A stretch of 32,000 nucleotides of DNA. Origin: Candidatus Saccharimonadota bacterium. Lineage in GTDB: Bacteria > Patescibacteriota > Microgenomatia > UBA1406 > GWC2-37-13. Below the pieces are notes generated by a model. That model was not told the origin of the DNA. It was given only the letters and a program-made list of their open reading frames with translations, and made no database searches. Position numbers and translations under genes: made by a program. Of the stretch, positions 1-32,000 are shown one piece after another. The stretch lies in contig MGBH01000001.1 in the NCBI GenBank assembly GCA_001790095.1, forward strand, positions 960,001-992,000, in the 5' to 3' direction. Each line of letters begins with the position of its first letter. Positions within the stretch are counted from its first letter, which is position 1.

Positions 1-496
1 TTTTCATCCATTTATCAAATGGAATATCGTGAGCCCCCTTCACGATCCATTCGCTTGTCATACCGGGAAGCACAGAAAAACGTGCCTGGTATTGCTTTGG
101 GATCAGAAGCGCCTCCTCCATGGGGAGCGGACGCGGACCAATCAAACTCATCTCACCCCGCATAACATTGATAAGCTGTAAGATCTCATCAAGGGCATAA
201 TGAGAGAGTTTTTTTCCTACTTTTGTGTATCTTGGGTCATGACGAATCTTAAATACCGGCCCATCAACTTCGTTGAGATGAAGAAGCTTTTTTTGTTGCT
301 TTTCTGCTCCAACTACCATAGTCCGGATTTTATAGAGAGTAAAGGGTTTTTTACCCTTTCCCATCCGCTTTTGTGTAAATATAAACGGGCCCTTAGAATC
401 AAGTTTGACTATAATATACAATACACAAAGGACTGGGATCAGGAAAATTAATCCGCAAAAAGCTATGATGCGATAGAGAAAATAACGAAGCGCCAT
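1..496 (-). CDS. Bacterial sugar transferase (polyprenyl-phosphate sugar-1-phosphate transferase, WbaP/PglC-like). N-terminal part only; the 3' end lies beyond the window start.
   Basis: Absent from the ORF track because it runs off the window. My own translation of the minus strand from the ATG at 496 gives MALRYFLYRIIAFCGLIFLIPVLCVLYIIVKLDSKGPFIFTQKRMGKGKKPFTLYKIRTM...DGPVFKIRHDPRYTKVGKKL..DEILQLINVMRGEMSLIGPRP. That is one TM helix followed by the conserved blocks of the bacterial sugar transferase family. The start lies 4 nt after the rho stop. Confidence 0.85.
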   Translation of the reverse strand, partial: MALRYFLYRIIAFCGLIFLIPVLCVLYIIVKLDSKGPFIFTQKRMGKGKKPFTLYKIRTMVVGAEKQQKKLLHLNEVDGPVFKIRHDPRYTKVGKKLSHYALDEILQLINVMRGEMSLIGPRPLPMEEALLIPKQYQARFSVLPGMTSEWIVKGAHDIPFDKWMK

Positions 497-499
497 GAC

Positions 500-1855
500 T
501 TATCCTTTATTCAGACTTTCCAAAAATTCTTTATTATCTTTGGTCTTGGAAAGCTTGTTGATAAGCGCGGTTAGTCTCTCCTCAGGAGTAAGAAGTGACA
601 ACATGCGACGCAAGGTATTGATACGCACCTGTGTCTCCGCATCAAAAAGCAACTCTTCATGACGAGTACCTGATTTTTCTACATCTATGGCTGGATACAG
701 ACGCTTGTCAGCAAAACCACGATCAAGATGAATCTCCATATTGCCGGTACCTTTAAATTCTTCATATATGAGATCATCCATCCGTGATTCTGTCTTTATA
801 AGAGCGGTTCCAATGATGGTAAGACTTCCCCCTTCTTCACAGTTGCGTGCAGCTCCTAAGAATTTTTTAGCGGGAAAAAGCGCTGCCTGATCAAATCCAC
901 CAGACATGCTCCGCCCGGTACCGCGTCCACCATTGCGTGTATCTACCGAAAGATTGAGCGCACGAGCTAATCGTGTAATTGAATCAAGCAGGATGACTAC
1001 GTCATCACCCATCTCAACCATGCGGCGGGCACGGTCAAGGGCAAGATGTGCCACCTTGACTTGCTGGCGAGGAGACTCATCAAAGTTTGATGCTGCTACC
1101 TCTCCTTTGATAAATCTCTTTATCTCTGTTACTTCCTCTGGCCTCTCACCGATGAGGATGGCCATAAGGCGAGCTTTTGGATAATTTTGTGCAATAGCCT
1201 CGGCCATTTCCTTCAAAAAGGTCGTTTTTCCGGCTTTTGGCTGAGAGACAATAAGAGCTCTCTGTCCAAATCCAACAGGAGAAATAAGATCAATTATGCG
1301 CATAGCCAACACTTCCTTTTTTGTTTCAAGTTTTATCTGTTTATTGGGATGCAAAGAAGTAAGGCTGTCAAAATTTTTTCTTTGTCTGCTTTGTTCTTCA
1401 GTAAGTTCAACTCCGTTTATCTTTTTGATAAGAAGAAGCGAATGAAACCGTTCGCCTTCTTTTGAAGGCCGCGCTAATCCTTCAACCAAATCTCCTTTTC
1501 GCAACCAAAATCTGCGGATCTGAGAGGTTGAGACATAGATATCGGCGTCTGGATTGATAGCATAATCTTTTCTTAAAAAACCATATCCGCCAAATGTGAT
1601 ATCCAGTATTCCTTTTGCTTCATAACTCATCTTCAAATCCTCTTTTAGTCGCTCTTCAAGTGGCGTGTCTTTTTGAGGTTCTTTTGACGCTACAGGAGTT
1701 ACCTCTTTTTTAACATGAGGCTTTTTGACTGTTAAGGGCATTTCCTCAGGAATAATAATAGGCTTTTCCTCATAGGCTTCAAGCATCGAGGAGACATCAA
1801 GAGAAGATGTAGGAGCGGTTTTTTTCTCCGCCGCTGTTTTTCTTTTTGTGAACAT
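500..1855 (-). CDS. rho: Transcription termination factor Rho
   Basis: 451 aa. It has a charged N-terminal extension, an RNA-binding OB region (YGFLR...[17 protein letters not shown]), Walker A ([16 protein letters not shown]), and downstream Rho blocks ([45 protein letters not shown]). Confidence 0.95.
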
Positions 1856-2307
1856 AAATAAATGAATAAATAATAAAGAGATTTATCATCAAACCTCAAA
1901 TCTATCCCTCATATATACATGAGATGATGATAGCTTTGAATCTTGAAGGAATCATTTTATGTCCAAATAGTATCGAAAAACCATGATAAAAACAAAAGAA
2001 TCAAGTATTCGCAAAAGGCGAAGAATTTTGTATAAGGATCCTCCCAGTATGGGAGAGAAAAAGATACTTTTTCCGTGGCAAGAACGGGTGAGCGCGATCT
2101 CGATCAAAAGATCGAGGATACATCGCCTTATACCCCGCTAAGCGGGGCTACCCTTAGGTTTGATAGCGTCAGAAAAAGTTTTCAATTTGCCGATCCCATC
2201 AGGAGGACCTGAACGAAAGTATACTAGATTCTCCTGTCGTTTGTCAACCTCTTTTATTGGCATATGAAGGACGCAAATAAGGATTCATGTGCTTGTTATA
2301 ATGAGAC

Positions 2308-3093
2308 ATGCTCCCTCTTATTCAGGTATTTAAAACTACCATCCGTGAATATGCGGCATATCGACTCAACTTTATACTTTGGCGGTTAAGGATGTTTTTA
2401 AATCTACTCTTTAATTTTTTTTTGTGGTCTGCGGTCTTTGATACGCGCTCTACGTTTGGACCTTTCCCAAAACACGCTATGATCTCCTATATTTTGTATG
2501 CCAATCTTATCTCCACCTTTGTGCTTGGATCAAGAACTGCAGAGATAGGCGCCTATATAAATGATGGAACAATTATCAATCTTATCCTCAAACCCGTCTC
2601 TTTTTTTAAATACTACTTTGCACGAGACATCGCAGACAAAGTGATGAATATCGTATTTGCTTTACTTGAGCTTGCTATAGTCATCTGGCTTTTTAACGCA
2701 ACGCTTGTTTTACCACAGAACATTATGTTATTTGCCCTTTTTTTCATAAACGGCATTCTTATTTCTTTTTTCATAAACCTTATGCTTTCCTTTATCGGAT
2801 TTTGGACTCCTGAGATATGGGCTCCTCGCTTCTTGTTTATCATGTTGGTATTTTTTATCTCTGGGTCCTACTTTCCCCTTAATCTCCTTCCTCCACCTGT
2901 CTATCATGCTCTTTTAGTTACCCCCTTCCCTTATCTTTTTTTCCTTCCCTCACTTACCCTTATCGGGCAAATAGATGGCGCTGTCATCTTGTTTCAGCTT
3001 TTTTTCTCGTATTTTTGGGTCGTCATACTGTATCATCTAGCCTTATATATGTGGAAAACCGGCAATAAAAATTTTTCATTTTGGGGAAGATAA
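2308..3093 (+). CDS. ABC-2 type transporter permease (uncharacterised ABC system permease component)
   Basis: 261 aa, very hydrophobic, with about 6 predicted TM helices. It is the first gene of a three-gene unit ending in an ABC ATPase. The family call rests on architecture and context, not on a motif. Confidence 0.65.
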   Translation: MLPLIQVFKTTIREYAAYRLNFILWRLRMFLNLLFNFFLWSAVFDTRSTFGPFPKHAMISYILYANLISTFVLGSRTAEIGAYINDGTIINLILKPVSFFKYYFARDIADKVMNIVFALLELAIVIWLFNATLVLPQNIMLFALFFINGILISFFINLMLSFIGFWTPEIWAPRFLFIMLVFFISGSYFPLNLLPPPVYHALLVTPFPYLFFLPSLTLIGQIDGAVILFQLFFSYFWVVILYHLALYMWKTGNKNFSFWGR

Positions 3094-3098
3094 TACTA

Positions 3099-3188
3099 AT
3101 GACCAATTATCAATTATCAATCAAATTCCAATGATTCAATAATTAATGGAAATTCATTGAAAATTGCAAAACTGAAAATTGAAAATTT
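3099..3188 (+). repeat. AT-rich palindromic element, family A (atgaccaatt...caattatcaatca...ttgaaaattgaaaatt); intergenic copy
   Basis: It shares its start (atgaccaatt) and internal blocks (atcaattatcaatcaaattcc[a/g]atgat) with the copy at 4959-5040, and its heptad tail (ttgaaaatt units) with the other copies. Confidence 0.85.
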
Positions 3189-3984
3189 ATTTATGAATGG
3201 TTTAAAAAAGAATATAAGGATCTTTTATCTTCTTTCCCTCAATGCCCTGAAAATTACCTTTCAGGCCCGAATCGGTGGGATATTTTTTCTTATTGGTAAA
3301 ATCATCCGTGTATTTTTTATTTTTTTATTCTTGAGTCTTATCTTCAGTCGTACCCGAATCATTAAGGGGTATACATTTGACCAAATTCTGCTTTTTTATC
3401 TTACCTTTAATATCATCGATACATTGAGTCAGATCCTGTACCGCGAAGTGTACCGATTTCGTCCACTGGTTGTGAGCGGCGGACTTGATATGGTTCTTCT
3501 TAAGCCGTTTCATCCTTTTGTCCGAGTGCTTTTGGGTGGTATTGATTACTTAGATATTGTTTTAATAGTTCCCTATATTTTATTGACTCTGGGAATTTAT
3601 ATAAAAATGGGTTCATTTCATTGGGGAAATATTATCTTGTATGTAGCTCTTCTTGGCAACTCGATGATCGTTGTTACTGCGTTTCACATCATCGTGCTTG
3701 CTTTTGGAATCATGACCACAGAGGTCGATCATACAATCATGATCTATCGAGATCTTATATCGATGGGAAGGTTTCCTTTGGAGATCTATAAAGAACCCAT
3801 AAGGGCAGTATTTACCTTTATTATTCCAATCGGAGTCATGATGAATGTGCCTGCACAAGCCCTCCTGGGGACTCTTTCCTGGAGGGGCGTCTTTTCTGCT
3901 TTTCTGATATCATTGGGGATGTTATATATCTCTCTTATATTTTGGAAATATGCACTTAAAAAATACCAAAGTTGGGGCGGTTAA
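3157..3984 (+). CDS. ABC-2 type transporter permease, second component
   Basis: 275 aa polytopic membrane protein between the first permease and the ATPase. The first 12 codons (MKIAKLKIENLF) are encoded by the AT-rich repeat at 3099-3188, so the true start is probably the ATG at 3193 (MNGLKKNIRIF...). Confidence 0.65.
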   Translation: MKIAKLKIENLFMNGLKKNIRIFYLLSLNALKITFQARIGGIFFLIGKIIRVFFIFLFLSLIFSRTRIIKGYTFDQILLFYLTFNIIDTLSQILYREVYRFRPLVVSGGLDMVLLKPFHPFVRVLLGGIDYLDIVLIVPYILLTLGIYIKMGSFHWGNIILYVALLGNSMIVVTAFHIIVLAFGIMTTEVDHTIMIYRDLISMGRFPLEIYKEPIRAVFTFIIPIGVMMNVPAQALLGTLSWRGVFSAFLISLGMLYISLIFWKYALKKYQSWGG

Positions 3985-3993
3985 ATAATAATT

Positions 3994-4962
3994 ATGATAT
4001 CGGTCAAAGATCTTACTAAAATTTACAAAGTCCATGAGCGCCAGGGAAATTTTATCAAAGATGTGTTATTTCGCAAATTCAAACGGGTTGAGGCGGTACG
4101 AGAGGTCTCTTTTTCCTTGGAACGCAATGAACTTGTCGGCTTCATAGGCCCCAATGGCGCCGGAAAAACCACAACGCTGAAGATACTAAGCGGTATACTT
4201 TACCCTACTTCTGGGCAGGTGTTTGTTGATGGATTTACTCCTTTTGAAAAAAAACCCGCATTTCTTAAACAGATTGCCTTTGTCATGGGACAGCGAAATC
4301 AGCTCATCTGGGATCTTCCGACAAGAGACAGTTTACAACTTCAGAAAACGATATATGAAGTCTCCGATCTTGAATATAAAAATAATGTACAGGAACTCAC
4401 CTCTCTTCTTGATTGTCAAAATCTGCTGGACAAACCGGTAAAAACGCTTTCTCTGGGTGAGAGAATGAAGATGGAGCTAGTAATGGGGCTCCTCTATAGG
4501 CCACGCATCGTGTTTTTCGATGAGCCAACCATTGGTCTTGATATATTTTCCCAAAGTGCAATAAGGGACTTTATCAAGGAGTATCAATCCGAAACTAAGT
4601 CAACCATCATATTAACAAGCCATTATCTTGAAGATGTTAAACGTCTTGCTAAAAGATTAATCATCATCAATAAAGGGTCAATAGTATATAATGGAAGTTT
4701 GAGTAATATTATTGAACAATATTCGCTTGAAAAGCACGTCAGAGTAACCCTTGACAAAACAGTAAATGAGACAGAAATCCGTAGAATCAATGTGCCATTT
4801 ATGTATACACACCCCAAAATCACCTTTAGCATAAAAAGAGGTGTTTTACCGGAGAAAATCAAGCTTATTACTCAAACTCTTCCTTTTTCAGATCTAACTG
4901 TTGAAGATGAAACGATTGAAGACATCATCAAAAGCTTCTTTGAAGAACAGAGAAACAAATGA
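3994..4962 (+). CDS. ABC transporter ATP-binding protein
   Basis: Walker A GPNGAGKTT, Q-loop MGQRNQ, ABC signature LSLGERMKM, Walker B IVFFDEPTIGLD, H-loop TSHY. The TGA stop lies inside the first bases of the repeat copy at 4959-5040. Confidence 0.92.
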   Translation: MISVKDLTKIYKVHERQGNFIKDVLFRKFKRVEAVREVSFSLERNELVGFIGPNGAGKTTTLKILSGILYPTSGQVFVDGFTPFEKKPAFLKQIAFVMGQRNQLIWDLPTRDSLQLQKTIYEVSDLEYKNNVQELTSLLDCQNLLDKPVKTLSLGERMKMELVMGLLYRPRIVFFDEPTIGLDIFSQSAIRDFIKEYQSETKSTIILTSHYLEDVKRLAKRLIIINKGSIVYNGSLSNIIEQYSLEKHVRVTLDKTVNETEIRRINVPFMYTHPKITFSIKRGVLPEKIKLITQTLPFSDLTVEDETIEDIIKSFFEEQRNK

Positions 4963-5040
4963 CCAATTTTCAATGATCAATTATCAATCAAATTCCGATG
5001 ATAATTGATTGAAAATCGGAAATTGATAATTAATAATTAA
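4959..5040 (+). repeat. Family A AT-rich palindromic element; intergenic copy supplying the TGA stop of the ABC ATPase
   Basis: atgaccaattttcaatgatcaattatcaatcaaattccgatgataattgattgaaaatcggaaattgataatt. The two arms are imperfect reverse complements. Confidence 0.85.
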
Positions 5041-5056
5041 AGCGTATAATTTTAGA

Positions 5057-5500
5057 ATGTCTAAAAAATTCACTCCATATCTATTTCTTGGCCTTCTAGC
5101 AGTCATTCTTTTTTTTATACTCGGAGTACGCTATGGCCAAAAAGTAGAAAAAACCAATAAAGTTATCACTGCTCTTATAAGTATTCCGCCTACCGCTACC
5201 GTTGCTCCCACCCAACCACCACTTACATTTTTAACTTATGTAAGCAAAGGGTGTGGGATCTCTTTTACTTATCCAAACTATTTTAAAGTTGAGAGGGAGT
5301 CGTCAAAAAGCGCAACATTACGTTATCGAAACCAATATATGAACTTTAGTTGTTTGAACTTTAAAAAAGAAGCAAGCCCTGAAGCTCATATGACTATTCT
5401 CACTAAATCAAACCCAAAAAATAGTGTAAAAACGGTATTTTATTTGGATAAATCACTTCTTCCTCTTCTTGAAGAAAGCATTAAATTTGTTACAAAATAG
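5057..5500 (+). CDS. Hypothetical membrane-anchored protein
   Basis: 147 aa with an N-terminal TM or signal anchor (YLFLGLLAVILFFILGV) and a Pro/Thr linker. No recognisable motif. Confidence 0.5.
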   Translation: MSKKFTPYLFLGLLAVILFFILGVRYGQKVEKTNKVITALISIPPTATVAPTQPPLTFLTYVSKGCGISFTYPNYFKVERESSKSATLRYRNQYMNFSCLNFKKEASPEAHMTILTKSNPKNSVKTVFYLDKSLLPLLEESIKFVTK

Positions 5501-5526
5501 GGCTTGGTTTTGCTACAATTAAGCTT

Positions 5527-6633
5527 ATGTCAAAACTCAAATTAGCCTATTTTGGCACGCCCATCTTTTCAGCCTACCTCCTTGAAAAAATCATCAAAGA
5601 CAAAGAGTTATCCGGTATCATACAGCTTGTCGTAACACAACCTGATAAGTTAGTTGGGAGAAAGCAAATTCTGACAAAGTCGCCCGTAAAAATAGTTGCA
5701 CAAACACATAAGATTGAAGTTTTGGATGATTCGGAAAGTGAAACGCTACTGCAAAAGATCAAGGGACTTGATCTTGCCATTGTGTATGCTTACGGTTTTA
5801 AAAAACTTCTTCCCCTCTCACTTCTCAAAGCCCCAAAAATCAAAATTAAAGATACGGGGACAGGTTTTATCAACATCCACCCTTCTCTTCTTCCTTTATA
5901 TCGCGGCTCCTCTCCTATCGCATACCCCATCTTGCTTGGAGAAAAAATAACTGGCGTATCGCTGTTTGTAATGGATGAACAGATGGATCATGGACCGCTT
6001 ATCGTACAAAAAAAAGTAGAAATAAGATTAAACGAAACAAGAAGCGATATGGAATCAAAATTGACTGATCTTGGGTTTGAAATACTGAAAAAACTTCTCA
6101 ATTCTTTAATCCGTGAATCCGTTAATTCATTAATTTTCACTCCTCAGAATCATTCCCTTGCCACCCGTGCCCCCTATATGATACGAGAAGATGGATATAT
6201 TGAGTTTACAACTCTCAAGAAAGCACTGAACAATGAGCCAATTGCTTTTAAAGAATTACCGCAGATTATCCAAAACTACCTTGATCATTATCCCCAGACA
6301 GATCGAGAACTAGTCTCAAAATACAAATTAGGAAATTATAGTCTGGATTCCCGCCTCCGCGGGAATGACATTTTTTCCAATTCTTCTCAGATTATCTATG
6401 ACTTTTGGAGAGGCATTTCGCCCTGGCCTGGTGTGTGGACCCTGTTAGAACCTCCGAGGTTTGACACGGTCCAGAAAGATAGAATCTCGGAGATTAAATG
6501 GAAAGGCCCAAAACGGCTCAAAATAACTGAAGTATCTTTTGTGGACAATATACTACAAATCAAAAAGGTCCAGCTTGAAGGAAAAAAAGAAGTGGACTTT
6601 ACAACCTTCCAAAAGGCGTATGGTTTGTTATAA
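5527..6633 (+). CDS. fmt: Methionyl-tRNA formyltransferase with an extended C-terminal domain
   Basis: N-terminal formyltransferase fold (LAYFGTP.FS, VVTQPDK, NIHPSLLPLYRGSSPI, VMDEQMDHGP). At 368 aa it is longer than typical Fmt. The extra segment contains an in-frame palindromic repeat at 6337-6370 encoding YSLDSRLRGNDI. Confidence 0.85.
   Translation: MSKLKLAYFGTPIFSAYLLEKIIKDKELSGIIQLVVTQPDKLVGRKQILTKSPVKIVAQTHKIEVLDDSESETLLQKIKGLDLAIVYAYGFKKLLPLSLLKAPKIKIKDTGTGFINIHPSLLPLYRGSSPIAYPILLGEKITGVSLFVMDEQMDHGPLIVQKKVEIRLNETRSDMESKLTDLGFEILKKLLNSLIRESVNSLIFTPQNHSLATRAPYMIREDGYIEFTTLKKALNNEPIAFKELPQIIQNYLDHYPQTDRELVSKYKLGNYSLDSRLRGNDIFSNSSQIIYDFWRGISPWPGVWTLLEPPRFDTVQKDRISEIKWKGPKRLKITEVSFVDNILQIKKVQLEGKKEVDFTTFQKAYGLL
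6337..6370 (-). repeat. GC-core palindromic element, family B (TGTCATYCCCGY-loop-RCGGGRATCCAGWCTATAAT), inside fmt in frame
   Basis: tatagtctggattcccgcctccgcgggaatgaca matches the copy at 13514-13545 at 29 of 32 aligned positions (13514-13545 spans 32 nt). The stem is attcccgc/gcgggaat. Confidence 0.9.
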
Positions 6634-6667
6634 TGGAGAAATTGTTTATTAATTTGATACTTATCTT

Positions 6668-7411
6668 ATGGGTGAAACTGCTGCTGTTCCCGAACCAACA
6701 CAACCTGTTACATTTGAGCAACTAAAAGGCGCTTTTAACGTCTTTAAAGACGATTATAAGATCGTCAATCATCCCAACACGCCAGTCAATACTCCATTCA
6801 ATGTTCCAAATCAACCCGATGCACATGGACGTCAATACAACCTCACTCTCATCCCAGAAGAAATGACAGAAAAAGAATATTTAAGTCATTTAGAAGCACC
6901 CGAAGGCATAGTTCTTTTCATCGGATGCATGGATCGTGATGCAGCACTACCCGCTTATCAAGAACTTCAAAAACAATATTCTGGCAAGAAGATTATATAT
7001 CTTACCGTAGCCGGTGGTGTTGTGCAAAAGGAGCAGCAACGTAAAGACGCGATGAGAACAATAATTACTCATGCATCACAGCATCAAGACCATATTGAAG
7101 CGGTTATTGCAACAGATCATGACCATACCTGCGGCAAAGTAAAAGCAGACCTTGCTGGAACTCCTCTTGCACAGGTTATAGGTATCGAACTTCCTGAAGT
7201 TGGAAACCCTGCCCCACCAGCCGAACAAGCTGAAATGAAATCTCTTATTGCAGGTGGTATTACAGAGCTTGGATTACGTAAGTTATTCCCTGGAAAAGTA
7301 CTTCCAGGTCTCGTTGCAATAAATAGACAAGGCAACGCTCATATTGATACAAATTTTCAAGGAGTACAACCAAAAACAATCAATCAAGTTGTAGAACAAA
7401 AAATAAGTTAA
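6668..7411 (+). CDS. Hypothetical protein with a CxDxD...AGG...HxCG pattern, possibly a beta-carbonic-anhydrase-like fold
   Basis: 247 aa with a Pro/Asn/Thr-rich N-terminus. The core reads IGCMDRDAAL ... YLTVAGGVV ... VIATDHDHTCGKV. By eye this parallels the CMDxR / RNAGG / HHTDCG blocks of one beta-CA clade. Not verified by search. Confidence 0.55.
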   Translation: MGETAAVPEPTQPVTFEQLKGAFNVFKDDYKIVNHPNTPVNTPFNVPNQPDAHGRQYNLTLIPEEMTEKEYLSHLEAPEGIVLFIGCMDRDAALPAYQELQKQYSGKKIIYLTVAGGVVQKEQQRKDAMRTIITHASQHQDHIEAVIATDHDHTCGKVKADLAGTPLAQVIGIELPEVGNPAPPAEQAEMKSLIAGGITELGLRKLFPGKVLPGLVAINRQGNAHIDTNFQGVQPKTINQVVEQKIS

Positions 7412-8661
7412 AGTCTATTTTCTGTTATCAATTTCCTCACATTCTCCATGAGGCGCTCCATAACCCACAAGTTGTGATATGTCGCAAGCGTACATCCTAA
7501 TATCTCCTTTTGCTTGAAAAGATGATGAAGATAGGCTTTTGTATAGTTTTTACACACCTGACACCCACATCCTTCATTTATTGACGTCAAGTCGGCCTTA
7601 TATATGCTTTTGTTAATATCAATCTGCGTTATAGAAGATTTCAAATTTGAACTGTCTATTTGAGTTTTGATATCTGAGATTTGATATATCGTTCCCATCC
7701 GCGCCAACCGTGTCGGCTCAACACAGTCAAACGTATCAATACCATACTTCACTAAATCGATTATGTCGTCAATATGGCCAACGCCAAGCAAATGTACAGG
7801 TTTATCTACAGGTAAATAGGGCGCAACCCATCTCACCTGATCCCTCATCTCCTCCTTGGTTTCTCCAACAGACACCCCACCTATTGCCACCCCATCAACA
7901 TCTTGGGATGTTACGAATTTAGCAGATGCGATGCGTAGGTCCTCATACGTGCCTCCCTGGATGATTCCATAGAGATACTGTTGGTTAATTTCCATTTTCC
8001 AATTTTCATTTTTCAATGAATTTTCAATTTTCAATTGATCATTGAATCTTAGATTTTGATTGATAATTGGTAACTGTAAATTGGTTTTTTTGTATGAAAT
8101 ACACCTTTTTAACCATTCATGCGTCCGCTTCATTGCTTTTTCTGCATATTCATGAGTCGCAGGATAATAAGTACATTCATCAAACGCCATCATAAGATCT
8201 GCTCCAATTGCTTTTTGATACTCCATAGATTTTTCCGGGGTAAACTCAATGATTTCTCCATCATAGACCGATCGAAACCTTACTCCATCCTCTGATATCT
8301 TAAGCATAAGAGGATCCTCATCCCCTCTCACATGAGCCTTGCGTTTTGAACTTTGTGCAAGAGAAAAAACCTGAAAACCACCGGAATCAGACATAAGAGG
8401 AATCTCGTATTTGGCAAGATTATGAATTCCTCCAACCTTTTGAAGCAACTCCATTCCCGGGTGAGTGATGAGATGATAAGTATTTACAAATGACATCTGT
8501 ATGCCTATTTCTTTTATAAAAGGTTGAGGCAGTGCTTTGATCGTACCTTTTGTCCCAACAGGTACAAATGCGGGGGTTAAAACAGTACCGTGGGCTGTGG
8601 TGATGGTCCCTGTACGAGATGCGGATTTTTTTGATCGTTTGTTTACTGTATAAAAAGACAT
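7408..8661 (-). CDS. tgt: Queuine/preQ1 tRNA-ribosyltransferase (tRNA-guanine transglycosylase) carrying an in-frame repeat-derived insert
   Basis: TPAFVPVGT, MSDSGGFQV, MAFDEC, GIIQGG, VAIGGVSVGE, LLGVG, and the zinc site CGCQVCKNYTKAYLHHL. There is an extra segment of about 30 aa (LQLPIINQNLRFNDQLKIENSLKNENWKME) just before the GIIQGG block. Confidence 0.93.
   Translation of the reverse strand: MSFYTVNKRSKKSASRTGTITTAHGTVLTPAFVPVGTKGTIKALPQPFIKEIGIQMSFVNTYHLITHPGMELLQKVGGIHNLAKYEIPLMSDSGGFQVFSLAQSSKRKAHVRGDEDPLMLKISEDGVRFRSVYDGEIIEFTPEKSMEYQKAIGADLMMAFDECTYYPATHEYAEKAMKRTHEWLKRCISYKKTNLQLPIINQNLRFNDQLKIENSLKNENWKMEINQQYLYGIIQGGTYEDLRIASAKFVTSQDVDGVAIGGVSVGETKEEMRDQVRWVAPYLPVDKPVHLLGVGHIDDIIDLVKYGIDTFDCVEPTRLARMGTIYQISDIKTQIDSSNLKSSITQIDINKSIYKADLTSINEGCGCQVCKNYTKAYLHHLFKQKEILGCTLATYHNLWVMERLMENVRKLITENRL
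7986..8073 (-). repeat. Family A element inside tgt, in frame
   Basis: The reverse complement reads taccaattatcaatcaaaatctaagattcaatgatcaattgaaaattgaaaattcattgaaaaatgaaaattggaaaatgg. It is colinear with the copy at 3099-3188. Confidence 0.8.
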
Positions 8662-8678
8662 AAAAGATATGATATCAC

Positions 8679-8716
8679 AAAAAAGGGCGCGGATTAATCT
8701 CGCGCGCCCATCTTAT
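8679..8716 (-). terminator. Rho-independent terminator downstream of the 8732..9199 gene
   Basis: GC stem gggcgcg (8685-8691) pairs with cgcgccc (8703-8709) around an 11-nt loop. On the minus strand it is followed by a run of six U (plus-strand A run at 8679-8684). Confidence 0.7.
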
Positions 8717-8731
8717 TTCAAATATTAAGAA

Positions 8732-9199
8732 TTATTTATAGTAGCTTTTTATTTGGAAAAGAATATACAAGCTTAAAAGTGTCCCTATGATCAACCCTCC
8801 TAGGTTAAAAGATATGAGACTATGCACTGCTTGGATAAGAGTGACATAAAACATGATATTCCAGGCGCTTTTCAAACGTTTGAAAAGCCCAGGGAGCGCA
8901 ATAAGCTCCATAACCAGGATAACAGCAGTAAAAATCATCGATAGAGAATAATTAAGCCCTGATCCTAAACCCCCAAGAAAGCCAAGAGGCATAAGTATAG
9001 TTCCTAACCCCAGGGCTCCAAGGATAATAGGAGCTGCCATAATCATGAGAATAAGAGTGATCCATGGACCAAATTTCACGATAGCCTCTTTTACACCATC
9101 TGGAAGACTCGGAGCTTTTTTAACAAGGTATTCCTCGCAGACTTTTTCAATATCACTTAAATATGATTTATAATCTTTAGACTTGGCTTGATCTGCCAT
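8732..9199 (-). CDS. Hypothetical integral membrane protein
   Basis: 155 aa. A charged N-terminus is followed by 3-4 Gly/Leu-rich TM helices. A clean terminator lies downstream. Confidence 0.6.
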   Translation of the reverse strand: MADQAKSKDYKSYLSDIEKVCEEYLVKKAPSLPDGVKEAIVKFGPWITLILMIMAAPIILGALGLGTILMPLGFLGGLGSGLNYSLSMIFTAVILVMELIALPGLFKRLKSAWNIMFYVTLIQAVHSLISFNLGGLIIGTLLSLYILFQIKSYYK

Positions 9200-9283
9200 A
9201 TGATTTATATATTAGCAACAATGATAATGGTGTGTTGCGCTATCTTGATGATAGGCCACAAAATGAGGAATGTCAATGGGTGA

Positions 9284-9940
9284 TTATCTATACTTATCTC
9301 TTGCTCCTGGAGTGGCACTAGGTGCTTTTCTAGTAGGATTAGGATTCTCATCTCCTGGTGGCACCCCAGAATCTGAAACTGAACTACTAGATGAGCTTGA
9401 TTCTCCTGATGATGGTACTTTTTCAATCCAGAAAGTATTCAGAAGAGATCTTTCAGTACTTACTCTCCAAATGTCTTTTAATCCTTCATCAATGACAAAG
9501 GTGTTGTCTATGTCTCCACTGACAACACTAAAGTGCGTTATTTCTTCATCAAAAGGGAAGTTATATCTACCTGAATTTGGATAACTAATCGCTGAATCAT
9601 AATTTGCATTGTCATCACCATATACTATAACGATTGGGTCATCTCCCCCATTGGGGTCTTTTTGAAGACTGATACAATAGGTTCCGCAAGCTTGACCGCT
9701 TTCTATTACCCATGTGGTAACATTGCCTGCTGGTCCATCTGTATCTTGTGGATTGGTATATGACTTCACCCTTTCAAGAATGGTAGCATTATCTCCTGAT
9801 TTTCCAAAACCCGCTCTGCTATTTAATGATATTGTCTTTCCGCTTATCGACTGAAATACAACTACGCTTGCGATACAAAAAAGAATGATGCAGATAGCGA
9901 CAAAAAATGTTTTTTGAAAGCAGAGTTTATTGGTTGTCAT
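9284..9940 (-). CDS. Hypothetical secreted or membrane-anchored protein with a Ser-rich tail
   Basis: 218 aa with an N-terminal hydrophobic anchor (FFVAICIILFCIASVVVF) and a C-terminal SSGESSSSSSSVSDSG tract. The opposite-strand ORFs 9205..9426 and 9270..9584 are judged spurious. Confidence 0.55.
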   Translation of the reverse strand: MTTNKLCFQKTFFVAICIILFCIASVVVFQSISGKTISLNSRAGFGKSGDNATILERVKSYTNPQDTDGPAGNVTTWVIESGQACGTYCISLQKDPNGGDDPIVIVYGDDNANYDSAISYPNSGRYNFPFDEEITHFSVVSGDIDNTFVIDEGLKDIWRVSTERSLLNTFWIEKVPSSGESSSSSSSVSDSGVPPGDENPNPTRKAPSATPGARDKYR

Positions 9941-10041
9941 AAAAAGCCGTTAGTTAAAATAACGTAATAATTGGTAATCATTTCATTATAATCAAAGATT
10001 TCTTCTTTTGTCAAATAGCATTGTTTAGCATGGACATAAGC

Positions 10042-11127
10042 CTATATAATCAGCATCGCATCCCCGAATGAATAGAACCGAAAGTCTTTCTGCATCGCAA
10101 TGTTATAGAGATCTACCAAGCTCCTCTTCACCCCTTTATGTTGAAGAAATGCTTGGACTAACATCATAAGGGAGGAGCCCGGAAGATGAAAGTTGGTAAT
10201 AAGATGGTCAACCATCTGGAACCTGTACGGTGGGTAAATAAACAAATCCGTTTTGCCTCGCCCATCGAAGCCCTTTGATTCGGAGGGCGAAGTTGGGACA
10301 TTTGACATTTGAGATTTGAGATTTGCATACGTTTCAAGTGTCCGCGCGACTGTCGTTCCCACGGCTACCAGCTTTTTTCCTTCTTCTTTTAATCTATCGA
10401 TAGACTTGGCTGTTTTAGCCGATATTTCATACCATTCTTCATGCAGCTTTTTTTCTGTGAAATTTTGCTTTGTCAGGGGAGCAAATGTCCCCATACCCAC
10501 ATGCAGGGTAACAAAAGTATGCGGGATTTTCTTCTTTTCAAGCTTTTTAAATACCTGTTTTGTAAAATGAAGCGATGCGGTGGGAGCAGCGGATGAACCC
10601 TCATAGCGGGCAAATATTGCCTGATATTTTTCCCTCAGCTCCTTGTCTTTGAGGGGTGTATTTTTAATATAAAGGGGTATCGGCATGGTCCCCTTTTCTT
10701 TTAAGAGTTCAAAGAGGCGGGCTTTGGAAAAAGAAAAAGTAACGGTAAATATGTGTACATCTTGATCTATAACCTCTACAAATTCATCATCATTAAAATA
10801 GAGTTTATCACCGATCCTGATCTTTCTATCTATAAAAAAGCGCATTACATATGGATTTGCCGTTTGTTCGTTTACTAAAAATAAAGCCTTTGCTTTACCG
10901 CTTGGCTTTTTGTAAAGAGTTACGCGGGACGGAAGTACTTTTGTCTCATTCAAAACCAGAAAAGATTGCTTCGGAAGAAAACGGTCAAGATGATAGAAAT
11001 AATCGCATGTTACTTTATCTTTATGCGTATCGTAGATCAGCATACGGCTGTTATCACGCGGCTCTGCAGGTTTTGTAGCAATAAAATCAGTAGGTAAATC
11101 ATACTGATAGTCTGTTATGTCAAGCAT
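10042..11127 (-). CDS. queA: S-adenosylmethionine:tRNA ribosyltransferase-isomerase
   Basis: Y.LP...IA..P..PRD.SR(M)L start block, SSAAPTASLHFT, VTLHVGMGTF.P, VAVGTTVARTLE, LITNFHLPGSSLMMLVQAF. Confidence 0.92.
   Translation of the reverse strand: MLDITDYQYDLPTDFIATKPAEPRDNSRMLIYDTHKDKVTCDYFYHLDRFLPKQSFLVLNETKVLPSRVTLYKKPSGKAKALFLVNEQTANPYVMRFFIDRKIRIGDKLYFNDDEFVEVIDQDVHIFTVTFSFSKARLFELLKEKGTMPIPLYIKNTPLKDKELREKYQAIFARYEGSSAAPTASLHFTKQVFKKLEKKKIPHTFVTLHVGMGTFAPLTKQNFTEKKLHEEWYEISAKTAKSIDRLKEEGKKLVAVGTTVARTLETYANLKSQMSNVPTSPSESKGFDGRGKTDLFIYPPYRFQMVDHLITNFHLPGSSLMMLVQAFLQHKGVKRSLVDLYNIAMQKDFRFYSFGDAMLII
10289..10316. repeat. Imperfect heptanucleotide tandem repeat (acatttg x2, agatttg x2) inside queA
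   Basis: Read directly: acatttgacatttgagatttgagatttg. It is translated on the minus strand as ANLKSQMSNV. Confidence 0.8.
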
Positions 11128-11148
11128 ACCGCTTATTCTATCATACCG

Positions 11149-12948
11149 TCACATCGTGCTTGGTGGACCGTGAGTTTTCTTAAAATGAATTACCAACCAA
11201 ACCGAAACCCCAATGAGAATGACAAGGGCAAGGATAAGAAAAATCGCTTGGATAAATATTTTGTTGGTTAATTCTGTGATTTTGGTATCTTTTTGAGTCA
11301 CTTTTGCCCCTGCACCTGCGCCGGTTGTGTCTATCGTATCGCTTGTTTCTTTCGTAATGCTTGGGGTGTTTTTCTTTGGAGACAGGGTGGGTGCGATATT
11401 ATTTTTTGCATCTTTTCCGACAAATGGATTGATTTGTTGCTCTGCAATATATTTTTGATTCTGTGCAAGAAACACCGATGGTTTTGTATTTATTACTTTT
11501 CCGTCAGCGGTCGTATACCGTATCTCATACGGAAATGAGGGAAGATACTCTGATGAGAACTTAAAAAAACCATTGTTGTCTGCGGTCTTTTGTGAATATG
11601 CTTTGTTTGAAAACTGCAGATATACTCCAACTGCCGCATTCGGTATCACCTTTCCGCCTGCATCATAGGCCACTCCTTCAAGGTATTGAGGGATCGGTTC
11701 AAATTTTACAATAGAATTATCACGTTGTGCAGCGCTTACTGACTTGACAATACCGTTTTTTTTAGTGATTGGTTGGCGAAGATCCACCTTGACAAGTTCA
11801 AGTTCAGAAAATATCTCCATGTTTTTGGGATCTTTTTTAAATGAATTTTGATCTATCTCAATATTGAATCTGCCAAATGCATCACTTTGAAACTTCAAAA
11901 CAGAGCTTGGCAGTCCTGTTGATACAAAATTCATCTTTGCATTGAGTTTGGTCAACGGATGAGAAACCTGACCGTCTATAATGATAAGGCCCTGAGGGGT
12001 AGAACGATAAAAATATTCCATCATCTTCACTGGGTTGTTGGTGTTTAGAGTAGCTACCGCAATATCTCTGTGTACGATCTCCCCTTGCTGCTCGATTAAC
12101 TCTTCATTTTGTACAAGATATATATCTGAATAAGCCTTTGCATAATTTGGATCTATGATGTTTGCATCAACAAGTGGGACCGGATTTGAAAGAAGTCTGT
12201 ACTCCCCGTCCGGCACCACAAAACTAAATGCACCATCTTCTTTGACGGTCTGGGGGTTTTGGATATTGCCTCCCGGCAGATCTAAGGCTGTCATATCAAC
12301 AAAGGTACCTCCCTTTTTAATCTGGAGCGTGACCTTGGAGCCTCGTACTGGTTCAAGAGTACCTGCGTCAAACACTCGCCCGTATGGATCCCATGCGATC
12401 TTTGCGCAGTCTTTTTCTGCGGTCTCAAAATCAAAGGTACCTTGCTGTTGTCCCCCTGCCGCGCCAATCGGAGCAGTGGTCGGATCCCAGTAGTTCATCG
12501 CATACCATCTTCTGTCGTGCCCTTCAGGTGTGGAATCTTTCCATTCGTAAGCGCCTCCCCATTCTGTGGGATTGGAGGCTGGGGTGGATCCATTTGATTC
12601 GAATAACCCTTCAAAAACATATTGCAAATCCGTTTGAAGGGTAGCAATGTTTGATTGTTTATATACCACCATGTCTTGTGCTTCGCTGCCTGTAGTACAG
12701 ATTTGAGAGGTTGCTGTGGATACGCACTCTACAATATAGGTAGGAGTACCTGTCAGCGGTTCAAAACCTGATTTGGCGGTGAGCCTTGCTCTATGACCGT
12801 CAGAAACAGAACAAGAGTTTGGGTCTTTCCAACAATGTTCAGATTCTAGACACACCCAGCGTTCTGTTTGCGCAGACTGAGCATGAGCAAAGGGAGTAAA
12901 AATGCATACTAACAAAAAGGTTGCGACAAAAAACATTATTTTTTTCAT
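11149..12948 (-). CDS. Large secreted or cell-surface protein with a C-terminal membrane anchor
   Basis: The track ORF extends to 13068, but its first 40 codons read through a palindromic repeat (RKGGNP). The ATG at 12948 gives a classic signal peptide, MKKIMFFVATFLLVCIFTPFAHAQSA. A C-terminal TM (IFIQAIFLILALVILIGVSVWLVIHF) is preceded by a Thr/Gly/Ala linker. Central beta-rich segments (e.g. VTLQIKKGG...DGAFSFVVPDGEYRL) resemble carboxypeptidase-regulatory/Cna-B-like repeats. Confidence 0.7.
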   Translation of the reverse strand: MKKIMFFVATFLLVCIFTPFAHAQSAQTERWVCLESEHCWKDPNSCSVSDGHRARLTAKSGFEPLTGTPTYIVECVSTATSQICTTGSEAQDMVVYKQSNIATLQTDLQYVFEGLFESNGSTPASNPTEWGGAYEWKDSTPEGHDRRWYAMNYWDPTTAPIGAAGGQQQGTFDFETAEKDCAKIAWDPYGRVFDAGTLEPVRGSKVTLQIKKGGTFVDMTALDLPGGNIQNPQTVKEDGAFSFVVPDGEYRLLSNPVPLVDANIIDPNYAKAYSDIYLVQNEELIEQQGEIVHRDIAVATLNTNNPVKMMEYFYRSTPQGLIIIDGQVSHPLTKLNAKMNFVSTGLPSSVLKFQSDAFGRFNIEIDQNSFKKDPKNMEIFSELELVKVDLRQPITKKNGIVKSVSAAQRDNSIVKFEPIPQYLEGVAYDAGGKVIPNAAVGVYLQFSNKAYSQKTADNNGFFKFSSEYLPSFPYEIRYTTADGKVINTKPSVFLAQNQKYIAEQQINPFVGKDAKNNIAPTLSPKKNTPSITKETSDTIDTTGAGAGAKVTQKDTKITELTNKIFIQAIFLILALVILIGVSVWLVIHFKKTHGPPSTM

Positions 12949-13023
12949 ATTTTCATGATAGAAGATTTGTACTAAAGAATCAAGAGAGTTAAATCTGTCA
13001 TCCCCATAAGTATTGAAATGGTA

Positions 13024-13053
13024 GCATGGATTCCCGCCTTTGCGGGAATAACG
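13024..13053 (-). repeat. Family B palindromic element (short form)
   Basis: gcatggattcccgcctttgcgggaataacg. It has the same attcccgc/gcgggaat hairpin. Confidence 0.8.
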
Positions 13054-13107
13054 GTATAAGAATACCAAAGTAAGTCATTTGAGCTCAGTAAAATATTTTA
13101 TTGTTTT

Positions 13108-13142
13108 CTGTCATCCCCGCGTTAGAGTGGATTAAGTCTATA
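13108..13142 (+). repeat. Family B palindromic element, degenerate right arm
   Basis: ctgtcatccccgcgttagagtggattaagtctata keeps the TGTCATCCCCG start and the AGTCTATA end. Confidence 0.65.
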
Positions 13143-13163
13143 TTTAATATCTTTAATAGAGAT

Positions 13164-13222
13164 AAGTCATCCCCGTGAGTCAAGGACTTCCCTTTGGGAA
13201 AGACGGGGATCCAGTCTATAAT
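13164..13222 (+). repeat. Family B palindromic element (long form), immediately upstream of the GIY-YIG gene
   Basis: aagtcatccccgtgag...cttccctttgggaaag...acggggatccagtctataat. The outer stem is atccccgt/acggggat, there is an inner hairpin cttccc/gggaag, and the element ends in TATAAT. Confidence 0.85.
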
Positions 13223-13231
13223 AACCTTAAT

Positions 13232-13516
13232 ATGTTTGAAAAAACGTTTTATGTTTACATCCTATCTTCTCAAAAAAATGGAACACTGTATGTTGGAGTA
13301 ACAAACAATCTTATGAAGCGCATTTGGGAACATAAAAATAAATTGGTTGATGGGTTTACTAAAAAATATGAAATTCACCATTTGGTTTACTATGAAATAC
13401 ATGATAATCCAGAATCGGCAATACAGCGAGAAAAACAAATAAAGAAATGGAATCGTCTATGGAAAATCAGATTGATAGAAGAAAAGAATCCTGAGTGGAA
13501 AGATTTGTATATTTAG
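13232..13516 (+). CDS. Stand-alone GIY-YIG nuclease superfamily protein (UPF0213/COG2827-like)
   Basis: FYVYILSSQKNGTLYVGVTNNLMKRIWEHK ... GFTKKYEIHHLVYYE ... AIQREKQIKKW matches the GIY-(10)-YVG, R..EH and E..IK blocks. The track start at 13175 reads through a repeat. The ATG at 13232 follows a TATAAT supplied by the repeat end. Confidence 0.85.
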   Translation: MFEKTFYVYILSSQKNGTLYVGVTNNLMKRIWEHKNKLVDGFTKKYEIHHLVYYEIHDNPESAIQREKQIKKWNRLWKIRLIEEKNPEWKDLYI

Positions 13517-13545
13517 TCTGGATTCCCGCCTTCGCGGGAATGACA
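13514..13545 (-). repeat. Family B palindromic element immediately downstream of the GIY-YIG gene, in inverted orientation; contains its TAG stop
   Basis: tagtctggattcccgccttcgcgggaatgaca. Confidence 0.9.
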
Positions 13546-13602
13546 ATGCAAATAAGTAACGTTGTAAGCTACGAGGTATATGATAACCATCATATATTTC
13601 TT

Positions 13603-13638
13603 TGTCATCCTCGGGCTTGGCCCGGGGATCCAGACTAT
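13603..13638 (+). repeat. Family B palindromic element
   Basis: tgtcatcctcgggcttggcccggggatccagactat. Confidence 0.8.
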
Positions 13639-13654
13639 GATTACAGATCAGATT

Positions 13655-13798
13655 CACCCTCATCTCCTAGACGATAAGATATGTATCATCTCAGAGATGA
13701 GGGTGTTGTGGTAGTTGGAATCAGATTTTGAGCCATGGTTGGGCTAGTCTCGCAAGATGCGAGACTCAATCCATGGCACTGTGCCACACACAACACCC
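13655..13798. other. Nested-stem structured element (candidate ncRNA or DNA cruciform) between the repeat cluster and the lipoprotein gene
   Basis: Four perfect stems can be read directly: caccctcatctc (13655-13666) with gagatgagggtg (13694-13705); gggtgttgtg (13701-13710) with cacaacaccc (13789-13798); gccatgg (13732-13738) with ccatggc (13771-13777); and agtctcgca (13746-13754) with tgcgagact (13758-13766). Confidence 0.5.
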
Positions 13799-13814
13799 TA
13801 CATCGGATGGAATT

Positions 13815-14348
13815 TTACTTGACGCGAGCCCACCAGTCATACAAATTGAGATAGGCCTTGCCCGACTCAAAACTGATAAAGCCCACACTCATCTCATCTT
13901 CATCGTTACAACCGCTGACGAGGTATTGATCACCCTGGTGATAAACTTCTCCCGTGAGGGTTATTTCCCATTCCCCAACATTATTCTGCGTTGGTCTTTC
14001 ATCAACGTAGATAATGATTGTAACGTCATACAACCACCCAGCATCAATACAGGCGTTTGTATACTCTACCTTATAGGGCGACCTCTCCATCGTTAACTCG
14101 CGCTTCTCAACAACAGTTGATAGCGCGTATTCGGGGGAAGAACAGATCATGGGAGGGTGACATTCAGGCGTGATTGACGGAGCGGGGGGTTGAGGGGTGG
14201 ACGGAATGGCTGTGGGTTGTGGCTGCGGAGTTGATTCATTGGTCGGGACCGACGGTTGCGGTTCCGGAGTTGATACGGGGCTACCAAAGCATGCGCTTAT
14301 CAGCGTAGCAATAAGTAGCAAGCAAGCAACATTATACAGTTTCTTCAT
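13815..14348 (-). CDS. Lipoprotein with a Pro-rich linker
   Basis: The signal peptide plus lipobox is MKKLYNVACLLLIATLISAC. This is followed by a PQPxP-rich linker and a Cys-containing globular domain. It is preceded by a canonical AAGGAG 6 nt before the ATG, and it is visibly GC-richer than its neighbours. Confidence 0.7.
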   Translation of the reverse strand: MKKLYNVACLLLIATLISACFGSPVSTPEPQPSVPTNESTPQPQPTAIPSTPQPPAPSITPECHPPMICSSPEYALSTVVEKRELTMERSPYKVEYTNACIDAGWLYDVTIIIYVDERPTQNNVGEWEITLTGEVYHQGDQYLVSGCNDEDEMSVGFISFESGKAYLNLYDWWARVK

Positions 14349-14779
14349 AATTAACTCCTTATACTTCGTTTGATGGGTTGATAGAAATACATGCAGTTTT
14401 TTATCTTATATCATCTTATACTTGTCTCCTTTCTTCATCAATTCAATGATGAACTCCTATTTAAACACATAGAATAATCATGCGCTTAAAACGGAGTTCA
14501 TCACTTTAGAATAATTCCAACCGATGTTTTTTCAAAGAGCTTTTTAACCTGTTTTTTGATTTGCTTGTATCAAAAATGGTTAAAAAACAAAAAAATCCAT
14601 ACAACTACTGCAGAATGCTTATCTCTGCTTTGTTTATATCTTATAGTATTATATCACACCCATAGTGTATATGTATCAAATATGTATATTTAACCATCTA
14701 ATGACTCATTTTGTGCATGCCGCTGTTATTAGTTTGAAAATGAAGTTAAAGAAGAATTCAGAAGTAAAAAAAACAAAAA

Positions 14780-15430
14780 TTATTTTGTAGCACCAGCCAT
14801 AGGAACAACTCGCAATCCAAAGTGACTGAGATCACCCATAGACTTTTTTAGCATTATAGCCATATCTGCTAAATCAGCATTAGCTGGATTAAGGCTGTCT
14901 ATTGAATCTTGTAGAGAAAGCCTAGCAACCTGAAGCACGTCCTGAGCCTGTTCGCTCGGTGGCAATTGAGTACCGTATTCGAGATCTTTAAACTCAGGAG
15001 CATCTACCCATTTTCCCTCTCCGCCATCTCCTTTTTCCCAACAAGTAAGTTTCATGCCAAAATCAGATACATTACGCCCAGGTGTTATTGATCCAGTTTC
15101 TTGCGTTTCCTTCAAAGAGTATGGTTTTTCATCAGGTCCCCAGAACCTAACCTCAACAGCTTCCTTAGTCAATGGTTTTCCAGATGCTTTGCTCTTACCC
15201 TCCACTGTTCTTGTATAAGTGACTCCATCCCAGCTTAGTTTTCCACTAGGTTCTTGTGCTCTCAGATCAATTTTGTCTTTCTCCGGACTCATGTCACAAA
15301 TTCGTGGTCGTCCAAATCGATCTTTTTCCTGTCCAGGTTTGATCAAAGGTTCTGTTTGAGGAACCGCTTTTGCATGTGTTGCTGAAAAACCTGTAACATC
15401 ACCACCTTCTCCCATATGAATCAAGCACAT
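14780..15430 (-). CDS. Hypothetical protein (orphan); last gene of the thyA-folA operon
   Basis: 216 aa and soluble, with no motif I recognise. It lies 20 nt downstream of the DUF1599-like gene on the same strand. An alternative start is M6. Confidence 0.5.
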   Translation of the reverse strand: MCLIHMGEGGDVTGFSATHAKAVPQTEPLIKPGQEKDRFGRPRICDMSPEKDKIDLRAQEPSGKLSWDGVTYTRTVEGKSKASGKPLTKEAVEVRFWGPDEKPYSLKETQETGSITPGRNVSDFGMKLTCWEKGDGGEGKWVDAPEFKDLEYGTQLPPSEQAQDVLQVARLSLQDSIDSLNPANADLADMAIMLKKSMGDLSHFGLRVVPMAGATK

Positions 15431-15450
15431 TAAATAGTATTAACCTAATA

Positions 15451-15765
15451 TTACTTTTTTTTCTTTTTCAACTCAAGTTTTTGAAACCATTTGCGGCGAA
15501 ACATCATAGCGATCACTGCATACACTCCAATATCCATCCAGCTGTCATCTATTGATTCGTGTTTTGGATTTTTGTTCACCAATAACAGATTTTTCAGTCT
15601 GTTTAATTTATCACTTATCCTGTATGCAATCCCCATCTCGCCCGTATCAAGGATATTACCCTTACCATAATCTCTGTGTTTTTTTATAAACAGTGTTTTT
15701 AACTCACCACATATCTCCTCAAACGCGCTGTCCAAATCTGTTGGTTGTTTCATTGGTTGCTTCAT
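15451..15765 (-). CDS. DUF1599-like (nucleotide-modification-associated domain 1 / all-alpha MazG-like) protein
   Basis: 104 aa and helical. It has the KHRDYGKGN ... RISDKLNRL blocks typical of small MazG/DUF1599-type proteins that accompany thyA in phage and bacterial nucleotide loci. The assignment is from memory of the family, not from a search. Confidence 0.55.
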   Translation of the reverse strand: MKQPMKQPTDLDSAFEEICGELKTLFIKKHRDYGKGNILDTGEMGIAYRISDKLNRLKNLLLVNKNPKHESIDDSWMDIGVYAVIAMMFRRKWFQKLELKKKKK

Positions 15766-15814
15766 ATAATTAATAATTAATAAATTAACGGGTTAAAGGA
15801 TTAACAGATTTCAC

Positions 15815-16330
15815 TTATTCTTTCTCCAAATCAAGAAACGTAAACCTTGCTCCCTTTTCTTCTCTCTCTTCTTTTGAGACAACTTTTGTAAATGCCGAAT
15901 AATCAGGAAAAAACTTATCACCATCAAATTCTCCCTTTACAATAGTTAAATAGAGTCTATCTACAAGGTGGATCGTCTGCTTAAATATCTGCTCTCCTCC
16001 TGATATAAATACTTCTTCTGTTTCTATCTCTTTAGCTTTCTGTAAAGCCCCATCGATTGATGAAACCACAAAGCACCGCTCCTGTTTTGGATCATAGGCA
16101 GTGTCGCGGGTTATGATGATTGTATTTCGCTCTGGCATGGGTTTTCCACTTCTTTGATAGTATCCAAGAAGCGAGTCAAAGGTGCCTCTCCCCATGATGA
16201 CGGTATGATGAAGCGTTTTTTCTTTAAAACGGACAAGGTCAGCGCGTATATGCCACGGTATGAGGTCGCCCTTGCCGATGACTCTGTTTTCAGACAGGGC
16301 ACAGATGATGCTAAGTTTCGGATTGTTCAT
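15815..16330 (-). CDS. folA: Dihydrofolate reductase
   Basis: LSIICALSENRVIGKGDLIPWHIRADLVRFKEKT, VIMGRGTFDSL, ISGGEQIFK. It sits immediately downstream of thyA. Confidence 0.9.
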   Translation of the reverse strand: MNNPKLSIICALSENRVIGKGDLIPWHIRADLVRFKEKTLHHTVIMGRGTFDSLLGYYQRSGKPMPERNTIIITRDTAYDPKQERCFVVSSIDGALQKAKEIETEEVFISGGEQIFKQTIHLVDRLYLTIVKGEFDGDKFFPDYSAFTKVVSKEEREEKGARFTFLDLEKE

Positions 16331-16379
16331 ACTAATTATGCTTAACCACTGTTTAACCTACGAGGTTAAAAGTGGGCTG

Positions 16380-17399
16380 TTAGATCGCCCTAAGTTTTTT
16401 TAATAGCTTTAAATTTTCATCATATAATCCACCCGTTACACTCAGCGATGCTTTGATTGGTAGATGTGGATTGTATCCTACCAAATCAACATATGATGGT
16501 TCAAAGTCGTCAACCGTTTTAAAAGAATGATTGAAATGTATCGTGGGAAATACTTTTGGTTTTCTTTTTAGCTGTTCTTGGACTTGGGTTACGTGCAGTT
16601 CATAGATGTGCACATCCCCAAACGTATGGATAAATTCTCCGGGTTCATATCCTGTTACTTTTGCCAGAATCAATGCAAGTAAAGCATAGCTTGCGATATT
16701 AAAAGGTACTCCTAAAAATATGTCAGCACTTCGCTGATAAAGCTGAAGGCTTAATTTACCATCAATGATATTGATCTGGTACATGTTGTGACATATGGGA
16801 AAGCGGGATGCATCTTTTTTGAGAGCCATCGTATAAAGATACTCGGGATTCCATGAGTTGACGATAAGATTATGCGCTGCTGGGTCTTCTTTAATCTCCT
16901 GAATTACCCATTTAAGCTGATCAATAGTCCTGGGTTTACCCTGTAAATCTTTAGATTTACATGGCCAACGTCTCCACATCTCACCATAAATTCTTGGAAG
17001 CTCTCCCCATTTCTTTGCAAACTTTTCATCAGCTGCAATATTGTTTATAAATTCCTCTTTTGATAATAATTCTTTATACTTTATACTTTCTACTTTCTTC
17101 TTACTCTTTTCCACGTAAATCCTATACGGATAATCGTCCCATATATGTACATTATTATCGACTAAATATTTAATATTTAACATACCCTTCATAAACCAAT
17201 TCAATTCATGCAGTACTCCTTTCCAATACACCTTTTTAGTGGTCAGAAGAGGAAAGCCCTGGGATAAATCAAATCGTATCTGGCGCCCAAACACGCTCTG
17301 AGACACATCTCCTGTACCCCTGTCAACTTTTTTGACTCCATGATCAAGTATGTCTTGAAGAAGATCAAGATATTGATATTCGGGGTGTCTGTACTTCAT
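16380..17399 (-). CDS. thyA: Thymidylate synthase (ThyA type, long form with a small-domain insert)
   Basis: DRGTG, FPLLTTKK, LHELNWF, nucleophile block FPICHNMYQ, YQRSADIFLGVPFNIASYALL (the Asn indicates dUMP specificity), GDVHIYELH. Confidence 0.95.
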   Translation of the reverse strand: MKYRHPEYQYLDLLQDILDHGVKKVDRGTGDVSQSVFGRQIRFDLSQGFPLLTTKKVYWKGVLHELNWFMKGMLNIKYLVDNNVHIWDDYPYRIYVEKSKKKVESIKYKELLSKEEFINNIAADEKFAKKWGELPRIYGEMWRRWPCKSKDLQGKPRTIDQLKWVIQEIKEDPAAHNLIVNSWNPEYLYTMALKKDASRFPICHNMYQINIIDGKLSLQLYQRSADIFLGVPFNIASYALLALILAKVTGYEPGEFIHTFGDVHIYELHVTQVQEQLKRKPKVFPTIHFNHSFKTVDDFEPSYVDLVGYNPHLPIKASLSVTGGLYDENLKLLKKLRAI

Positions 17400-17462
17400 A
17401 TCCCCATCAATATAGAATTATTTTTGAGTTTTATCAAGAGCAAAAAAGAAGATTAAGCCAAG

Positions 17463-17981
17463 TTATGATCGAGAGGTTTTAGAAGTTAATAAAGGGCAGG
17501 AATCAAGGATAGAAGGATTGGGTCTATTTATAAGTAGTTGCCGCATGAGGTCAAGGGATGAAGGTTGAGCGTTCAATCCATTTGTTTGTGCTCTTACTAA
17601 TTCTGTTGCGTCCCTGTAATCTTGTGGTTGTAATGGTTGTTTGCTGTTTAAACGAACCGCAGGATACCATCTATCTATCCTATTGCTATCAAGTTCATAG
17701 ATAGCAACACCATTTCGTTCAACCACTTGAGAAGTTAAAAGAAGTGCGTGAGTGTATGTGTCTGTGTCTTTTAGCACCATCCAGTTTGCTGCCTGCGGTG
17801 GAACTACATATTCCGGCATCATAAACCACCGCATTGGCATCCCTAATTTACCCTCTTTGATTAATCTATATTCTTCATCAGATACGATCCGTAAAAAATA
17901 CCCTGTAGAGTCTTTTTCTGTCACAAGTTCGCGTATCCTATCCCCAACATATTTATCTGAGAATTGTGGTGGTAATTCCAT
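17463..17981 (-). CDS. Hypothetical protein (orphan); first gene of the thyA-folA operon
   Basis: 172 aa and soluble, with no recognisable motif. It is on the same strand 63 nt upstream of thyA. Confidence 0.5.
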   Translation of the reverse strand: MELPPQFSDKYVGDRIRELVTEKDSTGYFLRIVSDEEYRLIKEGKLGMPMRWFMMPEYVVPPQAANWMVLKDTDTYTHALLLTSQVVERNGVAIYELDSNRIDRWYPAVRLNSKQPLQPQDYRDATELVRAQTNGLNAQPSSLDLMRQLLINRPNPSILDSCPLLTSKTSRS

Positions 17982-18113
17982 ACTTGTATGGTATCATGTT
18001 TTTAATCTATAAATAGACACCACCCATGAATCCACGAGTAAATGTGCTCAACAACTATTCTCCCCACACTACCTGAATCTTTCTAACCTTTTTATCCATT
18101 TTTTCCTAAATCC

Positions 18114-18794
18114 ATGCACAAAAAAAATTACTATATTATTGATTTTGACAGCACCTTTGTAAGATGTGAAGTATTGGAAGAGATAGCAAAGATATCTCTT
18201 CATGACAACCCGGATAAAAAAATTATTCTTAAAGAAATTGTTGCGATCTGTAATCTTGGTATGGAGGGCGCTCTCCCCTTTGAAGAAAGTCTTACTAGAA
18301 GATTAACTTTATTGCATGCCAATAAAGAGGATTTAAAAAAAGTCCGTGATGTATTGAAAAAAAACATTACTCCCTCCATATTGATACATAAAGAATTTTT
18401 TAAAAAGAACAAAGAACAAATTTATGTTATATCCGGCGCATTTAAAGAATGTATAACACCCATAACAAAACTATTTGAGATATCTGATAGTCATGTACTT
18501 GCAAATACATTTGTCTTTGATGACAGAGACAACATCATAGGAATAGACCTTCAGAATACACTTTCTCACAAATTTGGAAAAGTAAAAGCCGTACAAGCAT
18601 TGGATTTAAAAGGTAAACTTATCGTTGTTGGCGACGGCTATACTGATTATGAAATAAGAAAAGAAGAACTAGCTCATGTTTTTGTCGCATTTACTGAAAA
18701 CGTGAGACGGGAAAGCGTCATATCAAAAGCAGACTATGTGGCTGCAAATTTCGATGAATTCTTAAGACTTATCTCAACTGATCTTAACCGTTAA
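18114..18794 (+). CDS. HAD-superfamily hydrolase, subfamily IB (phosphoserine-phosphatase-like)
   Basis: Motif I IIDFDSTF (DxDxT), motif II VISGAF, a Lys (GKVKA), and motif IV VGDGYTDYE. Confidence 0.8.
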   Translation: MHKKNYYIIDFDSTFVRCEVLEEIAKISLHDNPDKKIILKEIVAICNLGMEGALPFEESLTRRLTLLHANKEDLKKVRDVLKKNITPSILIHKEFFKKNKEQIYVISGAFKECITPITKLFEISDSHVLANTFVFDDRDNIIGIDLQNTLSHKFGKVKAVQALDLKGKLIVVGDGYTDYEIRKEELAHVFVAFTENVRRESVISKADYVAANFDEFLRLISTDLNR

Positions 18795-19330
18795 ATCTGT
18801 GTTTCCCTTTTTGAAGTTGTCACACGCCCACCCTGCCATTGTCCTTTATATTGATTTCCTCCCCCATCTACCCACTCAAACTGCGCATGTACAAAACGTG
18901 CTCCCATCTCAATAACAACTTCTACCTGCCCTTCGTTTTTAAGACCAAAGGTAAGCTTACCACAGTATCCTGGCGCTCCGTTGCCTGTGCGCAAATTAAG
19001 ACCTGACCTAAAGGTAGTAGTACGAGGCTTGAAATTCACCGTAATATCAAGGGGAAGATTGACTTTTTCAATTGTCGTAACCAAGAAGTAATCACCTGGC
19101 TTAATCGTAATGGTGTTTTTCTTTCCTTCTTCATACTTTGTTACAAGTTCAATTGTTGGCGTTTCTCTCTCGGTTATTCCTAAAAATGCATGGCCTGATA
19201 TCTTATAAACTTCTCCCAGTCGCATATCAAACCCCGCCCCCTCAGGAGTCTTTAAATCCCGCTCTCCTAATCCTTCAACCAGTTTTTTTTCTTTAACCAA
19301 TTTTAATAGTAACTCCGGACCAAGGATCAT
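18791..19330 (-). CDS. dCTP deaminase/dUTPase-fold protein, divergent at the catalytic positions
   Basis: A gap-free by-eye alignment to E. coli Dcd covers DMRLGE (DVRLGN), PGDYFLVTTIEKVNLP, PRTTTFRSG (GRSSLARLG), GAPGYCGKLTFGLKNEG (IDPGWSGCIVLEFYNSG) and a C-terminal YKGQWQ. The Dcd catalytic Glu aligns with Gly, and the ID of IDPG aligns with GA. Confidence 0.7.
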   Translation of the reverse strand: MILGPELLLKLVKEKKLVEGLGERDLKTPEGAGFDMRLGEVYKISGHAFLGITERETPTIELVTKYEEGKKNTITIKPGDYFLVTTIEKVNLPLDITVNFKPRTTTFRSGLNLRTGNGAPGYCGKLTFGLKNEGQVEVVIEMGARFVHAQFEWVDGGGNQYKGQWQGGRVTTSKRETQI

Positions 19331-19354
19331 ATGTGTGATAAAAAATTATAATAC

Positions 19355-20194
19355 TTACACGACTCCCATCTCTTCCAGATCAACCCCGCCATCCTTATCG
19401 AAAGTAACTTCATAGATCGGTAAAGCCGCGCCTAAACATTTTAACGTTTCCATAAGATGGGCCTCTCCAGTCTCTGAAAGCACCTCATACAGATACTCAT
19501 CATCACACCCCTGAGGCAATGTGACTGCTTTGTTTTCATAGAGAGACTTTGCCAGCAATCTGTGGCGTTTGTTTACCAGATCTGTATGATACACAAATAC
19601 CTGTGTGTGTTTGCGATGACCCTCAACCAGTGCATCATACTGAGGATATATACTATATTCTCCTTTTACCAAAACAACCGCTCCCTCTATGTGATCTTCT
19701 CTAAGGATCTGTTCTTTTGCTCCTTGTATTTTCGCTTTGGTAAAGGTATTCGTAACAAATTGAAGATCTTCTGAAGTAACACCATAGTCTTTTGGGGTAA
19801 GTAGTATTTGGCTCATGTGCCCGCATCCTTCAAATACGTTCCCCTTTTGAGTATGGATATCTGTGTGAAATCCTAGGTTGTTTTCTCCTCCTATGATTTC
19901 AACAAGTGTGCGATAGGCTTTGTCTTTATCAAGCTCAAACCCGTACTCATTTGATGCTGCGATGATAAGAACAAGCTCTCCTGCGTCAGCGCCCGGTATA
20001 GCCAGGCCCGGCAGATTAGGAGTATCCCCATATCTCCCATCTATGCAGCGACTTCTATACTGCCCGTCTTCCTTTACTTCATACTTGTTTTCCCGTGCCA
20101 GATGAAAAATCTGCTCTTTGGAAAGTAAGATCTTTTGCATAGATTTCACATTATACCTAAATAAGTTGGCCGGTAAACTGCGTTTCGTTGGCAA
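19355..20194 (-). CDS. Hypothetical protein with CIDGR ... PGADAG ... HTD ... GCGH motifs, co-transcribed with the Dcd-fold gene
   Basis: 279 aa and soluble. It lies 24 nt upstream of the Dcd-like gene on the same strand. A likely alternative start is the ATG at 20140 (MQKILLSKEQ), which has a TATAAT 9 nt upstream. Confidence 0.6.
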   Translation of the reverse strand: MPTKRSLPANLFRYNVKSMQKILLSKEQIFHLARENKYEVKEDGQYRSRCIDGRYGDTPNLPGLAIPGADAGELVLIIAASNEYGFELDKDKAYRTLVEIIGGENNLGFHTDIHTQKGNVFEGCGHMSQILLTPKDYGVTSEDLQFVTNTFTKAKIQGAKEQILREDHIEGAVVLVKGEYSIYPQYDALVEGHRKHTQVFVYHTDLVNKRHRLLAKSLYENKAVTLPQGCDDEYLYEVLSETGEAHLMETLKCLGAALPIYEVTFDKDGGVDLEEMGVV

Positions 20195-20595
20195 AGATAA
20201 AACAACTCATCTATCATAAGAAGATGACAGAGGTATCCTCACTGATACAAGCAACAAGCAGCGCAATCATGAAAAATGTGACAAATGAGCTCAATAAGGC
20301 TGTCAAAACGTATAGTGAATCATTGTTTCAAGCTTTCATAACTTTTCTTAAAAAGACGTTTGAGAATGTCCTGAATCATATTTCCCTCTGGCTTATGCAA
20401 ATATTGCAGGAAGTAAGCCAGCGGCTCCCAGATTACGGACAAAGGATCATGATAAAGATCATACCTGTTATTGTCATGATTGCTCAAGTCCTCATAGGTC
20501 TTGTTTGTCTCGTGCTACTTATCAAACTACTATCTTTCATAGTCCGTGCTTTTATTAAGATTTTTCCTTTATTAAAAAAACGAAGAAGAAGATAA
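20188..20595 (+). CDS. Hypothetical small membrane protein
   Basis: 135 aa with one C-terminal TM (IIPVIVMIAQVLIGLVCLVLLIKLL) and a basic tail. The start is uncertain (MTEV at 20224 is possible). It lies upstream of the GT4 gene on the same strand. Confidence 0.4.
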   Translation: MAKIKQLIYHKKMTEVSSLIQATSSAIMKNVTNELNKAVKTYSESLFQAFITFLKKTFENVLNHISLWLMQILQEVSQRLPDYGQRIMIKIIPVIVMIAQVLIGLVCLVLLIKLLSFIVRAFIKIFPLLKKRRRR

Positions 20596-20613
20596 TCGTG
20601 ATACAATAAAATT

Positions 20614-21657
20614 ATGAGTCCTCAAATATATGTATACGATCCGACGATAAAAGATCTACAAAGCAAGGTTCGGGGGGTTGGACGATATCTGCAGATACTT
20701 CGTGAAAGTTTTTCAGATAAATTTATTTTTTCCGACACATTTCCATCCAAAAGTAAGTCGTCCACCATCTTCATAAACCCTTTTTTTAACATGCTTCAAT
20801 CTCCTCTTTCAATCAGAAAAATTGCAAAAAGACAGGTCGCGATCATACACGATCTTATCCCGCTCAAATACCCAACCCACTTCCCCATTGGATTTAAGGG
20901 AAAGTTAAACGTTTTTTTGAACAGATTAGACCTCCATAGTTATGATCTCATCATCACCGATTCATCATCTAGTAAAAAAGATATTATGGACATTTTAGGG
21001 CTTCCTGATAATAAGATAAAAGTAGTTTATCCGTGTCTACCAAAAATATTTACGGATGAAAATGTCAAAACTACAACGCAGATTTCAAATCTACAGACTA
21101 TGACTGATTATTGTCTCTATGTTGGAGATGCTACATGGAATAAAAACTTAGTAAATATCGCAAAAGCTATCAAACTCGCAGATATTCCCTGTATATTTGT
21201 AGGAAAAGTGTTTGGCGACAAAGTCTTAAGCGATAAAATAGCGACAGATAATATGTGGCGCAAAGAACTAAATGAATTTAATGAGTTGGCAAAAAATGAT
21301 AAGCGTTTTATTTTTCCGGGATTTGTCTCAGATGAGAGGCTGATCAATTTGTATCAACAAGCTTATGTGAATATATTGGTGTCAAAAGATGAAGGGTTTG
21401 GTTTTTCTTACCTTGAAGCAGCTTCGCAGGCGTGTCCTTCACTTCTTTCGGATTCTCACCTCTTTCATGAGATATCCAAAGATTCTGCTCGGTTTGTCAA
21501 TCCTATAAATCCTGAAGAGATCGCCCAGATAATCAAATCATTTGTACTCTCACCTGAACTTCGCTCTGAATTTGGTGCTTTGGCACTAGAAAGATCTAAA
21601 CTTTTCTCCATGCAAAAATTTAAGAAGGATTTTTTGGAAACAGTACAATCAGCTTGA
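20614..21657 (+). CDS. Glycosyltransferase, GT-B fold (family 4/group 1-like)
   Basis: The C-terminal domain has the E-x7-E block SKDEGFGFSYLEAASQACP, and the N-terminal half is Rossmann-like. Confidence 0.8.
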   Translation: MSPQIYVYDPTIKDLQSKVRGVGRYLQILRESFSDKFIFSDTFPSKSKSSTIFINPFFNMLQSPLSIRKIAKRQVAIIHDLIPLKYPTHFPIGFKGKLNVFLNRLDLHSYDLIITDSSSSKKDIMDILGLPDNKIKVVYPCLPKIFTDENVKTTTQISNLQTMTDYCLYVGDATWNKNLVNIAKAIKLADIPCIFVGKVFGDKVLSDKIATDNMWRKELNEFNELAKNDKRFIFPGFVSDERLINLYQQAYVNILVSKDEGFGFSYLEAASQACPSLLSDSHLFHEISKDSARFVNPINPEEIAQIIKSFVLSPELRSEFGALALERSKLFSMQKFKKDFLETVQSA

Positions 21658-22479
21658 TAAGGAAAAAAGTATCTGTGCATTTTCAGTTGTTTTACGTATT
21701 ATTTCATCTACGTCAATCGATAATACTTTAGCAATGTACTGAGCAATAACAAAAAGATTTGATGGTTCATTGGGATATTTTTTTTGGGACCGAAGCGGTT
21801 CGGGCAACAAATATGGAGAGTCTGTCTCCAAGACAAGAGAGTCTAGGGGAACTTTTTTTATAAACTCTTCCTTTTTTTTATCGTAGGTCACATCGCCATC
21901 TACTCCAATAAACATCTTATGGTCATGTGCAAACTCAAGAAGGTCCATATCAGGCTCACAACAATGAAAAACGCTCCTCCTCTCAAATCTTCTATCCCAT
22001 CGATTGCTTAGAATTGCAAGTATCTCTTCCTTTGCCTCCCAGTTGTGAAGAATAAGGCTTTTTTTATACGTAAGAGCCAAATCCATCTGAGCAACAAGTA
22101 GTTCTTTCTGCAGAGCAAGAAGCTCCCTATCCACTTGCCTTATTCCATACTTTGTTTTGAGATAGATGTGTTTATCTAGACCTATCTCACCAATGGCTAC
22201 GACTTTTTGTTCAGTGATTAAAGACTCAAGCATTTCTATATTTTCGCTTATCCCTTCATGGCCTTTTTCCTGTAAAGCAAACGCATGATGAGGATGTATG
22301 CCTATGGCAACATATATATTTTTGTAATTATGTGCTATCTCTATAGCCTTTTTTGAGGTAACAAAGTCTGTACCGGGTATAAGCATACCTTTCACACCGG
22401 ATTGTTCTGCACGCAAAACCACATCAGATGCTATATCTTTAAAGCGGGAGAAATTTAGATGACAGTGGGTATCAAACAT
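21649..22479 (-). CDS. tatD: TatD-family metal-dependent hydrolase/DNase
   Basis: MFDTHCHLNF, GIHPHH, AIGEIGLD, ILHNW, VLETDSPYL. Confidence 0.9.
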   Translation of the reverse strand: MFDTHCHLNFSRFKDIASDVVLRAEQSGVKGMLIPGTDFVTSKKAIEIAHNYKNIYVAIGIHPHHAFALQEKGHEGISENIEMLESLITEQKVVAIGEIGLDKHIYLKTKYGIRQVDRELLALQKELLVAQMDLALTYKKSLILHNWEAKEEILAILSNRWDRRFERRSVFHCCEPDMDLLEFAHDHKMFIGVDGDVTYDKKKEEFIKKVPLDSLVLETDSPYLLPEPLRSQKKYPNEPSNLFVIAQYIAKVLSIDVDEIIRKTTENAQILFSLSS

Positions 22480-22514
22480 ATTGCAATTCTAAGTTCTATT
22501 GCCTATCATTATAG

Positions 22515-23933
22515 ATGATGCAACCCACACGTTTGTTCATCTTTTTTTCTGTCGGAGTGCTTTTTTTGAATATCTCTCTCAATGGTGCTGCTCATGCTTA
22601 TTGGGTAAGCCAAAATGACCGGTTGATGTGGTATAACGGACAGGTTTTGGGGATTGAAGACAAAACAGCCTATACCTACGTAGTAAGGGCGAAGCTAAAG
22701 ATTGCTCCAACCGGTGCCACTTCTCCCTCCAATACTCTGCCTACTCTTGCTCTTACCCCCGCTCCTACTCTTGCTTTTACTTTCCCTCTTACTCCTTCTC
22801 CTACTATAATAGAAGTTGCTGCGTTACAAAATTTTGCCGGGCAAGGACAAAAACCAAATCTTCTCCCAAATAAAAACAATAGTCAGACTCATTCATCAAC
22901 CTCATCATCTTCGTCGTTTTCGTCTTTATCTTTATCTTCATTTTCATCCTCATCTTCATCGAATCAGTCTCAAAACTCATTTGGTTCGTTTGATTCTAGC
23001 TCTTCGATATCTATCATCGTGTTTCCAACAGCTACCCCATATAATCGACCAGCAGGGGAGGGTTTTTCTGCCCCAGCTCAAATGCTATCAAGCAGTTCGC
23101 AAAATAACGTAGCATTCATGCCGCCCACATTAACCAGCGTCCCAACCCACATGCCTTATCCCACTCAAGCACCAAAAAAAATGGCTTTTATTAATAGTGT
23201 GCCATCAGGAAGCACCTCATCCCTCCCAACACCCACTCCCATACCTGAGATATTGCGTGGTAAATCATCAACTATCGTTATTGAGATGCCTACGCCAGCC
23301 CCTGCTCAAAGATCGCCTTTTACGATTGTACCTGCTCCCACATCCATCATCCTCAAGGGAGAAGAAATGAGAACTATCAAGATTGATCTTCCTAAAGAAG
23401 AGGTAAAAACATCAAACCCTGAAAATCCATCTATTAGTAATAGTAATCTTGACATTACAATCGAACGTAAGCGGGGTGATGATATTGCGATTCAACAGCA
23501 GGAATTTGTGATTCAAAGAGGTATGCAAACTGTCATCATCTCAACCAATGAACAACGTCAAGGCACTCTTACCATCGAAAAAAACGACACAAAAGCACGT
23601 ATAACTATGCCCATATCCATCAATCCAACAACCAATATTTTGACTGTTGATACAAAAAGTGGCCCTATGAAAGTATCTATCATGCCTGATGATGCACTAA
23701 GCATCATACGACAGCTAAAGGTCGTTGATAAAAGCGGAGTTCCACAAGATATCATCCTTGAGTCCAGAAATAACCAGCTTCAATACCGAATACGTGCAAA
23801 TAAGCAAGAGAGACTTTTATGGGTTATCCCCATCACCGTACCTAAAGATGTATACGTTGCGGCAGATACCGGAGGACTTATCGAGATCAAGCTCTCACCA
23901 TTTTACGATTTTCTAACACTGTTTACGTTTTAA
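22515..23933 (+). CDS. Secreted Ser/Thr/Pro-rich protein, hypothetical
   Basis: It has a signal-like N-terminus (LFIFFSVGVLFLNISLNGAAHA), long low-complexity PT and poly-Ser tracts, and a more ordered C-terminal region of about 170 aa. Confidence 0.6.
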   Translation: MMQPTRLFIFFSVGVLFLNISLNGAAHAYWVSQNDRLMWYNGQVLGIEDKTAYTYVVRAKLKIAPTGATSPSNTLPTLALTPAPTLAFTFPLTPSPTIIEVAALQNFAGQGQKPNLLPNKNNSQTHSSTSSSSSFSSLSLSSFSSSSSSNQSQNSFGSFDSSSSISIIVFPTATPYNRPAGEGFSAPAQMLSSSSQNNVAFMPPTLTSVPTHMPYPTQAPKKMAFINSVPSGSTSSLPTPTPIPEILRGKSSTIVIEMPTPAPAQRSPFTIVPAPTSIILKGEEMRTIKIDLPKEEVKTSNPENPSISNSNLDITIERKRGDDIAIQQQEFVIQRGMQTVIISTNEQRQGTLTIEKNDTKARITMPISINPTTNILTVDTKSGPMKVSIMPDDALSIIRQLKVVDKSGVPQDIILESRNNQLQYRIRANKQERLLWVIPITVPKDVYVAADTGGLIEIKLSPFYDFLTLFTF

Positions 23934-23940
23934 AAAACGT

Positions 23941-25101
23941 TTATTGATAAGCTTCAAGCGTCACCGTAATCTCCCTTACTTCTTCATTTCTCCATATTTT
24001 TAGTTTCACCACTTCATCCACCCGCATCTGTGCGATACGTGTTGCAAGATCTTGTTTATCAGTGCTTGCAAGTTTCTGACCGTTTAGCTCAACGATTATG
24101 TCTTCTACCTCTATGCCTGCTTTTTGGGCAGGTGAACCATCTACCAATGACTCCACATATGCTCCCTCAGGAAGACTGTTCATAATGGCAGTTTTGCGAT
24201 CAATCATCTGATAACGAATCCCAAGATAGGGCCGTTCAAAGCTTCCTCCTCTTTTTTGAAAATTTGCAAGGAGTTCTTTTACCACGTTAACCGGAATTGC
24301 AAAACCGATGTTTTGCCCCTCTTGAGCTATGGCTGCATTCACCCCAATCACCTCTCCTTTTGAACTAAGAAGCGGGCCCCCTGAATTACCTGGACTTATG
24401 GCAGCATCTGTCTGAATAACACCGTCAAGCTTTTCCACAAACCCTTCATAAGGGGATCCTGCTGTGATCCCTCGTCCTAAACCTGACACAATTCCTGTTG
24501 TCACCGTGTTTTGGAACTCCCCCAAGGGCGTACCTATGGCAATTGCCATCTGTCCTAGTTTTAATTTGCCTGAGTCCCCCATAGGCAAAGCCTTTAATCC
24601 GGATGCGTTAATTTTTAAAATTGCCAAATCATTCAAAGGGTCACGGTATATCTTTTCCACATTGTAAGTCTTGTCACCCTCTGTCAATACTTTATACGTT
24701 GCTTCTGTATCTGACACGACGTGTTTGTTGGTGATGATGAGTCCATCTTCAGAGACTATGAACCCGCTTCCTATATTCCGGTCAATCTTACGCTGTTTTC
24801 CTGGTGTTTGGCGAAATCCCCCAAACGGATTGAATGGGTCAATCTCAATAAATCCCTGGTCTGTCGTGGTCTTCATGATACCGATCGTCACAACTGATGG
24901 AAGTGCCTCTTCAACAACCTTTGTAATGACAGATTCTTCATATACGACTGTCTGTTTCTCTGTATTCAAGCTAAAAGGAAGAGTGTTCTTTTTGGAACCG
25001 CGGCTTAACTGGTCAAGATTGATACTGGGCAAAAGATGATATGTCTGACCAACCGCAACGACTAATAAAAGCGCTGCAAGAAGAAAAAAAACTTTTTTCA
25101 T
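23941..25101 (-). CDS. htrA: HtrA/DegP-family serine protease with a PDZ domain
   Basis: Signal anchor, then the triad blocks GSGFIVSEDGLIITNKHVV, NDLAILKI and GNSGGPLL. A C-terminal PDZ is present (GSPAQKAGIEVEDIIVELNG). Confidence 0.92.
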   Translation of the reverse strand: MKKVFFLLAALLLVVAVGQTYHLLPSINLDQLSRGSKKNTLPFSLNTEKQTVVYEESVITKVVEEALPSVVTIGIMKTTTDQGFIEIDPFNPFGGFRQTPGKQRKIDRNIGSGFIVSEDGLIITNKHVVSDTEATYKVLTEGDKTYNVEKIYRDPLNDLAILKINASGLKALPMGDSGKLKLGQMAIAIGTPLGEFQNTVTTGIVSGLGRGITAGSPYEGFVEKLDGVIQTDAAISPGNSGGPLLSSKGEVIGVNAAIAQEGQNIGFAIPVNVVKELLANFQKRGGSFERPYLGIRYQMIDRKTAIMNSLPEGAYVESLVDGSPAQKAGIEVEDIIVELNGQKLASTDKQDLATRIAQMRVDEVVKLKIWRNEEVREITVTLEAYQ

Positions 25102-25191
25102 ACGTATTTTATAGATTAATTCAATAACGATTAGTTTTATAGATCTATATATTACAAATATTTCTGAAAAAAAGCTGAAAAGCCTTTTTCT

Positions 25192-25264
25192 GTCATCCCC
25201 GTGAAGATCGGGTTCACCCTGAACTTCGGTTCACCGTGAAGGGGACTCAGTCTATAATGACAAT
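25192..25264 (+). repeat. Family B palindromic element (long form) between ctpA and htrA
   Basis: tgtcatccccgtgaag...ccgtgaaggggactcagtctataatgaca has the same ends as the copy at 13164-13222. Confidence 0.8.
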
Positions 25265-25272
25265 AACAATAT

Positions 25273-26544
25273 CTATTTTGTCACTTCCTCGATCGCTCGA
25301 TCAAGCTGTGTATCCATCTCACGAGTAAGCGTATTGCCATCCGGAATCTTCATCTCTATCTTTATTTCCGGCTCAATACCCTTGCTGTTTATCCACTCTC
25401 CGCTTGGCAGTACCCATTTTGCAACCGTAACATGAATACCTGCTCCCTCCCGAAGATCAAGTGCTTCCTGTACTGATCCTTTTCCAAAGGTCTTTTCTCC
25501 GATAAGTTTAGCGCGTTTGTGATCGCGTAGCGCCCCAGACAAGATTTCGGCAGCTGAGGCAGATCCTTTGTTGACCAATATGACAAGCGGAATGTCCATC
25601 AAACTTCCTGTCCTTGCAACGTTGTAGTCTTTGTCACCAAATACTTTTGACTCCTGTCTGACAACCAAGGTACCTTTTGGCAAAAACTCACCAGCCAGAT
25701 ATACAGAGCTTTCAAGATAGCCTCCAGGATTATCACGAAGATCTAAGACCATGCCTTTTATCTCTTTTTTATCCCATGCTGCCTTTATTTCCGCCACCTT
25801 TGCCTCCCATTCATCAACCGTATTTTCTCCAAACTGGTTGAGTTTAAGATACGCAACTGTACCACAGATGGTCCCGCAGTTTTTATTTTTTTCATCAAGC
25901 TTTACCTCAACCGAGTCGACCTTGATCGTATCCCGTACTATTTCTACTTCAAGCTCATTGCCAGATCTTTCAAGCGTCAGTTTTACCTTAGTTCCTTTTT
26001 CTCCCCTAATCTTTGATACCGCTTGAGGCAGTACCCAACCTTTGGTTGATTCGCCGTTAACCTTATTGATAAAATCGCCTGTCTTTACTCCGGCTAGCTC
26101 TGCTGGAGAGTTTTTCAAAGGGGCAACTATCGTAATCCGCCCTGAGGTAAGACCAAGCTGGGCTCCGATTCCTTCAAATCTGCCTCCCAAATCGTCTTTT
26201 GACTGTTTATTTTCTTCAGGCGTAAGAAAGAACGTGTATGGATCTTCAATTGATGCCACCATTCCTTTTATCGCACCATAAAACATTTTTTGGGGGTCAA
26301 GTTTTTTCCGATCTACATATTTCTCCTCTAGTTGATTCCATGTATCCCAAAAAAGGGTGAAGTCGATGTTTTTGAGATTTTTTTCATTTTTGGTTGCTCC
26401 CGGCGTGCTGTTTAAAATACTGTAGCTTGGTCTTTCGATTTTTCCCTTTGCTGTCTGATACTCGCCTAGTTTATATCCTGAACCAAAAAGAAAGATGATG
26501 GCAGATAAAATAAGAAGGATGTTTGTTATTTTTGGTCTTGTCAT
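25273..26544 (-). CDS. ctpA: Carboxy-terminal processing protease (peptidase S41)
   Basis: FEGIGAQL, PDZ (SPAELAGVKTGDFINKVNG), LDLRDNPGGYL, VNKGSASAAEILSGAL, KTFGKGSVQ. Confidence 0.92.
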   Translation of the reverse strand: MTRPKITNILLILSAIIFLFGSGYKLGEYQTAKGKIERPSYSILNSTPGATKNEKNLKNIDFTLFWDTWNQLEEKYVDRKKLDPQKMFYGAIKGMVASIEDPYTFFLTPEENKQSKDDLGGRFEGIGAQLGLTSGRITIVAPLKNSPAELAGVKTGDFINKVNGESTKGWVLPQAVSKIRGEKGTKVKLTLERSGNELEVEIVRDTIKVDSVEVKLDEKNKNCGTICGTVAYLKLNQFGENTVDEWEAKVAEIKAAWDKKEIKGMVLDLRDNPGGYLESSVYLAGEFLPKGTLVVRQESKVFGDKDYNVARTGSLMDIPLVILVNKGSASAAEILSGALRDHKRAKLIGEKTFGKGSVQEALDLREGAGIHVTVAKWVLPSGEWINSKGIEPEIKIEMKIPDGNTLTREMDTQLDRAIEEVTK

Positions 26545-26555
26545 GAATTATGGCC

Positions 26556-27269
26556 TTAATGATAAAACACTATTTTACCTGTTTTGTTATCAACAAAACA
26601 ATAGGGAAGTTTGAGTTTCACTGCGTCTTTGTATTCTTTAATCTGTTTAAATAGAGCATGTGGACTATCGGTATGCTCCAGTAATTGGTGCAAAGTAACA
26701 AATCCTTTCGCTCCAAGCGCTTCAAGCTTAATCTGACCGTATCCTGATATGGTCTCAGCTACTATGATGTAACCATTCACAAGCTCTTCATATAGAGTCT
26801 CACTATGTTCCATATAAAATACTTTACCTCCAAAAGAAGAAGTCATCTCTTTTCCTTCATACTCCTTCCCACTCCCCACCTTAAGTAAAACCTCTTCCTT
26901 TTTAAGCTCTGTTACTTCACCTTTAAAATAAGATTTCGTCACCATTTCATCTTGTGTTGAAACCTCAATAAGTATTGAGCCGTCTATATGATTTACTTCC
27001 TTGAGCACCCCGCTGTGCTCGCTTTTATAACGACGGCCTGACATAAAGGATTTTTTTTCAGCGATTACTTCTCCTGCCGTGACCGACTCCCCAACTAATT
27101 TTTTTAGATACTGGAAAATCTTCTTTGGTGATACATCAATTTTTTGACTTATGAATATTTTTATCTCTTTCTGTATTTTTTCTCCAAAAAGTGGTGTATC
27201 AAAATCCACTTTTTGACCTTGTTTGATAAGCGGTTTACCAGTACCCGGAAGCGGGATAGAAAGAATCAT
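26556..27269 (-). CDS. Hypothetical protein
   Basis: 237 aa and soluble, tightly coupled to ctpA (11-nt gap). No motif recognised. Confidence 0.5.
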   Translation of the reverse strand: MILSIPLPGTGKPLIKQGQKVDFDTPLFGEKIQKEIKIFISQKIDVSPKKIFQYLKKLVGESVTAGEVIAEKKSFMSGRRYKSEHSGVLKEVNHIDGSILIEVSTQDEMVTKSYFKGEVTELKKEEVLLKVGSGKEYEGKEMTSSFGGKVFYMEHSETLYEELVNGYIIVAETISGYGQIKLEALGAKGFVTLHQLLEHTDSPHALFKQIKEYKDAVKLKLPYCFVDNKTGKIVFYH

Positions 27270-27293
27270 GTATTTATTATACGGTATCTTAAT

Positions 27294-27385
27294 ATAAGTA
27301 GTAAGTAGAAAGTAGCAAGTATAAAGTTTTTAAAAAAAGAGTGATCGTCTATACTTACTACTTTATACCTTATACTAACTACTAG
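27294..27385. repeat. Family C AGTA-word inverted repeat downstream of rpsR
   Basis: aagtagtaagta (27296-27307) is the perfect reverse complement of tacttactactt (27352-27363). Further agtataaag/ctttatac pairing is present. Confidence 0.6.
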
Positions 27386-27387
27386 TC

Positions 27388-27597
27388 TTAGCGCATTCCC
27401 TGGTAAGACACAAAGGGTAAAAGAGAAAGGAAGCGTGCATACTTTATGTGCTTGGTAAGCAGACGCTGGTGTTTTGCACAGACTCCTGACCTCTCACGGT
27501 TTATGATCTTTTTTCGTGGAGACAGGAACTTCTCAAGATTGTCAACTTCCTTATAGCTTGGCGTGGCCTTGAATTCGCAAAAAAAACATTTTGTCAT
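27388..27597 (-). CDS. rpsR: 30S ribosomal protein S18
   Basis: CFFC...YKEVDNLEKFLSPRKKI..R..SGVCAKHQR.L...IK.AR.L.LLP, within the conserved rpsF-ssb-rpsR order. Confidence 0.9.
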   Translation of the reverse strand: MTKCFFCEFKATPSYKEVDNLEKFLSPRKKIINRERSGVCAKHQRLLTKHIKYARFLSLLPFVSYQGMR

Positions 27598-27637
27598 AGT
27601 CTATATTTTATAACTTTCAACCTTATAACTTTATAAC

Positions 27638-28099
27638 TTAAAATGGTATATCTTCTGGATTAACTGATTCGTCTTGTTTTGTTTCTTCTTGAGGTGGAGC
27701 CGCAACTTGCTCTGAAACAGTCTCTGGAGGAGCTTTTGCCCCTTCAACTACACCCATCCTCTTTCCATCACCAAATACGATAAAGTCATCCATCACTATT
27801 TCTGCAACGGTTCGTTGTTGATTATCTTTTCCAATAAAACTACGATACGTAATCCTGCCTTCAAGATAGATTTTTCTTCCTTTGGAAAGCAATTTGCCAC
27901 AAAGTTCAGCCAACTTCTGCCAAGCGACTATGCGATGATATTGGACGTCTTCTTTTGTTTGACCGTCCTGCGTGGTCCAGCTTCTGTTGGTTGCAACTCC
28001 AAAAGTACAAACAGCTGTCCCATTGGGAGTGTATTTGAGTTCTGGATCGCGAGTGAGATTGCCGATGAGGATCACACGGTTCAAAGATCTACTTGCCAT
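27638..28099 (-). CDS. ssb: Single-stranded DNA-binding protein
   Basis: OB fold NRVILIGNLTRDPELKYTPNGTAVCTFGVATNR, and an acidic C-terminal tip ending EDIPF. Confidence 0.92.
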   Translation of the reverse strand: MASRSLNRVILIGNLTRDPELKYTPNGTAVCTFGVATNRSWTTQDGQTKEDVQYHRIVAWQKLAELCGKLLSKGRKIYLEGRITYRSFIGKDNQQRTVAEIVMDDFIVFGDGKRMGVVEGAKAPPETVSEQVAAPPQEETKQDESVNPEDIPF

Positions 28100-28106
28100 A
28101 TTGCTC

Positions 28107-28367
28107 TTATTCAGAAACTAATAATAGATATCTGATTAGTTTCTCGTTATAATTTAATTTCTTGCGGAGTTCCGCAACTTTTGTCTTTTTTATATCTAGT
28201 TTCCAGTGGTAAAAAGAGGCTGAGTAATGCTTTTTGATAGGGTAGATAAGGCTTTTTTTTCCCCATGCGCTTTCTTCATTTACCTTGCCGCCTTGTGCCA
28301 CGATTAGTTCTTTGATAACGCTTAGTTCTTTTTCTTCGTTTAGAAGAAAGGTGAATTCGTATGTCAT
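28107..28367 (-). CDS. rpsF: 30S ribosomal protein S6
   Basis: YEFTFLL start, ...WGKKSLIYPIKK....YHW, and its position upstream of ssb and rpsR. Confidence 0.85.
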   Translation of the reverse strand: MTYEFTFLLNEEKELSVIKELIVAQGGKVNEESAWGKKSLIYPIKKHYSASFYHWKLDIKKTKVAELRKKLNYNEKLIRYLLLVSE

Positions 28368-28447
28368 AAAAAGTGTTTAAGTCGTACTAACAATCTTAAA
28401 TTGTATTCGTATATAATACTCTGGAGGCGAATAAAATGCAAGCGGAA

Positions 28448-30589
28448 TTAGTATGATGAAAGTGATTCAAGTTTTGTCCTTAACGCATCAAGTTGACCTT
28501 CCTCAGGAATACTACCTAGATTAGCTATACTGCCTTGTAATTTTGTAATTGCCCTATCTACTTCATCTATTGCAAGTTGGGCTTCCTGTATTTGTCTTGT
28601 TTTTTGCTCGAGACTTAATCCCGTTTGAATACCCAAAAATCTTCTTCCAACCTGGGCTGATTCTACAGTCTTAAGCTGTTCTTTTAATTGCTCAAGAACG
28701 GCCGCCTGTTCTGCAATTTGACCTGAAAGATTATTCTGTTGCTCTGTTTTTACACTACGTTCCTCCGCTTGTTTACTTAAAGTGGAATCTGTGCTTTCTT
28801 TTTGAGCGGTTATTATTGCGTCAACTACGTTTCTTTTTTCTCCATCTAATTTTCTTGTCTCTTCTTGTACTCCTTCATAAATTCTTCCTTGAACCCGAAG
28901 ATCTTCTCCTCGTTGGAGTTCATAATTTCCTTCAAGAAATGATTCAGGATCTTCATCAAAAAAGGCTTTAATCGCCTTATGGACTCTTTCCATATTTTCT
29001 TCCGCAAGATACTCTTCTTTTATGCCAAATTCTTGAGATAACACTTTTTTGTAGTAACTTTCTTTATCGGTTAACGTATAGCCTTCTTTATTGTCGCCCG
29101 AAACAAGTGATTCAATATAGTAATAAGCAGGCAATAATTTTGTAGCAAGTCGTGATTTATGTCTTGTTAATTGGCCAGGTTCTCTAAATTTACTTGCCCA
29201 TGCGGTTGCCATAGATCCAAGAATTCCTCCTTGAGGATTTTCAATGATTTTGACCAAATGGATAAAATTAAAAGAGTTTGGGTCATCGGTTAAAGCGCGA
29301 TCCATTTGAAACAATTGAGTATTATCTATCTTTGCTCTTTTAGCATCAAAACTCATGTCTACTCCTTTTGTTGCTAGGCCTAAATTTTCAAATTCGTTCC
29401 ATTCAGCAATGTCACCATGTCTTTGATTTTTCCAAAAATCATAAGTTCCAAGCGCTTTTTGTTTAAGCTCTGAAGTATAACTTCCTACTGAAAATTCTGA
29501 ATACATACGACGAGTCAATTCTCCAGCAATAGAATTAGCAACCTCTGCCTGAAATACATTTCCTATACGAGTATCTATGCTTTCTGCTACATTTTCCCGT
29601 GTTAAAGATCTGCTTTCAACCATATTATCGACCATTTGTTCAAGAGCCTGATCTTCTAGTTCATTTTTTCTGGATTGTGTATCGCTTATCCGCTGAGAAG
29701 CAATCCATCTATCTCTCCTCGCTCGTACTATACCGGCCAATTTTTTATCATATTGTGTCTTAATGCTATCCACACCTCCATAATTTGCCATTTCTGCAAA
29801 ACGACCCTCGCCTATACAGCTAAAAGTGGCAGTCATCTTTTCTTTGTCGCTGTCTTGAAGAAGCCCCTCTCTATCCAACTTATCAAGTGTCTGTTCAAGA
29901 ATATTAAAATACCTATCCACAGTCCCCACATTACGTTTGACAGCTTCCGCTACAATATCAACAATAACACCATAATCTTTATAGGCAACAGCGGTTAAAA
30001 TGGCTGCGTCAATTGCATAATGACAATTCTGTTTTTCTGATTCAACTATCTTTGACACCACATCTTTCCCTACAGCCTTTGTATCTAATAACTTATCTCC
30101 TTGAAACCCCTTAGGAAAAAGATGTTCTATCACATGTCCTGCTGCTTGAGGAATCAGTTTATCAGAATAAGAGTCTGAATATCCATGTCCGGCAGCTCCA
30201 AATAGTGCTTGAAGGTAAGTTATTTCTACTGGGGGAGGTGACCATCCGATTTTCCACCCATATTTATCCAAGGCAGGAATTGCGGAGATAAAGTTTCTTG
30301 AGAGATAAGGTAGTTCTGTCTCCTTCTTCGTTGCATATACTTGAAGTTTTGCCAACCATTGCTCTTGTGACAGAGAGGTTTTACTTGTCTCTGCGTCACC
30401 TACTCGTTGATTTGCTGGATTGTCCTCTGGCATATACTGCCACCCATGCAGTTCTCTACTTAATGAAGGAGGAATATTTACTTCAAGACCTAGATGCAAT
30501 CTACGCTGAGTCTCTATTTTCAAAGCTTGAGGACCCATCTGAGATCGATCTACTAGATTAGAAGGAGAAACTTCGTTTTGAACAGTCAT
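28448..30589 (-). CDS. Large hypothetical protein with a C-terminal coiled coil (orphan)
   Basis: 713 aa with no signal peptide or TM. The last roughly 130 aa are heptad-like and Gln/Glu/Leu-rich (LSGQIAEQAAVLEQLKEQLKTVESAQ ... IQEAQLAIDEVDRAITKLQGSIANL). The long clean ORF argues that it is real. Confidence 0.65.
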   Translation of the reverse strand: MTVQNEVSPSNLVDRSQMGPQALKIETQRRLHLGLEVNIPPSLSRELHGWQYMPEDNPANQRVGDAETSKTSLSQEQWLAKLQVYATKKETELPYLSRNFISAIPALDKYGWKIGWSPPPVEITYLQALFGAAGHGYSDSYSDKLIPQAAGHVIEHLFPKGFQGDKLLDTKAVGKDVVSKIVESEKQNCHYAIDAAILTAVAYKDYGVIVDIVAEAVKRNVGTVDRYFNILEQTLDKLDREGLLQDSDKEKMTATFSCIGEGRFAEMANYGGVDSIKTQYDKKLAGIVRARRDRWIASQRISDTQSRKNELEDQALEQMVDNMVESRSLTRENVAESIDTRIGNVFQAEVANSIAGELTRRMYSEFSVGSYTSELKQKALGTYDFWKNQRHGDIAEWNEFENLGLATKGVDMSFDAKRAKIDNTQLFQMDRALTDDPNSFNFIHLVKIIENPQGGILGSMATAWASKFREPGQLTRHKSRLATKLLPAYYYIESLVSGDNKEGYTLTDKESYYKKVLSQEFGIKEEYLAEENMERVHKAIKAFFDEDPESFLEGNYELQRGEDLRVQGRIYEGVQEETRKLDGEKRNVVDAIITAQKESTDSTLSKQAEERSVKTEQQNNLSGQIAEQAAVLEQLKEQLKTVESAQVGRRFLGIQTGLSLEQKTRQIQEAQLAIDEVDRAITKLQGSIANLGSIPEEGQLDALRTKLESLSSY

Positions 30590-30678
30590 ATTGTTTCACT
30601 AATAGTATTACAAAAGTTTAAAACCGTCAAGTTACCAAGTTATATACTAGATATATTCATATTTTGTACAATATCTCT

Positions 30679-32000
30679 ATGTTTAAAAAGTTCCCCCTTA
30701 TTTTTTTGTGTGTACTTCTCTTTTATACCCGCTTTGTTGGTCTAGACTGGGGGTTGCCATACCCTATGCATCCTGATGAACGCAATATGGCCGTCGCAGT
30801 TCAGCAACTTACCTGTAAAGGGTTGGGGCCAATCGCCTATCTCCAACCGCTAACCGAATGTCTGAATCCTCACTTTTTTGCGTATGGACAGTTTCCGATC
30901 TATCTTGCATATTTTGGCATACTCATATTCCATTTTTTGCAAGGCATAAAAGCTCCTCCTGGTTTTATTGAGGCTACGATGGCTTTGCGAACAATCTCGG
31001 CATTAGCCTCAGTAGCAAATGCTTTTGTATTGTTTCGTATCATCGAATTTTCAATTTTAGATTTTCAATTTTCAAACAAATCTCATTCTAAAAATTCAAA
31101 AAATAAAAAATTGAATGAAAATTGGTTATTGAAAATTGGTTCATTCCTGGTCTTGATATTCTCTCCTTACTTCATCCAATTCTCCCATTTTGGTACCACC
31201 GAGTCACTTCTTATGCTCTTTTATTCTTTCATCATTTACGAATGCATCAAGCTCATTCAGAACAAAAACCTAAACACTAACTACTATCTACTAGCTACTA
31301 TTTCAGGAATTGCAATCGCCACAAAAGTTTCCTCCGTACTGTTTTTAGCCGTACCTGTCGTGTTTATAGGTATAAAAACAGGTTTGAGAAGTCTAACTGT
31401 ACTCTTTACTCTTTCCCGCTTTATTCTTCTTACCATGCTCGTCTCTATCATCTTTTCTCCCCACAACATCATCTCCCTTGAAGAGTTTGCGGGCTCGATG
31501 AACTATGAATCAGCGGTGGCAATCGGAAGCTATGTTGCCTTTTACACCAAACAGTTTGTCAATGCTCCCCCCCTTATATTTCAACTGACTAAGATTTTCC
31601 CTTTTGTATTGGGTTGGCCTCAATTTATATTGTCTGTCCTTGGTCTTCTTGTCTTATCATGGAGAGATAAAAGGATAAACGTGCTTCGATTTGCTTTTAT
31701 CGTTTTTTTTCTTCCGAATGCGTTTGTATTTGCAAAATGGACACGATTTATGACGCCTATTTTCCCGATTTTAAGCTTATTTACAATTCTCACACTTTGC
31801 AAACTTCTTAAAGTTTTCCAAAACAAATTCTCAATTATCAATGATCAATTTTCAATCATTTATCGAAAACTGAAAATTGAACGTTGGAGGTGTATTGAAA
31901 ATTGGAAATTGAAAATTGATCATTCTATAGTTTTTATATTAATCACTATAGTAATTCTCCCCGGTATCGCATACCTTTCTATCTACCAAACACCTGATGT
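30679..32000 (+). CDS. GT39/ArnT/PMT-like polytopic membrane glycosyltransferase; partial, continuing beyond the window end
   Basis: Absent from the track because it has no stop in the window. My translation from the ATG at 30679 gives MFKKFPLIFLCVLLFYTRFVGLDWGLPYPMHPDERNMAVA..., followed by many TM helices. Two in-frame repeat inserts encode IEFSILDFQFSNKSHSKNSKNKKLNENWLLKIGS and FSIINDQFSIIYRKLKIERWRCIENWKLKIDH. Confidence 0.8.
   Translation, partial: MFKKFPLIFLCVLLFYTRFVGLDWGLPYPMHPDERNMAVAVQQLTCKGLGPIAYLQPLTECLNPHFFAYGQFPIYLAYFGILIFHFLQGIKAPPGFIEATMALRTISALASVANAFVLFRIIEFSILDFQFSNKSHSKNSKNKKLNENWLLKIGSFLVLIFSPYFIQFSHFGTTESLLMLFYSFIIYECIKLIQNKNLNTNYYLLATISGIAIATKVSSVLFLAVPVVFIGIKTGLRSLTVLFTLSRFILLTMLVSIIFSPHNIISLEEFAGSMNYESAVAIGSYVAFYTKQFVNAPPLIFQLTKIFPFVLGWPQFILSVLGLLVLSWRDKRINVLRFAFIVFFLPNAFVFAKWTRFMTPIFPILSLFTILTLCKLLKVFQNKFSIINDQFSIIYRKLKIERWRCIENWKLKIDHSIVFILITIVILPGIAYLSIYQTPD
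31045..31142 (-). repeat. Family A element inside the GT39 gene, in frame, antisense orientation relative to the gene
   Basis: The reverse complement starts tgaaccaattttcaataacc and ends ttgaaaattgaaaatctaaaattgaaaattc. This matches the start and tail of the 3099 and 4959 copies. Confidence 0.75.
31827..31924 (+). repeat. Family A element inside the GT39 gene, in frame, sense orientation
   Basis: The segment caattatcaatgatcaattttcaatca ... ctgaaaattga ... ttgaaaattggaaattgaaaattgatca compares with caattttcaatgatcaattatcaatca at 4965-4990. Confidence 0.8.

Follow-up and report, generated by a model that had tools for sequence, protein, structure and literature searches.

The gene for methionyl-tRNA formyltransferase (fmt) in the window, as we call the whole 32,000-nucleotide stretch of DNA analysed here, carries a palindromic repeat that was inserted in frame. 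The first-pass annotation had read this element correctly, and our analysis confirms that the finding is real. The repeat belongs to one known family that has been described under four names: CGTC-1 REP, dRS3/NTS of Neisseria, RPE-6 of Rickettsia, and SRM. We consider it likely that the fmt segment is a copy of this family that is carried as a passenger in a permissive loop of Fmt, and that it is a target of the nuclease SsnA at the DNA level.

The unit inside fmt is a 34-mer (TATAGTCTGGATTCCCGCCTCCGCGGGAATGACA, given as the plus strand) that is translated in frame as YSLDSRLRGNDI, residues 271-282 of Fmt. Read on the minus strand, the unit is TGTC-ATTCCCGC-GGAG-GCGGGAAT-CCA-GACTATA (the tail with its flank is GACTATAAT). 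As single-stranded DNA it forms an 8-bp stem of ATTCCCGC and GCGGGAAT around the 4-nt loop GGAG. The pairing is perfect, as the first-pass annotation had stated, but the hairpin is not purely GC, since the stem consists of five G-C and three A-T pairs. The folding energy of either strand as single-stranded DNA is about -10 kcal/mol (DNA fold -10.3; z = -3.7). The near-identical intergenic copy is found at 13512-13545 and agrees with the fmt unit at 32 of 34 positions, where the number of matches expected in shuffled sequences is 0.00. The core TTCCCGC-N-GCGGGAA occurs three times in the window versus 0.23 times expected; the GC content of the window is 37-43%, and it holds three units with the TTCCCGC type of stem and about five with the CCCC type. 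The unit in fmt also contains rare CGC codons, which it shares with the repeat DNA. The ORF runs through the unit intact, and together with its flank the unit is open in four of the six frames; the remaining frame in the sense orientation contains TAG and TGA, and one antisense frame, with flank, contains TAA. The same letters that form the TAG stop codon of the ssnA-like ORF (13514-13516, inside the flank of the intergenic copy) are read as TAT AGT in fmt, so that the stop is avoided, as had been noticed earlier. Neither Rfam, searched at gathering thresholds, nor a scan for tRNAs gave a match in the window.

The anatomy of a CGTC-1 REP comprises a CGTC tag (TGTC or CCTC being allowed), a stem of 8 bp that opens with AT, a 4-nt loop and a CCA tail (PMC3733652), and each of these is found in the fmt unit: the minus strand opens with TGTC-ATTCCCGC, the first two pairs of its 8-bp stem are A/T, the loop has four nucleotides, and the second arm continues as GCGGGAAT-CCA-GACTATA. 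Like CGTC-1, the unit is repeated in the window and takes part in inverted dimers in metagenomes (see below). Di Nocera, De Gregorio and Rocco (2013) equated CGTC-1 with dRS3 of Neisseria and RPE-6 of Rickettsia conorii (PMC3733652). The SRM/NTS motif is the single-stranded DNA recognition site of SsnA, a single-domain GIY-YIG nuclease of 94 aa (Chenal et al. 2025, PMC11893778), whose binding is restricted to the hairpin of one strand and which cuts a few nucleotides upstream of that hairpin (PMC11893778). The fmt unit matches the NTS consensus CGTCATTCCCGCGMAVGCGGGAATCYRG at 26 of 28 positions. The published string for SRM searches, HGTCWYN(0-2)YYVSBRHN(0-5)WNVSBRGN(0-2)RNCYNB, is matched exactly at 13518-13545 and in the fmt genes of three related loci (L001, L002 and L007). 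The fmt copy in the window departs from the string at one base of the loop, where it has G instead of the required H (GGAG versus GMAV); in fmt the base that sets this copy apart corresponds to a synonymous change from CTT to CTC.

Table 1. Features of the window, with coordinates counted from its first nucleotide
Feature	Position	Strand	Basis or remark
fmt, methionyl-tRNA formyltransferase, 368 aa, host gene	5527..6633	+	Pfam, AF2/Foldseek, synteny
Lineage-specific extension of the Fmt C-terminal domain, aa ~230-283	6214..6375	+	PDB alignment, orthologue alignment, pLDDT
Candidate decayed left-end-type hairpin (GATCATTATCCCCAGACAGATCGAGAACT)	6283..6311	+	stem pairing lost; assignment uncertain
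Spacer and 3' flank of partner unit (AGTCTCAAAATACAAATTAGGAAAT), same inserted element	6312..6336	-	alignment to intergenic dimers
Right-end-type SRM / CGTC-1 REP unit	6337..6370	-	26/28 to NTS consensus; all CGTC-1 features
Diverged right-end-type SRM, intergenic	13022..13053	-	81% to fmt unit
Left-end-type SRM upstream of ssnA, AAGTCATCCCCG..long loop..CGGGGATCCAGTCTATAATAAC	13164..13225	+	
ssnA-like gene, 94-aa single-domain GIY-YIG nuclease	13232..13516	+	PF01541, 7.4e-17
Right-end-type SRM, overlaps ssnA stop codon	13512..13545	-	NTS consensus and SRM string exact
Left-end-type SRM TTTGTCATCCTCGGGC-TTG-GCCCGGGGATCCAGACTATGATTAC, intergenic	13601..13644	+	
Left-end-type SRM, long loop, between two minus-strand genes	25190..25261	+	

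The ssnA-like gene is located about 7 kb from the fmt copy. Its product has the same length as SsnA of N. meningitidis and consists of a single GIY-YIG domain (PF01541 spans residues 6-78, and Pfam finds no second domain). The Tyr/Tyr/Glu residues Y9, Y20 and E67 have, by inspection and not from an alignment, a spacing identical to that of the catalytic residues Y6/Y17/E64 in the meningococcal enzyme. NCBIfam offers no fitting model for the product, and the PDB yields only distant UPF0213 proteins. As in the family described from Neisseria, the gene is bracketed by inverted units (13164-13225 on the plus strand, 13512-13545 on the minus strand), so that the repeats of the window are spatially associated with a motif-flanked ssnA homologue; SRMs have been reported near 71% of ssnA homologues, with the motif on both sides in 42% (PMC11893778). 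The upstream unit contains a promoter-like TTGGGA-17-TATAAT whose end lies 10 nt ahead of the ATG of ssnA. The copies at 13164, 13603 and 25192 had been taken for reverse complements of the fmt unit. They turn out to be relatives of it that share only the termini (TGTCAT... / ...ATCCAGWCTATAAT), in opposite orientation, and that have other stems (of the CCCCG type) and longer loops. A further remnant, TGTCATCCCC, is found at 12996-13005, before the diverged unit at 13022-13053; in the assembly L088 the gene call stops ahead of that unit. Homologues of ssnA with 70-87% identity are present on many Roizmanbacteria contigs, whereas the Fmt proteins nearest to ours outside the strain, labelled Roizmanbacteria or Patescibacteria, are at most 55% identical. 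This comparison of identities is compatible with a horizontally moving element; it could instead reflect strong constraint on a small enzyme.

The assignment of the host protein to Fmt is supported by Pfam domains PF00551 (Formyl_trans_N, residues 7-188, 1.7e-29) and PF02911 (Formyl_trans_C, residues 283-363), and by a synteny that is common to L001 and L219. The AF2 model has a mean pLDDT of 89.8 and a TM of 0.77-0.79 to 2FMT, 1FMT and 4IQF (Foldseek), with 0.79 for 2FMT. The score for TIGR00460 (163.9) stays below the cut-off (201.5) because the match ends at residue 238. The sequence match to solved Fmt proteins in the PDB ends at residue 229 and starts again at about residue 284. The first half of the extension in between (TLKKALNNEP..ELPxIIxNYL) is conserved in 30 aligned orthologues and is predicted with high confidence to be helical; the second half, which bears the repeat, varies in length among 120 orthologues, between almost zero and about 90 residues. 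Low AF2 confidence is confined to residues 251-282 and 308-328, which correspond to the two loops derived from repeats (pLDDT by blocks of ten residues: 78, 61 and 63 for 251-280, and 52 and 68 for 311-330); the second of these hairpin-derived loops comprises residues 308-326. The first-pass annotation had remarked that the protein is unusually long and contains extra sequence, which is the case, but the element alone does not explain it: most of the excess is due to the extension at residues ~230-283 and to the loop at 308-326. Both the orthologue alignment, which places the segment in a loop of ~0 to ~90 residues, and the predicted structure support an insertion. There is no stop codon in the inserted sequence, and the fold and conserved motifs of the host protein are retained. 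The segment bearing the repeat may form a surface loop that lies away from the tRNA.

The inserted DNA does not begin at 6337, as had been assumed; its boundary lies further left. Window positions 6312-6369 align over 58 nt with 93% identity to an intergenic dimer (AGTCTaAAAATACAAATTtGAAAT plus the unit, L115), and positions 6325-6370 align over 46 nt with 98% identity to two further loci (L136 and L188). By these alignments, the inserted DNA extends left to at least 6312. The segment 6283-6311 occupies the place and frame of intact CGTCATCCC...GGGATCC units in L001, L002 and L007, and its identity to the left-end consensus, judged by eye, is about 60%. It is probably a decayed left hairpin, in which case the insert would extend left to 6283. 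This reading is only probable because the segment (DHYPQ) is also similar to the native xKYPxE motif of many orthologues that are free of repeats. Very probably, the element in fmt is a complete dimer of a left-end and a right-end unit, about 88 nt long, whose left hairpin has decayed. Such dimers look like ssnA elements after the loss of ssnA.

A population variant lacking the insert, for which the first-pass annotation had suggested looking, does not occur among 10 other assemblies of the strain, each of which carries the insert or stops short of it; the other assemblies are 99.7-100% identical and retain the insert. The insert sequence in fmt is the same in L004 and L088, which are independent assemblies of other samples. 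The element in fmt has inverted ends; neither a duplication of the target site nor an exact boundary of the insertion was recognised. Among 219 loci, the search for empty sites yielded only a difference in the copy number of a repeat cluster (L143/L211) and a nusG-rplK spacer that is 73% identical with versus without a unit (L176/L011), and neither defines the ends of the element. The insertion was thus inferred by comparison and not observed, because an empty-site allele, a duplication and an exact boundary were not found.

Peptides derived from SRMs are found in 5 of the 120 orthologue clusters listed, which represent four lineages, and always in the same loop. One of these clusters (P0001) is the strain of the window itself. 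Two others (P0004, from L002, and P0005, from L001) contain a left unit read as RHPxxxRDP and a right unit read as LDSRLRGND, with the frame and the distance from NYL that are also seen in the window; P0002 (L007) contains two to three left units, and P0028 (L005) contains VIPAKAGIQ and IDSRFHGND. Members of the close clade, for example P0006, P0010, P0011 and P0012, do not have an SRM peptide. In the window, L001 and L002, the right unit lies 20-21 codons past the conserved NYL. The 27 nt that encode LDSRLRGND are identical at 26-27 of 27 positions across these three genes, whereas the genes as a whole have a nucleotide identity of 65-67% (47-52% at third positions) and the proteins are ~59-62% identical. 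This speaks against an ancestral peptide, the alternative named in the first-pass annotation. Given identical residues, 8-9 of the 9 third-codon positions of the shared peptide agree, versus a background of 0.52-0.58 (P = 0.007-0.03 per pair). Over 91 nt, the complete dimers of L001 and L002 have an identity of 88% and share an identical 17-nt spacer, in genes that are 67% identical, and their left hairpins differ by a compensatory change that keeps the stem paired (GAC..GTC versus GGC..GCC). The spacer in the window does not resemble that of L001 and L002 but that of the unrelated intergenic dimer L115 (22 of 25 positions).

Decay of the units is also seen in the same loop. The sister of L005 (P0035, L098), which is 80% identical, has a decayed version of the L005 dimer with six substitutions and broken hairpins. 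L219 (P0003/P0007) retains a degenerate remnant, CATGTACGAGAAGACGCGCCT, of a unit that is intact in L007. L097 and L099, which a weakly resolved NJ tree places as sisters of L002 and L001, have no intact units; the right junction AATGAC|ATTATTGGA is common to L097 and its sister L002. On the contigs of L001, L002 and L007 (7-13 kb) strict SRMs are found only inside fmt, and they are nearly absent from the 80 loci of the Fmt-alignment search, which are distant relatives (best match listed 42%). Conservation of the repeat DNA is far higher than that of the remaining gene, and therefore the units either postdate the genes or have been kept uniform at the DNA level. From the comparison of the sequences we favour the former, that is, units that would be younger than the divergence of the genes and would have arrived in, or been replaced within, one permissive loop repeatedly.

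The survey of metagenomes with the right-end unit and its flank as query returned at least 119 contigs, which are an arbitrary sample. Among the 90 assessable distinct copies listed, 64 are single, 23 have an inverted unit 2-49 nt upstream, and three lie immediately behind the 3' end of an ssnA gene. The partner unit in the 23 dimers is mostly of the CCCC-stem type, and the arrangement of left and right end in the dimers is that of the two flanks of ssnA without the gene. A copy was counted as genic if it is located in a long stop-free frame with at least 40 codons on each side, and the host ORF was identified with Pfam. By this measure 17 of the 95 distinct copies listed are in long open frames, and for at least 10 of them the host was confirmed by Pfam: OMP decarboxylase (pyrF), RecJ, UvrC, TsaE, a GT2 glycosyltransferase (two copies), a glycerate-kinase-like protein, two PMT_2 glycosyltransferases, a Wzy_C ligase, and a methyltransferase in which the unit may precede the true start. 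The frames used in the genic copies read LDSRLRGND, WIPAxAGMT, VIPAKAGIQ or HSREGGNP. The share of genic copies is far below that for random insertion into gene-dense DNA, and therefore selection removes most of them. In the sample listed this share, at least 10 of 95, clearly exceeds the 2% of NTS that are inside genes in N. meningitidis (PMC11893778).

According to the explanation we consider likely, the units act at the DNA level: the oriented single-stranded hairpin, formed by the minus strand in fmt, would be the binding site of SsnA, and an SsnA-type GIY-YIG nuclease, presumably encoded by the cognate ssnA 7 kb away, would cut a few nucleotides 5' of the hairpin. The fmt copy would be a passenger that landed in, or was copied into, the hypervariable loop of the lineage-specific extension. 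There it would be read in a stop-free frame and add ~12-29 residues that are predicted to be unstructured or weakly helical, and it would be tolerated because the loop is permissive. We infer that the local SsnA binds the fmt copy and that the peptide has no function; binding is not assured, because the copy is one loop base off the NTS consensus and the SRM string. The explanation has to accommodate two further observations that count against it. A passive passenger would be expected to decay, and the right unit is nearly unchanged in three genes, in which it occupies the same position and frame; moreover, the strict SRMs on the contigs of L001, L002 and L007 are confined to fmt.

These same observations could be accounted for by one ancient insertion, acquired by the ancestor of the window, L001, L002 and possibly L007, which was kept intact at the DNA level through gene conversion (concerted evolution, possibly initiated by nicks from SsnA) or through selection for its function as an SsnA site. 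The shared loop, frame and distance from NYL, the agreement at third codon positions, the compensatory change in the left hairpin, the right junction common to L097 and L002, and the restriction of strict SRMs to fmt all fit this scenario. We nevertheless consider it rather unlikely: the spacer in the window is like that of L115 and not like those of L001 and L002, the dimers of L001 and L002 resemble one another more closely than their genes do, which points to elements younger than the split of the genes, and the sister lineages L097, L099, L219 and L098 show ordinary decay or absence. Co-option at the RNA level is improbable. In this case the sense hairpin, followed by GACAUUUUUU, would act as an attenuator, terminator or mRNA-stability element that tunes how strongly the 3' part of fmt and the downstream gene are expressed. 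REPs are widely held to act as RNA elements, and a terminator scan finds 6347-6366 with its T-run to be the only terminator-like site in 6150-6550. However, the scan only matches a consensus, with 0.3 sites expected by chance; the T-run is 4 nt away from the 8-bp stem and is missing in L001 (GACAAAATG) and L002 (GACATTATT); and a terminator 260 nt before the stop codon of an essential gene would be costly. We can practically dismiss the notions that a native Fmt peptide resembles the repeat by chance or that the assembly is chimeric. The loop is present in all Microgenomates orthologues, and nothing else speaks for a native peptide; the chance expectation of 0.00 matches, the absence of the peptide from 115 of the 120 clusters listed, the same sequence in the L004 and L088 assemblies, and an identity to the repeat that includes the rare CGC codons refute both.

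One may tentatively go further and regard the ssnA unit as a mobile element with two distinct ends, although we hold this to be doubtful. The left end would comprise the CCCC-type stem and the ssnA promoter, and the right end the TTCCCGC stem over the ssnA stop codon; the dimers without a gene would be MITEs mobilised by SsnA. Such elements would have hit, or replaced one another at, the position after AAY TAC CTT of fmt in separate Roizmanbacteria lineages. The recurrence at one codon would therefore imply that the target is sequence-specific or that resident copies are preferred. If SsnA does mobilise the dimers, it would be the first GIY-YIG single-stranded DNA 'transposase' of bacteria. 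The asymmetric left/right dimers provide usable evidence on how SRM/NTS spread, in that they fit an ssnA unit acting as an insertion sequence with non-autonomous derivatives; the identity of the dimers to the two ssnA flanks and the conservation of the dimer DNA, which is far higher than that of the host gene, point the same way.

Our results add the ultra-small CPR bacteria to the range of a family described from Proteobacteria (dRS3/NTS, RPE-6); in these bacteria the repeats are found in frame in core genes (fmt, pyrF, uvrC, recJ, tsaE) at a higher rate than that reported for Neisseria. A consequence for annotation is that LDSRLRGND, VIPAKAGIQ, WIPAFAGMT and HSREGGNP in CPR proteins are marks of repeat DNA and not protein motifs, and that peptides derived from repeats lower the scores of family models, as for TIGR00460 here. 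Several components of this picture were already known: intragenic CGTC units and dimers since 2013, Rickettsia palindromic elements in frame since 2000, and the enzyme partner and IS-like NTS-ssnA-NTS architecture since 2025. In the literature we searched, we found no report of this family's presence in CPR bacteria, of fmt serving as a host, of the consistent asymmetry of left-type and right-type dimers, or of the repeated occupancy of one loop across lineages; searches for peptides encoded by these repeats and for follow-up work on the mobility of Ssn returned no paper either.

A close precedent is the 2013 catalogue of intragenic GTAG and CGTC REPs, which lists single units and dimers encoding 20-30 residues (PMC3733652). 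These were commonest in R. conorii (RPE-4 and RPE-6), and many were in genes of replication and repair (PMC3733652). The CPR repeats likewise occur as single units and inverted dimers (with spacers of 20-100 bp in CGTC-1), and uvrC and recJ are among the hosts here too. They differ in that their host phylum, CPR/Patescibacteria (Roizmanbacteria-like), is outside the five phyla of CGTC-1 and that fmt is a host gene, in that the copies have an extended 3' flank (CCAGWCTATAAT..) and the dimers pair two different stem types, and in that the 2013 paper found no dedicated enzyme for CGTC repeats (PMC3733652).

With the NTS/SsnA system our repeats share the near-consensus sequence, the clustering of motifs around ssnA and the inverted motifs on both sides of a 94-aa gene. 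However, Patescibacteria are not mentioned in PMC11893778, the SsnA homologue described here is known from its sequence alone, and the fmt copy has a non-consensus base in its loop. The Rickettsia palindromic elements reported in frame in protein-coding genes by Ogata et al. (2000), as summarised in PMC10969869, are similar: they too are selfish palindromic repeats that were inserted into housekeeping genes in frame and that the protein fold can accommodate; the classic RPE-1 is ~150 bp long and encodes a conserved peptide of 30-50 aa, whereas the unit here has 34 nt and the dimer ~88 nt. The CPR units, unlike RPEs, are also read in several frames in different hosts. Finally, the REP/BIME-RAYT and IS200/IS605 systems, the latter including their non-autonomous derivatives, resemble the repeats studied here in having hairpin ends that are recognised in single-stranded form, the small nuclease gene bracketed by hairpins, and the dispersed dimers without a gene. 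Transposition has never been shown for the ssnA unit, its ends are inverted and not in the same orientation, and its enzyme is a GIY-YIG nuclease and not an HUH tyrosine transposase.

Besides its SRM (Ssn-related motif) unit, fmt carries a second hairpin-derived segment, which is read in frame. Within this segment, the predicted structure of residues 319-322 has pLDDT values below 50. Related segments occupy the same place in four clusters of Fmt orthologues (P0002, P0003, P0007 and P0023), of which P0002 has two tandem copies; most orthologues lack the segment, and no further copies are present elsewhere in the window.

An AT-rich repeat family (TGAAAATTGGAAATTGAAAATTG / ATCAATTATCAAT) has copies both between genes and in frame inside a gene, in this case tgt, to which the repeat adds about 29 residues relative to the L006 orthologue. 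The same repeat, read as ENWKLKIENSS, is found in the hypervariable loop of Fmt in dozens of Microgenomates orthologues. A further hairpin-type repeat, read as TQSRAV...SEHECGxKND, lies in this loop in P0008 (L097, 1775-1900) and also in an N-domain insertion of the P0004 Fmt (L002). N-domain insertions at about residues 66-70 are present in several fmt orthologues.

Repeat-derived and hairpin-derived features of the window
Feature	Position	Placement	Sequence	Reading
AT-rich repeat copy	3092-3203	between genes		
AT-rich repeat copy	4957-5038	between genes		
AT-rich repeat copy	7982-8090	in frame inside tgt		
AT-rich repeat copy	31039-31160	between genes		
AT-rich repeat copy	31823-31940	between genes		
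Second hairpin-derived segment	6448-6504	in frame in fmt	GAACCTCCGAGG...TCTCGGAGAT	EPPRFDTVQKDRISEIKW, aa 308-326

L004, a contig assembled from a different sample, is 99.7% identical, but its fmt is missing the 12 nt that correspond to 6007-6018 of the window; these encode QKKV (residues 161-164) of the N-domain and adjoin an A-run. At position 4676 of L088, another assembly of this strain, tgt is without the 7 nt CCTCATC (window 7843-7849), which are flanked by short direct repeats. Their absence, which splits tgt into two ORFs, may be genuine variation in the population or else a mistake in the assembly.

The left-end unit 5' of the ssnA-like nuclease gene includes a promoter-like TTGGGA-17-TATAAT (13194-13222). 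Its -10 box is formed by the repeat's conserved flank, CTATAAT, and ends 10 nt before the ssnA ATG. At another locus, L176, rplK has this TATAAT about 30 nt upstream, supplied by a single repeat unit. The SRM hairpin of fmt, in sense orientation and together with GACATTTTTT (6347-6376), is the sole terminator-like match within 6150-6550; L001 and L002 do not share the T-run that follows the hairpin.

Adjoining the SRM/ssnA cluster, and directly 3' of the minus-strand gene at 13815-14348, is a region of some 150 nt (13655-13800) with strong predicted structure, comprising two long nested hairpins (folding z = -6.3 on the minus strand and -4.1 on the plus strand). Rfam has no match to this region, which may represent a small RNA or a structured 3' UTR. 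Both ends of each of eight short contigs obtained from other samples (L089-L096) fall no more than about 1 kb from the cluster (window 12200-14700), a pattern suggesting that the cluster is a place where assemblies are prone to break.

Follow-up and report, generated by a model that had tools for sequence, protein, structure and literature searches.

The window analysed here, a stretch of DNA of 32,000 nt, comes from a small groundwater bacterium of the Candidate Phyla Radiation (Microgenomates). It contains the tgt gene, corresponding to NCBI A2334_01720 of Candidatus Roizmanbacteria RIFOXYB2_FULL_38_10 (100 % match, P0001), and an intact adjacent queA, encoding the next step of the queuosine pathway; the queA-tgt synteny is kept in relatives L122-L124 and L130. 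Five copies of a dispersed repeat, designated family A, were found in the same window and one of them is situated inside tgt (Table 1). The intact tgt gene is annotated as 'hypothetical protein'.

Table 1. Features of the window discussed in the text (positions are those of the window)
Feature	Position	Strand	Description
tgt ORF	7408..8661	minus	417 aa; queuine/preQ1 tRNA-ribosyltransferase
queA	10042..11127	minus	S-adenosylmethionine:tRNA ribosyltransferase-isomerase; Pfam PF02547 at 1e-104
Family A copy A	3089..3191	plus	intergenic
Family A copy B	4954..5044	plus	intergenic; repeat search, blastn, nhmmer
Family A copy C (inside tgt)	7987..8088	minus	nhmmer, blastn, GC, open frame; ~29 net extra codons
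Family A copy D	31041..31148	minus	in frame within the plus-strand GT39/DUF192 ORF; translated ..EFSILDFQFSNKSHSKNSKNKKLNENWLLKIGS..
Family A copy E	31818..31930	plus	in frame in the GT39/DUF192 membrane-protein ORF; translated ..KFSIINDQFSIIYRKLKIERWRCIENWKLKIDH..
GT39-like/DUF192 membrane-protein ORF	30679..32000	plus	hosts copies D and E; extends past the window end

The tgt product was recognized by the Pfam TGT profile (PF01702) with an E value of 3.1e-124, residues 15-417 being aligned with profile positions 3-344 of 357, and Pfam found no domain besides TGT in the product, insert included. The match to PDB Tgt chains was at 1e-77. The product contains the conserved motifs DSGGF (D92), FDEC (D161), IIQGG, IGGVSVGE and FDCV (D312), and the Zn site is complete, consisting of CGCQVC at 365-370 and H396. 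The catalytic aspartates of Z. mobilis Tgt are D102, D156 and D280. Among 118 Tgt orthologues the columns of D92, D161, D312, C365, C367, C370 and H396 are invariant and kept here, G261 and G262 are invariant as well and Q235 is nearly so (at least 90 %); alignment to the E. coli-type Tgt agrees on the catalytic residues. The preliminary description of this DNA was therefore correct in regarding the frame and the catalytic and zinc motifs as intact. Independent ENA, JGI, NCBI and Logan assemblies all contain the identical insert, which rules out an artefact of assembly.

The insert peptide, LQLPIINQNLRFNDQLKIENSLKNENWKME, comprises residues 195-224 of the tgt product (7990-8079) and directly precedes the YGIIQG strand, with ..SYKKTN before it and QQYLYGIIQ.. 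after it. It had originally been placed at 7986-8073; the location held, but the exact bounds were 4-6 nt off. In the alignment to the E. coli-type Tgt (PDB 10fb) a break runs from residue 187 to 226 in the query and from 170 to 179 in the chain, which confirmed both the ~30 extra residues before GIIQGG and the short linker of the E. coli enzyme, mentioned in the preliminary description. The insert-free syntenic orthologue P0005/L124 gave the same picture: from HEWLKRC to YGIIQG tgt has 56 aa and the orthologue 27 aa, a net gain of 29 codons (87 nt). The GC content of the insert is 0.22 in comparison to 0.40 in the remainder of the gene. Peptides such as IENSLK, NENWK and MEINQQYLYGIIQGGTYEDLR are specific to the insert or cross its junctions.

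The AlphaFold2 model of the tgt product (pLDDT 87.7, pTM 0.87) is a confident TIM barrel with a C-terminal Zn subdomain, and Foldseek aligned it with Z. mobilis TGT at TM 0.90 and rmsd ~2 A. In the model the insert is a low-confidence coil joining helix 170-194 and strand 229-234, with pLDDT below 50 at residues 202-218. It is predicted to be a surface-exposed loop, and the TIM-barrel topology together with the secondary structure of the model would place it where a barrel strand has its N-terminal end, on the side of the barrel that faces away from the active site; the insert-bearing enzyme is thus probably still active. The mapping of the insert to a disordered loop of a confident barrel, in a gene otherwise intact, supports the earlier suggestion that the element is tolerated as a protein insert. 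The product resembles the Z. mobilis and E. coli Tgt (PDB 1PUD, 1Q2R, 10fb) in its fold, catalytic Asp, Zn site and queA partner, but differs from them in that its helix-to-strand loop preceding the GIIQG strand is ~29 residues longer, and from the PDB structures in two more lineage-specific loop extensions (residues ~104-117 and ~330-343).

Family A comprises dispersed, imperfect palindromes of ~90-110 nt (copies 85-113 nt) with 21-26 % GC, built of inverted runs of a 7-nt unit, CAATTNN ... NNAATTG. Seven copies are present in ~52 kb of the contig and four of them lie in ORFs: one in tgt, two in the GT39/DUF192 membrane-protein gene and one in a thioredoxin-reductase-like (trxB-like) gene. 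The inverted two-arm architecture is common to all the copies, each of which also matches the nhmmer profile in reverse orientation; most of the element lies in the inverted arms, and the termini are fuzzy, with AATGAYCAATT recurring at one end. The predicted folds range from -12.7 to -23.6 kcal/mol (z = -1.6 to -4.7), and among the copies the best hairpin is formed by copy B (-18.3 kcal/mol, z = -4.7). The first bases of copy B (AATGACC) provide the TGA stop (4960-4962) of an ABC ATPase gene, and copy A occupies the entire spacer that separates two ABC-2 permease genes, identified by Pfam (stop at 3093, ATG at 3193). Copy D matched the profile at E 6e-23, being itself among the copies from which the profile was built. 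The ORF that hosts copies D and E encodes 724 aa in the full contig (whole gene in L125); its homologues carry the annotation glycosyltransferase family 39 / DUF192, and its orthologues are short and variable at the loop of copy D.

The element in tgt had been described as a colinear copy of the intergenic element at 3099-3188, and the similarity searches agree with this. The repeat arms 3102-3184 and 7989-8071 align without gaps over 83 nt at 72 % identity, and blastn of the tgt copy against copy A (3092-3185) gave 76 % identity over 97 columns (E 2e-14 in the window), with further matches at 4957-5041, 31820-31922 and 31019-31141. An nhmmer profile built on the remaining four copies of the window, with the tgt copy left out, matched 8088-7987 on the minus strand at E 1.7e-10 and covered model positions 10-107 of 113; its best match outside family A in the window was at E 2.5. 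The two-arm pattern had 5 matches in the window versus 0 in 100 dinucleotide shuffles.

Family A is called mobile here because its copies are dispersed, without a transposase or other hallmark of mobility in ~52 kb. No transposase domain was detected in the scanned ORFs of the window and the gene calls of its flanks (~52 kb in all), and no consistent target-site duplication was seen in six copies, which is a weak negative result given the uncertain boundaries of the element. The longest words shared by the flanks of these six copies were AT-rich, of 4-7 nt, and differed in length, sequence and offset.

The host frame is free of stops in all four in-ORF copies (tgt, both GT39 copies and the trxB-like gene), in comparison to stops in 20 of 20 other frames of these copies (Fisher p about 1e-4). 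Both full-length intergenic copies, as delimited, have stops in 6/6 frames; the +2 frame of copy A is open except for the leading TAATGA and reads PIINYQSNSNDSIINGNSLKIAKLKIENL. A heptad position prone to form TGA reads TGG (Trp) in the tgt copy and both GT39 copies, three of the four in ORFs. Related peptides are encoded by the tgt copy, the trxB-like copy and the open frame of copy A, and the recurring family A peptide, read from one coding frame, is ..NYQSNSND..ENSLKIEN.KLKI... The frame statistics suggest that the insert is most likely translated with the gene and not removed.

The linker that contains the insert varies from 8 to 64 aa (median 35) in the 118 Tgt orthologues; it exceeds the minimal length in 105 of them, and 13 have no insert. 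The Tgt loop before GIIQG is an insertion hot-spot among these orthologues, in which several repeat families without relation to one another are found. The site is empty in the syntenic orthologue and in the E. coli-type Tgt, and among the six closest Tgt relatives three have it empty, one has a short linker of 15 residues and two carry inserts, which the family A profile does not detect. This nearest-relative comparison is the only use made of a crude NJ tree of Tgt, in which the insert classes interleave. At least two distinct repeat families were demonstrated in the loop by their DNA (family A; the CPPHP and TLPAG classes), further insert classes were recognized by peptide only, and the turnover of inserts between lineages is evident. 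The repeat families of the other genomes recur in other Tgt loops, in fmt, in queA, in an MFS gene and in intergenic DNA. In L122, three loops of tgt each contain a copy of another repeat, and two of these copies are 83 % identical in DNA; the repeat of L123 occurs twice in tgt, once in the MFS gene and once in intergenic DNA. The family A profile matches the Tgt insert of P0016 at E 8e-13 and also the fmt linker of L122 and an intergenic site of L123.

It is likely that a repeat resembling the Rickettsia palindromic elements (RPE) became part of the tgt coding sequence and is translated as a tolerated surface loop of an enzyme that probably works. Family A copies would land throughout the gene-dense genome and most insertions into genes would be lost, the survivors being those in permissive structural loops that use the one stop-free frame of the element and have a length preserving the phase. 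Through such a survival filter a few loops would become recurrent hot-spots. In tgt the non-autonomous repeat would occupy the loop joining helix 170-194 to the strand of the substrate-binding Gln, and would be transcribed and translated with the gene to give ~29 hydrophilic residues in a disordered loop.

An unlikely alternative assumes the same origin of the insert and differs on the reason for its persistence: the peptide, or a hairpin in the tgt mRNA, would have gained a function and be kept by selection, possibly as a lineage-specific interaction surface or in the control of mRNA stability or translation. Inserts of a shared class in related orthologues show conservation about equal to that of the catalytic core, and higher in 9 of 27 pairs, as computed on conserved core columns only, and this agrees poorly with a loop that is strictly neutral and no more than tolerated. 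The impression that inserts are more conserved than their hosts was rejected, since it came from gap-column bias and the core columns gave about equal values. The prevalence of linkers above the minimal length and the recurrence of one peptide frame across genes and genomes also speak for a function, but the recurrent frame is explained by the stops in the other frames. Moreover, unrelated sequences occupy the site in different lineages and the 13 orthologues mentioned above have none, the insert has no structure in the AlphaFold2 model, and the hairpin of the tgt copy is modest (-15.8 kcal/mol, z = -3.3).

If a fast-evolving, low-complexity linker had expanded where it stands through slippage of AT-rich heptads, and its likeness to the intergenic copies were convergent, no insertion at all would be required. 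Such an origin is very improbable, even though the segment has a simple composition (21 % GC, with a period of 7 nt), comparable palindromes of heptads are found across many unrelated genomes and a target duplication was not seen. The similarity is colinear over ~100 nt and includes the non-periodic centre, the held-out profile found the tgt copy and nothing beyond the family in 32 kb, and the inverted two-arm layout of all copies and the sharp drop in GC also argue against slippage. In relatives, GC-rich and non-periodic repeat families act alike.

It is scarcely probable that tgt is a decaying pseudogene with the repeat as one of its lesions. In favour of decay, Candidate Phyla Radiation genomes often do not have parts of queuosine metabolism, and one JGI assembly of the same strain, with 1 SNP in 19 kb, has a 7-nt deletion downstream of the insert that shifts the tgt frame after residue ~271; given this deletion, tgt may be dispensable in part of the population. 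On the other hand, the ORF is full-length and retains all of the more than 100 invariant columns of the Tgt family, the intact gene is present on at least 15 contigs, insert-bearing orthologues are numerous (54-71 % identity), and the neighbouring queA is intact. Barely credible is an intervening sequence (intron, intein or translational bypass) that is removed to give a mature enzyme without the segment: the segment can form a hairpin and rRNA genes of the Candidate Phyla Radiation are known for insertions, but there is no Rfam match at the gathering threshold, intron or other, anywhere in the window, ~90 nt or 30 aa is far under the size of group I/II introns or inteins, the segment contains no intein motifs, and removal would not select the stop-free, phase-preserving host frame seen in every in-ORF copy.

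Housekeeping genes with in-frame 'selfish DNA' have been regarded mostly as a peculiarity of Rickettsia, with scattered MITE examples elsewhere. The insertion of a translated RPE-like repeat, favoured here, was compared with these and other known systems. The Rickettsia palindromic elements RPE-1 to RPE-10 (Ogata et al. 2000, 2002) are, as summarized in PMC10969869, dispersed palindromic repeats of ~100-150 nt with many copies in frame in unrelated housekeeping genes, with a recurring peptide from one element frame, a host fold and function that can be kept, and, in that account, no known transposase of their own; family A is like them in all these respects. It differs from the elements as described there in being shorter (85-113 nt), with 21-26 % GC and visible 7-nt units, and further in belonging to another phylum and in sharing the Tgt loop with at least one other repeat family in the course of lineage turnover. 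The parallel with RPE drawn in the preliminary description was strengthened by the three additional in-frame copies; it concerns behaviour, and a sequence relationship is neither claimed nor expected.

Bacterial MITEs with intragenic in-frame copies, such as Coxiella QMITE1, intragenic ERIC and Anabaena MITEs (PMC10969869, PMC5896051), are similarly small, non-autonomous and able to read through or fuse with host ORFs. Terminal inverted repeats, duplicated target sites and a cognate IS define that class, whereas in family A the whole element is an imperfect palindrome, with no consistent duplication and no IS nearby. REP/BIME elements with their RAYT transposases (PMC3733652) share with family A the hairpin-forming ability, high copy number and mostly intergenic location, but REPs are GC-rich, 20-40 nt long, headed by GTAG or CGTC and extragenic by definition (PMC3733652), in contrast to the longer, AT-rich family A copies, which have no GTAG/CGTC head and of which four of seven are genic. 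Family A is best read as a new family in a new phylum. In the literature searched, which corresponds to the coverage of one library and leaves novelty unproven, no link was found between the Candidate Phyla Radiation or Patescibacteria and elements of MITE, REP or RPE type.

The same in-gene behaviour of repeats is thus extended to the Candidate Phyla Radiation, a very large lineage whose members have tiny genomes and are still poorly understood. If it is general, it would account for many unexplained length differences and 'low-complexity' inserts in proteins of this group, it would affect annotation, as gene callers extend or split ORFs at repeats, and it would show, as a map drawn by nature, where enzymes like Tgt tolerate insertions.

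A broader proposal, put forward tentatively and with doubt, is that several unrelated palindromic repeat families are still invading Microgenomates genomes, and perhaps the wider Candidate Phyla Radiation, and recolonise the same loops by targeting as well as by survival. The loops concerned would be three in Tgt, the inter-domain linker of Fmt, and those of QueA, thioredoxin reductase and GT39. A new element would insert into, or recombine with, the hairpin remnant of an earlier one, and shared inserts would be unexpectedly well conserved because they arrived recently or evolve in concert with other genomic copies. Were such targeting to operate, self-renewing hot-spot loops would be a widespread means by which otherwise streamlined genomes gain protein length and novel sequence.

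Wider scans were performed for family A. Its 25-nt core had no match in the metagenome collection, though a JGI contig has the sequence; its sample is evidently absent from that collection. In the genome collection the two-arm pattern CAATTWTCAATN{20,50}TTGAAAATTG was found at at least 120 loci, mostly in Patescibacteria and also in Bacteroidota, some of them being chance coding matches; the source genome was not among the matches listed. Candidate in-ORF copies in other phyla were rejected, as their stop-free stretches were upstream of start codons or in spurious frames. Within the window, a match in thyA (17069-17101) resembling a repeat at 27295-27383 is probably due to chance, the ThyA orthologues all being of similar length there. 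The window also contains a second repeat family (GGATTCCCGCCTTCGCGGGAATGAC), which has a REP-like look.

The tgt gene on the minus strand encodes a protein 100% identical to A2334_01720 of Candidatus Roizmanbacteria bacterium RIFOXYB2_FULL_38_10 (Candidate Phyla Radiation), and queA lies about 1.4 kb away. Its catalytic and zinc motifs had been described as intact, and the comparison with 118 Tgt orthologues (54-71% identical) bears this out: the equivalents of Z. mobilis D102, D156 and D280, the GG motif and the Cys-x-Cys-x2-Cys...His zinc site, all invariant among the orthologues, are present, as is the nearly invariant substrate-binding glutamine Q235. The AlphaFold2 model obtained with the orthologue alignment as input was confident (pLDDT 87.7, pTM 0.87) and superposed on Z. 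mobilis TGT with a TM score of 0.90. The NCBI record names this intact, clearly recognisable Tgt a 'hypothetical protein', perhaps because inserts lower annotation scores. In one further assembly of this strain, JGI 3300025087, a 7-nt deletion (GATGAGG, about 4013-4019 of locus L128), 135 nt downstream of the insert, frameshifts tgt, and the gene is called as 273 + 142 aa; over 19 kb the only other difference from the window assembly is one SNP. Either the assembly is in error here, or the deletion is a real loss-of-function variant marking a sub-population without Tgt.

The HMMER match to the E. coli-type Tgt (PDB 10fb) splits at query 187/226 versus chain 170/179, leaving about 30 extra residues directly before the GIIQG strand. 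The span from HEWLKRC to YGIIQG comprises 56 residues, compared with 27 in the insert-free orthologue P0005 (locus L124) from another Microgenomates genome in which the order queA, tgt, fmt, ABC genes, rho is kept, a net gain of 29 codons. Both alignments agree with the preliminary description, whose peptide was correct (residues 195-224) and whose position, 7986-8073, was a few bases off and maps to 7990-8079. The insert has a GC content of 22% inside a 40% GC gene and is identical across the ENA, JGI, NCBI and Logan assemblies. Mapped onto the model, it falls in a low-confidence coil (residues 195-228, pLDDT below 50 at 202-218) joining helix 170-194 to strand 229-234. In a TIM barrel the C-terminal strand ends hold the catalytic residues, so this helix-to-strand loop would be placed on the face opposite the active site.

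The claim that the insert is a copy of the intergenic element at 3099-3188 was confirmed at the nucleotide level. Repeat pairing joined 3102-3184 with 7989-8071, and blastn with the tgt insert aligned it to 3092-3185 (97 columns, 76% identity), with further matches at 4957-5041, 31820-31922 and 31019-31141. In the strictest test the tgt copy was left out, and a profile of the remaining four window copies found 8088-7987 on the tgt coding strand (E 1.7e-10, nearly the whole model covered), the next unrelated window match having an E value of only 2.5. The two-arm pattern of the family occurred 5 times in the window and in none of 100 shuffles. Every copy matches the profile in reverse as well, and family A is therefore an imperfect palindrome, made of inverted runs of 7-nt units (CAATTNN ... 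NNAATTG), 85-113 nt long and 21-26% GC, with predicted hairpins of -12.7 to -23.6 kcal/mol (z = -1.6 to -4.7). An Rfam scan of the window matched no family. At 4954-4962 copy B provides the TGA stop of the ABC ATPase gene, and at 3157-3192 public gene calls start the downstream ABC-2 permease (275 aa) at a TTG inside copy A and not at ATG 3193, probably an over-extension.

Repeats and host genes (window positions unless a locus is named)
Feature	Position	Strand	Context
tgt ORF	7408-8661	minus	417 aa; Pfam TGT over entire length, E 3e-124
Family A copy D	31041-31148		inside plus-strand ORF from 30679 running off the window; read straight through
Family A copy E	31818-31930		same ORF; read straight through
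Sixth family A copy	L127 (contig extension) 13181-13282		same contig, ~1.4 kb beyond window start; in frame, thioredoxin-reductase-like gene
REP-like repeat TAGTCTGGATTCCCGCCTYCGCGGGAATGACA, GC-rich stem	6339-6370		in fmt ORF 5527-6633; in frame, Fmt inter-domain linker
REP-like repeat, further copies	13022-13053, 13514-13545		
GC-richer palindromic repeats	L122 10309-10425, 10700-10861, 11191-11271		other Microgenomates genome
GC-richer palindromic repeats	L123 10319-10425, 10667-10798, 8567-8625, 2621-2675		other Microgenomates genome

The tgt copy is not the only one within a gene. Copies D and E are carried by a membrane protein of the GT39-like/DUF192 type, whose complete length in the full contig is 724 aa. 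At either position its orthologues have variable loops that are short or filled differently, in some cases with other repeat-like peptides (WIPAFAGMT, VIPMKIGIQ). When the contig was followed beyond the window, for some 9-10 kb in each direction, two further copies appeared, a partial intergenic one and the sixth copy, which directly precedes the TSVRGVFAAGD motif; in the L123 orthologue of that gene, this site is likewise occupied by a related insert. Translation yields related peptides: PIINYQSNSNDSIINGNSLKIAKLKIENL from the open frame of intergenic copy A, NYQSNSNDQLKTENSLKIAKLKTEN from the trxB-like gene and PIINQNLRFNDQLKIENSLKNENWKME from Tgt. In the in-ORF copies the host frame alone of the six is stop-free (4/4), stops being present in 20/20 other frames (Fisher p ~1e-4 for 4/4 versus 0/20, our own calculation); both full-length intergenic copies, as delimited, have stops in all six frames. 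Since the 7-nt period places TGA in successive frames, one frame at most stays open, and a TGA-prone position reads TGG in the tgt copy and both GT39 copies, three of the four that lie in ORFs. Judged from sequence, openness of the host frame only is the pattern that would be expected with translation and not with splicing out.

Across the 118 orthologues the Tgt linker has a median length of 35 residues (range 8-64) and is as short as that of ordinary bacteria in 13. Mutually unrelated insert classes recur: ..IENSLKxENCKLKI.., VFCPPHPKGAQAIDKK, ..LLPASAPS..VSGSPSAR.., NFLSPVGTLPAGSG.., FFDTVGTPNPKSAKN.., SNFYHTRVSP.., ..RDLSTSVEMTK.. and IPVKTGIQ...IPASAGMT. The insert DNA of orthologue P0016 is a self-complementary heptad palindrome matching the family A profile (E 8e-13); the P0053 gene (locus L122) carries one GC-richer palindromic repeat three times, in three different loops (two copies 83% identical in DNA); the repeat of P0119 (locus L123), GC-richer and palindromic too, has two copies in tgt, one in frame within an MFS transporter gene and one in intergenic DNA. 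In both tgt genes the copies lie in frame. Among the six closest relatives, the site is empty in three, holds a short linker of 15 residues in one, and in the other two contains inserts undetected by the family A profile. The same repeat families occupy the Fmt inter-domain linker and a QueA loop in relatives. In this window the Fmt linker has the second, REP-like repeat, translated as ..LDSRLRGNDI..; in relatives it has a family A-like insert (L122) or the ..GGFLPANTRS.. class (L124). Where related Tgt orthologues share an insert, its conservation roughly equals that of the 373 core columns (insert higher in 9 of 27 pairs, with values such as 100% against 85% or 97% against 84%). This is unexpected, being more than simple tolerance would predict for a disordered loop.

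The best-supported account, already proposed in the preliminary description, is that Tgt tolerates a non-autonomous palindromic repeat in the form of a translated, disordered loop, as with Rickettsia palindromic elements; the intact gene, the disordered modelled loop and the other in-frame copies speak for it. Selection would filter insertions for a permissive loop, a single open frame and preserved phase, which would explain hot-spot loops without targeting. Composite inserts such as that of orthologue P0066 hint that earlier repeat remnants may also be targeted. No transposase was found in the ~52 kb searched, and no consistent target duplication at the family A copies.

Rickettsia palindromic elements are palindromic repeats tolerated as translated inserts, according to the summary of Ogata et al. 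2000 and 2002 in PMC10969869. Family A resembles them in behaviour, the feature compared here, and it was not filed with them since the host is unrelated. It was not classed as a MITE because neither a target duplication nor a cognate IS was found, nor as REP because its length, base composition and head motif do not fit. No paper linking the Candidate Phyla Radiation/Patescibacteria to such elements was found in the literature searched, and the interest of family A lies in this lineage, the multiplicity of repeat families and the hot-spot pattern.

The matches listed from GTDB species genomes (L001-L120) show inverted heptad palindromes, (CAATTNN)n...(NNAATTG)n, to be widespread. Most come from Patescibacteria (Saccharibacteria, Parcubacteria, others) and some from Bacteroidota; nearly all of those listed are intergenic, often ending directly upstream of a start codon. 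A resemblance of the thyA site 17069-17101 to the palindromic intergenic 27295-27383, via the AG/CT-rich CTTTATACTTTATACTTTCTACTT, was rejected as probably chance or a very small match, ThyA orthologues having the same length there. Beyond the window start (L127 15972-16271) a 99-aa gene matching 23S_rRNA_IVP/bAvd adjoins a 677-aa TPR protein; bAvd is an accessory protein of diversity-generating retroelements.

Follow-up and report, generated by a model that had tools for sequence, protein, structure and literature searches.

A GIY-YIG nuclease gene between inverted hairpin repeats in a Roizmanbacteria genome, a probable Ssn/SRM module

The DNA analyzed here, a stretch of 32,000 nucleotides (nt) referred to below as the window, comes from the Candidate Phyla Radiation (CPR) bacterium "Candidatus Roizmanbacteria RIFOXYB2_FULL_38_10". 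It contains a small GIY-YIG nuclease gene set between two oppositely oriented copies of a hairpin repeat, with further copies clustered nearby or dispersed. The gene is called ssn and the repeat SRM (Ssn-related motif) below, after the system to which we assign them. The features are listed by position, with z scores for single-stranded DNA (ssDNA) folds.

6337 to 6370, minus strand: solo SRM copy within fmt (fold z = -3.8)
12997 to 13006, plus strand: head-only fragment, GTCATCCCCA, found by sequence
13022 to 13054, minus strand: inverted SRM copy with head GTT, not GTC (fold z = -3.7)
13108 to 13147, plus strand: decayed copy that retains the head and 5' arm and has a degenerate 3' arm (unfolded, z = +0.63)
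13164 to 13222, plus strand: left SRM, or CGTC-type REP, from sequence and a structural scan
13194 to 13222, plus strand: promoter-like site TTGGGA-17 nt-TATAAT formed from loop and tail sequence of the left repeat (10 of 12 consensus matches)
13232 to 13516, plus strand: ssn, single-domain GIY-YIG nuclease gene (94 amino acids [aa]; TAG stop included)
13514 to 13545, minus strand: right SRM, inverted, with TGTC head, 8-bp stem ATTCCCGC, loop GAAG, and tail CCAGACTA
13603 to 13641, plus strand: intact SRM copy with TGTC head, 10-bp stem with one mismatch, and tail CCAGACTATGAT (fold z = -3.5)
25190 to 25258, plus strand: solo long-loop copy between the gene for an S41 protease (ctpA) and that for an HtrA-like protease (weak fold, z = -1.4)

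Residues 6 to 78 of the ssn product match the Pfam GIY-YIG domain (PF01541; E = 7e-17), and an AF2 model of the 94-aa protein forms one compact GIY-YIG domain with a pLDDT of 86.5. The protein is 58% identical to the Neisseria gonorrhoeae orthologue of SsnA over 86 of its 94 residues (E = 6e-40; 91% coverage). This orthologue, the translation of positions 1489 to 1770 of locus L088, stood in for the N. meningitidis reference CAX49033.1; with it as the reference, the window protein lies within the family threshold for SsnA similarity (E < 1e-10, at least 75% coverage). Members of the Ssn family are single-domain GIY-YIG proteins of about 90 to 150 aa whose best CDD domain is cd10448 (GIY-YIG_unchar_3) (PMC11893778). 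With 94 aa, a single domain, and clear homology to SsnA, the window protein is placed in this family. Its residues Y9, Y20, and E67 align with the catalytic Y6, Y17, and E64 of N. meningitidis SsnA, mutation of which abolishes cleavage (PMC11893778), and Y9, Y20, R30, H34, E67, and N86 are invariant among 14 homologues. The best fold matches of the AF2 model, UPF0213 (1zg2), 1ywl, and the Slx1 entries 7cq2 and 4xlg, liken it to UPF0213/YhbQ and Slx1, but similarity in sequence is marginal (E = 0.007 for 1zg2). Slx1 works with Slx4 on branched duplex DNA, and we know of no link to hairpin repeats for either UPF0213/YhbQ or Slx1. A search for a solved structure of an Ssn family member yielded these distant folds only, NCBIfam holds no model specific to the family, and PADLOC returned no defense-system match.

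The dN/dS ratio of ssn relative to its relatives is 0.04 to 0.11, and the gene is under purifying selection. The window allele differs from its closest relatives by a 27-nt deletion. The relatives end in KDLYxDIL-TAA, about 10 nt ahead of the repeat; the deletion removes their last three residues, so that activity of the window Ssn is not guaranteed, and it is also the reason why the stop codon lies inside the right repeat. The original prediction had the right copy begin at the TAG stop of ssn, which is true of this allele and does not extend to those relatives.

The sequence bore out the placement of the GIY-YIG open reading frame (13232 to 13516) between a forward left copy and an inverted right copy. 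The left copy has the head AGTC (GTC at 13166 to 13168), a perfect 7-bp stem with arms ATCCCCG (13169 to 13175) and CGGGGAT (13204 to 13210), and a 28-nt loop with sub-hairpins; its tail is CCAGTCTATAAT, or, written out, CCAG-TCTATAAT, and its ssDNA fold has an energy of -10.1 kcal/mol (z = -2.1). The right copy, the reverse complement of which is TGTCATTCCCGCGAAGGCGGGAATCCAGACTA, overlaps the stop codon of ssn and folds at -9.8 kcal/mol (z = -4.5). Chenal et al. (2025, PMC11893778) reported that the head GTC is critical for cleavage, that the C following the stem is likewise a critical position, and that cleavage persists when the loop is exchanged or lengthened. Both flanking hairpins of the window (13166 to 13214 and 13519 to 13544) keep the critical nucleotides, each having GTC, a stem without mismatches (7 bp and 8 bp, respectively), and C-CAG. 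The two copies had been described as terminal inverted repeats; the inverted orientation stands, but the repeats are not identical and represent two sub-types, with stems ATCCCCG and ATTCCCGC. Since these stems differ, one enzyme may not use both.

The conserved end of the left copy had been said to supply a TATAAT 9 nt before the ATG, and the hexamer is indeed at 13217 to 13222, exactly at that distance from the start of ssn. The position of the left copy and its TATAAT tail recur in eight of the 10 closest loci, the remaining two having one mismatch, and the -10 hexamer and a spacing of 9 to 10 nt to the ATG are kept in relatives. The left repeat tail probably supplies the -10 element of a nearly leaderless ssn transcript, and a putative promoter within this repeat would yield nearly leaderless mRNA. 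In a consensus scan, the number of promoter-like sites in the region was not above that expected by chance from shuffles.

The further copies that had been reported near 13024, 13108, and 13603 are all present, in different states of preservation (the first with the GTT head, the second decayed, the third intact), as are the dispersed copies in fmt (6337) and after ctpA (25192), the latter degenerate. The fragment at 12997 to 13006 was absent from the earlier list; together with the copy at 13022 to 13054, it could represent what is left of a deleted doublet. The copy at 13603 to 13641 and the right SRM face each other head to head, with 58 nt between them. In fmt the repeat is in frame and encodes residues 271 to 282 (SLDSRLRGNDI), a linker ahead of the C-terminal domain; whether this copy is ancestral and common to locus L087 is ambiguous in the alignment. 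In the copy at 25190 to 25258, the last stem pair, the critical C after the stem, and the tail are altered (GGGGACTCAG). A chance origin of the window repeats is ruled out by shuffle controls: half-motif counts were 8 versus 2.25 expected and 5 versus 0.52 expected, neither count being reached in any of 100 shuffles. Four of the short copies fold as ssDNA with z scores of -3.5 to -4.5. In all, 7 to 8 copies or fragments occur in 32 to 42 kb of a genome of roughly 1.2 Mb. Neither an Rfam match nor the GAAACCGCACTA element seen beside loci L004, L006, and L011 was found in the window.

The repeats also create artefactual open reading frames (the SFPRRRESR and IPAFAGMT peptides) and false N-terminal extensions of both neighboring genes, as had been predicted; the copy at 13022 to 13054 sits within one such extension. 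An extended 113-aa gene call is already present in public data (P0001). Literature searches on the artefactual peptides and on COG2827 found nothing relevant.

Two described groups of repeats bear directly on these elements. CGTC-tagged REPs, which include Neisseria dRS3/NTS and Rickettsia RPE-6 and RPE-4, have been defined by an unpaired CGTC tag (TGTC or CCTC being allowed), an 8- to 9-bp stem that begins with AT, a loop of 4 to 5 nt, and a CCA tail, and they number from tens to thousands per genome (Di Nocera 2013, PMC3733652). Two window copies, at 13519 to 13544 and 6344 to 6369, fit this definition in full (TGTC, ATTCCCGC, 4-nt loop, CCA); the copy at 13024 to 13052 fits except for its head, and those at 13166, 13604, and 25192 depart from it in the length of the loop or stem. 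Window copies thus share with these REPs the tag, the 8-bp AT-first stem, the 4-nt loop, and the CCA tail, and also the head-to-head dimers, the in-frame intragenic copies (here in fmt), and the lack of an HUH transposase nearby. They differ in that they bracket an ssn gene and in that several loops are far longer than 4 to 5 nt.

The second group is that of the Ssn/SRM system, in which a single-strand DNA nuclease is flanked by hairpins that the enzyme recognizes (Chenal et al., Nat Commun 2025, PMC11893778). Binding of such hairpins has been shown for SsnA of Neisseria and for three of its homologues; it requires ssDNA, is limited to one strand, and is followed by a cut a few nucleotides 5' of the hairpin, and duplex DNA is left uncut by the characterized homologues (PMC11893778). 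The hairpin core of the window, GTC-ATTCCCGC-loop-GCGGGAAT-CCAG, is the same as that of the Ssn system, and the repeats resemble the Neisseria NTS, CGTCATTCCCGCGMAVGCGGGAATCYRG; in both cases ssn is flanked by oriented copies and others are clustered and dispersed. The window differs in its host, a CPR group (Roizmanbacteria) unmentioned in the main text of Chenal et al., in its TGTC or AGTC rather than CGTC heads and the 28-nt loop of the left copy, and in a tail that is extended in this lineage to CCAG(T/A)CTATAAT, with the -10-like hexamer 9 nt before the ATG. The right copy (13518 to 13545; 0.09 matches expected per shuffle) is the sole window copy that fits the published SRM search pattern. 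The left copy fails it because of its 28-nt loop, where a maximum of 5 is allowed, and the A before GTC; the next copy on the 5' side has the GTT head, and the fmt copy misses the pattern at the first loop base only. Within 500 bp of ssn, the pattern therefore occurs on the 3' side only. Although flanking SRMs are typical of ssn genes, 71% of homologues have at least one SRM and 42% have SRMs on both sides (Chenal et al., 2025, PMC11893778); flanking on both sides is thus typical, not obligatory.

The generality of this arrangement was assessed in 80 homologous loci from many phyla, using a hairpin rule that filtered on GC content and demanded a tail, with reversed sequence as the control; a looser rule (GTC plus any 7-nt stem) was dropped, as it gave many false positives. 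Of the 80 loci, 65 have a forward copy no more than 150 nt upstream of ssn and 56 an inverted copy downstream, with both present in 48, and the median gap is 14 nt. With the published pattern and 500-bp flanks, the corresponding numbers are 64 loci with at least one copy and 33 with copies on both sides. Orientation is biased on each side of the gene (55 forward versus 20 inverted copies upstream, 47 inverted versus 19 forward copies downstream). Across 91 flanking copies, 98.6% of the stem cells are paired, seven of eight stem pairs show double changes, a level of covariation reached in none of 500 shuffles, and the invariant nucleotides are those of the head GTC and the C that follows the stem. 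The bracketed architecture is therefore general among ssn loci, and the hairpin structure is conserved. The left and right stems also agree with each other more often inside a locus (63%) than across loci (41%), a value reached in none of 5,000 permutations.

We consider it very probable that the unit is an Ssn/SRM module, in which ssn stands between two copies, their tails pointing toward the gene, of the hairpin that its enzyme would recognize, SRM being the likely equivalent of the CGTC/TGTC-tagged REP. By homology with the characterized enzymes, the window Ssn would bind 5'-YGTC-(AT-stem)-loop-(stem-AT)-CCAG-3' as a folded hairpin and solely in single-stranded form, and would hydrolyze the bound strand a few nucleotides 5' of GTC; it would ignore RNA, duplex DNA, and the opposite strand. 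The inverted orientation of the two flanking copies would put one cut at each outer border of the unit, the two cuts being on opposite strands. Hairpins and TATAAT-containing tail are conserved with the gene as one block, and the dispersed and clustered copies would be further targets of the same enzyme. The original prediction that the GIY-YIG protein recognizes these hairpins is supported because experiments with homologues show hairpin binding; the 58% identity and the flanking pattern of the 80 loci are likewise consistent with it, and cleavage of ssDNA by the window protein is predicted. The likeliest role, by comparison with Neisseria, would be to control recombination or to process SRM-bearing ssDNA, for example transforming DNA on its entry into the cell. 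The transformation role is extrapolated from that one species.

An alternative that overlaps with the Ssn/SRM module, and adds to it a claim about dispersal, is that SRM-ssn-SRM is an active or recently active autonomous mobile element that transposes or homes as a unit. Nicks made by Ssn at the hairpin heads would start the copying of the unit and of gene-less hairpin singlets and doublets into new sites, aided by host repair or recombination, and Ssn would be the missing mobilizer of CGTC-type REPs. We regard this as possible but improbable. In its favor, homology between the window and nine close loci starts at (T)GTCAT and stops at GGAATGACA, though dS is saturated, and these block limits coincide with the outer hairpin heads, where Ssn is predicted to cut. 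Each Roizmanbacteria ssn allele is in a different genomic context, and the unit lies in a segment of about 2.5 kb that is missing from three syntenic relatives; since relatives of the 599-aa neighbor are at most 57% identical, this demonstrates absence of the segment and not exact junctions. The family is patchy across phyla, with protein identities of 60 to 85% that span CPR, Proteobacteria, Chloroflexota, and Planctomycetota. Several ssn copies can share one contig or stand in tandem, and end duplications and doublets occur, for example, in locus L009 and in the window cluster. More than 500 bp from ssn, SRMs have a density of 0.094 per kb versus 0.002 per kb in the control. Di Nocera (2013, PMC3733652) found no transposase or dedicated enzyme for CGTC REPs, and the IS-like architecture of ssn loci and the hypothesis of a domesticated transposon have already been raised by Chenal et al. 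(2025, PMC11893778).

Against mobility, three exact alleles (P0030, P0032, and that of the window) were each followed through 24 contigs, and every contig showed the allele at one and the same fixed locus; in the index, 147 blocks contain P0032, 114 contain P0030, and 49 contain the neighboring 177-aa gene of the window. The idea that one allele might occur in several contexts was rejected, as P0030 and P0032 have a single context each. Paralogues on one contig have a dS of 1.4, with synonymous divergence saturated, and with dS above 1 they appear to be old. The original prediction had proposed a search for target-site duplications and empty sites; neither a duplication nor an empty site with exact junctions was found among the close loci and syntenic relatives, a metagenome scan for empty sites with the 177-aa neighbor returned nothing, and all same-species contigs examined carry the unit. 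In addition, 2.9 million viral contigs held only 25 ssn homologues, so that carriage by phages is rare. The enzymology also fits poorly: GIY-YIG enzymes hydrolyze DNA and would alone be incapable of strand transfer, and the two predicted cuts on opposite strands are unfit for a peel-and-paste ssDNA circle.

The resemblance to RAYT/REPIN systems is architectural. Like the unit described here, these systems have a small gene flanked by inverted copies of a short, dispersed hairpin repeat, keep each allele at one stable locus with vertical persistence, and have an enzyme that recognizes the hairpin as ssDNA. The window enzyme is a hydrolytic GIY-YIG nuclease rather than an HUH/Y1 transposase, and therefore forms no covalent intermediate; the tag is GTC, not GTAG. 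Membership in RAYT/REPIN or IS200/IS605 was rejected, the GIY-YIG nuclease being the only gene between the hairpins. No paper was found in a literature search for GIY-YIG jointly with RAYT or repetitive extragenic palindromes. It is a doubtful proposition that SRM-ssn-SRM represents, or until recently represented, a new class of bacterial mobile element with a hydrolytic GIY-YIG ssDNA nuclease in place of an HUH or DDE transposase. If it were true, cuts at the outer heads in exposed or incoming ssDNA would free hairpin-ended fragments, which would be copied or recombined into other SRM sites. Ssn would then be the long-missing mobilizer of dRS3, RPE-6, and similar repeats, and the spread of REPs into minimal CPR genomes, each copy with an outward-facing TATAAT, would be explained.

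It is very unlikely that the hairpins are ordinary cis-regulatory REPs (terminators, mRNA stabilizers, or promoter modules) with no specific relation to the GIY-YIG gene. The TATAAT tail 9 nt before the ATG, the general position of REPs downstream of genes, and the location of the cluster between one gene end and one gene start would all suit such a function, but the oriented pairing with ssn recurs in 48 to 65 of 80 unrelated loci over a background of 0.002 to 0.3 copies per kb, direct binding and cleavage have been published for four homologues (PMC11893778), and no T-run was seen after the hairpins. Slightly less probable still is a free-standing homing endonuclease of the I-TevI/Seg type that cuts duplex DNA and spreads by double-strand-break repair with the repeats incidental, for despite weak similarity to a PHROG homing endonuclease family (E = 7e-5) and a match to TIGR01453 that stays below threshold (22 bits versus a cutoff of 56), the protein has only 94 aa and no DNA-binding domain outside the catalytic core, its setting is a CPR chromosome and neither a phage nor an intron, the folds nearest to its own are those of UPF0213 and Slx1, and characterized homologues leave duplex DNA uncut (PMC11893778).

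The module is known in kind, as a CPR member of the Ssn/SRM system described in 2025; because the unit belongs to that system, the original prediction rediscovered a known kind of module. The small new points are the Roizmanbacteria host, the TATAAT tail of the repeat, and the 27-nt deletion that shifts the stop. A reading of raw sequence nevertheless recovered a real partnership of enzyme and repeat that was recognized in the literature only in 2025. The repeats account for spurious SFPRRRESR, IPAFAGMT, and LDSRLRGND peptides and for false N-terminal extensions in public gene calls, and a divergent Ssn/SRM pair is a candidate reagent for sequence-specific cutting of ssDNA. For the family, the partnership is extended to Candidate Phyla Radiation genomes. 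The question of dispersal raised by Di Nocera in 2013 is sharpened by block boundaries at predicted cut sites on the one hand and, on the other, by the stability of single loci and the age of the paralogues. In the window lineage, the TATAAT tail suggests that each copy of the repeat could be a portable -10 element.

The locus at 13232-13516 is an Ssn/SRM module, a system of known kind, in a CPR host. Its gene, ssn, encodes a GIY-YIG nuclease and stands among copies of a hairpin repeat, the Ssn-related motif (SRM).

6337-6370: SRM copy in fmt (ORF 5527-6633), in frame
12997: SRM fragment, head only
13024-13052, minus strand: SRM copy with a GTT head
13108-13147: decayed SRM copy
13164-13222, plus strand: left SRM, with head GTC, arms ATCCCCG/CGGGGAT, a 28-nt loop and tail CCAGTCTATAAT
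13232-13516, plus strand: ssn ORF, 94 aa, Pfam GIY-YIG match at E=7e-17
13514-13545, minus strand: right SRM, beginning at the TAG stop; reverse complement TGTCATTCCCGCGAAGGCGGGAATCCAGACTA
13603-13641, plus strand: intact SRM copy
25190-25258: degenerate SRM copy, 3' of the S41 protease gene

The original prediction of a GIY-YIG ORF between a forward left copy and an inverted right copy held with small corrections, and the further copies that it placed at 13024, 13108, and 13603, in fmt, and after ctpA were recovered, with half-motif counts (8 versus 2.25 expected and 5 versus 0.52 expected) above every shuffle. Four short copies folded as single-stranded DNA with z scores of -3.5 to -4.5. The predicted perfect TATAAT is indeed present in the left SRM tail, ending 9 nt 5' of the ssn ATG, and a promoter-like TTGGGA-17-TATAAT spans 13194-13222; promoter-like sites in the region were no commoner than in shuffles. 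The published SRM pattern matches only the right copy; the 28-nt loop places the left one outside it. The fmt copy lies in the linker between Formyl_trans_N and Formyl_trans_C and encodes SLDSRLRGNDI, resembling the RPE insertions of Rickettsia. The spurious ORFs and false N-terminal extensions described in the original prediction also occur in the window, and a public gene call (P0001) already contains one of these extensions. Several over-long gene calls in relatives translate the same repeat as LCHPRESGDPVYN, SFPRKRESR, VIPANAGIQ, or KLDSRLRGND.

The function of the system has been described in Neisseria (Chenal et al. 2025, PMC11893778). SsnA of N. meningitidis is a 94-aa, single-domain GIY-YIG protein (CDD cd10448) that binds its hairpin target, NTS (CGTCATTCCCGCGMAVGCGGGAATCYRG), only as single-stranded DNA and on one strand only, cutting a few nucleotides upstream; cleavage is lost in the mutants Y6A, Y17A, and E64A (PMC11893778). 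The nucleotides directly 5' of the stem weigh most for cutting and the C directly 3' of it for binding; the loop is dispensable. SsnA lowers transformation by NTS-bearing DNA in Neisseria, and where a genome has more than 200 SRMs, it encodes Ssn in 81% of cases (PMC11893778). The window protein, which has more than 8,000 database relatives, is 58% identical over 86 residues (E=6e-40) to the N. gonorrhoeae ssnA ortholog (L088:1489-1770), and its Y9, Y20, and E67 align with Y6, Y17, and E64 of SsnA. These three residues, together with R30, H34, and N86, are invariant among close homologs. Its AF2 model comprises one GIY-YIG domain (pLDDT 86.5); the closest folds were UPF0213 (1zg2) and Slx1, and no solved Ssn structure was found in this comparison. 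The characterized Ssn homologs support the original proposal that this protein recognizes the hairpins. PLSDB lists two N. gonorrhoeae chromosomes of 2.17 Mb as plasmids, NZ_CP119142.1, from which the gonococcal locus L088 (1880219-1883476) comes, and NZ_CP119140.1; their ssnA ortholog is unannotated there, has ATT rather than ATG as codon 1, and is surrounded by at least seven strict NTS copies within 3.3 kb.

The hairpins correspond to a repeat superfamily described earlier, the CGTC-tagged REPs, which have a CGTC/TGTC tag, an 8- to 9-bp stem starting with AT, a 4- to 5-nt loop, and a CCA tail, and which include Neisseria dRS3 and Rickettsia RPE-6/RPE-4 and may be intragenic (Di Nocera et al. 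2013, PMC3733652). That superfamily "apparently lacks a dedicated transposase" (PMC3733652).

The association was assessed at 80 homologous loci (one-genome-per-species contigs, 59 to 85% protein identity) from CPR lineages, Proteobacteria, Chloroflexota, Planctomycetota, Nitrospirales, and others. The arrangement was nearly uniform, with a forward hairpin directly 5' of the ATG and an inverted one directly 3' of the stop. By a structural rule, a forward copy lay within 150 nt upstream at 65/80 loci, an inverted copy lay downstream at 56/80, and both were present at 48/80, with a median gap of 14 nt; reverse orientations occurred at 16/80 loci on each side. Under the published pattern and 500-bp criterion, at least one copy was found at 64/80 loci and copies on both sides at 33/80, close to the 71% with a nearby SRM and 42% with SRMs on both sides reported for ssn homologs (PMC11893778). 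The orientation bias was clear with this pattern too, and the reversed-sequence control gave 0.002 copies per kb. An alignment of 91 flanking copies showed no variation in the head GTC or in the C that follows the stem. Compensatory changes affected 7 of 8 stem pairs (98.6% of cells paired; 0/500 shuffles as high) in copies that had been selected for complementarity at 7 of the 8 pairs; the eighth, unselected pair covaried as well (CG in 77, UA in 10). Left and right stems agreed at 63% within a locus versus 41% between loci (0/5,000 permutations as high). Two loci, L015 and L040, each carry two divergent tandem ssn paralogs (53% and 63% nucleotide identity) with their own hairpins; Ssn can therefore be multicopy in a genome, unlike typical RAYTs.

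A conserved block emerged when the window was aligned with the nine loci closest to it. Homology sets in at (T)GTCAT in the left hairpin and stops at GGAATGACA in the right one, and the outer flanks of the 10 loci are unrelated. Within the block, the tail CCAG(T/A)CTATAAT is followed by a constant 9 to 10 nt to the ATG, and AAGGAATATT-TAGTCTGG is kept 3' of the stop; left hairpins are mostly of the ATCCCC type and right ones mostly ATTCCCGC. In the coding sequence dS is saturated (1.1 to 2.4) and dN/dS is 0.04 to 0.11, yet the noncoding block ends are conserved, which argues that these ends are under selection too. Relative to its closest homologs (L004-L012), the window allele carries a 27-nt deletion (site 13510-13516) that took out the last codons (C-terminal xDIL) together with the TAA stop and spacer, and for this reason its stop is the TAG of the repeat tail. 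The deletion is common to all same-species contigs. At three of the close loci (L004, 2865-3440; L006, 2867-3405; L011, 2852-3430) the whole SRM-ssn-SRM block is nested in an element of ~560 nt, absent from the window, whose ends are the inverted repeats CC(T/C)GAGTTTCCCACTTT ... AAATGGGAAACTC(A/G) and which has a GTAG-headed hairpin, GTAGTnTGAAACCGCACTAC, directly upstream. This element could be either a larger version of the block or another mobile element.

The window also holds a second, AT-rich repeat family (CAATTTTCAATGATCAATTATCAAT...) of long imperfect palindromes.

7982-8090: AT-rich copy inside tgt (ORF 7408-8661, minus strand)
3095-3203, 4957-5040, 31046-31160, and 31823-31940: related copies

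The tgt copy is an in-frame insertion of about 23 to 29 codons (residues about 196 to 224, QLPIINQNLRFNDQLKIENSLKNENWKMEIN) that two syntenic relatives lack in their TGT proteins. An inverted repeat unrelated to SRM (13655-13705; 22-nt arms, 86% complementary, 7-nt spacer), which has no T-run, lies between the SRM cluster and where the 177-aa gene ends.

That Ssn mobilizes the repeats was also proposed originally and had already been put forward as a hypothesis by Chenal et al. (PMC11893778). In its favor, the block ends where Ssn is predicted to cut; against it, the two predicted cuts are on opposite strands and Ssn is a hydrolytic enzyme. Alleles in Roizmanbacteria occupy different contexts (queA/CarboxypepD_reg for the window, TIM/UvrD for P0032, and L31/transglutaminase-like for P0030); however, any given exact allele was found at a single locus, in 24/24 contigs per allele, and dS between two paralogs of one contig is 1.4. 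About 2.5 kb of the window (12949-15450), comprising two hypothetical genes (216/211 aa; 177-aa putative lipoprotein) and the ssn/SRM cluster, is absent from three relatives with ThyA-DHFR-DUF1599-CarboxypepD_reg-queA synteny, in which the DUF1599 gene directly adjoins the CarboxypepD_reg gene. Against this, an empty site with exact junctions, the proposed check, was found neither in syntenic relatives nor in a metagenome scan. Locus L009, where an additional right-end copy separates TATAAT from ATG, also favors movement. With evidence on both sides, we keep mobilization as a hypothesis, though one less likely than not. The L009 copy (PFTH01000032.1, Roizmanbacteria CG_4_9, ~230-330) is inverted, reads TATATTATGTCTGGATTCCCTCC..GGGAATGACA, and forms a gene-less left-plus-right doublet immediately 5' of ssn. 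The P0032 neighborhood is polymorphic: some samples (L115-L118) carry an IS3-family insertion (rve plus HTH_Tnp_1) ~400 nt upstream of ssn that L114 lacks, with the position of ssn constant.

The additions to the known Ssn/SRM system are small: its occurrence in the CPR, a TATAAT-bearing tail, left and right hairpins that differ consistently, the 27-nt deletion, and alleles that each stay at a single locus.

Follow-up and report, generated by a model that had tools for sequence, protein, structure and literature searches.

A strongly structured intergenic element in a Roizmanbacterium, possibly the 3′ end of an orphan lipoprotein transcript

A 145-nt intergenic element on the 1.2-Mb contig MGBF01000001.1 of Candidatus Roizmanbacteria bacterium RIFOXYB2_FULL_38_10 (GCA_001790045.1, Rifle groundwater) has a structure that is real and strongly non-random, and ordinary in kind. 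The reading that we prefer, and hold tentatively, is that the transcript of an orphan lipoprotein gene on the minus strand ends in this structured element, a lineage-specific tandem hairpin acquired with that gene. We infer its transcription, strand, and function from its structure, position, and composition, which were analyzed in a 32-kb window (the whole stretch of 32,000 nt of DNA under study).

Fold, setting, and composition of the element

The element (13655-13799) lies inside a 298-nt spacer between two convergent genes, the stop codons of which are at 13516 and 13815. Neighboring genes are mostly on the minus strand. The features of the element and its surroundings are as follows.

13655..13705, minus strand: hairpin 1, with a 12-bp perfect core (13655-13666 with 13694-13705)
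13700..13799, minus strand: three-tier rod of ~100 nt, with outer, middle, and apical stems
13700-13710 with 13789-13799: outer stem of the rod, 11 bp, perfect
13732-13738 (GCCATGG) with 13771-13777 (CCATGGC): middle stem of the rod, 7 bp, perfect
13746-13754 with 13758-13766: apical stem of the rod, 9 bp, perfect, with a 3-nt loop
13673..13750, minus strand: C-rich, G-poor stretch (25 C, 8 G) made up of two arms, the 3′ one of the rod and the 5′ one of hairpin 1
13815..14348, minus strand: orphan lipoprotein ORF, 177 aa, with a signal peptide and a Cys lipobox, ~49% GC
14780..15430, minus strand: 216-aa ORF
start at about 12936-12947, minus strand: CarboxypepD_reg-like protein, 595 aa, the next minus-strand gene past the element
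13175/13232-13516, plus strand: GIY-YIG ORF (PF01541, E 1.3e-16), flanked by the lipoprotein and 595-aa genes
13199..13546, plus strand: mobile GIY-YIG unit (context, outside the element), consisting of a left hairpin GTCATCCCCG..CGGGGATCCAGTCTAT, the GIY-YIG ORF, and a right hairpin GGATTCCCGCCTTCGCGGGAATGAC
13604..13644: solo left-end hairpin of the GIY-YIG unit (GTCATCCTCGGGCTTGGCCCGGGGATCCAGACTAT), the last recognizable repeat before the element
500-1855: Rho gene
other genes around the element: thymidylate synthase, DHFR, a DUF1599 protein, and QueA

The original prediction, made from the sequence alone, read four perfect helices of 12, 10, 7, and 9 bp, the last three of which would nest into a rod. 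The helices of 12, 7, and 9 bp are where they had been placed and the three-tier rod is confirmed, but its outer stem is 11 bp long, not 10. With a 1-nt bulge, this outer stem extends to GATG/CATC (13696-13804), and the middle stem forms 10 pairs with one bulge in the MFE structure. The arms of hairpin 1 extend to 22 nt, with 86% complementarity and a 7-nt loop. Two of its three mismatches turn into G.U pairs on the minus strand only, and on that strand hairpin 1 has 21 pairs and one mismatch, with the same 7-nt loop. Its pair probabilities are 0.7-1.0. The segment had also been called noncoding, with a mobile-looking repeat cluster on one side and the 3′ end of the lipoprotein gene on the other; indeed, we found no credible ORF within the element, and this position is correct.

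The significance of the fold was judged against dinucleotide shuffles, and RNA folding bears the predicted structure out on both strands. The MFE is −62.8 kcal/mol on the plus strand (z −3.95) and −72.6 kcal/mol on the minus strand (z −6.87), a value equaled by 0 of 200 shuffles. Only two G.U pairs are behind this asymmetry of ~10 kcal/mol in favor of the minus strand. Folding with DNA parameters gives −37.1 kcal/mol (z −6.69). When a 150-nt frame was slid along all 32 kb and the MFE regressed on GC, the element ranked second on each strand, the other peaks being the repeat hairpins at ~13501 and a site at ~14441, just upstream of the lipoprotein gene. As assessed on the minus strand, the full convergent spacer (13500-13830) reaches z −9.46 and forms four consecutive hairpins. 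On the other side of the lipoprotein gene, the upstream spacer (14400-14640, minus strand) is structured as strongly as the element (z −6.44, and −5.3 in the sliding scan), with a hairpin with 24-nt arms at 14447-14503 and an AT-rich one at 14541-14586. The gene thus lies between the two regions of the window that are most structured on the minus strand.

The element had been described as much more GC-rich than the genome. It is more GC-rich, but moderately so (48.6% versus 39.0% for the window), and it equals the adjacent lipoprotein ORF (49.1%), whose GC content is the highest among the ORFs of the window. Because both are ~10 GC points above the genome, they probably arrived jointly as one foreign piece, the element coming in with the orphan lipoprotein gene. 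This agrees with the suggestion that the element marks the edge of an acquired segment, since it borders a compositionally distinct, apparently acquired stretch. The 216-aa ORF has a GC content of 43%, versus 39% for the window, and together with the 177-aa ORF it seems to form a small island of genes, either foreign or arisen de novo. No convincing direct or inverted repeats were found that would bound this GC island as a cassette.

A 12-mer of hairpin 1, GAGATGAGGGTG, occurs at 13655 (minus strand), 13694 (plus strand), and, with one mismatch, 13884 (minus strand, inside the lipoprotein ORF). At ≤2 mismatches it has 10 matches in the window versus 1.9 expected, and 0 of 100 shuffles reach 10. 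The minus strand, which is gene-rich, carries nine of the 10 matches, and most matches fall within genes. A protein-binding site was considered and rejected, as the excess may be due to coding-strand composition.

Several features farther away deserve mention in their own right. A long thymidylate synthase homologue (339 aa), DHFR, the DUF1599 protein (a match to "nucleotide modification associated domain 1", under the Pfam cut-off), and a dCTP-deaminase-like protein are clustered at 15451-19330, in a set that resembles phage pyrimidine-modification genes. AT-rich inverted repeats with a motif that is roughly AATGATCAATTTTCAAT / ATTGAAAATTGATCATT are found at three intergenic places (4958-5041, 31039-31144, and 31826-31924) and may be a dispersed repeat or binding-site family. 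Approximately 4 kb beyond position 1 of the window, a 99-aa gene with 23S_rRNA_IVP / bAvd-like Pfam matches (L046, 15972-16271) hints at a diversity-generating retroelement close by, which is unrelated to the element.

A possible structured transcript end

Placing the element at the 3′ end of the lipoprotein transcript is suggested by its distance from the stop codon, the GC content that it shares with the ORF, the better fold of the minus strand, and the order of signals along that strand, which is terminator, then promoter. Indeed, in the minus-strand reading the rod starts 15 nt past the stop codon of the lipoprotein ORF, and the 595-aa gene has a promoter-like site of its own, TTGATT-17-TATCAT (12983-12955, minus strand), downstream of the element. 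In this promoter-like site (window 12947-12983, minus strand), the −10 TATCAT ends ~7 nt before an in-frame ATG (MKKIMFF...), a spacing that suggests that the mRNA of the 595-aa gene is leaderless or nearly so.

A lipoprotein transcript of this kind would carry the 100-nt rod shortly after its stop codon, followed by the abutting 21-pair hairpin 1. These hairpins could shield the mRNA from 3′-to-5′ exonucleases, and they might help end transcription without a U-tract by pausing RNA polymerase for Rho. Alternatively, they could be a roadblock that separates the lipoprotein and GIY-YIG transcripts where these converge. There are precedents in Escherichia coli, where, according to a preprint, REP palindromes are dual 3′-UTR terminators/stabilizers, and their presence between two convergent genes correlates with higher expression of each (bioRxiv 10.64898/2026.03.23.713779). 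Like E. coli REPs of the REP325 type, the element consists of tandem stable palindromic hairpins that follow a gene and lie between convergent ones, without a U-tract, and a Rho gene is available in the genome. On the other hand, REPs are ~35 nt long, exist in many copies, and have a conserved GTAG-plus-palindrome, whereas the element is 145 nt long, is single-copy in the ~50 kb examined (the window plus a further ~18 kb of flanking genome), and has GTAG at one end only. The element also resembles the putative "I-shaped" terminators, which have a GC-rich stem-loop past the stop codon and no U-run, but these are far smaller than a nested rod plus a second hairpin.

As had been predicted, the element is no simple terminator: neither strand has a U-tract after the hairpins, and a terminator scan gave only a weak 5-pair site at 13809-13794. 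Intrinsic termination at the element is doubtful, since in vitro work with mycobacterial RNA polymerase (PMC3993855) did not confirm that hairpins of the "I-shaped" kind, which lack a U-tract, are intrinsic terminators. The C-rich stretch at 13673..13750 of the minus strand has a C/G ratio of 3.1, the 99th percentile of 78-nt windows on that strand being 2.66, and in composition it resembles a Rho-loading site. However, the predicted fold ties it up in base pairs, which would be an obstacle to the loading of Rho. In the window as a whole, hairpin-plus-U-tract sites number 18 versus 11.7 ± 3.1 and 14 versus 10.4 ± 3.3 in shuffles, ~1-2 S.D. above the mean. Because these sites are barely above chance and most, by our reading, are not at gene ends, other 3′-end signals are to be expected in this genome. 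A full-text literature search for terminators of Candidate Phyla Radiation (CPR) bacteria found nothing.

Searches for relatives and the palindromic-DNA alternative

The locus is conserved without change in 21 assemblies of the same Rifle population, all 100% identical over 12900-14500 or the part covered by the contig, so there is no variation in which covariation could be seen. Outside this population, a word-indexed search of 5.8 billion proteins gave no homologue of the lipoprotein or of the 216-aa ORF, and a full HMMER pass over 1.84 billion representatives found no relative of the lipoprotein. Because the lipoprotein and its 216-aa neighbor are orphans, syntenic loci are out of reach. 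As for the element itself, blastn against phages and plasmids returned nothing, or 24-nt chance matches at E 0.5. In viral_contigs, scans with the terminal inverted repeat pair, the apical hairpin, and hairpin 1 returned nothing, or sequences in which the similarity ends at the pattern. One exact-pattern scan each was made of metagenome_contigs and genome_contigs, and neither returned the locus of the window itself. The former, using the 19-mer of the left end, gave five matches, all by chance and without extension. The latter, using the pattern AGGGTGTTGTG-N65-95-CACAACACCCT (11+11 terminal inverted repeats) in 185,579 genomes, gave six matches in four Campylobacterota metagenome-assembled genomes (MAGs) and one evident chance match. 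The homologues in other genomes that might have backed the original prediction are thus absent from these pattern scans of public collections, and within the searches made the element appears to be lineage-specific.

The six Campylobacterota sequences are copies of a REP doublet (REPIN-like), located at L013 3005-3115, L014 4427-4515, L015 5396-5504, L016 1390-1497, L018 2545-2649, and L019 5005-5099. Each end of a doublet consists of GTAG followed by GGTGTTGTG-NNNN-CACAACACC, which forms a 9-bp hairpin; the ends are in inverted orientation and enclose AT-rich interiors of ~40-60 nt that are unrelated to one another. These doublets, GTAGGGTGTTGTG-CCCT-CACAACACC, are like the element in having identical outer 11-mers (AGGGTGTTGTG / CACAACACCCT), a 3′ flank AC, and a length of 89-111 nt that is partly imposed by the search pattern. 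In addition, the end of the element on the minus strand, GTAGGGTGTTGTG, is the same 13-mer; its other end is TGAGGGTGTTGTG. The doublets have a 9-bp hairpin in each end and a variable, AT-rich interior; the element has neither such an interior nor a local short palindrome at either end. We rejected the doublets as homologues, only the outer 11-13 nt agreeing with no further similarity. The match is probably due to chance, because no more than 11 bases of such a repeat are independent of one another and very many palindrome families are present in 185,579 genomes. No RAYT (Y1 transposase) was found in the window or the fetched flanks.

Comparison with other palindrome families bears on the main rival to a transcript end, namely that the element is a relic at the DNA level without RNA function: a single, possibly decayed MITE-, REPIN-, or ERIC-like copy, or the scar of an acquired-segment junction. 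Like MITE and ERIC sequences, the rod is ~100 nt long, self-complementary throughout, intergenic, and probably co-transcribed, and its terminal inverted repeats of 11 bp (13700-13710 with 13789-13799, 78 nt apart) are perfect, as is typical of a MITE. This alternative is kept alive by these repeats and by the DNA fold, which is equally significant, and it is consistent with the location of the element at the edge of the GC island, adjoining the cluster of mobile hairpins, and with the 13-mer that also starts the Campylobacterota doublet family. However, neither other copies nor a target-site duplication nor a nearby transposase were found for the element: no second copy exists in the ~50 kb of genome, none turned up in the three contig collections or among phages and plasmids, and the flanks (GAGATG / ACATCG) are not a direct repeat. 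The Campylobacterota match, limited to the outermost nucleotides of a different architecture, is plausibly due to chance, and all stems are perfect, whereas a decaying relic in an AT-rich genome would soon lose them. We therefore regard a DNA-level relic as unlikely, although it is the chief competitor. A separate candidate, an integron attC site, was rejected. On either strand the first arm is GTTGTG and the last arm CACAAC, in an order opposite to the consensus (RYYYAAC at the 5′ end, GTTRRRY at the 3′ end) and with a sequence that matches it in neither arm, and neither an integrase nor a second attC-like site was found in the window or flanks.

The neighboring mobile unit and other readings

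The very stable structure would also suit a free-standing small RNA gene of ~150 nt on the minus strand, driven by a promoter located where the lipoprotein ORF ends. A promoter-like site is present there, ATGACT-17-TAAAAT (13840-13812), ending ~13 nt before the rod, but it scores 9/12, and sites of this kind are about as common as chance would have them (7 versus 6.4 expected). The lack of a terminator and of a matching Rfam family makes such a gene improbable, as does the lack of any sign of selection on the structure, no homologues having been found. It is a similarly long shot that the element represents a ~150-nt lineage-specific structured noncoding RNA of a CPR bacterium, or the founding copy of a new palindromic mobile element, acquired with the lipoprotein gene and belonging to no described family.

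Rfam 15 gives 0 matches at gathering score in the whole window. At E≤10, there are only matches of microRNA models to hairpin 1 (E 2.5 and 6.8) and matches of the Francisella sRNA FtrB (RF02748) to the neighboring repeats, one of the weak FtrB matches overlapping hairpin 1. Neither tRNA nor tmRNA was found. The Infernal comparison with Rfam that the original prediction proposed thus yields no relevant family at either threshold. The FtrB matches (21 and 20 bits; E 1.4 and 2.4) concern both hairpin sequences of the GIY-YIG unit, and FtrB may contain remnants of such a unit.

This small GIY-YIG gene looks like a widely traveling selfish unit with conserved hairpins at both ends, the left one given as GTCATCCCC..GGGGATCCAGTCTAT and the right one as GGATTCCCGC..GCGGGAATGAC. 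Solo end hairpins of the unit are scattered in the window (6345, 12997, 13028, 13110, 13604, and ~25192). The protein has 7,954 homologues at E≤1e-10, the best of which are 70-87% identical, and these include proteins of other Roizmanbacteria/CPR bacteria and of a Sulfuricaulis (gammaproteobacterial) MAG. A full-text search of the literature found no link between GIY-YIG and REP.

The original prediction had speculated that the element could be a guide or scaffold RNA of the adjacent nuclease, and one may add a homing target, i.e. an RNA or DNA partner in general. Proximity is what speaks for it, with ~140 nt between the GIY-YIG ORF and the element, but three loci of homologues at 75-84% identity have unrelated gene contexts, and the DNA homology of the window with other GIY-YIG loci (L037, L038, L039, L044, and L045) is restricted to 13199-13546. 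The element begins 109 nt past this limit, and searches of the homologue loci by blastn and with R1, a covariance model built from the element, both failed to find it there. Since the homology stops at 13546 and the element is missing from these loci, the guide or scaffold idea is unsupported, and a partnership of any of these kinds is very improbable.

Equally remote is a riboswitch or attenuator, in which two competing folds would control a downstream gene. The original prediction was right that the 12-bp stem and the rod share bases, the outermost 5-6 bp of the rod overlapping hairpin 1 (13700/13701-13705), but not in seeing there the layout of a switch. When either helix is forced, the MFE is −62.8 versus −61.8 kcal/mol on the plus strand and −72.6 versus −71.1 kcal/mol on the minus strand, a gap of 1.0 and 1.5 kcal/mol, respectively. 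Both folds keep every other pair and swap only the 5-6 end pairs, so that in this model the exchange is branch migration at a helix junction. It neither creates nor hides a terminator, anti-terminator, or ribosome-binding site; no leader peptide was found in the element; and Rfam is silent even at E≤10. Before insertion of the GIY-YIG unit, the 595-aa gene would have followed the element on the same strand at a distance of ~70-130 nt, which would suit a leader, but ~650 nt of mobile DNA now separate the two. Nor is the element a 5′ leader, since two convergent genes have their 3′ ends on either side of it and the promoter-like site of the 595-aa gene is downstream of it.

Read as the possible 3′ end of the lipoprotein transcript, the element is one more stable stem-loop pair at the end of a gene, and as it stands it matters little. 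Roizmanbacteria and other CPR bacteria have no mapped transcript ends, and the convergent spacer, with its four hairpins and an overall z of −9.5, is a convenient test case for how CPR bacteria end their transcripts.

Follow-up and report, generated by a model that had tools for sequence, protein, structure and literature searches.

A run of five co-directional genes in the window, the whole stretch of 32,000 nucleotides that was analyzed, raises the question of whether a thyA-folA pair is here part of a larger module acting on the deoxypyrimidine pool or on DNA bases, possibly of phage origin, as an earlier note on this DNA proposed. The five minus-strand ORFs (o172, thyA, folA, a DUF1599 gene and o216) are separated by gaps of 63, 49, 49 and 20 nt, and their coordinates agree with the order and the 20-63-nt spacing that the note had given (Table 1). 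A short-gapped co-directional run of five bacterial genes is unremarkable by itself, and we infer the boundaries of the operon. The named protein source for the o172 and o216 matches in our protein database search was Roizmanbacteria RIFOXYB2_FULL_38_10. Between 7408 and 28099 the window is collinear with the 649-kb contig of a relative, and this stretch contains SSB, ribosomal proteins S6 and S18, proteases, TatD, a glycosyltransferase, QueA and TGT. Because the cluster lies within conserved housekeeping synteny (TGT, QueA, TatD, SSB), it is not a prophage.

Table 1. Features of the thyA-folA locus and its surroundings (positions are those of the window).
Feature	Position	Strand	Evidence or remark
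Rest of the ~2.3-kb insertion	13069..14779		missing from syntenic relatives L001, L005, L006, L012
GIY-YIG gene	13175-13516	+	Pfam 1.3e-16; flanked by three palindromic repeat copies
o177, lipoprotein-like	14348..13815	-	within the ~2.3-kb insertion
o216, orphan, 216 aa; first gene of strain-specific insertion	14780..15430	-	one 27%-identical homologue
DUF1599 / NMAD1 family protein, 104 aa	15451..15765	-	PF07659 23.5 bits; phrog_1485 2.6e-17
folA, dihydrofolate reductase, 171 aa	15815..16330	-	PF00186 2e-43; phrog_316
Stem-loop in thyA-folA spacer: 13 bp, one bulge, 3-nt loop, no U-tract	16346..16375	-	dG -13.8 kcal/mol
thyA, thymidylate synthase, L. casei/Enterococcus type with ~50-aa insert, 339 aa	16380..17399	-	PF00303, NF002496, TIGR03284
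Promoter-like site TTGATA-17-TATATT, o172-thyA spacer	17409..17437	-	consensus scan, 10/12 matches
o172, lineage-restricted orphan upstream of thyA, 172 aa	17463..17981	-	no family match
HAD-IB (SerB-like) phosphatase	18114..18794	+	TIGR01488 54 bits vs cut-off 45
DCD-family protein, probably dUTPase	18791..19330	-	PF22769 8e-21
o279, conserved protein directly upstream of DCD-like gene	19355..20194	-	conserved in about 20 loci

The window ThyA matches PF00303 at 7e-92 (307.7 bits, cut-off 24.3) and scores above both NCBIfam equivalog cut-offs, with 353 bits against 325 for NF002496 and 347.7 against 108 for TIGR03284. It can be aligned over its full length with the thymidylate synthases of E. 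faecalis (3uwl) and L. casei (1lca); the segments PICHNMYQ, YQRSADIFLGVPFNIASYALL and GDVHIY align with the E. faecalis enzyme. This alignment retains the catalytic Cys (PICH vs PPCH), the arginine of RSxD (RSAD) and, within PFNIASYALL, the dUMP-specifying Asn of PFNIASY, so that ThyA has both the Asn and the Cys nucleophile named in the earlier note. Judged from its sequence, ThyA is probably an orthodox dUMP methylase. The adjoining DHFR covers profile positions 2-158 of the 159 in PF00186 (148.2 bits, cut-off 25). With both enzymes orthodox, the description of this core as ordinary dTMP synthesis stands.

Related ttaac-containing hairpins had also been described in the two spacers around folA. 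The one between thyA and folA is borne out, with a z-score of -3.8 and an equally stable fold in 0 of 200 shuffles. The folA-DUF1599 spacer, on the other hand, has no hairpin of note (-1.9 kcal/mol, z = -0.1), and the TTAACCT...AGGTTAA motif has no second copy in the window. Most relatives have a 4-nt thyA/folA overlap in place of the hairpin spacer; hairpin-bearing spacers also occur at loci L036 and L051.

The 104-aa protein (100 aa from its likely true start at 15753) scores just below the Pfam gathering score of 25 for PF07659. That profile is matched by all 26 of its aligned relatives (best E = 4e-7), precomputed annotation assigns PF07659 to homologues with 60-82% identity, and most of the more than 326 CPR homologues have it too. 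Together with the phrog_1485 match, the 26 matching relatives confirm that the protein is DUF1599-like and, on this homology, it is a member of the family. It is small and helical with many invariant charged residues, the invariant positions being K29, D32, Y33, G34, K35, N37, D40, E43, R49, S51, D52, K53, N55, R56, E70, W76, D78 and Y82. Its structure model (pLDDT 69) is too weak for a fold assignment.

To define which parts of the locus are conserved, we compared 80 species-level CPR genomes, in which 65 loci had enough flank to be informative. The five-gene order is not conserved across diverged genomes. Instead, the conserved unit is (o279)–DCD-like dUTPase … ThyA–DHFR–DUF1599, and in 22 of the 65 loci DUF1599 is preceded by ThyA and DHFR on its own strand. 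Unit-bearing loci are spread over several clades of the DUF1599 tree, and DHFR identity falls to about 40%. Most of them show a 4-nt overlap between ThyA and DHFR. An overlap of the same length joins the DHFR stop to the DUF1599 start in 8 of the 15 directly adjacent relatives, and in 3 more the two are no more than 10 nt apart. Such frequent overlaps suggest translational coupling of ThyA with DHFR and of DHFR with DUF1599 in the relatives. In 7 relatives an opposite-strand gene stands between DHFR and DUF1599, and the gene downstream of the unit varies (o639, queA or ComM).

Additionally, the variable slots are taken in relatives by further nucleotide hydrolases (HD/YfbR-like, NUDIX, classical dUTPase). 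HD 5'-deoxynucleotidase or dUTPase genes occupy the place of o172 between the dUTPase-like gene and thyA, and L031 has a NUDIX gene between thyA and folA. Given the unit with DUF1599, the dUTPase-like gene upstream and these hydrolases, deoxypyrimidine-pool neighborhood is a fair label for the locus. The extended module proposed earlier thus holds for the DUF1599 unit, the dUTPase-like gene and the hydrolases, but not for o172 and o216, which are not conserved members. The comparison supports the view that thyA-folA goes beyond a simple pair here, forming a conserved unit with DUF1599 in a Roizmanbacteria subclade downstream of a dUTPase-like gene. Within Roizmanbacteria, the adjacency could be largely inherited synteny.

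About 18 loci have a DCD-like gene upstream of ThyA, and in L040 a classical PF00692 dUTPase takes its place. The top PDB matches of the window protein are 155-aa proteins named dCTP deaminase. Its score against the dCTP deaminase equivalog TIGR02274 (67.7 bits, below the cut-off of 92.8) and the deaminase Glu position (LEL/LEF), which is Gly in its LTFGLKN, speak against a dCTP deaminase. It belongs to the DCD/dUTPase superfamily and is more probably a dUTPase. The invariant motifs of o279 read CxDGR...HTDxH...GC, and 3 of its 11 members have sub-threshold Pfam CDCA matches (best E = 1e-3); no homologue was found among 50,697 phage records. The HAD-IB phosphatase gene, on the opposite strand, stands between o279-DCD and o172-thyA, and its homologue in L012 is a fusion with SerA-like 2-Hacid_dh and ACT domains.

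Neither orphan has recognizable motifs, as the earlier note had observed: o172 and o216 match no Pfam, PHROG, NCBIfam or PADLOC family, and neither has a PDB match. o216 (211 aa from the NCBI start at 15415) finds itself alone among 5.8e9 proteins and has no relatives in the metagenome, viral or phage collections. Its single homologue (E = 7e-14) occupies the same position in L007. The gene is missing after DUF1599 in L001, L005, L006, L012 and other relatives, and in these four named loci an o639 homologue directly follows DUF1599. o216 lies within a ~2.3-kb segment that is missing from syntenic relatives and that also contains the repeat-flanked GIY-YIG gene, o177 and an AT-rich spacer of 430 nt; the palindromic repeat near the GIY-YIG gene occurs in 4 copies (0.01 expected).

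The o172 family amounts to 3 proteins among 5.8e9, and to 5 clusters among 1.84e9 protein representatives. Of about 29 loci that bear the cluster, 3 have the gene (L001-L003), all close syntenic relatives of the window, and in L001 it is parted from thyA by a gene on the opposite strand. Its most distant homologue, P0126, is not beside thyA, and the homologue in L084 has a TPR protein on one side and a small membrane protein on the other. The AF2 model is too poor for a fold assignment (pLDDT 57), and its Foldseek matches are weak and non-significant (probability <= 0.23, TM <= 0.35), falling on ADP-ribosyltransferase-fold nucleic-acid-modifying enzymes (Tpt1/KptA, DarT). The promoter-like site in the o172-thyA spacer may be thyA's own promoter; it is a consensus match only, and such sites are no commoner in the region than in shuffled sequence.

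The orphans had been thought slightly richer in GC than the housekeeping genes. That difference is marginal: the GC content of the orphans is 0.43 and 0.40, and ThyA has 0.37, DHFR 0.41, the DCD-like gene 0.42 and o279 0.43. The GC3 of the orphans is low (0.28 and 0.31), so their composition shows no sign of foreign origin. Both lack homologues in the 50,697 phage records and in IMG/VR, which together with the syntenic housekeeping flanks speaks against the phage origin suggested earlier. o172 and o216 are fast-evolving, few-genome genes in variable slots at the borders of the conserved unit. They are most likely unrelated to dTMP synthesis, and they may be co-transcribed here through their position.

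One alternative, in which the whole run of five genes works as a single extended deoxypyrimidine-pool module and the orphans are novel nucleotide-acting enzymes or regulators, is unlikely. It would account for the shared strand and short gaps. Because nucleotide hydrolases fill the o172 slot in other genomes, a nucleotide-related role of o172 is possible, and the L031 NUDIX gene and the faint Tpt1/KptA and DarT resemblances point the same way. However, the expected co-occurrence of orphan homologues with thyA is confined to 3 other loci for o172, all close relatives and one of them with the two genes split, and to 1 for o216, which most relatives lack. Additionally, the most distant o172 homologue lies away from thyA, a promoter-like site separates the two genes in the window, and neither orphan has a family, PDB or defense-library match. 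An opposite alternative, and one we consider quite improbable, treats the DUF1599–thyA-folA adjacency as inherited gene order without functional meaning and DUF1599 as a general DNA-replication/repair accessory. Indeed, thymidylate synthase is absent from the vicinity of DUF1599 in 43 of 65 CPR loci, about two thirds, and in 71 of 72 viral loci, where the neighbors are PIF1 helicase, PD-(D/E)XK nuclease, DnaB, clamp loader or unrelated genes. Since DUF1599 lies away from thymidylate synthase in most loci, it may have a role in DNA metabolism generally rather than in dTMP synthesis specifically, and 7 genomes tolerate the opposite-strand insertions before it. Against meaningless adjacency stand the 4-nt overlap with DHFR in more than half of the directly adjacent cases, the survival of the arrangement through the divergence of DHFR and the change of downstream neighbor (o639, queA, ComM), and the independent dUTPase-ThyX-DUF1599 block in archaeal viruses (bioRxiv 10.1101/2021.07.29.453957).

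A further reading holds that the module came from a phage and serves DNA base hypermodification, with a modified pyrimidine as the joint product of a thymidylate-synthase-like enzyme, DUF1599/NMAD1 and accessory proteins. The phage thymidine/cytosine hypermodification clusters reportedly described by Iyer et al. in 2013 combine TS-like hydroxymethylases with kinases, aGPT-Pplases and NMAD domains, and the present locus resembles them in having a thymidylate synthase-superfamily gene near an NMAD1/DUF1599 gene. PF07659 is named 'Nucleotide modification associated domain 1' in Pfam, DUF1599 relatives are common among viral contigs, and the window protein matches phrog_1485. Yet the ThyA found here is, by its profile scores and the conserved Asn, an apparently orthodox methylase, and it has an adjacent DHFR, in line with an ordinary methylation cycle. 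Scanning with Pfam, PHROG and PADLOC detected no kinase, DNA glycosyltransferase, aGPT-Pplase/pyrophosphorylase or similar enzyme, and no phage or defense hallmark, in the scanned genes, and the flanks are syntenic housekeeping genes, unlike the phage context of those clusters. Neither the orphans nor o279 have phage homologues. A ThyA-like gene adjoins viral DUF1599 in only 1 of 72 loci. The partnership of DUF1599 with thymidylate-synthase-like enzymes that the earlier note mentioned for phages and bacteria is seen in that one viral locus, in 22 of 65 CPR loci and in one literature report (bioRxiv 10.1101/2021.07.29.453957). We therefore regard the hypermodification reading as highly improbable and do not retain the proposal of a base-modification module.

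Canonical thyA-folA (thyB-dfrA type) gene pairs are found in Bacillus, Enterococcus and Lactobacillus. The present pair is like them in that an L. casei/Enterococcus-type ThyA has a co-directional DHFR directly after it, with the 4-nt overlap in relatives, and in its predicted chemistry, dUMP to dTMP and then DHF to THF. It differs in the third conserved cistron, DUF1599, coupled to folA, and in the conserved upstream DCD-family dUTPase-like gene and o279; this genome additionally has a 49-nt hairpin spacer instead of the overlap, and two edge orphans. A block of dUTPase, ThyX and DUF1599 in Asgard wyrdviruses was read by its authors as synthesizing dTMP from dUTP (bioRxiv 10.1101/2021.07.29.453957). 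There too a dUTPase-type enzyme, a thymidylate synthase and DUF1599/NMAD1 are encoded together. However, the wyrdvirus synthase is the flavin-dependent ThyX, whereas the folate-oxidizing ThyA requires DHFR, and the present locus has a DCD-family dUTPase and lies in the chromosome of a cellular CPR host rather than in a virus.

Taken together, we consider it likely that the locus is an ordinary chromosomal dTMP-synthesis neighborhood of Candidatus Roizmanbacteria (CPR) with DUF1599 as a partner and o172 and o216 as incidental genes, and that it is neither phage-derived nor base-modifying. In the proposed pathway, the DCD-family enzyme, lacking the deaminase Glu and probably a dUTPase, would supply dUMP. 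ThyA, going by family membership and active-site residues, would convert dUMP to dTMP with methylene-tetrahydrofolate, and DHFR, by family membership, would regenerate tetrahydrofolate. The DUF1599 protein is predicted to be expressed together with DHFR, and many relatives show apparent translational coupling of the two. It may act as an accessory in the thymidylate/folate cycle or in dNTP-pool control, and would then most likely be a nucleotide- or folate-binding or hydrolyzing partner. A bolder version seems doubtful to us: DUF1599 as a third component of the ThyA/DHFR cycle in CPR and some viruses, o279 as a Cys-His-Cys metalloenzyme like zeta/beta carbonic anhydrase that feeds in deoxyuridine nucleotides, and o172 as a novel nucleotide-acting protein.

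The useful outcome lies in the many Roizmanbacteria where a DUF1599 (NMAD1) gene that follows thyA is apparently translationally coupled to folA, rather than in the orphans. ThyA/DHFR and a dUTPase provide a concrete, testable context for DUF1599, a family widespread in phages and bacteria, and this context echoes the dUTPase-ThyX-DUF1599 block of archaeal viruses. Because the nucleotide metabolism of CPR bacteria is minimal, their dTMP supply bears on their symbiotic lifestyle.

The earlier note described five consecutive genes on one strand separated by 20–63 nt, and five minus-strand ORFs do follow one another in the order o172 (an orphan ORF), thyA, folA, a DUF1599 gene and o216 (a second orphan), with gaps of 63, 49, 49 and 20 nt, respectively. 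The 339-aa protein is assigned as an orthodox thymidylate synthase, scoring above the NCBIfam equivalog cut-offs NF002496 (353 bits vs 325) and TIGR03284 (348 bits vs 108). Alignment with the enzymes of Enterococcus faecalis and Lactobacillus casei extends over the full length, takes in the ~50-residue insert of both, and shows RSAD and PFNIASYALL conserved together with the Cys nucleophile; the nucleophile and the Asn of PFNIASY are thus as previously read. Compared with the E. faecalis enzyme, a 7-residue insertion (…LKKDASRF…, residues ~193–200) stands immediately ahead of the catalytic Cys, and the ThyA homologues of two fetched loci from other genomes, L007 and L024, carry extra residues at the same point. 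The neighbouring 171-aa protein is recognizable as DHFR. The o172-thyA spacer contains a promoter-like TTGATA-17-TATATT, a consensus match only.

Features of the cluster and its surroundings (window coordinates)
Feature	Position	Strand	Description
Palindromic element, four copies	6340-6369, 13167-13217, 13515-13544, 13606-13636		GIY-YIG gene flanked by three
Strain-specific insertion	~13069-15430		approximate extent
o177	13815-14348	-	lipoprotein-like, Pro-rich
Spacer	14349-14779		430 nt, 28% GC
Inverted repeat in spacer	14447-14503		24-nt arms
o216	15430..14780	-	216 aa ORF
DUF1599 protein	15765..15451	-	104 aa; PF07659 23.5 bits
DHFR	16330..15815	-	171 aa; PF00186 2e-43
Insertion in ThyA	16780-16810		7 residues
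ThyA	17399..16380	-	339 aa; PF00303 7e-92
o172	17981..17463	-	172 aa ORF
HAD-IB gene	18114-18794	+	SerB-like
DCD-family gene	18791-19330	-	upstream member of cluster
o279	19355-20194	-	conserved; immediately 5' of DCD-like gene in some 20 Roizmanbacteria loci

The 104-aa protein can be placed in the DUF1599 family, PF07659, which Pfam names 'Nucleotide modification associated domain 1'. Its score for that model falls just short of the gathering score (25), phrog_1485 is matched at 2.6e-17, its more than 326 Patescibacteria homologues are for the most part annotated as PF07659, and 26 of 26 aligned relatives match the model. The N-terminus typical of the family indicates that the second Met, at 15753, is the likely true start, giving 100 aa. 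The family alignment defines a small protein in which K29, D32, Y33, G34, K35, N37, D40, E43, R49, S51, D52, K53, N55, R56, E70, W76, D78 and Y82 are invariant, many of them charged. An AF2 model from the 26-sequence alignment has three or four helices at moderate confidence (pLDDT 69). Foldseek of this model against PDB and BFVD returned no significant neighbour (none at E < 0.9) and a profile search against PDB no sequence relative; a MazG-like identity, unsupported by either search, was dropped.

The DUF1599 alignment was scanned against one genome per GTDB species, yielding 80 loci, all from CPR bacteria. The window's proteins were run against these loci with tblastn, and neighbouring ORFs were clustered. 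Upstream sequence of 2.5 kb or more is available for 65 loci, and 22 of these have ThyA and DHFR 5' of DUF1599 and on its strand. These 22 loci are spread over several clades of the DUF1599 tree, which has low resolution; DHFR identity among them drops to about 40%, and the 3' neighbours vary by clade, being either QueA and o639 (an ORF 3' of DUF1599 in relatives) or ComM. A 4-nt overlap of ThyA and DHFR is usual in the core-bearing relatives. Of 15 cases in which DHFR and DUF1599 are direct neighbours, 8 likewise show a 4-nt overlap of the DHFR stop with the DUF1599 start, and in three more the two lie within 10 nt; seven loci have an opposite-strand gene between DHFR and DUF1599. At the sequence level, the 4-nt DHFR/DUF1599 overlaps are a signature of translational coupling. 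CPR DUF1599 genes outside the ThyA-bearing clade adjoin PIF1-like helicases, PD-(D/E)XK nucleases, ComM and assorted unrelated genes.

About 18–20 of the ThyA-DHFR-DUF1599 loci have an o279-like gene and then a DCD-family gene upstream. The DCD-family protein has its best PDB matches among 155-aa 'dCTP deaminase' entries and scores under the dCTP-deaminase equivalog cut-off. In it, Gly (LTFGLKN) replaces a Glu, present in LEF/LEL of the deaminases of E. coli and B. halodurans, that we take to be the catalytic residue of dCTP deaminases, and a classical trimeric dUTPase (PF00692) occupies its place in L040 (4158-4589). Together, the missing Glu, the low score and the replacement in L040 suggest that the DCD-family protein is a dUTPase giving dUMP. 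In relatives, variable slots of the cluster are taken by other nucleotide enzymes: six loci (e.g. L016, 3744-4343) have an HD_3/YfbR-like 5'-deoxynucleotidase in the interval from the DCD-like gene to ThyA, and the ThyA-DHFR interval holds a NUDIX hydrolase in L031 (4995-5423) and a weak nucleoside 2-deoxyribosyltransferase-like ORF in L015 and L020 (3084-3446 in L020). With the core, the DCD-like gene and nucleotide hydrolases in these slots, the region therefore forms a deoxyuridylate-to-thymidylate neighbourhood, in which the DUF1599 cistron is conserved. The 279-aa o279 has the invariant motifs C50-x-D-G-R54, H110-T-D-x-H114 and G-C124, and short forms of 176–192 aa in other genomes are without the motif-bearing N-terminal half. 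In Pfam, three of 11 members have a sub-threshold match to the repeat of cadmium (zeta) carbonic anhydrase (best E = 1e-3; 19 bits, with a gathering score of 29). The o279 protein may be a new Cys/His metalloenzyme linked to dUMP supply.

The two orphans were said to be without recognisable motifs and, indeed, neither matched Pfam, PHROGs, NCBIfam, PADLOC or, by profile search, PDB. Alignment scans found no relatives of either in IMG/VR or JGI metagenome contigs, and tblastn against 50,697 phage records gave no match. For o172, only two homologues (53–54% identity) were present among 5.8 billion proteins, and a profile search over 1.84 billion representatives recovered no more than five clusters, fragments included. 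Among cluster-bearing genomes o172 is confined to the window and L001–L003, an opposite-strand 195–202-aa gene parts it from thyA in L001 and L002, and the HAD-thyA interval of close relatives (L007 and L012, for example) contains no o172. P0126, at 37% identity the most remote of its full-length homologues, is flanked by genes for a TPR membrane protein and a small membrane protein. Three sequences yielded only a poor AF2 model of o172 (pLDDT 57), with no Foldseek match in PDB or BFVD at E < 0.9; a few non-significant matches to ADP-ribosyltransferase-fold proteins (Tpt1/KptA, DarT; probability <= 0.23) give this modelled likeness the standing of a lead and no more.

Similar to o172, o216 is narrowly distributed, matching only itself among 5.8 billion proteins. 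The exact database matches of both orphans carry the name of Candidatus Roizmanbacteria bacterium RIFOXYB2_FULL_38_10, a CPR/Patescibacteria MAG. A single 27%-identical homologue (tblastn, E = 7e-14) was found in L007, also 3' of DUF1599, and o216 is therefore a real but fast-evolving gene. In L001, L005, L006 and L012 the o639 homologue directly follows DUF1599; thus, the window carries a strain-specific insertion here, comprising o216, an AT-rich spacer, a Pro-rich lipoprotein-like ORF and a GIY-YIG gene. The Pro-rich ORF, o177, has a GC of 0.49 and GC3 of 0.51, unusually high for a 39% GC genome. Four copies of a ~30-nt palindrome, GTCATYCCYG-loop-CGGGRATCCAGWCT, are present in the window against 0.01 expected by chance, and the 164 fetched loci have none. 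The fourth copy lies in frame within the Fmt (formyltransferase) ORF, at the linker of the N and C domains, and is translated as ...SLDSRLRGND.... The element resembles Rickettsia palindromic elements or MITEs.

An extended deoxypyrimidine-pool or base-modification module, possibly of phage origin, had been proposed for the locus. However, window positions 7408-28099 are collinear with a 649-kb contig of the relative L001, which has the order SSB, S6/S18, PDZ proteases, TatD, glycosyltransferase, o279 homologue, DCD-like, HAD (opposite strand), o172 homologue, ThyA, DHFR, DUF1599, o639 homologue, QueA and TGT. A Pfam scan of the window's flanking ORFs agrees (Fmt, TGT, QueA, GT1, TatD), and no phage hallmark gene was seen in the scanned flanks or the collinear stretch. 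The cluster is core chromosome, not prophage, and phage origin is unsupported. DUF1599 does occur in viruses: in 72 IMG/VR loci it sits in replication modules with DnaB, exonuclease and clamp loader, a ThyA-like ORF lying within 5 kb in only one of the 72 and a ThyX motif in none. Nor are the orphans compositionally distinctive, as had been thought from an apparent GC-richness; their GC (0.43 and 0.40) is inside the range of neighbouring genes, and because their GC3 is low, GC content was dropped as a sign of transfer.

Base modification is likewise unsupported, the cluster having an orthodox thymidylate synthase with DHFR. The label 'extended deoxypyrimidine-pool module' is reasonable for the conserved neighbourhood, but not for the two orphans on which it had rested. 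Of the related spacer hairpins reported, that between thyA and folA is real (-13.8 kcal/mol, z = -3.8), but its folA-DUF1599 partner is absent (-1.9 kcal/mol, z = -0.1). No second copy of the hairpin motif was present across the window, ruling out a repeated element, and Rfam and tRNA scans over the window gave no match.

The HAD-IB gene opposite the cluster is SerB-like, and its homologue in L012 (2135-4030, minus strand) is a fusion with a SerA-like 2-hydroxyacid dehydrogenase and an ACT domain; serine biosynthesis therefore adjoins the thymidylate cluster. Methylene-THF usually receives its one-carbon unit from serine, and the adjacency may or may not be significant through this supply. Additionally, many TPA MAGs titled 'uncultured Gammaproteobacteria' or 'Pseudomonadales' (L006, L007, L019, L020, L022 and many more) carry loci collinear with, and 55–82% identical to, Roizmanbacteria/Microgenomates genes; their taxonomy labels look wrong.

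The best-supported reading is of a chromosomal dTMP-synthesis cluster with a co-translated DUF1599 accessory protein, in which o172 and o216 are incidental, lineage-restricted genes in variable slots. The DCD-like dUTPase would act first, followed by ThyA and then DHFR, with the DUF1599 protein made alongside. The literature on DUF1599/NMAD1 is sparse and gives no function; papers other than that on the viral block described next only list the domain. The association of thymidylate synthase, dUTPase and DUF1599 is already published for archaeal viruses, Asgard wyrdviruses having a dUTPase-ThyX-DUF1599 block interpreted as dTMP synthesis from dUTP (bioRxiv 10.1101/2021.07.29.453957). From the translational coupling to folA and this independent ThyX-linked occurrence, we infer a role for DUF1599 in the thymidylate/folate cycle or dNTP-pool control. 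In contrast to the viral block with its ThyX, the CPR version has ThyA-DHFR and is coupled to folA, which is what is new here, and this ThyA-DHFR-DUF1599 unit offers a tractable experimental handle on DUF1599.

Follow-up and report, generated by a model that had tools for sequence, protein, structure and literature searches.

What does a protein with the dCTP deaminase fold and altered catalytic positions do beside the genes of thymidylate synthesis, and does it act together with the gene immediately upstream of it? The original prediction took the two genes for a two-gene operon made up of an orphan protein and a Dcd-like protein. To answer the question we analysed the whole 32,000-nucleotide stretch of DNA (the window), which would contain the first part of an operon for thymidylate (dTMP) synthesis in a Roizmanbacteria (CPR/Patescibacteria) genome; a 100% identical protein (P0001) comes from Candidatus Roizmanbacteria RIFOXYB2_FULL_38_10. 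We refer to the Dcd-like protein as DcdL and to the upstream protein as P261, and the features concerned are as follows.

15451 to 15765, minus strand: DUF1599-like protein of 104 aa ("nucleotide modification associated domain 1"; PF07659, phrog_1485)
15815 to 16330, minus strand: FolA dihydrofolate reductase (PF00186, E = 2e-43)
16380 to 17399, minus strand: ThyA thymidylate synthase, 339 aa (PF00303, E = 7e-92; NF002496, 353 versus 325 bits)
17463 to 17981, minus strand: 172-aa protein between DcdL and thyA, matching no family
18114 to 18794, plus strand: HAD-IB (SerB-like) phosphatase (TIGR01488, 54.1 bits versus a cut-off of 45; PF12710)
18791 to 19330, minus strand: DcdL, 179 aa, dCTP-deaminase/dUTPase all-beta trimeric fold (ORF and PF22769)
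19331 to 19354, minus strand: 24-nt spacer from the P261 stop to the DcdL start, with no terminator-like hairpin and containing TATAAT
19355 to 20140, minus strand: P261, 261 aa, resembling zeta-carbonic anhydrases (CDCA-like), zinc site predicted (ORF, homologues, AlphaFold)
20150 to 20177, minus strand: promoter-like TTTACC-16 nt-TATAAT ending 9 nt before the ATG at 20140 (consensus match only)

Both open reading frames exist at these coordinates, that of DcdL encoding 179 aa, and the DcdL gene is convergent with the HAD-IB gene and overlaps it by 4 nt. A mechanical call extends P261 to a TTG start (19355 to 20194, minus strand, 279 aa). We rejected the start at 20194 because homologues and the promoter-like site favour the ATG at 20140, and the protein most likely begins there (261 aa, "MQKILLS"), as in nearly all homologues. 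The proposed translational closeness of the two genes was borne out: given the 24-nt gap and the absence of a terminator-like site within it, P261 and DcdL are probably co-transcribed, in the Roizmanbacteria-like lineage perhaps from a promoter just upstream of P261. Transcription from the promoter-like site would leave the P261-DcdL transcript with a very short leader or none; such sites show no enrichment in the region (12 found versus 10 expected). An Rfam scan of the window revealed no riboswitch or other RNA family, and the window holds no tRNA genes. A 135-aa TTG reading frame at 20188 to 20595 on the plus strand is probably not a gene, having a homologue in no related locus.

DcdL matches Pfam PF22769 (DCD) at E = 8e-21 and 75.2 bits (gathering score 27). 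It falls below all NCBIfam equivalog cut-offs, scoring 67.7 versus 92.8 bits for dCTP deaminase (TIGR02274), 52.4 versus 130 for the archaeal-type dUTPase (NF002598) and 17.8 versus 102.55 for dut (TIGR00576). Its AlphaFold model (pLDDT 83.5) matched 4xjc, E. coli Dcd and the Thermococcus pacificus dUTPase in Foldseek with TM-scores of 0.75 to 0.80, the range over Dcd structures being 0.69 to 0.77. The protein carries no regulator-type domain. The family is spread across the Patescibacteria, in at least 497 GTDB species. Current automatic annotation labels its members "dCTP deaminase" or "hypothetical."

The catalytic substitutions were read by aligning DcdL to PDB chains with phmmer and with profiles and from a MAFFT alignment, with a residue census of 190 family members. 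In these alignments, GN-G-A119-PGY of DcdL lies opposite W-V-D-PGF/W (4xjc, 8y1w, 9ln0) and IDPGW (E. coli Dcd), and T-F-G129-L-K-N lies opposite T-L-E-L-F-N. Position 119, the site of the motif-III Asp, is Ala in 168 sequences, Gln in 9, Pro in 9, Ser in 2, His in 1 and Gly in 1; position 129, the site of the deaminase Glu (E. coli Glu138), is Gly in 102, Ala in 85 and Ser in 3. Neither is ever Asp or Glu, so that the predicted changes of Asp to Ala and of Glu to Gly are upheld by both the profile alignments and the census, and no acid was found at the catalytic positions in any of the 190 sequences. Motif IV reads R145-F-V-H148 where dUTPases have R-x-x-Q, with His at position 148 in 184 of 190 members (Phe in 5, Ser in 1). 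By its residues and its model scores, then, DcdL fits neither the standard dCTP deaminases nor the standard dUTPases, as had been proposed.

Judged from the same alignments, what is retained is the set of nucleotide- and phosphate-binding residues. PRTTTFRSG of DcdL pairs with GRSSLARLG, as the original prediction had it, and R103 and R108 are among the residues invariant in 190/190 sequences, together with D35, E88, T105, T106, R114, Y122, N132, E141 and R145. The C-terminal arm residues Y161, Q164, W165, Q166 and R169 are likewise invariant throughout the census. One detail of the earlier comparison did not hold: against E. coli Dcd the alignment contains a gap, DcdL being 2 residues shorter in the loop between motifs II and III.

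Among solved structures, the best sequence matches of DcdL are the archaeal Dcd-like dUTPases (T. pacificus 8y1w; P45 9ln0/9ln3; NF002598), at E = 2e-12, 28 to 31% identity and a target-normalised TM-score of about 0.8. To these the alignment is gapless. The two groups share the length of the motif II-III loop, an AG[YF]DLR motif I, an R-F-V-x motif IV, a C-terminal Y-x-G-x-[YW]-Q-G-x-x-R arm and the absence of the deaminase Glu, and the invariant motifs I and II, motif-IV Arg and C-terminal arm of DcdL align with the corresponding archaeal motifs. The archaeal enzymes, however, have retained both the Asp of motif III (V-D-PGW) and the Gln of motif IV, where DcdL has Ala119 and His148. Dcd and the dual-activity dCTP deaminase-dUTPases (Bacillus halodurans 4xjc, Methanocaldococcus jannaschii, Mycobacterium tuberculosis) share PF22769 and the motif II Arg and Ser/Thr with DcdL, and 4xjc is its best Foldseek match (TM-score, 0.77), but their catalytic Glu is missing from every DcdL in the census, as is the Asp, and a genuine Dcd coexists with DcdL in about 26 loci.

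The motif-III Asp orients the catalytic water in trimeric dUTPases (PMC3905902, PMC5519681), the motif-IV Gln hydrogen-bonds the alpha-phosphate, and the water-activating residues have been described as strictly conserved "from viruses to man" (PMC3905902). In M. tuberculosis Dut, the D83N replacement of the motif-III Asp leaves substrate binding unchanged and reduces catalytic efficiency to 0.0002 of wild type (PMC5519681). The textbook mechanism implies that DcdL should bind its nucleotide without hydrolysing it.

The genomic context of DcdL was assessed in the 81 loci with the best DcdL matches. In 70 of these loci thyA is no more than 6 kb away from DcdL; it comes directly next in 40 and second in 16. 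Within the same distance folA is linked in 62; canonical Dcd, Tmk, FolC or SHMT are often linked as well. In the window, thyA and folA lie downstream of DcdL on the same strand, and the usual DcdL-thyA adjacency is broken by the HAD-IB gene, which occurs near DcdL in only 5/81 loci. The 172-aa protein has a homologue in 1/81 loci only and no match in Pfam, NCBIfam, PHROG or PADLOC. The DUF1599-like protein follows folA in 8/81 loci; it scores 23.5 bits against PF07659, just under the gathering score of 25, and matches phrog_1485 at E = 2.6e-17. Mean pairwise identity over the same locus pairs was 68.7% for DcdL, 63.2% for ThyA, 49.8% for DHFR and 43.4% for Tmk, a comparison in which the choice of best DcdL matches inflates the apparent conservation of DcdL.

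P261 is found near DcdL in 22 of the 81 loci. Adjacency of the pair recurs in other genomes, but because 59 of 81 DcdL loci are without P261 and 70 have thyA, DcdL does not make up one half of a two-gene system; its functional unit is the thymidylate/folate operon. Two arrangements predominate. The first, architecture A (about 26 loci), consists of canonical Dcd, Tmk (PF02223), DcdL, ThyA, DHFR and sometimes SHMT. Its Dcd scores 209.3 bits with TIGR02274, keeps both Asp and Glu, and has Ala/Ser at the motif-IV Gln position like the monofunctional E. coli Dcd. The sole step absent between dCTP and dTDP in these operons is the conversion of dUTP to dUMP, and they contain no other dUTPase. The second, architecture B (about 24 loci), consists of P261, DcdL, ThyA and DHFR. 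Dcd and P261 occupy the same upstream position and have no locus in common (26 versus 24). Individual loci add to this picture: in L086 a canonical Dut (PF00692, 82 bits; TIGR00576, 109.5 versus a cut-off of 102.55) fills the DcdL slot between P261 and ThyA, and in L088 the gene order is Dut, ThyX, P261. Strict mutual exclusion of DcdL and canonical Dut was rejected, as L048 carries the two side by side, with Dut directly upstream.

The explanation we favour, tentatively and with a little less than even confidence, is that DcdL acts as a dUTPase-like supplier of dUMP for the thymidylate operon, with P261 as an accessory CDCA-type zinc hydratase. Across the Patescibacteria, DcdL would be the member of the dUTPase superfamily that resides in this operon. 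It most likely binds dUTP, and possibly dCTP too, via motifs I and II, the motif-IV Arg and the C-terminal arm, and would release dUMP and PPi, providing ThyA with its dUMP as a functional equivalent of Dut. A dUTPase role draws contextual support from the gap in the Dcd-Tmk-DcdL-ThyA pathway and from the Dut in the slot of L086. With the universal motif-III Asp missing, the attacking water would have to be activated in a noncanonical way. Candidate replacements are His148, which would sit at the position of the alpha-phosphate-contacting Gln, with the family-specific Asn117, Arg114 and Glu141; a water bound to a metal is another candidate. The idea that His148 is a universal relocated general base is weakened by a sub-branch (L035, L036, L046, L049 and L067) with Ile117, Gln119, Phe148 and Thr150, in which an obvious base is absent.

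That same sub-branch, still highly conserved without the Asp and without His148, is among the observations suggesting that DcdL might instead be catalytically dead. Its part would then be to bind dUTP, dCTP or dTTP and to sense, regulate or scaffold thymidylate synthesis, say through control of ThyA or Dcd or by tying up dUTP, and it would make no dUMP. We consider this unlikely, though a serious prospect. It agrees with the never-acidic catalytic sites and with the behaviour of D83N, and conservation equal to or above that of ThyA could stem from several interaction surfaces. In L048 DcdL also occurs with canonical Dut. Since DcdL co-occurs with canonical Dcd, a third role as regulator, sensor or enzyme of another nucleotide fits the contexts equally well. 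A dead protein is harder to reconcile with a true Dut taking exactly its slot in L086, with architecture A operons that hold no alternative dUTPase, and with the lack of a regulator-type domain; moreover, an invariant phosphate-closing arm and invariant phosphate-binding residues are typical of turnover rather than of mere binding.

A somewhat slimmer chance is that DcdL is an enzyme of deoxypyrimidine metabolism with a different reaction or substrate: a dCTP pyrophosphatase, a bifunctional dCTP-to-dUMP enzyme with Glu141 or Arg114 standing in for the canonical Glu, or a hydrolase sanitising some other dNTP. Both residues are charged, family specific and invariant, and Arg114 takes the place of E. 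coli His121, which belongs to the active site and has been probed by mutagenesis (PDB 2j4h). The failure to reach any equivalog cut-off points the same way, as does the occurrence of DcdL with both Dcd and Dut, comparable to Dut and Dcd:dut in M. tuberculosis (PMC5519681). However, nothing places Glu141 near the base, the closest sequence relatives are monofunctional archaeal dUTPases, and the replacement of DcdL by a canonical Dut in L086 favours dUTPase equivalence.

P261 had been called an orphan, a description that does not survive: its family comprises at least 905 clusters at 50% identity, close homologues number 82 with lengths near 260 aa, and it is a distant homologue of the zeta-class (CDCA) carbonic anhydrases. 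The AlphaFold model (pLDDT 95, pTM 0.92) found five Foldseek matches at E ≤ 0.001, all of them repeats of CDCA1 from Thalassiosira weissflogii (PF18484; 3bob, 3boh, 3uk8, 7bez) with probability 1.00, and CDCA1 was its sole significant structural match. The match is partial (TM-score, 0.42 to 0.49 by query and 0.49 to 0.59 by target), identity is about 16%, and P261 exceeds the length of one CDCA repeat by about 50 residues. This bacterial protein has a single domain; CDCA1 is built of several tandem repeats, with domains 1 to 3 named in PDB entries. In sequence searches the window protein has no match to PF18484 at the Pfam gathering score; the Pfam profile weakly matches 5 of 36 relatives (best E = 0.0016), the relative P0333 reaches 26.1 against a gathering score of 29.2, and a distinct CPR paralogue encoded in L088 clears it with 40.2. 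An hhalign comparison of P261 with a bona fide CDCA paralogue gave E = 9e-5 and a probability of 59%, pairing H92 and C106 with the His and Cys of the CDCA-family protein, and P261 shares an L-x-G-x-H-x-E-x-A motif with the bacterial CDCA-family paralogue. The P261 profile matched only a His-tag artefact (3qfg) among PDB sequences.

The predicted P261 site consists of C32-I-D34-G-R36, H92 (FHTD) and C106-G-H108, and C32-I-D34-G-R36, H92 and C106-G107 are kept at 90% or more. It follows the C-[VI]-D-x-R ... H ... C-G arrangement of CDCA1, whose third repeat has Cys473-Val-Asp475 with an Asp/Arg dyad, His525 and Cys535-Gly536 (PMC8217695). P261 would have a Cys-His-Cys metal site with an Asp/Arg dyad, and as a zinc enzyme it most likely hydrates CO2 or some similar small molecule. 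The CDCA1 site is described as superimposable on that of beta-class carbonic anhydrases, and CDCA1 hydrolyses CS2 too (PMC8217695). Beta-class enzymes and their COS/CS2 hydrolase relatives resemble P261 in C-x-D-x-R and in the Cys-His-Cys zinc ligation and Asp/Arg dyad predicted for P261, but their fold differs and only two weak Foldseek matches to LCIB/LCIC appeared, at E > 1; the likeness, if there is any relationship, would be convergent. Against a carbonic anhydrase assignment, as read from the sequences, are the lack of a Pfam match, some family members without the metal ligands, and His108 at the position of Phe537 in the CO2 pocket of CDCA1 (C-G-H for C-G-F).

P261 is accessory and belongs mainly to one lineage (Roizmanbacteria-like): P261 loci fall largely in one clade of the ThyA tree, within which close relatives are without it. 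In a distant branch P261 is fused to rhodanese and overlaps the end of an upstream bestrophin-type anion-channel gene by 4 nt; the related family also includes a PF18484 member in CPR and four-repeat giant proteins, and distant relatives show no linkage to nucleotide genes. The surroundings of P261 and DcdL (TatD, GT1, QueA, Tgt) form a long syntenic housekeeping block, so that their lying side by side may reflect inheritance and not function.

Cytidine and dCMP deaminases hold a bound water in a Cys2His zinc site. The same ligand set, predicted for P261, raises the improbable alternative that its zinc-bound hydroxide deaminates a cytosine deoxynucleotide in place of Dcd, with DcdL processing the product to dUMP; the replacement of the pocket Phe by His108, the position shared with Dcd but never in one locus, and the persistence of P261 beside a dUTPase-superfamily gene and a thymidylate synthase despite Dut/ThyX replacement would suit it, but most DcdL loci and even close relatives inside the P261 clade do without P261, the exclusivity with Dcd may be phylogenetic, the whole flanking block is syntenic, distant family members sit in unrelated or anion-channel contexts, and the H, Y or F found at position 108 across the wider family fits an aromatic pocket wall as in CDCA1. 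A new dCTP-to-dUMP route, combining an Asp-less dUTPase in most CPR with P261 as a Dcd-replacing deaminase in Roizmanbacteria, is a long shot.

The suggestion of an anti-phage role found no backing: DcdL, P261 and their neighbours had no match in PADLOC-DB at E up to 0.1, P261 had none in PHROG or in tblastn searches of phage genomes, DcdL matched only the generic "dCTP deaminase" PHROG and reached at most about 33% identity to phage Dcd/dUTPase genes, and the surroundings are of a housekeeping kind. A literature search on this Dcd-like family or on zeta-carbonic anhydrases in Patescibacteria/CPR returned nothing relevant.

DcdL is a phylum-scale protein family, conserved like ThyA, that hundreds of CPR species carry in their thymidylate operon and that is without the motif-III Asp. 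If it is active, it would represent an alternative mechanism and fill the dUMP-supply step in CPR metabolic reconstructions; if inactive, it would be a pseudo-enzyme of unusually strong conservation. Homologues of zeta-class CDCA1 were known only from diatoms as of a 2015 review (PMC4413181), and at least 900 clusters of bacterial CDCA relatives would alter the picture of the origin of this class. The P261 family supplies new candidates for zinc or cadmium enzymes, and DcdL and P261 are both good biochemical leads.

DcdL, a 179-aa protein with a Dcd fold, and P261, the product of the gene upstream of it, are encoded in the window in the following arrangement:

15451-15765, minus strand: DUF1599-like protein ("nucleotide modification associated domain 1"), directly after folA
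minus strand: folA, downstream of thyA in the minus-strand gene series
16380-17399, minus strand: ThyA, 339 aa, downstream of DcdL
17463-17981, minus strand: unknown 172-aa ORF, downstream of DcdL and before thyA
18114-18794, plus strand: HAD-IB (SerB-like) phosphatase gene, convergent with DcdL
18791-19330, minus strand: DcdL ORF, 179 aa
19355-20194, minus strand: P261 ORF in its mechanical form, 279 aa, TTG start

The 24-nt gap between the P261 and DcdL ORFs and the 4-nt overlap of DcdL with the convergent HAD-IB gene were both found as originally described. Almost all P261 homologues are ∼260 aa long, with a start equivalent to an ATG at 20140, and a candidate promoter (TTTACC, 16 nt, and a perfect TATAAT; 20150-20177, minus strand) ends 9 nt upstream of that ATG. 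Given these homologue lengths and starts and the TATAAT site, we treated the upstream protein as one of 261 aa (19355-20140). Two N-terminally extended homologue calls, P0017 and P0051, have in common the string RYN.K.M, which is TATAAT read as codons and so implies that the box is conserved. The P261 transcript may be nearly leaderless, and our scan found no terminator-like hairpin between the P261 and DcdL genes. Where P261 and the GT1 gene diverge lies a 135-aa, TTG-start ORF (20188-20595, plus strand); none of the 81 related loci has a homologue of it, and it is unlikely to be a gene.

We compared DcdL with its relatives through phmmer and profile alignments to solved structures and a MAFFT alignment, all of which were concordant. 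DcdL matches Pfam family PF22769 (E = 8e-21) and scores below every curated equivalog cutoff: 67.7 versus 92.8 bits for dCTP deaminase, 52.4 versus 130 bits for the archaeal-type dUTPase model, and 17.8 versus 102.55 bits for the dut model. Its AlphaFold model (pLDDT 83.5) superposes on Bacillus halodurans Dcd-Dut, Escherichia coli Dcd, the Thermococcus pacificus dUTPase, and the P45 dUTPase (TM-scores, 0.65 to 0.80). All references have the motif-III Asp where DcdL has Ala119. At the position of Gly129, Dcd and Dcd-Dut enzymes carry the deaminase Glu and the monofunctional dUTPases of archaea a Met; opposite His148, dUTPases and bifunctional enzymes carry the motif-IV Gln, and monofunctional Dcd (E. 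coli) an Ala.

The predicted absence of the known catalytic residues was thus borne out, and it extends across the family. Among 190 members, position 119 is occupied by Ala (168), Gln (9), Pro (9), Ser (2), His (1), or Gly (1), with an acidic residue in none, and position 129 by Gly (102), Ala (85), or Ser (3), with Glu in none. D35, E88, R103, T105, T106, R108, R114, Y122, N132, E141, and R145 are invariant in the same set, as are the C-terminal Y161, Q164, W165, Q166, and R169. From this census we conclude that the substitutions are fixed, family-wide features and that DcdL is under strong purifying selection rather than in decay. One sub-branch (loci L035, L036, L046, L049, and L067) carries K101I, N117I, A119Q, H148F, and Q150T (Q150I in L049), co-ordinated changes around the presumed catalytic-water site in an otherwise highly conserved protein.

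A homology search with DcdL returned 3,555 matches, the best 120 of which are 69 to 99% identical, and scanning a single genome for each GTDB species located relatives in at least 497 of them. The 80 best loci belong to Roizman-, Levy-, Ryan-, Paceibacterota-, and Saccharimonadales-type and other Patescibacteria (CPR). Numerous GTDB entries under the title "uncultured Gammaproteobacteria bacterium (binchicken...)," including L003, L004, L011, and L012, hold typical Patescibacteria-type loci, as do contigs labelled Aenigmatarchaeota, Sulfotelmatobacter, and Eisenbacteria; such titles look like placeholder or mis-binned labels.

We searched 81 loci with the window proteins by tblastn, counting genes within 6 kb of DcdL. 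The gene thyA was present in 70 of the 81 loci and folA in 62, compared to 22 for P261, 8 for the DUF1599-like gene (which recurs after folA), and 5 for the HAD-IB gene. DcdL is therefore part of a thymidylate operon and not of the self-contained two-gene system that had been proposed. Clustering of all ORFs neighboring DcdL revealed two main operon architectures. Architecture A (∼26 loci) consists of a canonical Dcd (209 bits on TIGR02274, with Asp and Glu both kept), Tmk, DcdL, ThyA, and DHFR, sometimes followed by SHMT, and architecture B (∼24 loci) of GT1 (opposite strand), P261, DcdL, ThyA, and DHFR, with DUF1599 and QueA often coming next; FolC-like genes are found within DcdL operons as well. 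Over identical locus pairs, mean identity was 68.7% for DcdL, 63.2% for ThyA, 49.8% for DHFR, 43.4% for Tmk, and 37.4% for P261, so that DcdL is conserved as much as ThyA or more in these loci, which were selected by DcdL similarity.

In the window, the 172-aa gene and the convergent HAD-IB gene stand between DcdL and thyA, which are adjacent in most loci; in L059 and L065, the HAD gene separates P261 from DcdL and shares their strand. Residues 9 to 321 of the window ThyA, which best fits the long NF002496 subtype, align to a 266-position Pfam model, implying an insertion of ∼50 residues. The DUF1599-like protein falls below its gathering score (23.5 versus 25 bits) and matches phrog_1485 (E = 2.6e-17).

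Of the steps leading from dCTP to dTDP, architecture A encodes all but the conversion of dUTP to dUMP. The Gln position of motif IV is occupied in its Dcd by Ala or Ser, as in monofunctional E. coli Dcd. Working outward from P261 homologues, we found three loci with P261 and DcdL, then ThyA (next to DcdL or separated from it by FolC) and DHFR. In another, L086, a canonical 154-aa Dut (5865-6329, plus strand) with all five motifs (82 bits on PF00692; above the TIGR00576 cutoff) lies between the P261 homologue and ThyA and replaces DcdL, in what looks like in-situ displacement within one operon slot. This replacement is the strongest argument that DcdL supplies dUTPase function. Locus L088 (1566-9346) contains NDK (opposite strand), Dut, ThyX (538 aa), a P261 homologue, QueA, and TGT.

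Three facts weaken a dUTPase reading. The motif-III Asp of dUTPases orients the nucleophilic water (PMC3905902), and an Asn mutant binds substrate normally yet keeps 0.0002 of wild-type efficiency (PMC5519681). His148, which occupies the alpha-phosphate-contacting position and is the obvious substitute, gives way to Phe in the Ile117/Gln119 sub-branch. Finally, in L048, a contig labelled Saccharibacteria with no thyA within 6 kb, a canonical Dut (21-386, plus strand) lies immediately upstream of DcdL (413-952, plus strand), so the two can co-exist; gene displacement may be caught here at an intermediate stage, and the arrangement is also compatible with a separate role for DcdL. Weighing the slot replacement against these facts, we tentatively favor DcdL as a dUMP-supplying, dUTPase-like hydrolase with non-canonical water activation, a reading we hold at somewhat less than even confidence. 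A nucleotide-binding pseudo-enzyme or regulator is a doubtful alternative, and an enzyme with some other chemistry an unlikely one.

P261 and DcdL are genuinely adjacent. Of the 20 loci measured, 13 have P261 immediately upstream of DcdL, across gaps of 13 to 385 nt, and the other 7 have it one to two genes away; where Dut and ThyX substitute, P261 still has a dUTPase-superfamily gene and a thymidylate synthase as neighbors. The meaning of this adjacency calls for caution, because P261 loci fall largely into one clade of the ThyA tree (with close relatives inside it lacking P261), the surrounding HtrA, TatD, GT1, QueA, and Tgt block is syntenic too, and distant P261-family members show no linkage to nucleotide genes. 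No locus contains both P261 and canonical Dcd, which permits the speculation that P261 is an analogous zinc deaminase; given that this pattern is confounded by phylogeny, we consider the idea very improbable.

P261 had no match in Pfam, NCBIfam, PHROG, or PADLOC. A hypothetical protein of Roizmanbacteria RIFOXYB2_FULL_38_10 matches it at 100% identity, and the window comes from a Candidatus Roizmanbacteria (CPR/Patescibacteria) genome. P261 is nonetheless not the orphan that had been supposed: it has 82 close homologues, and an exhaustive profile search recovered 905 50%-identity clusters at E ≤ 1e-3 (494 at E ≤ 1e-10). Conserved columns are R-C32-I-D34-G-R36-Y, P-G-x-D52-x-G, F-H92-T-D94, G-C106-G-H108, and H150-x-E152-x-A. 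The only significant PDB matches of its confident AlphaFold model (pLDDT 95, pTM 0.92) are repeats of CDCA1, the diatom cadmium/zinc carbonic anhydrase of the zeta class (probability 1.00, E = 5e-5 to 6e-4, TM-score 0.48/0.59). The CDCA1-R3 site comprises Cys473-Val474-Asp475 with an Asp/Arg dyad, His525, and Cys535-Gly536-Phe537 (PMC8217695). P261 reproduces this pattern, except that His108 takes the place of Phe537, a position that is H, Y, or F across the P261 family. Sequence comparisons agree weakly: PF18484 gives weak matches in 5 of 36 family members, the relative P0333 reaches 26.1 bits against a gathering score of 29.2, and hhalign of P261 with the PF18484 protein of L088 gives E = 9e-5, placing FHTDIH..GCGH over VHTSTH..DCGF. 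Most simply, P261 is a putative metal-dependent hydratase of the carbonic anhydrase type.

The second L088 protein is a bona fide CDCA-family member (PF18484, 40.2 bits; motifs CVDGR, HTSTH, and DCGF), so two divergent zeta-carbonic-anhydrase-like paralogues are possible in one CPR genome. In L083 (6054-8365; also in L084), a 454-aa P261/CDCA-like protein fused to rhodanese shares a 4-nt overlap with the end of a bestrophin-type anion-channel gene upstream, which hints at a bicarbonate or sulfur-anion function for this distant branch; another distant member has no nucleotide-metabolism neighbors. Four P261-like repeats occur in each of two giant proteins, P0281 (1888 aa) and P0317 (1877 aa), recalling the tandem repeats of diatom CDCA1. 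In a minority of P261-family representatives (P0221, P0233, P0239, P0261, P0271, P0289, and P0293), HTD, CGH, or both have been lost, and CxDxR is gone from some as well; these proteins are probably non-catalytic derivatives.

A role in defense found no backing, as P261 lacks a PADLOC match and the remaining window genes are housekeeping ones (Rho, ABC transporter, Fmt, Tgt, QueA, TatD, HtrA, S41 protease, and SSB); scans for tRNA genes and Rfam families found none in the window. The products of two large ORFs lack a Pfam match: a 472-aa protein (22515-23933, plus strand), rich in Ser and Pro and with a hydrophobic segment at its N terminus, and a 713-aa protein (28448-30589, minus strand). 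The original observation is confirmed, and its interpretation is partly supported once defense, orphan status, and a self-contained pair are set aside. What the analysis exposes is an uncharacterized, CPR-wide variant of the dUTPase superfamily that sits in the thymidylate operon without the canonical catalytic Asp, together with an uncharacterized, large bacterial branch of zeta-carbonic-anhydrase-like proteins.

Follow-up and report, generated by a model that had tools for sequence, protein, structure and literature searches.

In-frame copies of a dispersed palindromic repeat in a membrane glycosyltransferase and other enzymes of a Roizmanbacterium

The glycosyltransferase gene

The window, which is the whole stretch of 32,000 nucleotides analysed here, ends within the gene of a membrane glycosyltransferase (GT). 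The first 440 codons are located at 30679..32000 on the plus strand. They start with ATG at 30679 and stay open in a single frame to the window end, passing through two repeat-derived inserts, as the earlier note had described. The full gene (contig L004, 7737-9911) was called on a 61.8-kb contig as one uninterrupted gene encoding a membrane protein of 724 aa. A disruption beyond the window, which the earlier note had considered, was checked for; the complete gene is intact, and all 35 family-invariant residues of the homologue alignment are present. A complete 724-aa gene was called on each of the two contigs covering the locus, L004 and L005, so the inserts are not an assembly artefact. Contig L001 mismatches the window over its first 512 nt and was used as a continuation of the gene from nt 513 on. 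The neighbouring 713-aa gene is present as an identical copy in 39 blocks of the assembly collection. Roizmanbacteria predominate among the roughly 1184 homologues of the GT, and the host organism is a Roizmanbacterium.

The protein consists of a glycosyltransferase part with GT-C fold, similar to ArnT/PMT_2, and a C-terminal DUF192 domain (E 5e-12) encoded beyond the window. DUF192 is the only Pfam domain recovered, with no match to PMT (PF02366) or PMT_2 (PF13231) at E<=1, and the PMT_2 match is still absent from a construct lacking the inserts. PF13231 is found in about half of the homologues and PF02366 in one, and some homologues are named "glycosyltransferase family 39" by NCBI. The DE motif D33-E34 is invariant in the family and located in the first extracytoplasmic loop of the GT-C fold, as in GT39 enzymes. 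Foldseek searches with the structural model returned exclusively GT-C enzymes, headed by ArnT (GT83) and PglB, while Pmt1, Pmt2 and Pmt4 appear only at ranks 16-19 with a TM of 0.37. A MIR domain is absent, the C-terminus being DUF192 instead. The earlier designation as GT39 is weakly founded: some homologues carry this name and the fold is GT-C, but the protein has no PMT or PMT_2 match of its own and PMTs are not its nearest structures. The enzyme is best termed "GT-C, ArnT/PMT_2-like", with "GT39" being a label of its homologues only.

Family A: architecture and distribution

The two inserts belong to family A, an imperfect palindrome of ~100-125 nt that is AT-rich and dispersed. Units of 7 nt, CAATTTT/CAATTAT, make up the left arm and recur inverted as AAAATTG in the right arm, while the centre is variable. 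The first copy (31043..31139, assigned to the minus strand, weakly so in a near-palindrome) occupies site 1 of the GT, residues ~122-155, and encodes EFSILDFQFSNKSHSKNSKNKKLNENWLLKIGS. The second (31823..31927, plus strand) occupies site 2, residues ~383-416, and encodes KFSIINDQFSIIYRKLKIERWRCIENWKLKIDH. Both peptides are found in the GT frame verbatim as previously quoted. A third copy (7985..8092, minus strand; nhmmer E 2e-10) is located in frame in tgt, where residues ~190-226 read TNLQLPIINQNLRFNDQLKIENSLKNENWKMEIN. Two further copies on the plus strand are intergenic. The one at 3096..3190 is situated between two ABC-2 permease genes and begins 2 nt past the upstream stop codon. The one at 4956..5041 includes the TGA stop of an ABC ATPase gene within its first bases, with 16 nt left between its end and the following ATG.

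All copies in the window were recovered at E 1e-7 to 5e-13 by a profile built from 72 copies, all from other genomes. In the GT, the site-1 copy scored E 4.6e-9 on the minus and 3.6e-7 on the plus strand, and the site-2 copy E 4.8e-13. A two-part family pattern yielded four matches in the window and none in 100 shuffles. These independent profile and pattern matches confirm that the two GT inserts are one repeat family. Their proposed opposite orientations are less certain. With the profile from other genomes, the site-1 copy (starting at 31045 in the earlier note) reaches 35.8 bits in the minus orientation versus 29.6 in the plus orientation. For the site-2 copy (31827), the values are 48.6 bits plus versus 44.1 minus; a window-only profile gave 35.8 versus 18.6. 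Direct pairwise scores of the two copies in the two orientations are 43 and 45. The claim is weak because family A is near-palindromic. In addition, the insert peptides are colinear (FSIxDxQFS ... ENWxLKI), so identical arm frames are used in both.

Family A is not specific to this genome but common in Patescibacteria. The consensus occurs in about 100 loci (at least 118 by pattern in GTDB genomes) of many Patescibacteria lineages, and it is the same in genomes ranging from 32 to 61% GC. The usual site is a short intergenic spacer that is filled by the copy. With inverted arms, 6-7 copies per 43 kb here and 120 full-length copies elsewhere, family A is a dispersed multicopy repeat.

Several searches addressed structure and mobility. 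The site-2 copy folds into a predicted RNA hairpin of -23.6 kcal/mol (z -2.8). RNAalifold found no consensus structure across 50 copies, and the right arm of a copy is no more complementary to its own left arm than the right arms of other copies are (mean 20.1 vs 21.9). Due to this absence of arm covariation, the idea of a structurally selected hairpin was set aside. Over the whole window, no Rfam family reached the gathering score, with sub-threshold miRNA-like hairpins at 3050-3250 only, and no intrinsic terminators were detected in or near family A copies. Terminal inverted repeats are present, as about 60 aligned copies show the ends AATTTTCAATT ... AATTGAAAATT. The ends are often TAATTTTC...GAAAATTA, in keeping with a possible TA target, and T/A flanks are frequent, albeit not universal. 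No target-site duplication came to light, and neither did an autonomous transposase partner, so family A is at most a putative mobile element. An arrangement of left half, ORF and right half was absent from about 0.9 Mb, a small sample. A pattern scan of IMG/VR gave no match, leaving a phage vector without evidence. TIGR arrays were dismissed as an identity for family A, whose copies are single and dispersed.

Reading frames of genic and intergenic copies

The four genic copies of this lineage, located in the GT (twice), the queuine tRNA-ribosyltransferase (TGT) and a thioredoxin reductase (TrxR), are each open in one of six frames, and this is always the frame of the host gene. The two intergenic copies in the window have stops in every frame. 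The earlier proposal that either strand of the element offers at least one stop-free frame is therefore not upheld. Among the 120 full-length copies recovered from other genomes, all six frames contain stops in 98 (82%), and the openness per frame is 3.5%, compared with 2.7% in shuffled sequences. These values speak against an element designed for coding neutrality, so the selection suggested in the earlier note is not supported. That note had also reasoned that open frames would be coincidental if most copies were closed. Most copies are indeed closed, but the open frames are not coincidental: the chance of all four genic copies being open in the host frame is about 1.5e-6. Taken with the closed majority and the low openness, the open genic frames represent a filtered or edited subset. 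Full-length copies are genic in four of six cases in this lineage and in one of 120 elsewhere (Fisher p 7e-6).

An example of such editing would be a TGA that reads TGG or TGC, giving "ENW" or "ENC".

Insertion sites in the host proteins

Both GT inserts are situated between hydrophobic or helical segments according to sequence and AlphaFold2 (AF2) model, in agreement with the earlier topology. The site-1 loop comprises 47 aa, compared with a minimum of 26 among homologues, and the site-2 loop 68 aa, compared with a mode of 33. No other loops of the family vary as much in length. The AF2 model (pLDDT 90, pTM 0.92) retains the GT-C fold, and its helices 96-131/142-160 and 361-398/403-437 traverse the inserts. 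The model suggests that the inserts form helical-hairpin extensions of the flanking TM helices. Across the family, the net charge is +3.3 at site 1 and +2.0 at site 2, and these loops alternate with non-positive loops in which the DE motif and further invariant residues are found. By the positive-inside rule, the inserts are most likely on the cytoplasmic side.

The tgt gene (7408..8661, minus strand) is intact and encodes 417 aa with a PF01702 match of E 3e-124. Identical copies of the protein are indexed across the assembly collection, in 36 blocks that include NCBI GCA_001790155.1. Its insert comprises 38 residues where solved TGT structures have 8, and the alignment to these structures is interrupted exactly there (query 188-225 vs chain 171-178). 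The TrxR gene is located just left of the window; its in-frame copy accounts for an insert of 44 residues compared with 3 in PDB 5uth. In TGT and TrxR, the alignments to solved structures are interrupted at the insert alone, and GT, TGT and TrxR are all full-length with their conserved domains present. The element is thus tolerated in loops of unrelated proteins, as had been supposed. ThyA was considered as a further host and rejected, since it is a natural long form of the L. casei type.

Frame preservation suggests that the inserts are translated. Tryptic peptides that would derive from or span the inserts are FSIINDQFSIIYR and LNENWLLK for the GT, TNLQLPIINQNLR and IENSLK for TGT, and AALINFQLSR, SNYQSNSNDQLK and TENFDMDYQTATSVR for TrxR.

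Origin and persistence of the in-frame copies

The account as a whole that we consider probable is that family A is selfish or spacer DNA tolerated in frame in proteins, in the manner of Rickettsia palindromic elements (RPEs). In its normal state, the stop-rich element would fill short spacers between Patescibacteria genes. In the Roizmanbacterium lineage, copies would have become fixed inside the coding sequences of the GT (twice), TGT and TrxR. A survival filter would have retained those with a length that is a multiple of three, a frame open in the host gene and a position in a length-tolerant loop. The surviving copies would then be translated into segments of ~33 residues rich in K, N, E, I, L, F and S. 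In the GT, the two arms of a copy would encode two helices, prolonging the flanking TM helices as a hairpin that is most likely cytoplasmic and away from the catalytic face.

The in-frame copies probably originated by insertion. As the nearest GT homologues are only about 60% identical, the term insertion refers to a comparison with distant homologues, among which the inserts in GT and TGT are patchily distributed. A metagenome scan yielded 80 orthologous GT loci, none above about 53% tblastn identity, and no close empty site. In the orthologue L124, about 60% identical, the positions of both inserts match to the codon, and so does the frame.

Comparison of orthologue pairs revealed high conservation of the arms at third codon positions. 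Identity at these positions reaches 0.83 in the arms of the GT copies and, for the right arm in TGT, 0.94/0.76; the remainder of the genes gives 0.38-0.44 and the loops of the GT elements 0.35. Identical codons number 27/31 (14.8 +/- 2.6 expected) and, in TGT, 17/19 and 14/17. Conservation that is strongest at synonymous positions points to causes acting on nucleotides rather than on the peptide, and it is not expected of a passively tolerated relic. One possible reading, which we hold only tentatively, is that the arm 7-mers carry a Patescibacteria-wide DNA or RNA function, for instance as protein-binding arrays, outward-facing promoter-like boxes or spacer signals, and are selected even within genes. 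The excess of identical codons, the single consensus across genomes of widely different GC content and the proximity of intergenic copies to stop and start codons are in line with such a function. Boxes resembling TTGAAA-N17-GAxAAT point outward from the arms, and in one promoter match of 11/12 the -35 box is an arm. However, promoter-like matches are not enriched (11 vs 8.3 +/- 2.4 in shuffles), the orientation relative to flanking genes is unbiased (33:22), arms within a copy do not covary, RNAalifold finds no consensus structure and no binding protein is known. Moreover, orthologous copies resemble each other no more than they resemble paralogous or other non-orthologous copies, a pattern that recurrent insertion or gene conversion would also fit. 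It is doubtful that family A is a selected CAATTTT 7-mer signal throughout Patescibacteria, with GT, TGT and TrxR dual-coded for a peptide hairpin and a nucleic-acid signal. A dual use of this kind is compatible with the tolerance of spacer DNA proposed above, to which it adds a function.

The lack of closer resemblance between orthologous copies also speaks for a scenario of recurrent recent insertion, in which independent copies entered the same permissive hot spots and the arms are near the consensus because they are young. This scenario is unlikely. The GT and TGT loops do hold other repeat families depending on the lineage, with peptides of the WIPAFAGMT, RFRIKSGMT, NFKFQISN and KIQNSKVQVK types, and in P0002, which is equally close (61.5% identical), the insert at site 2 is absent and that at site 1 is a different one. 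Yet this genome and L124 have both inserts in common, with codon and frame unchanged. At site 1, the two have equal length, align over 103 nt without gaps and share the truncated right end ..AAAATTGGTTCATT, and the loop identity of 52% exceeds the ~32% expected by chance, a rough composition-based estimate. With a per-frame openness of 3.5%, repeated successful entries would also be rare.

Retention of the inserts in frame over about 40% protein divergence could alternatively reflect an exapted peptide module, as the earlier note had suggested, with hairpins selected for a role in the protein, for example as cytoplasmic interaction surfaces. The arm peptides are 64% identical compared with 25% for the loop, the helices are ordered in the AF2 model and peptides resembling KIENSLKxENxKLK occur in several TGT orthologues. 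Selection on the peptide does not predict that synonymous positions are the most conserved, minimal loops suffice in many orthologues and the same peptide type occurs in unrelated enzymes, making this explanation improbable. CPR rRNA genes carry intervening sequences that are removed; that the GT segments are likewise excised from the transcript, or that the gene is a pseudogene or an assembly artefact, is very improbable given the intact 724-aa ORF with all invariant residues, the same sequence in independent assemblies, the open host frame of all genic copies in a family of such low openness and the fact that an excised segment would need no frame preservation.

Comparison with known repeats and significance

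RPEs (Ogata et al. 2000) are palindromic repeats found both in intergenic regions and in frame in intact, unrelated housekeeping genes, as summarised in the review PMC10969869. They are the closest analogue of family A, which shares with them the in-frame copies in intact unrelated genes at variable-loop sites. Both are dispersed palindromes of ~100-150 bp, the encoded segments are placed compatibly with the fold and the hosts belong to reduced-genome, host-dependent groups. The differences concern host, composition and coding capacity. RPEs belong to one genus, Rickettsia, whereas family A occurs in Patescibacteria, an unrelated clade, and is probably unrelated in sequence; its consensus spans the superphylum and its arms consist of 7-nt subrepeats that are synonymously conserved. 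Each RPE is said to contain an ORF for a conserved peptide (PMC10969869), while family A is mostly intergenic and closed. Host and AT-rich 7-mer composition set it apart from RPE families 1-10, and it is not classed as a member.

Other repeat classes share fewer features with family A. MITEs such as ERIC, Correia/NEMIS, RUP and Nezha are likewise about 100 bp long, multicopy and mostly intergenic with inverted-repeat ends, and they occasionally insert in frame (PMC2229807, PMC3184786, PMC10969869), but the repeat array of family A extends over the whole element, beyond the termini, and about 0.9 Mb contained no autonomous IS sharing its ends. PARCELs resemble family A as dyad-symmetric DNA that encodes amphipathic segments, often in membrane-associated proteins, and shows signs of horizontal spread. 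They are tandem arrays of 25-residue motifs in ORFs of unknown function, whereas family A is mostly non-coding and its genic copies, which show no tandem array, sit singly in the loops of conserved enzymes. REP/BIME sequences are also intergenic palindromes near gene ends. REPs are 20-40 bp long, G+C-rich, marked by a GTAG/CGTC tag and linked to RAYT transposases (PMC3733652), while family A is ~100 nt long and AT-rich, without such a tag and with a stem that lacks covariation. A literature search by keyword and sequence word returned no account of family A or of in-frame repeats in CPR.

In-frame palindromic repeats have so far been documented mainly in Rickettsia. Their occurrence in a second, unrelated group of host-dependent bacteria with reduced genomes suggests that protein loops in small genomes are extended by spacer or selfish DNA through a general route. 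The CPR case covers several loops, several repeat families and essential enzymes. Such inserts inflate and fragment alignments of CPR proteins, an example being the 724-aa GT without a glycosyltransferase Pfam match of its own, and they may partly explain why CPR proteins are rich in insertions.

Reading frame and identity of the host glycosyltransferase

On the plus strand, the membrane glycosyltransferase gene (GT) opens with ATG 30679, and its frame runs uninterrupted for 440 codons to the end of the window. An earlier note had described two copies of family A, a near-palindromic repeat of ~100 nt, as read in frame within this gene, and both quoted peptides are found verbatim in frame from ATG 30679. 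Disruption of the gene beyond the window, which could have undermined this reading, is not seen: on a 61.8-kb contig whose sequence agrees fully with the window, the complete gene is a single intact ORF of 724 aa with a DUF192 tail. Nucleotides 1-512 of a low-coverage ENA contig with the 3' part of the gene mismatch the window, and are probably a chimeric assembly at a repeat-rich region.

Its ~1184 homologues come largely from Candidatus Roizmanbacteria; PF13231 (PMT_2) is present in roughly half of them, and some have a C-terminal DUF192. The protein itself gave no Pfam glycosyltransferase match, with the inserts either kept or removed. A confident AlphaFold model (116 homologues; pLDDT 90, pTM 0.92) has GT-C enzymes as its best matches; ArnT and PglB lead the ranking, and yeast PMTs come much further down. 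We call the host protein a putative GT-C, ArnT/PMT_2-like glycosyltransferase. The designation "GT39" is used by NCBI for some homologues ("glycosyltransferase family 39") but is just a borrowed label. The stretch that joins the GT domain to DUF192 (residues ~590-632, within 7737-8600 of the matching contig L004), SNSKLQITNDKQITNNKIQNPQLDFSNYQTTNYQLQTTNYHLL, looks repeat-derived, and similar linkers are present in the orthologues L124 and P0002 from other genomes.

Family A copies in the window and across genomes

A family A profile trained solely on copies from other genomes recovered all copies in the window, plus two immediately to its left, one full and one partial. The two-part pattern of the family gave four matches in the window and none in 100 shuffles. 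Chance similarity in AT-rich sequence thus does not account for the repeats, which are real. In the GT gene, the profile places site 1 at 31043-31139 (E 4.6e-9; repeat search 31045-31142) and site 2 at 31823-31927 (E 4.8e-13; repeat search 31827-31924). Two intergenic copies lie at 3096-3188 (repeat search 3092-3200; also given as 3096-3190) and 4957-5041 (repeat search 4957-5040; also given as 4956-5041). A further copy resides in tgt, the gene of queuine tRNA-ribosyltransferase (TGT), at 7996-8084 (repeat search 7982-8090). In the repeat search, the GT copies pair with each other and with those at 3092-3200, 4957-5040 and 7982-8090, both directly and inverted. The thioredoxin reductase (TrxR) gene, on a contig reaching left of the window (L002), contains a copy at 19993-20098, which lies 1.3 kb beyond the left end of the window and gives the peptide LINFQLSRSNYQSNSNDQLKTENSLKIAKLKTENFDMD.

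The pattern CAATTWTCAWTCA-N15-45-TTGAAAATTG was found at at least 118 loci in a one-genome-per-species (GTDB) collection. Among the 80 listed by title, 50 are from named Patescibacteria, including Saccharibacteria, Parcubacteria/Paceibacterota, Microgenomates groups and Peribacteria, and the remainder include loci with other labels. Among the loci retrieved, 99 hold a canonical copy with a near-identical consensus at a locus GC of 32 to 61%. A scan of IMG/VR with the pattern gave no matches, Rfam has no corresponding family, and a literature search found no paper describing it. Family A, which is spread across Patescibacteria, appears to be undescribed to date.

In other genomes, family A typically makes up the spacer between codirectional genes, with median distances of 3 nt to the stop codon upstream and 9.5 nt to the following start codon, and it shows no orientation bias relative to genes. 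Both intergenic copies in the window share this placement. The 3096-3190 copy begins 2 nt past the upstream stop codon, and the TGA stop of an ABC ATPase gene falls at the very beginning of the 4956-5041 copy. The right arm of this second copy also forms the -35 box of a TTGATA-16-TATAAT match (11/12) ending 7 nt before ATG 5057, which, if used, would give a near-leaderless start.

Open frames and palindrome architecture

The earlier note suggested that the element might be selected for coding neutrality. This is wrong: among 120 full-length copies in other genomes, 98 are interrupted by stops in every one of the six frames, and single-frame openness among these 120 is 3.5% compared to 2.7% in shuffles. 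The ATTG-type arm has a TGA every 7 nt, closing all three frames within three units. Genic copies have TGG or TGC at the TGA position, giving "ENW" or "ENC" in the insert peptides. In the studied genome, neither intergenic copy has an open frame among its six, and every genic copy, four in total, has a single open one, that of its host. For four of four to be open in the host frame, the chance is near 1.5e-6. Family A is therefore not designed to be read, and the genic copies are a selected subset. Most of all, the agreement of all four with the host frame argues that these copies are probably translated and not removed. Genic copies make up 4/6 in this genome versus 1/120 elsewhere (p 7e-6), which marks in-frame residence as a trait of the studied lineage.

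Family A is an imperfect palindrome with CAATTTT/CAATTAT 7-mers in the left arm and AAAATTG 7-mers in the right arm, so its strand is poorly defined. The antisense and sense orientations assigned to the GT copies agree with the marginally better strand (minus 35.8 versus plus 29.6 bits for the 31045 copy; plus 48.6 versus minus 44.1 bits for the 31827 copy) but carry little meaning given such near-equal scores; a direct comparison of one copy with the other gives 43 and 45 in the two orientations. Since either orientation places the CAAT-type arm first and the ATTG-type arm second, the insert peptides are colinear (FSI..(F/Q)FS ... ENW.LKI). RNAalifold found no consensus structure among the copies, and arm complementarity is no greater within a copy than between arms of different copies. 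Thus, the conserved part is words, not a stem.

Inserts in loops of unrelated proteins

Across 116 aligned GT family members, the site 1 stretch is 47 aa in the studied protein (minimum 26, median 34), and the site 2 stretch of 68 aa is the maximum (mode 33). At the same two places, other Roizmanbacteria have different repeat-derived peptides (WIPAFAGMT, RFRIKSGMT, NFKFQISN, KIQNSKVQVK), identifying both as insertion hot spots. The alignment of TGT to solved TGT structures breaks at residue 187 and restarts at 226, with 38 in-frame residues in place of 8; among orthologues this loop spans 21 to 76 aa, with family-A-like peptides in several. In TrxR, 44 in-frame residues replace 3 in PDB 5uth. 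The proposed tolerance in loops of unrelated proteins is thereby borne out at length-variable or short loops.

In the GT model, helices 96-131 and 142-160 traverse insert 1 around a low-confidence turn (132-141), and helices 361-398 and 403-437 traverse insert 2. Each palindrome arm would lengthen one flanking TM helix, and each insert would be a hairpin of two extended TM helices. Net loop charge alternates across the GT family. The values are +1.2 for the N-terminus, +3.3 for site 1, then +0.9, +2.2 and +1.8, and +2.0 for site 2, while intervening loops are not positive (DE loop -1.1, invariant SPYFIQFSHFGTTES loop 0, another -0.4). Under an N-in, C-out, 11-TM reading, this alternation would place both inserts in the cytoplasm, with the catalytic face on the other side of the membrane, but the short, net positive loops at invariant K216 and K353/R356 do not fit.

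Two other repeat types were observed. A G+C-rich short palindrome, GGATTCCCGCCTYCGCGGGAATGAC, occurs at gene edges (13022-13053, 13514-13545) and at 6339-6370, in frame in fmt (5527-6633) as YSLDSRLRGNDIF between Formyl_trans_N and Formyl_trans_C; WIPAFAGMT and RFRIKSGMT, which fill both GT hot spots in other Roizmanbacteria, are peptides of this type. TACTTT units at 17072-17105 and 27295-27327 are 88-93% complementary and 10 kb apart. One arm lies within thyA (16380-17399), where an insert was rejected, thyA being of the natural long L. casei-type form.

Conservation inside genes

The closest GT orthologues, L124 and P0002, are equidistant at ~61% identity. In L124, family A occupies both sites, with codon positions and reading frame shared, and the site 1 copies align over 34 codons ungapped with a common truncated right end. 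In P0002, the site 2 insert is absent and another repeat fills site 1. The L124 gene (2938-5463), from another Roizmanbacterium, holds three extra G+C-rich in-frame inserts, e.g., ETRDQRLVLPAGSQNQQPKTDNKPLT and VSAMIKRQVATTQGIPTARRLAGLLGGRALTGNELLTESALLF.

Between the GT and L124 inserts, 27 of 31 identical degenerate amino acids use the same codon, where the remainder of the gene predicts 14.8 +/- 2.6. For TGT and two orthologues, the values are 17/19 and 14/17 (expected 8.1 and 6.6). Identity at third codon positions reaches 0.83 for the arms in GT and 0.94/0.76 for the right arm in TGT, compared to 0.38-0.44 for the host genes and 0.35 for the loops of the GT elements. Yet orthologous copies resemble each other no more than they resemble non-orthologous ones. 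Genic copies have thus stayed as near the family consensus as intergenic ones, even though synonymous sites in the host genes around them are saturated. Constraint on nucleotide words, gene conversion and recurrent insertion into hot spots are three possible causes of this nucleotide-level conservation inside genes.

Rickettsia palindromic elements (RPEs) are palindromic repeats in frame in unrelated genes and compatible with the fold (PMC10969869). Family A shows the same behaviour, without being a member. To MITEs it bears a partial resemblance, in inverted ends and multiple copies, and with PARCELs it shares the palindromic-coding idea, whereas tandem 25-residue arrays are a PARCEL feature (PMC2996958). 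REPs differ in size, composition and tags. The observation of in-frame copies is real and beyond chance; insert translation, topology and mode of origin are inferred. Family A in genes is an RPE-like phenomenon in a new clade.
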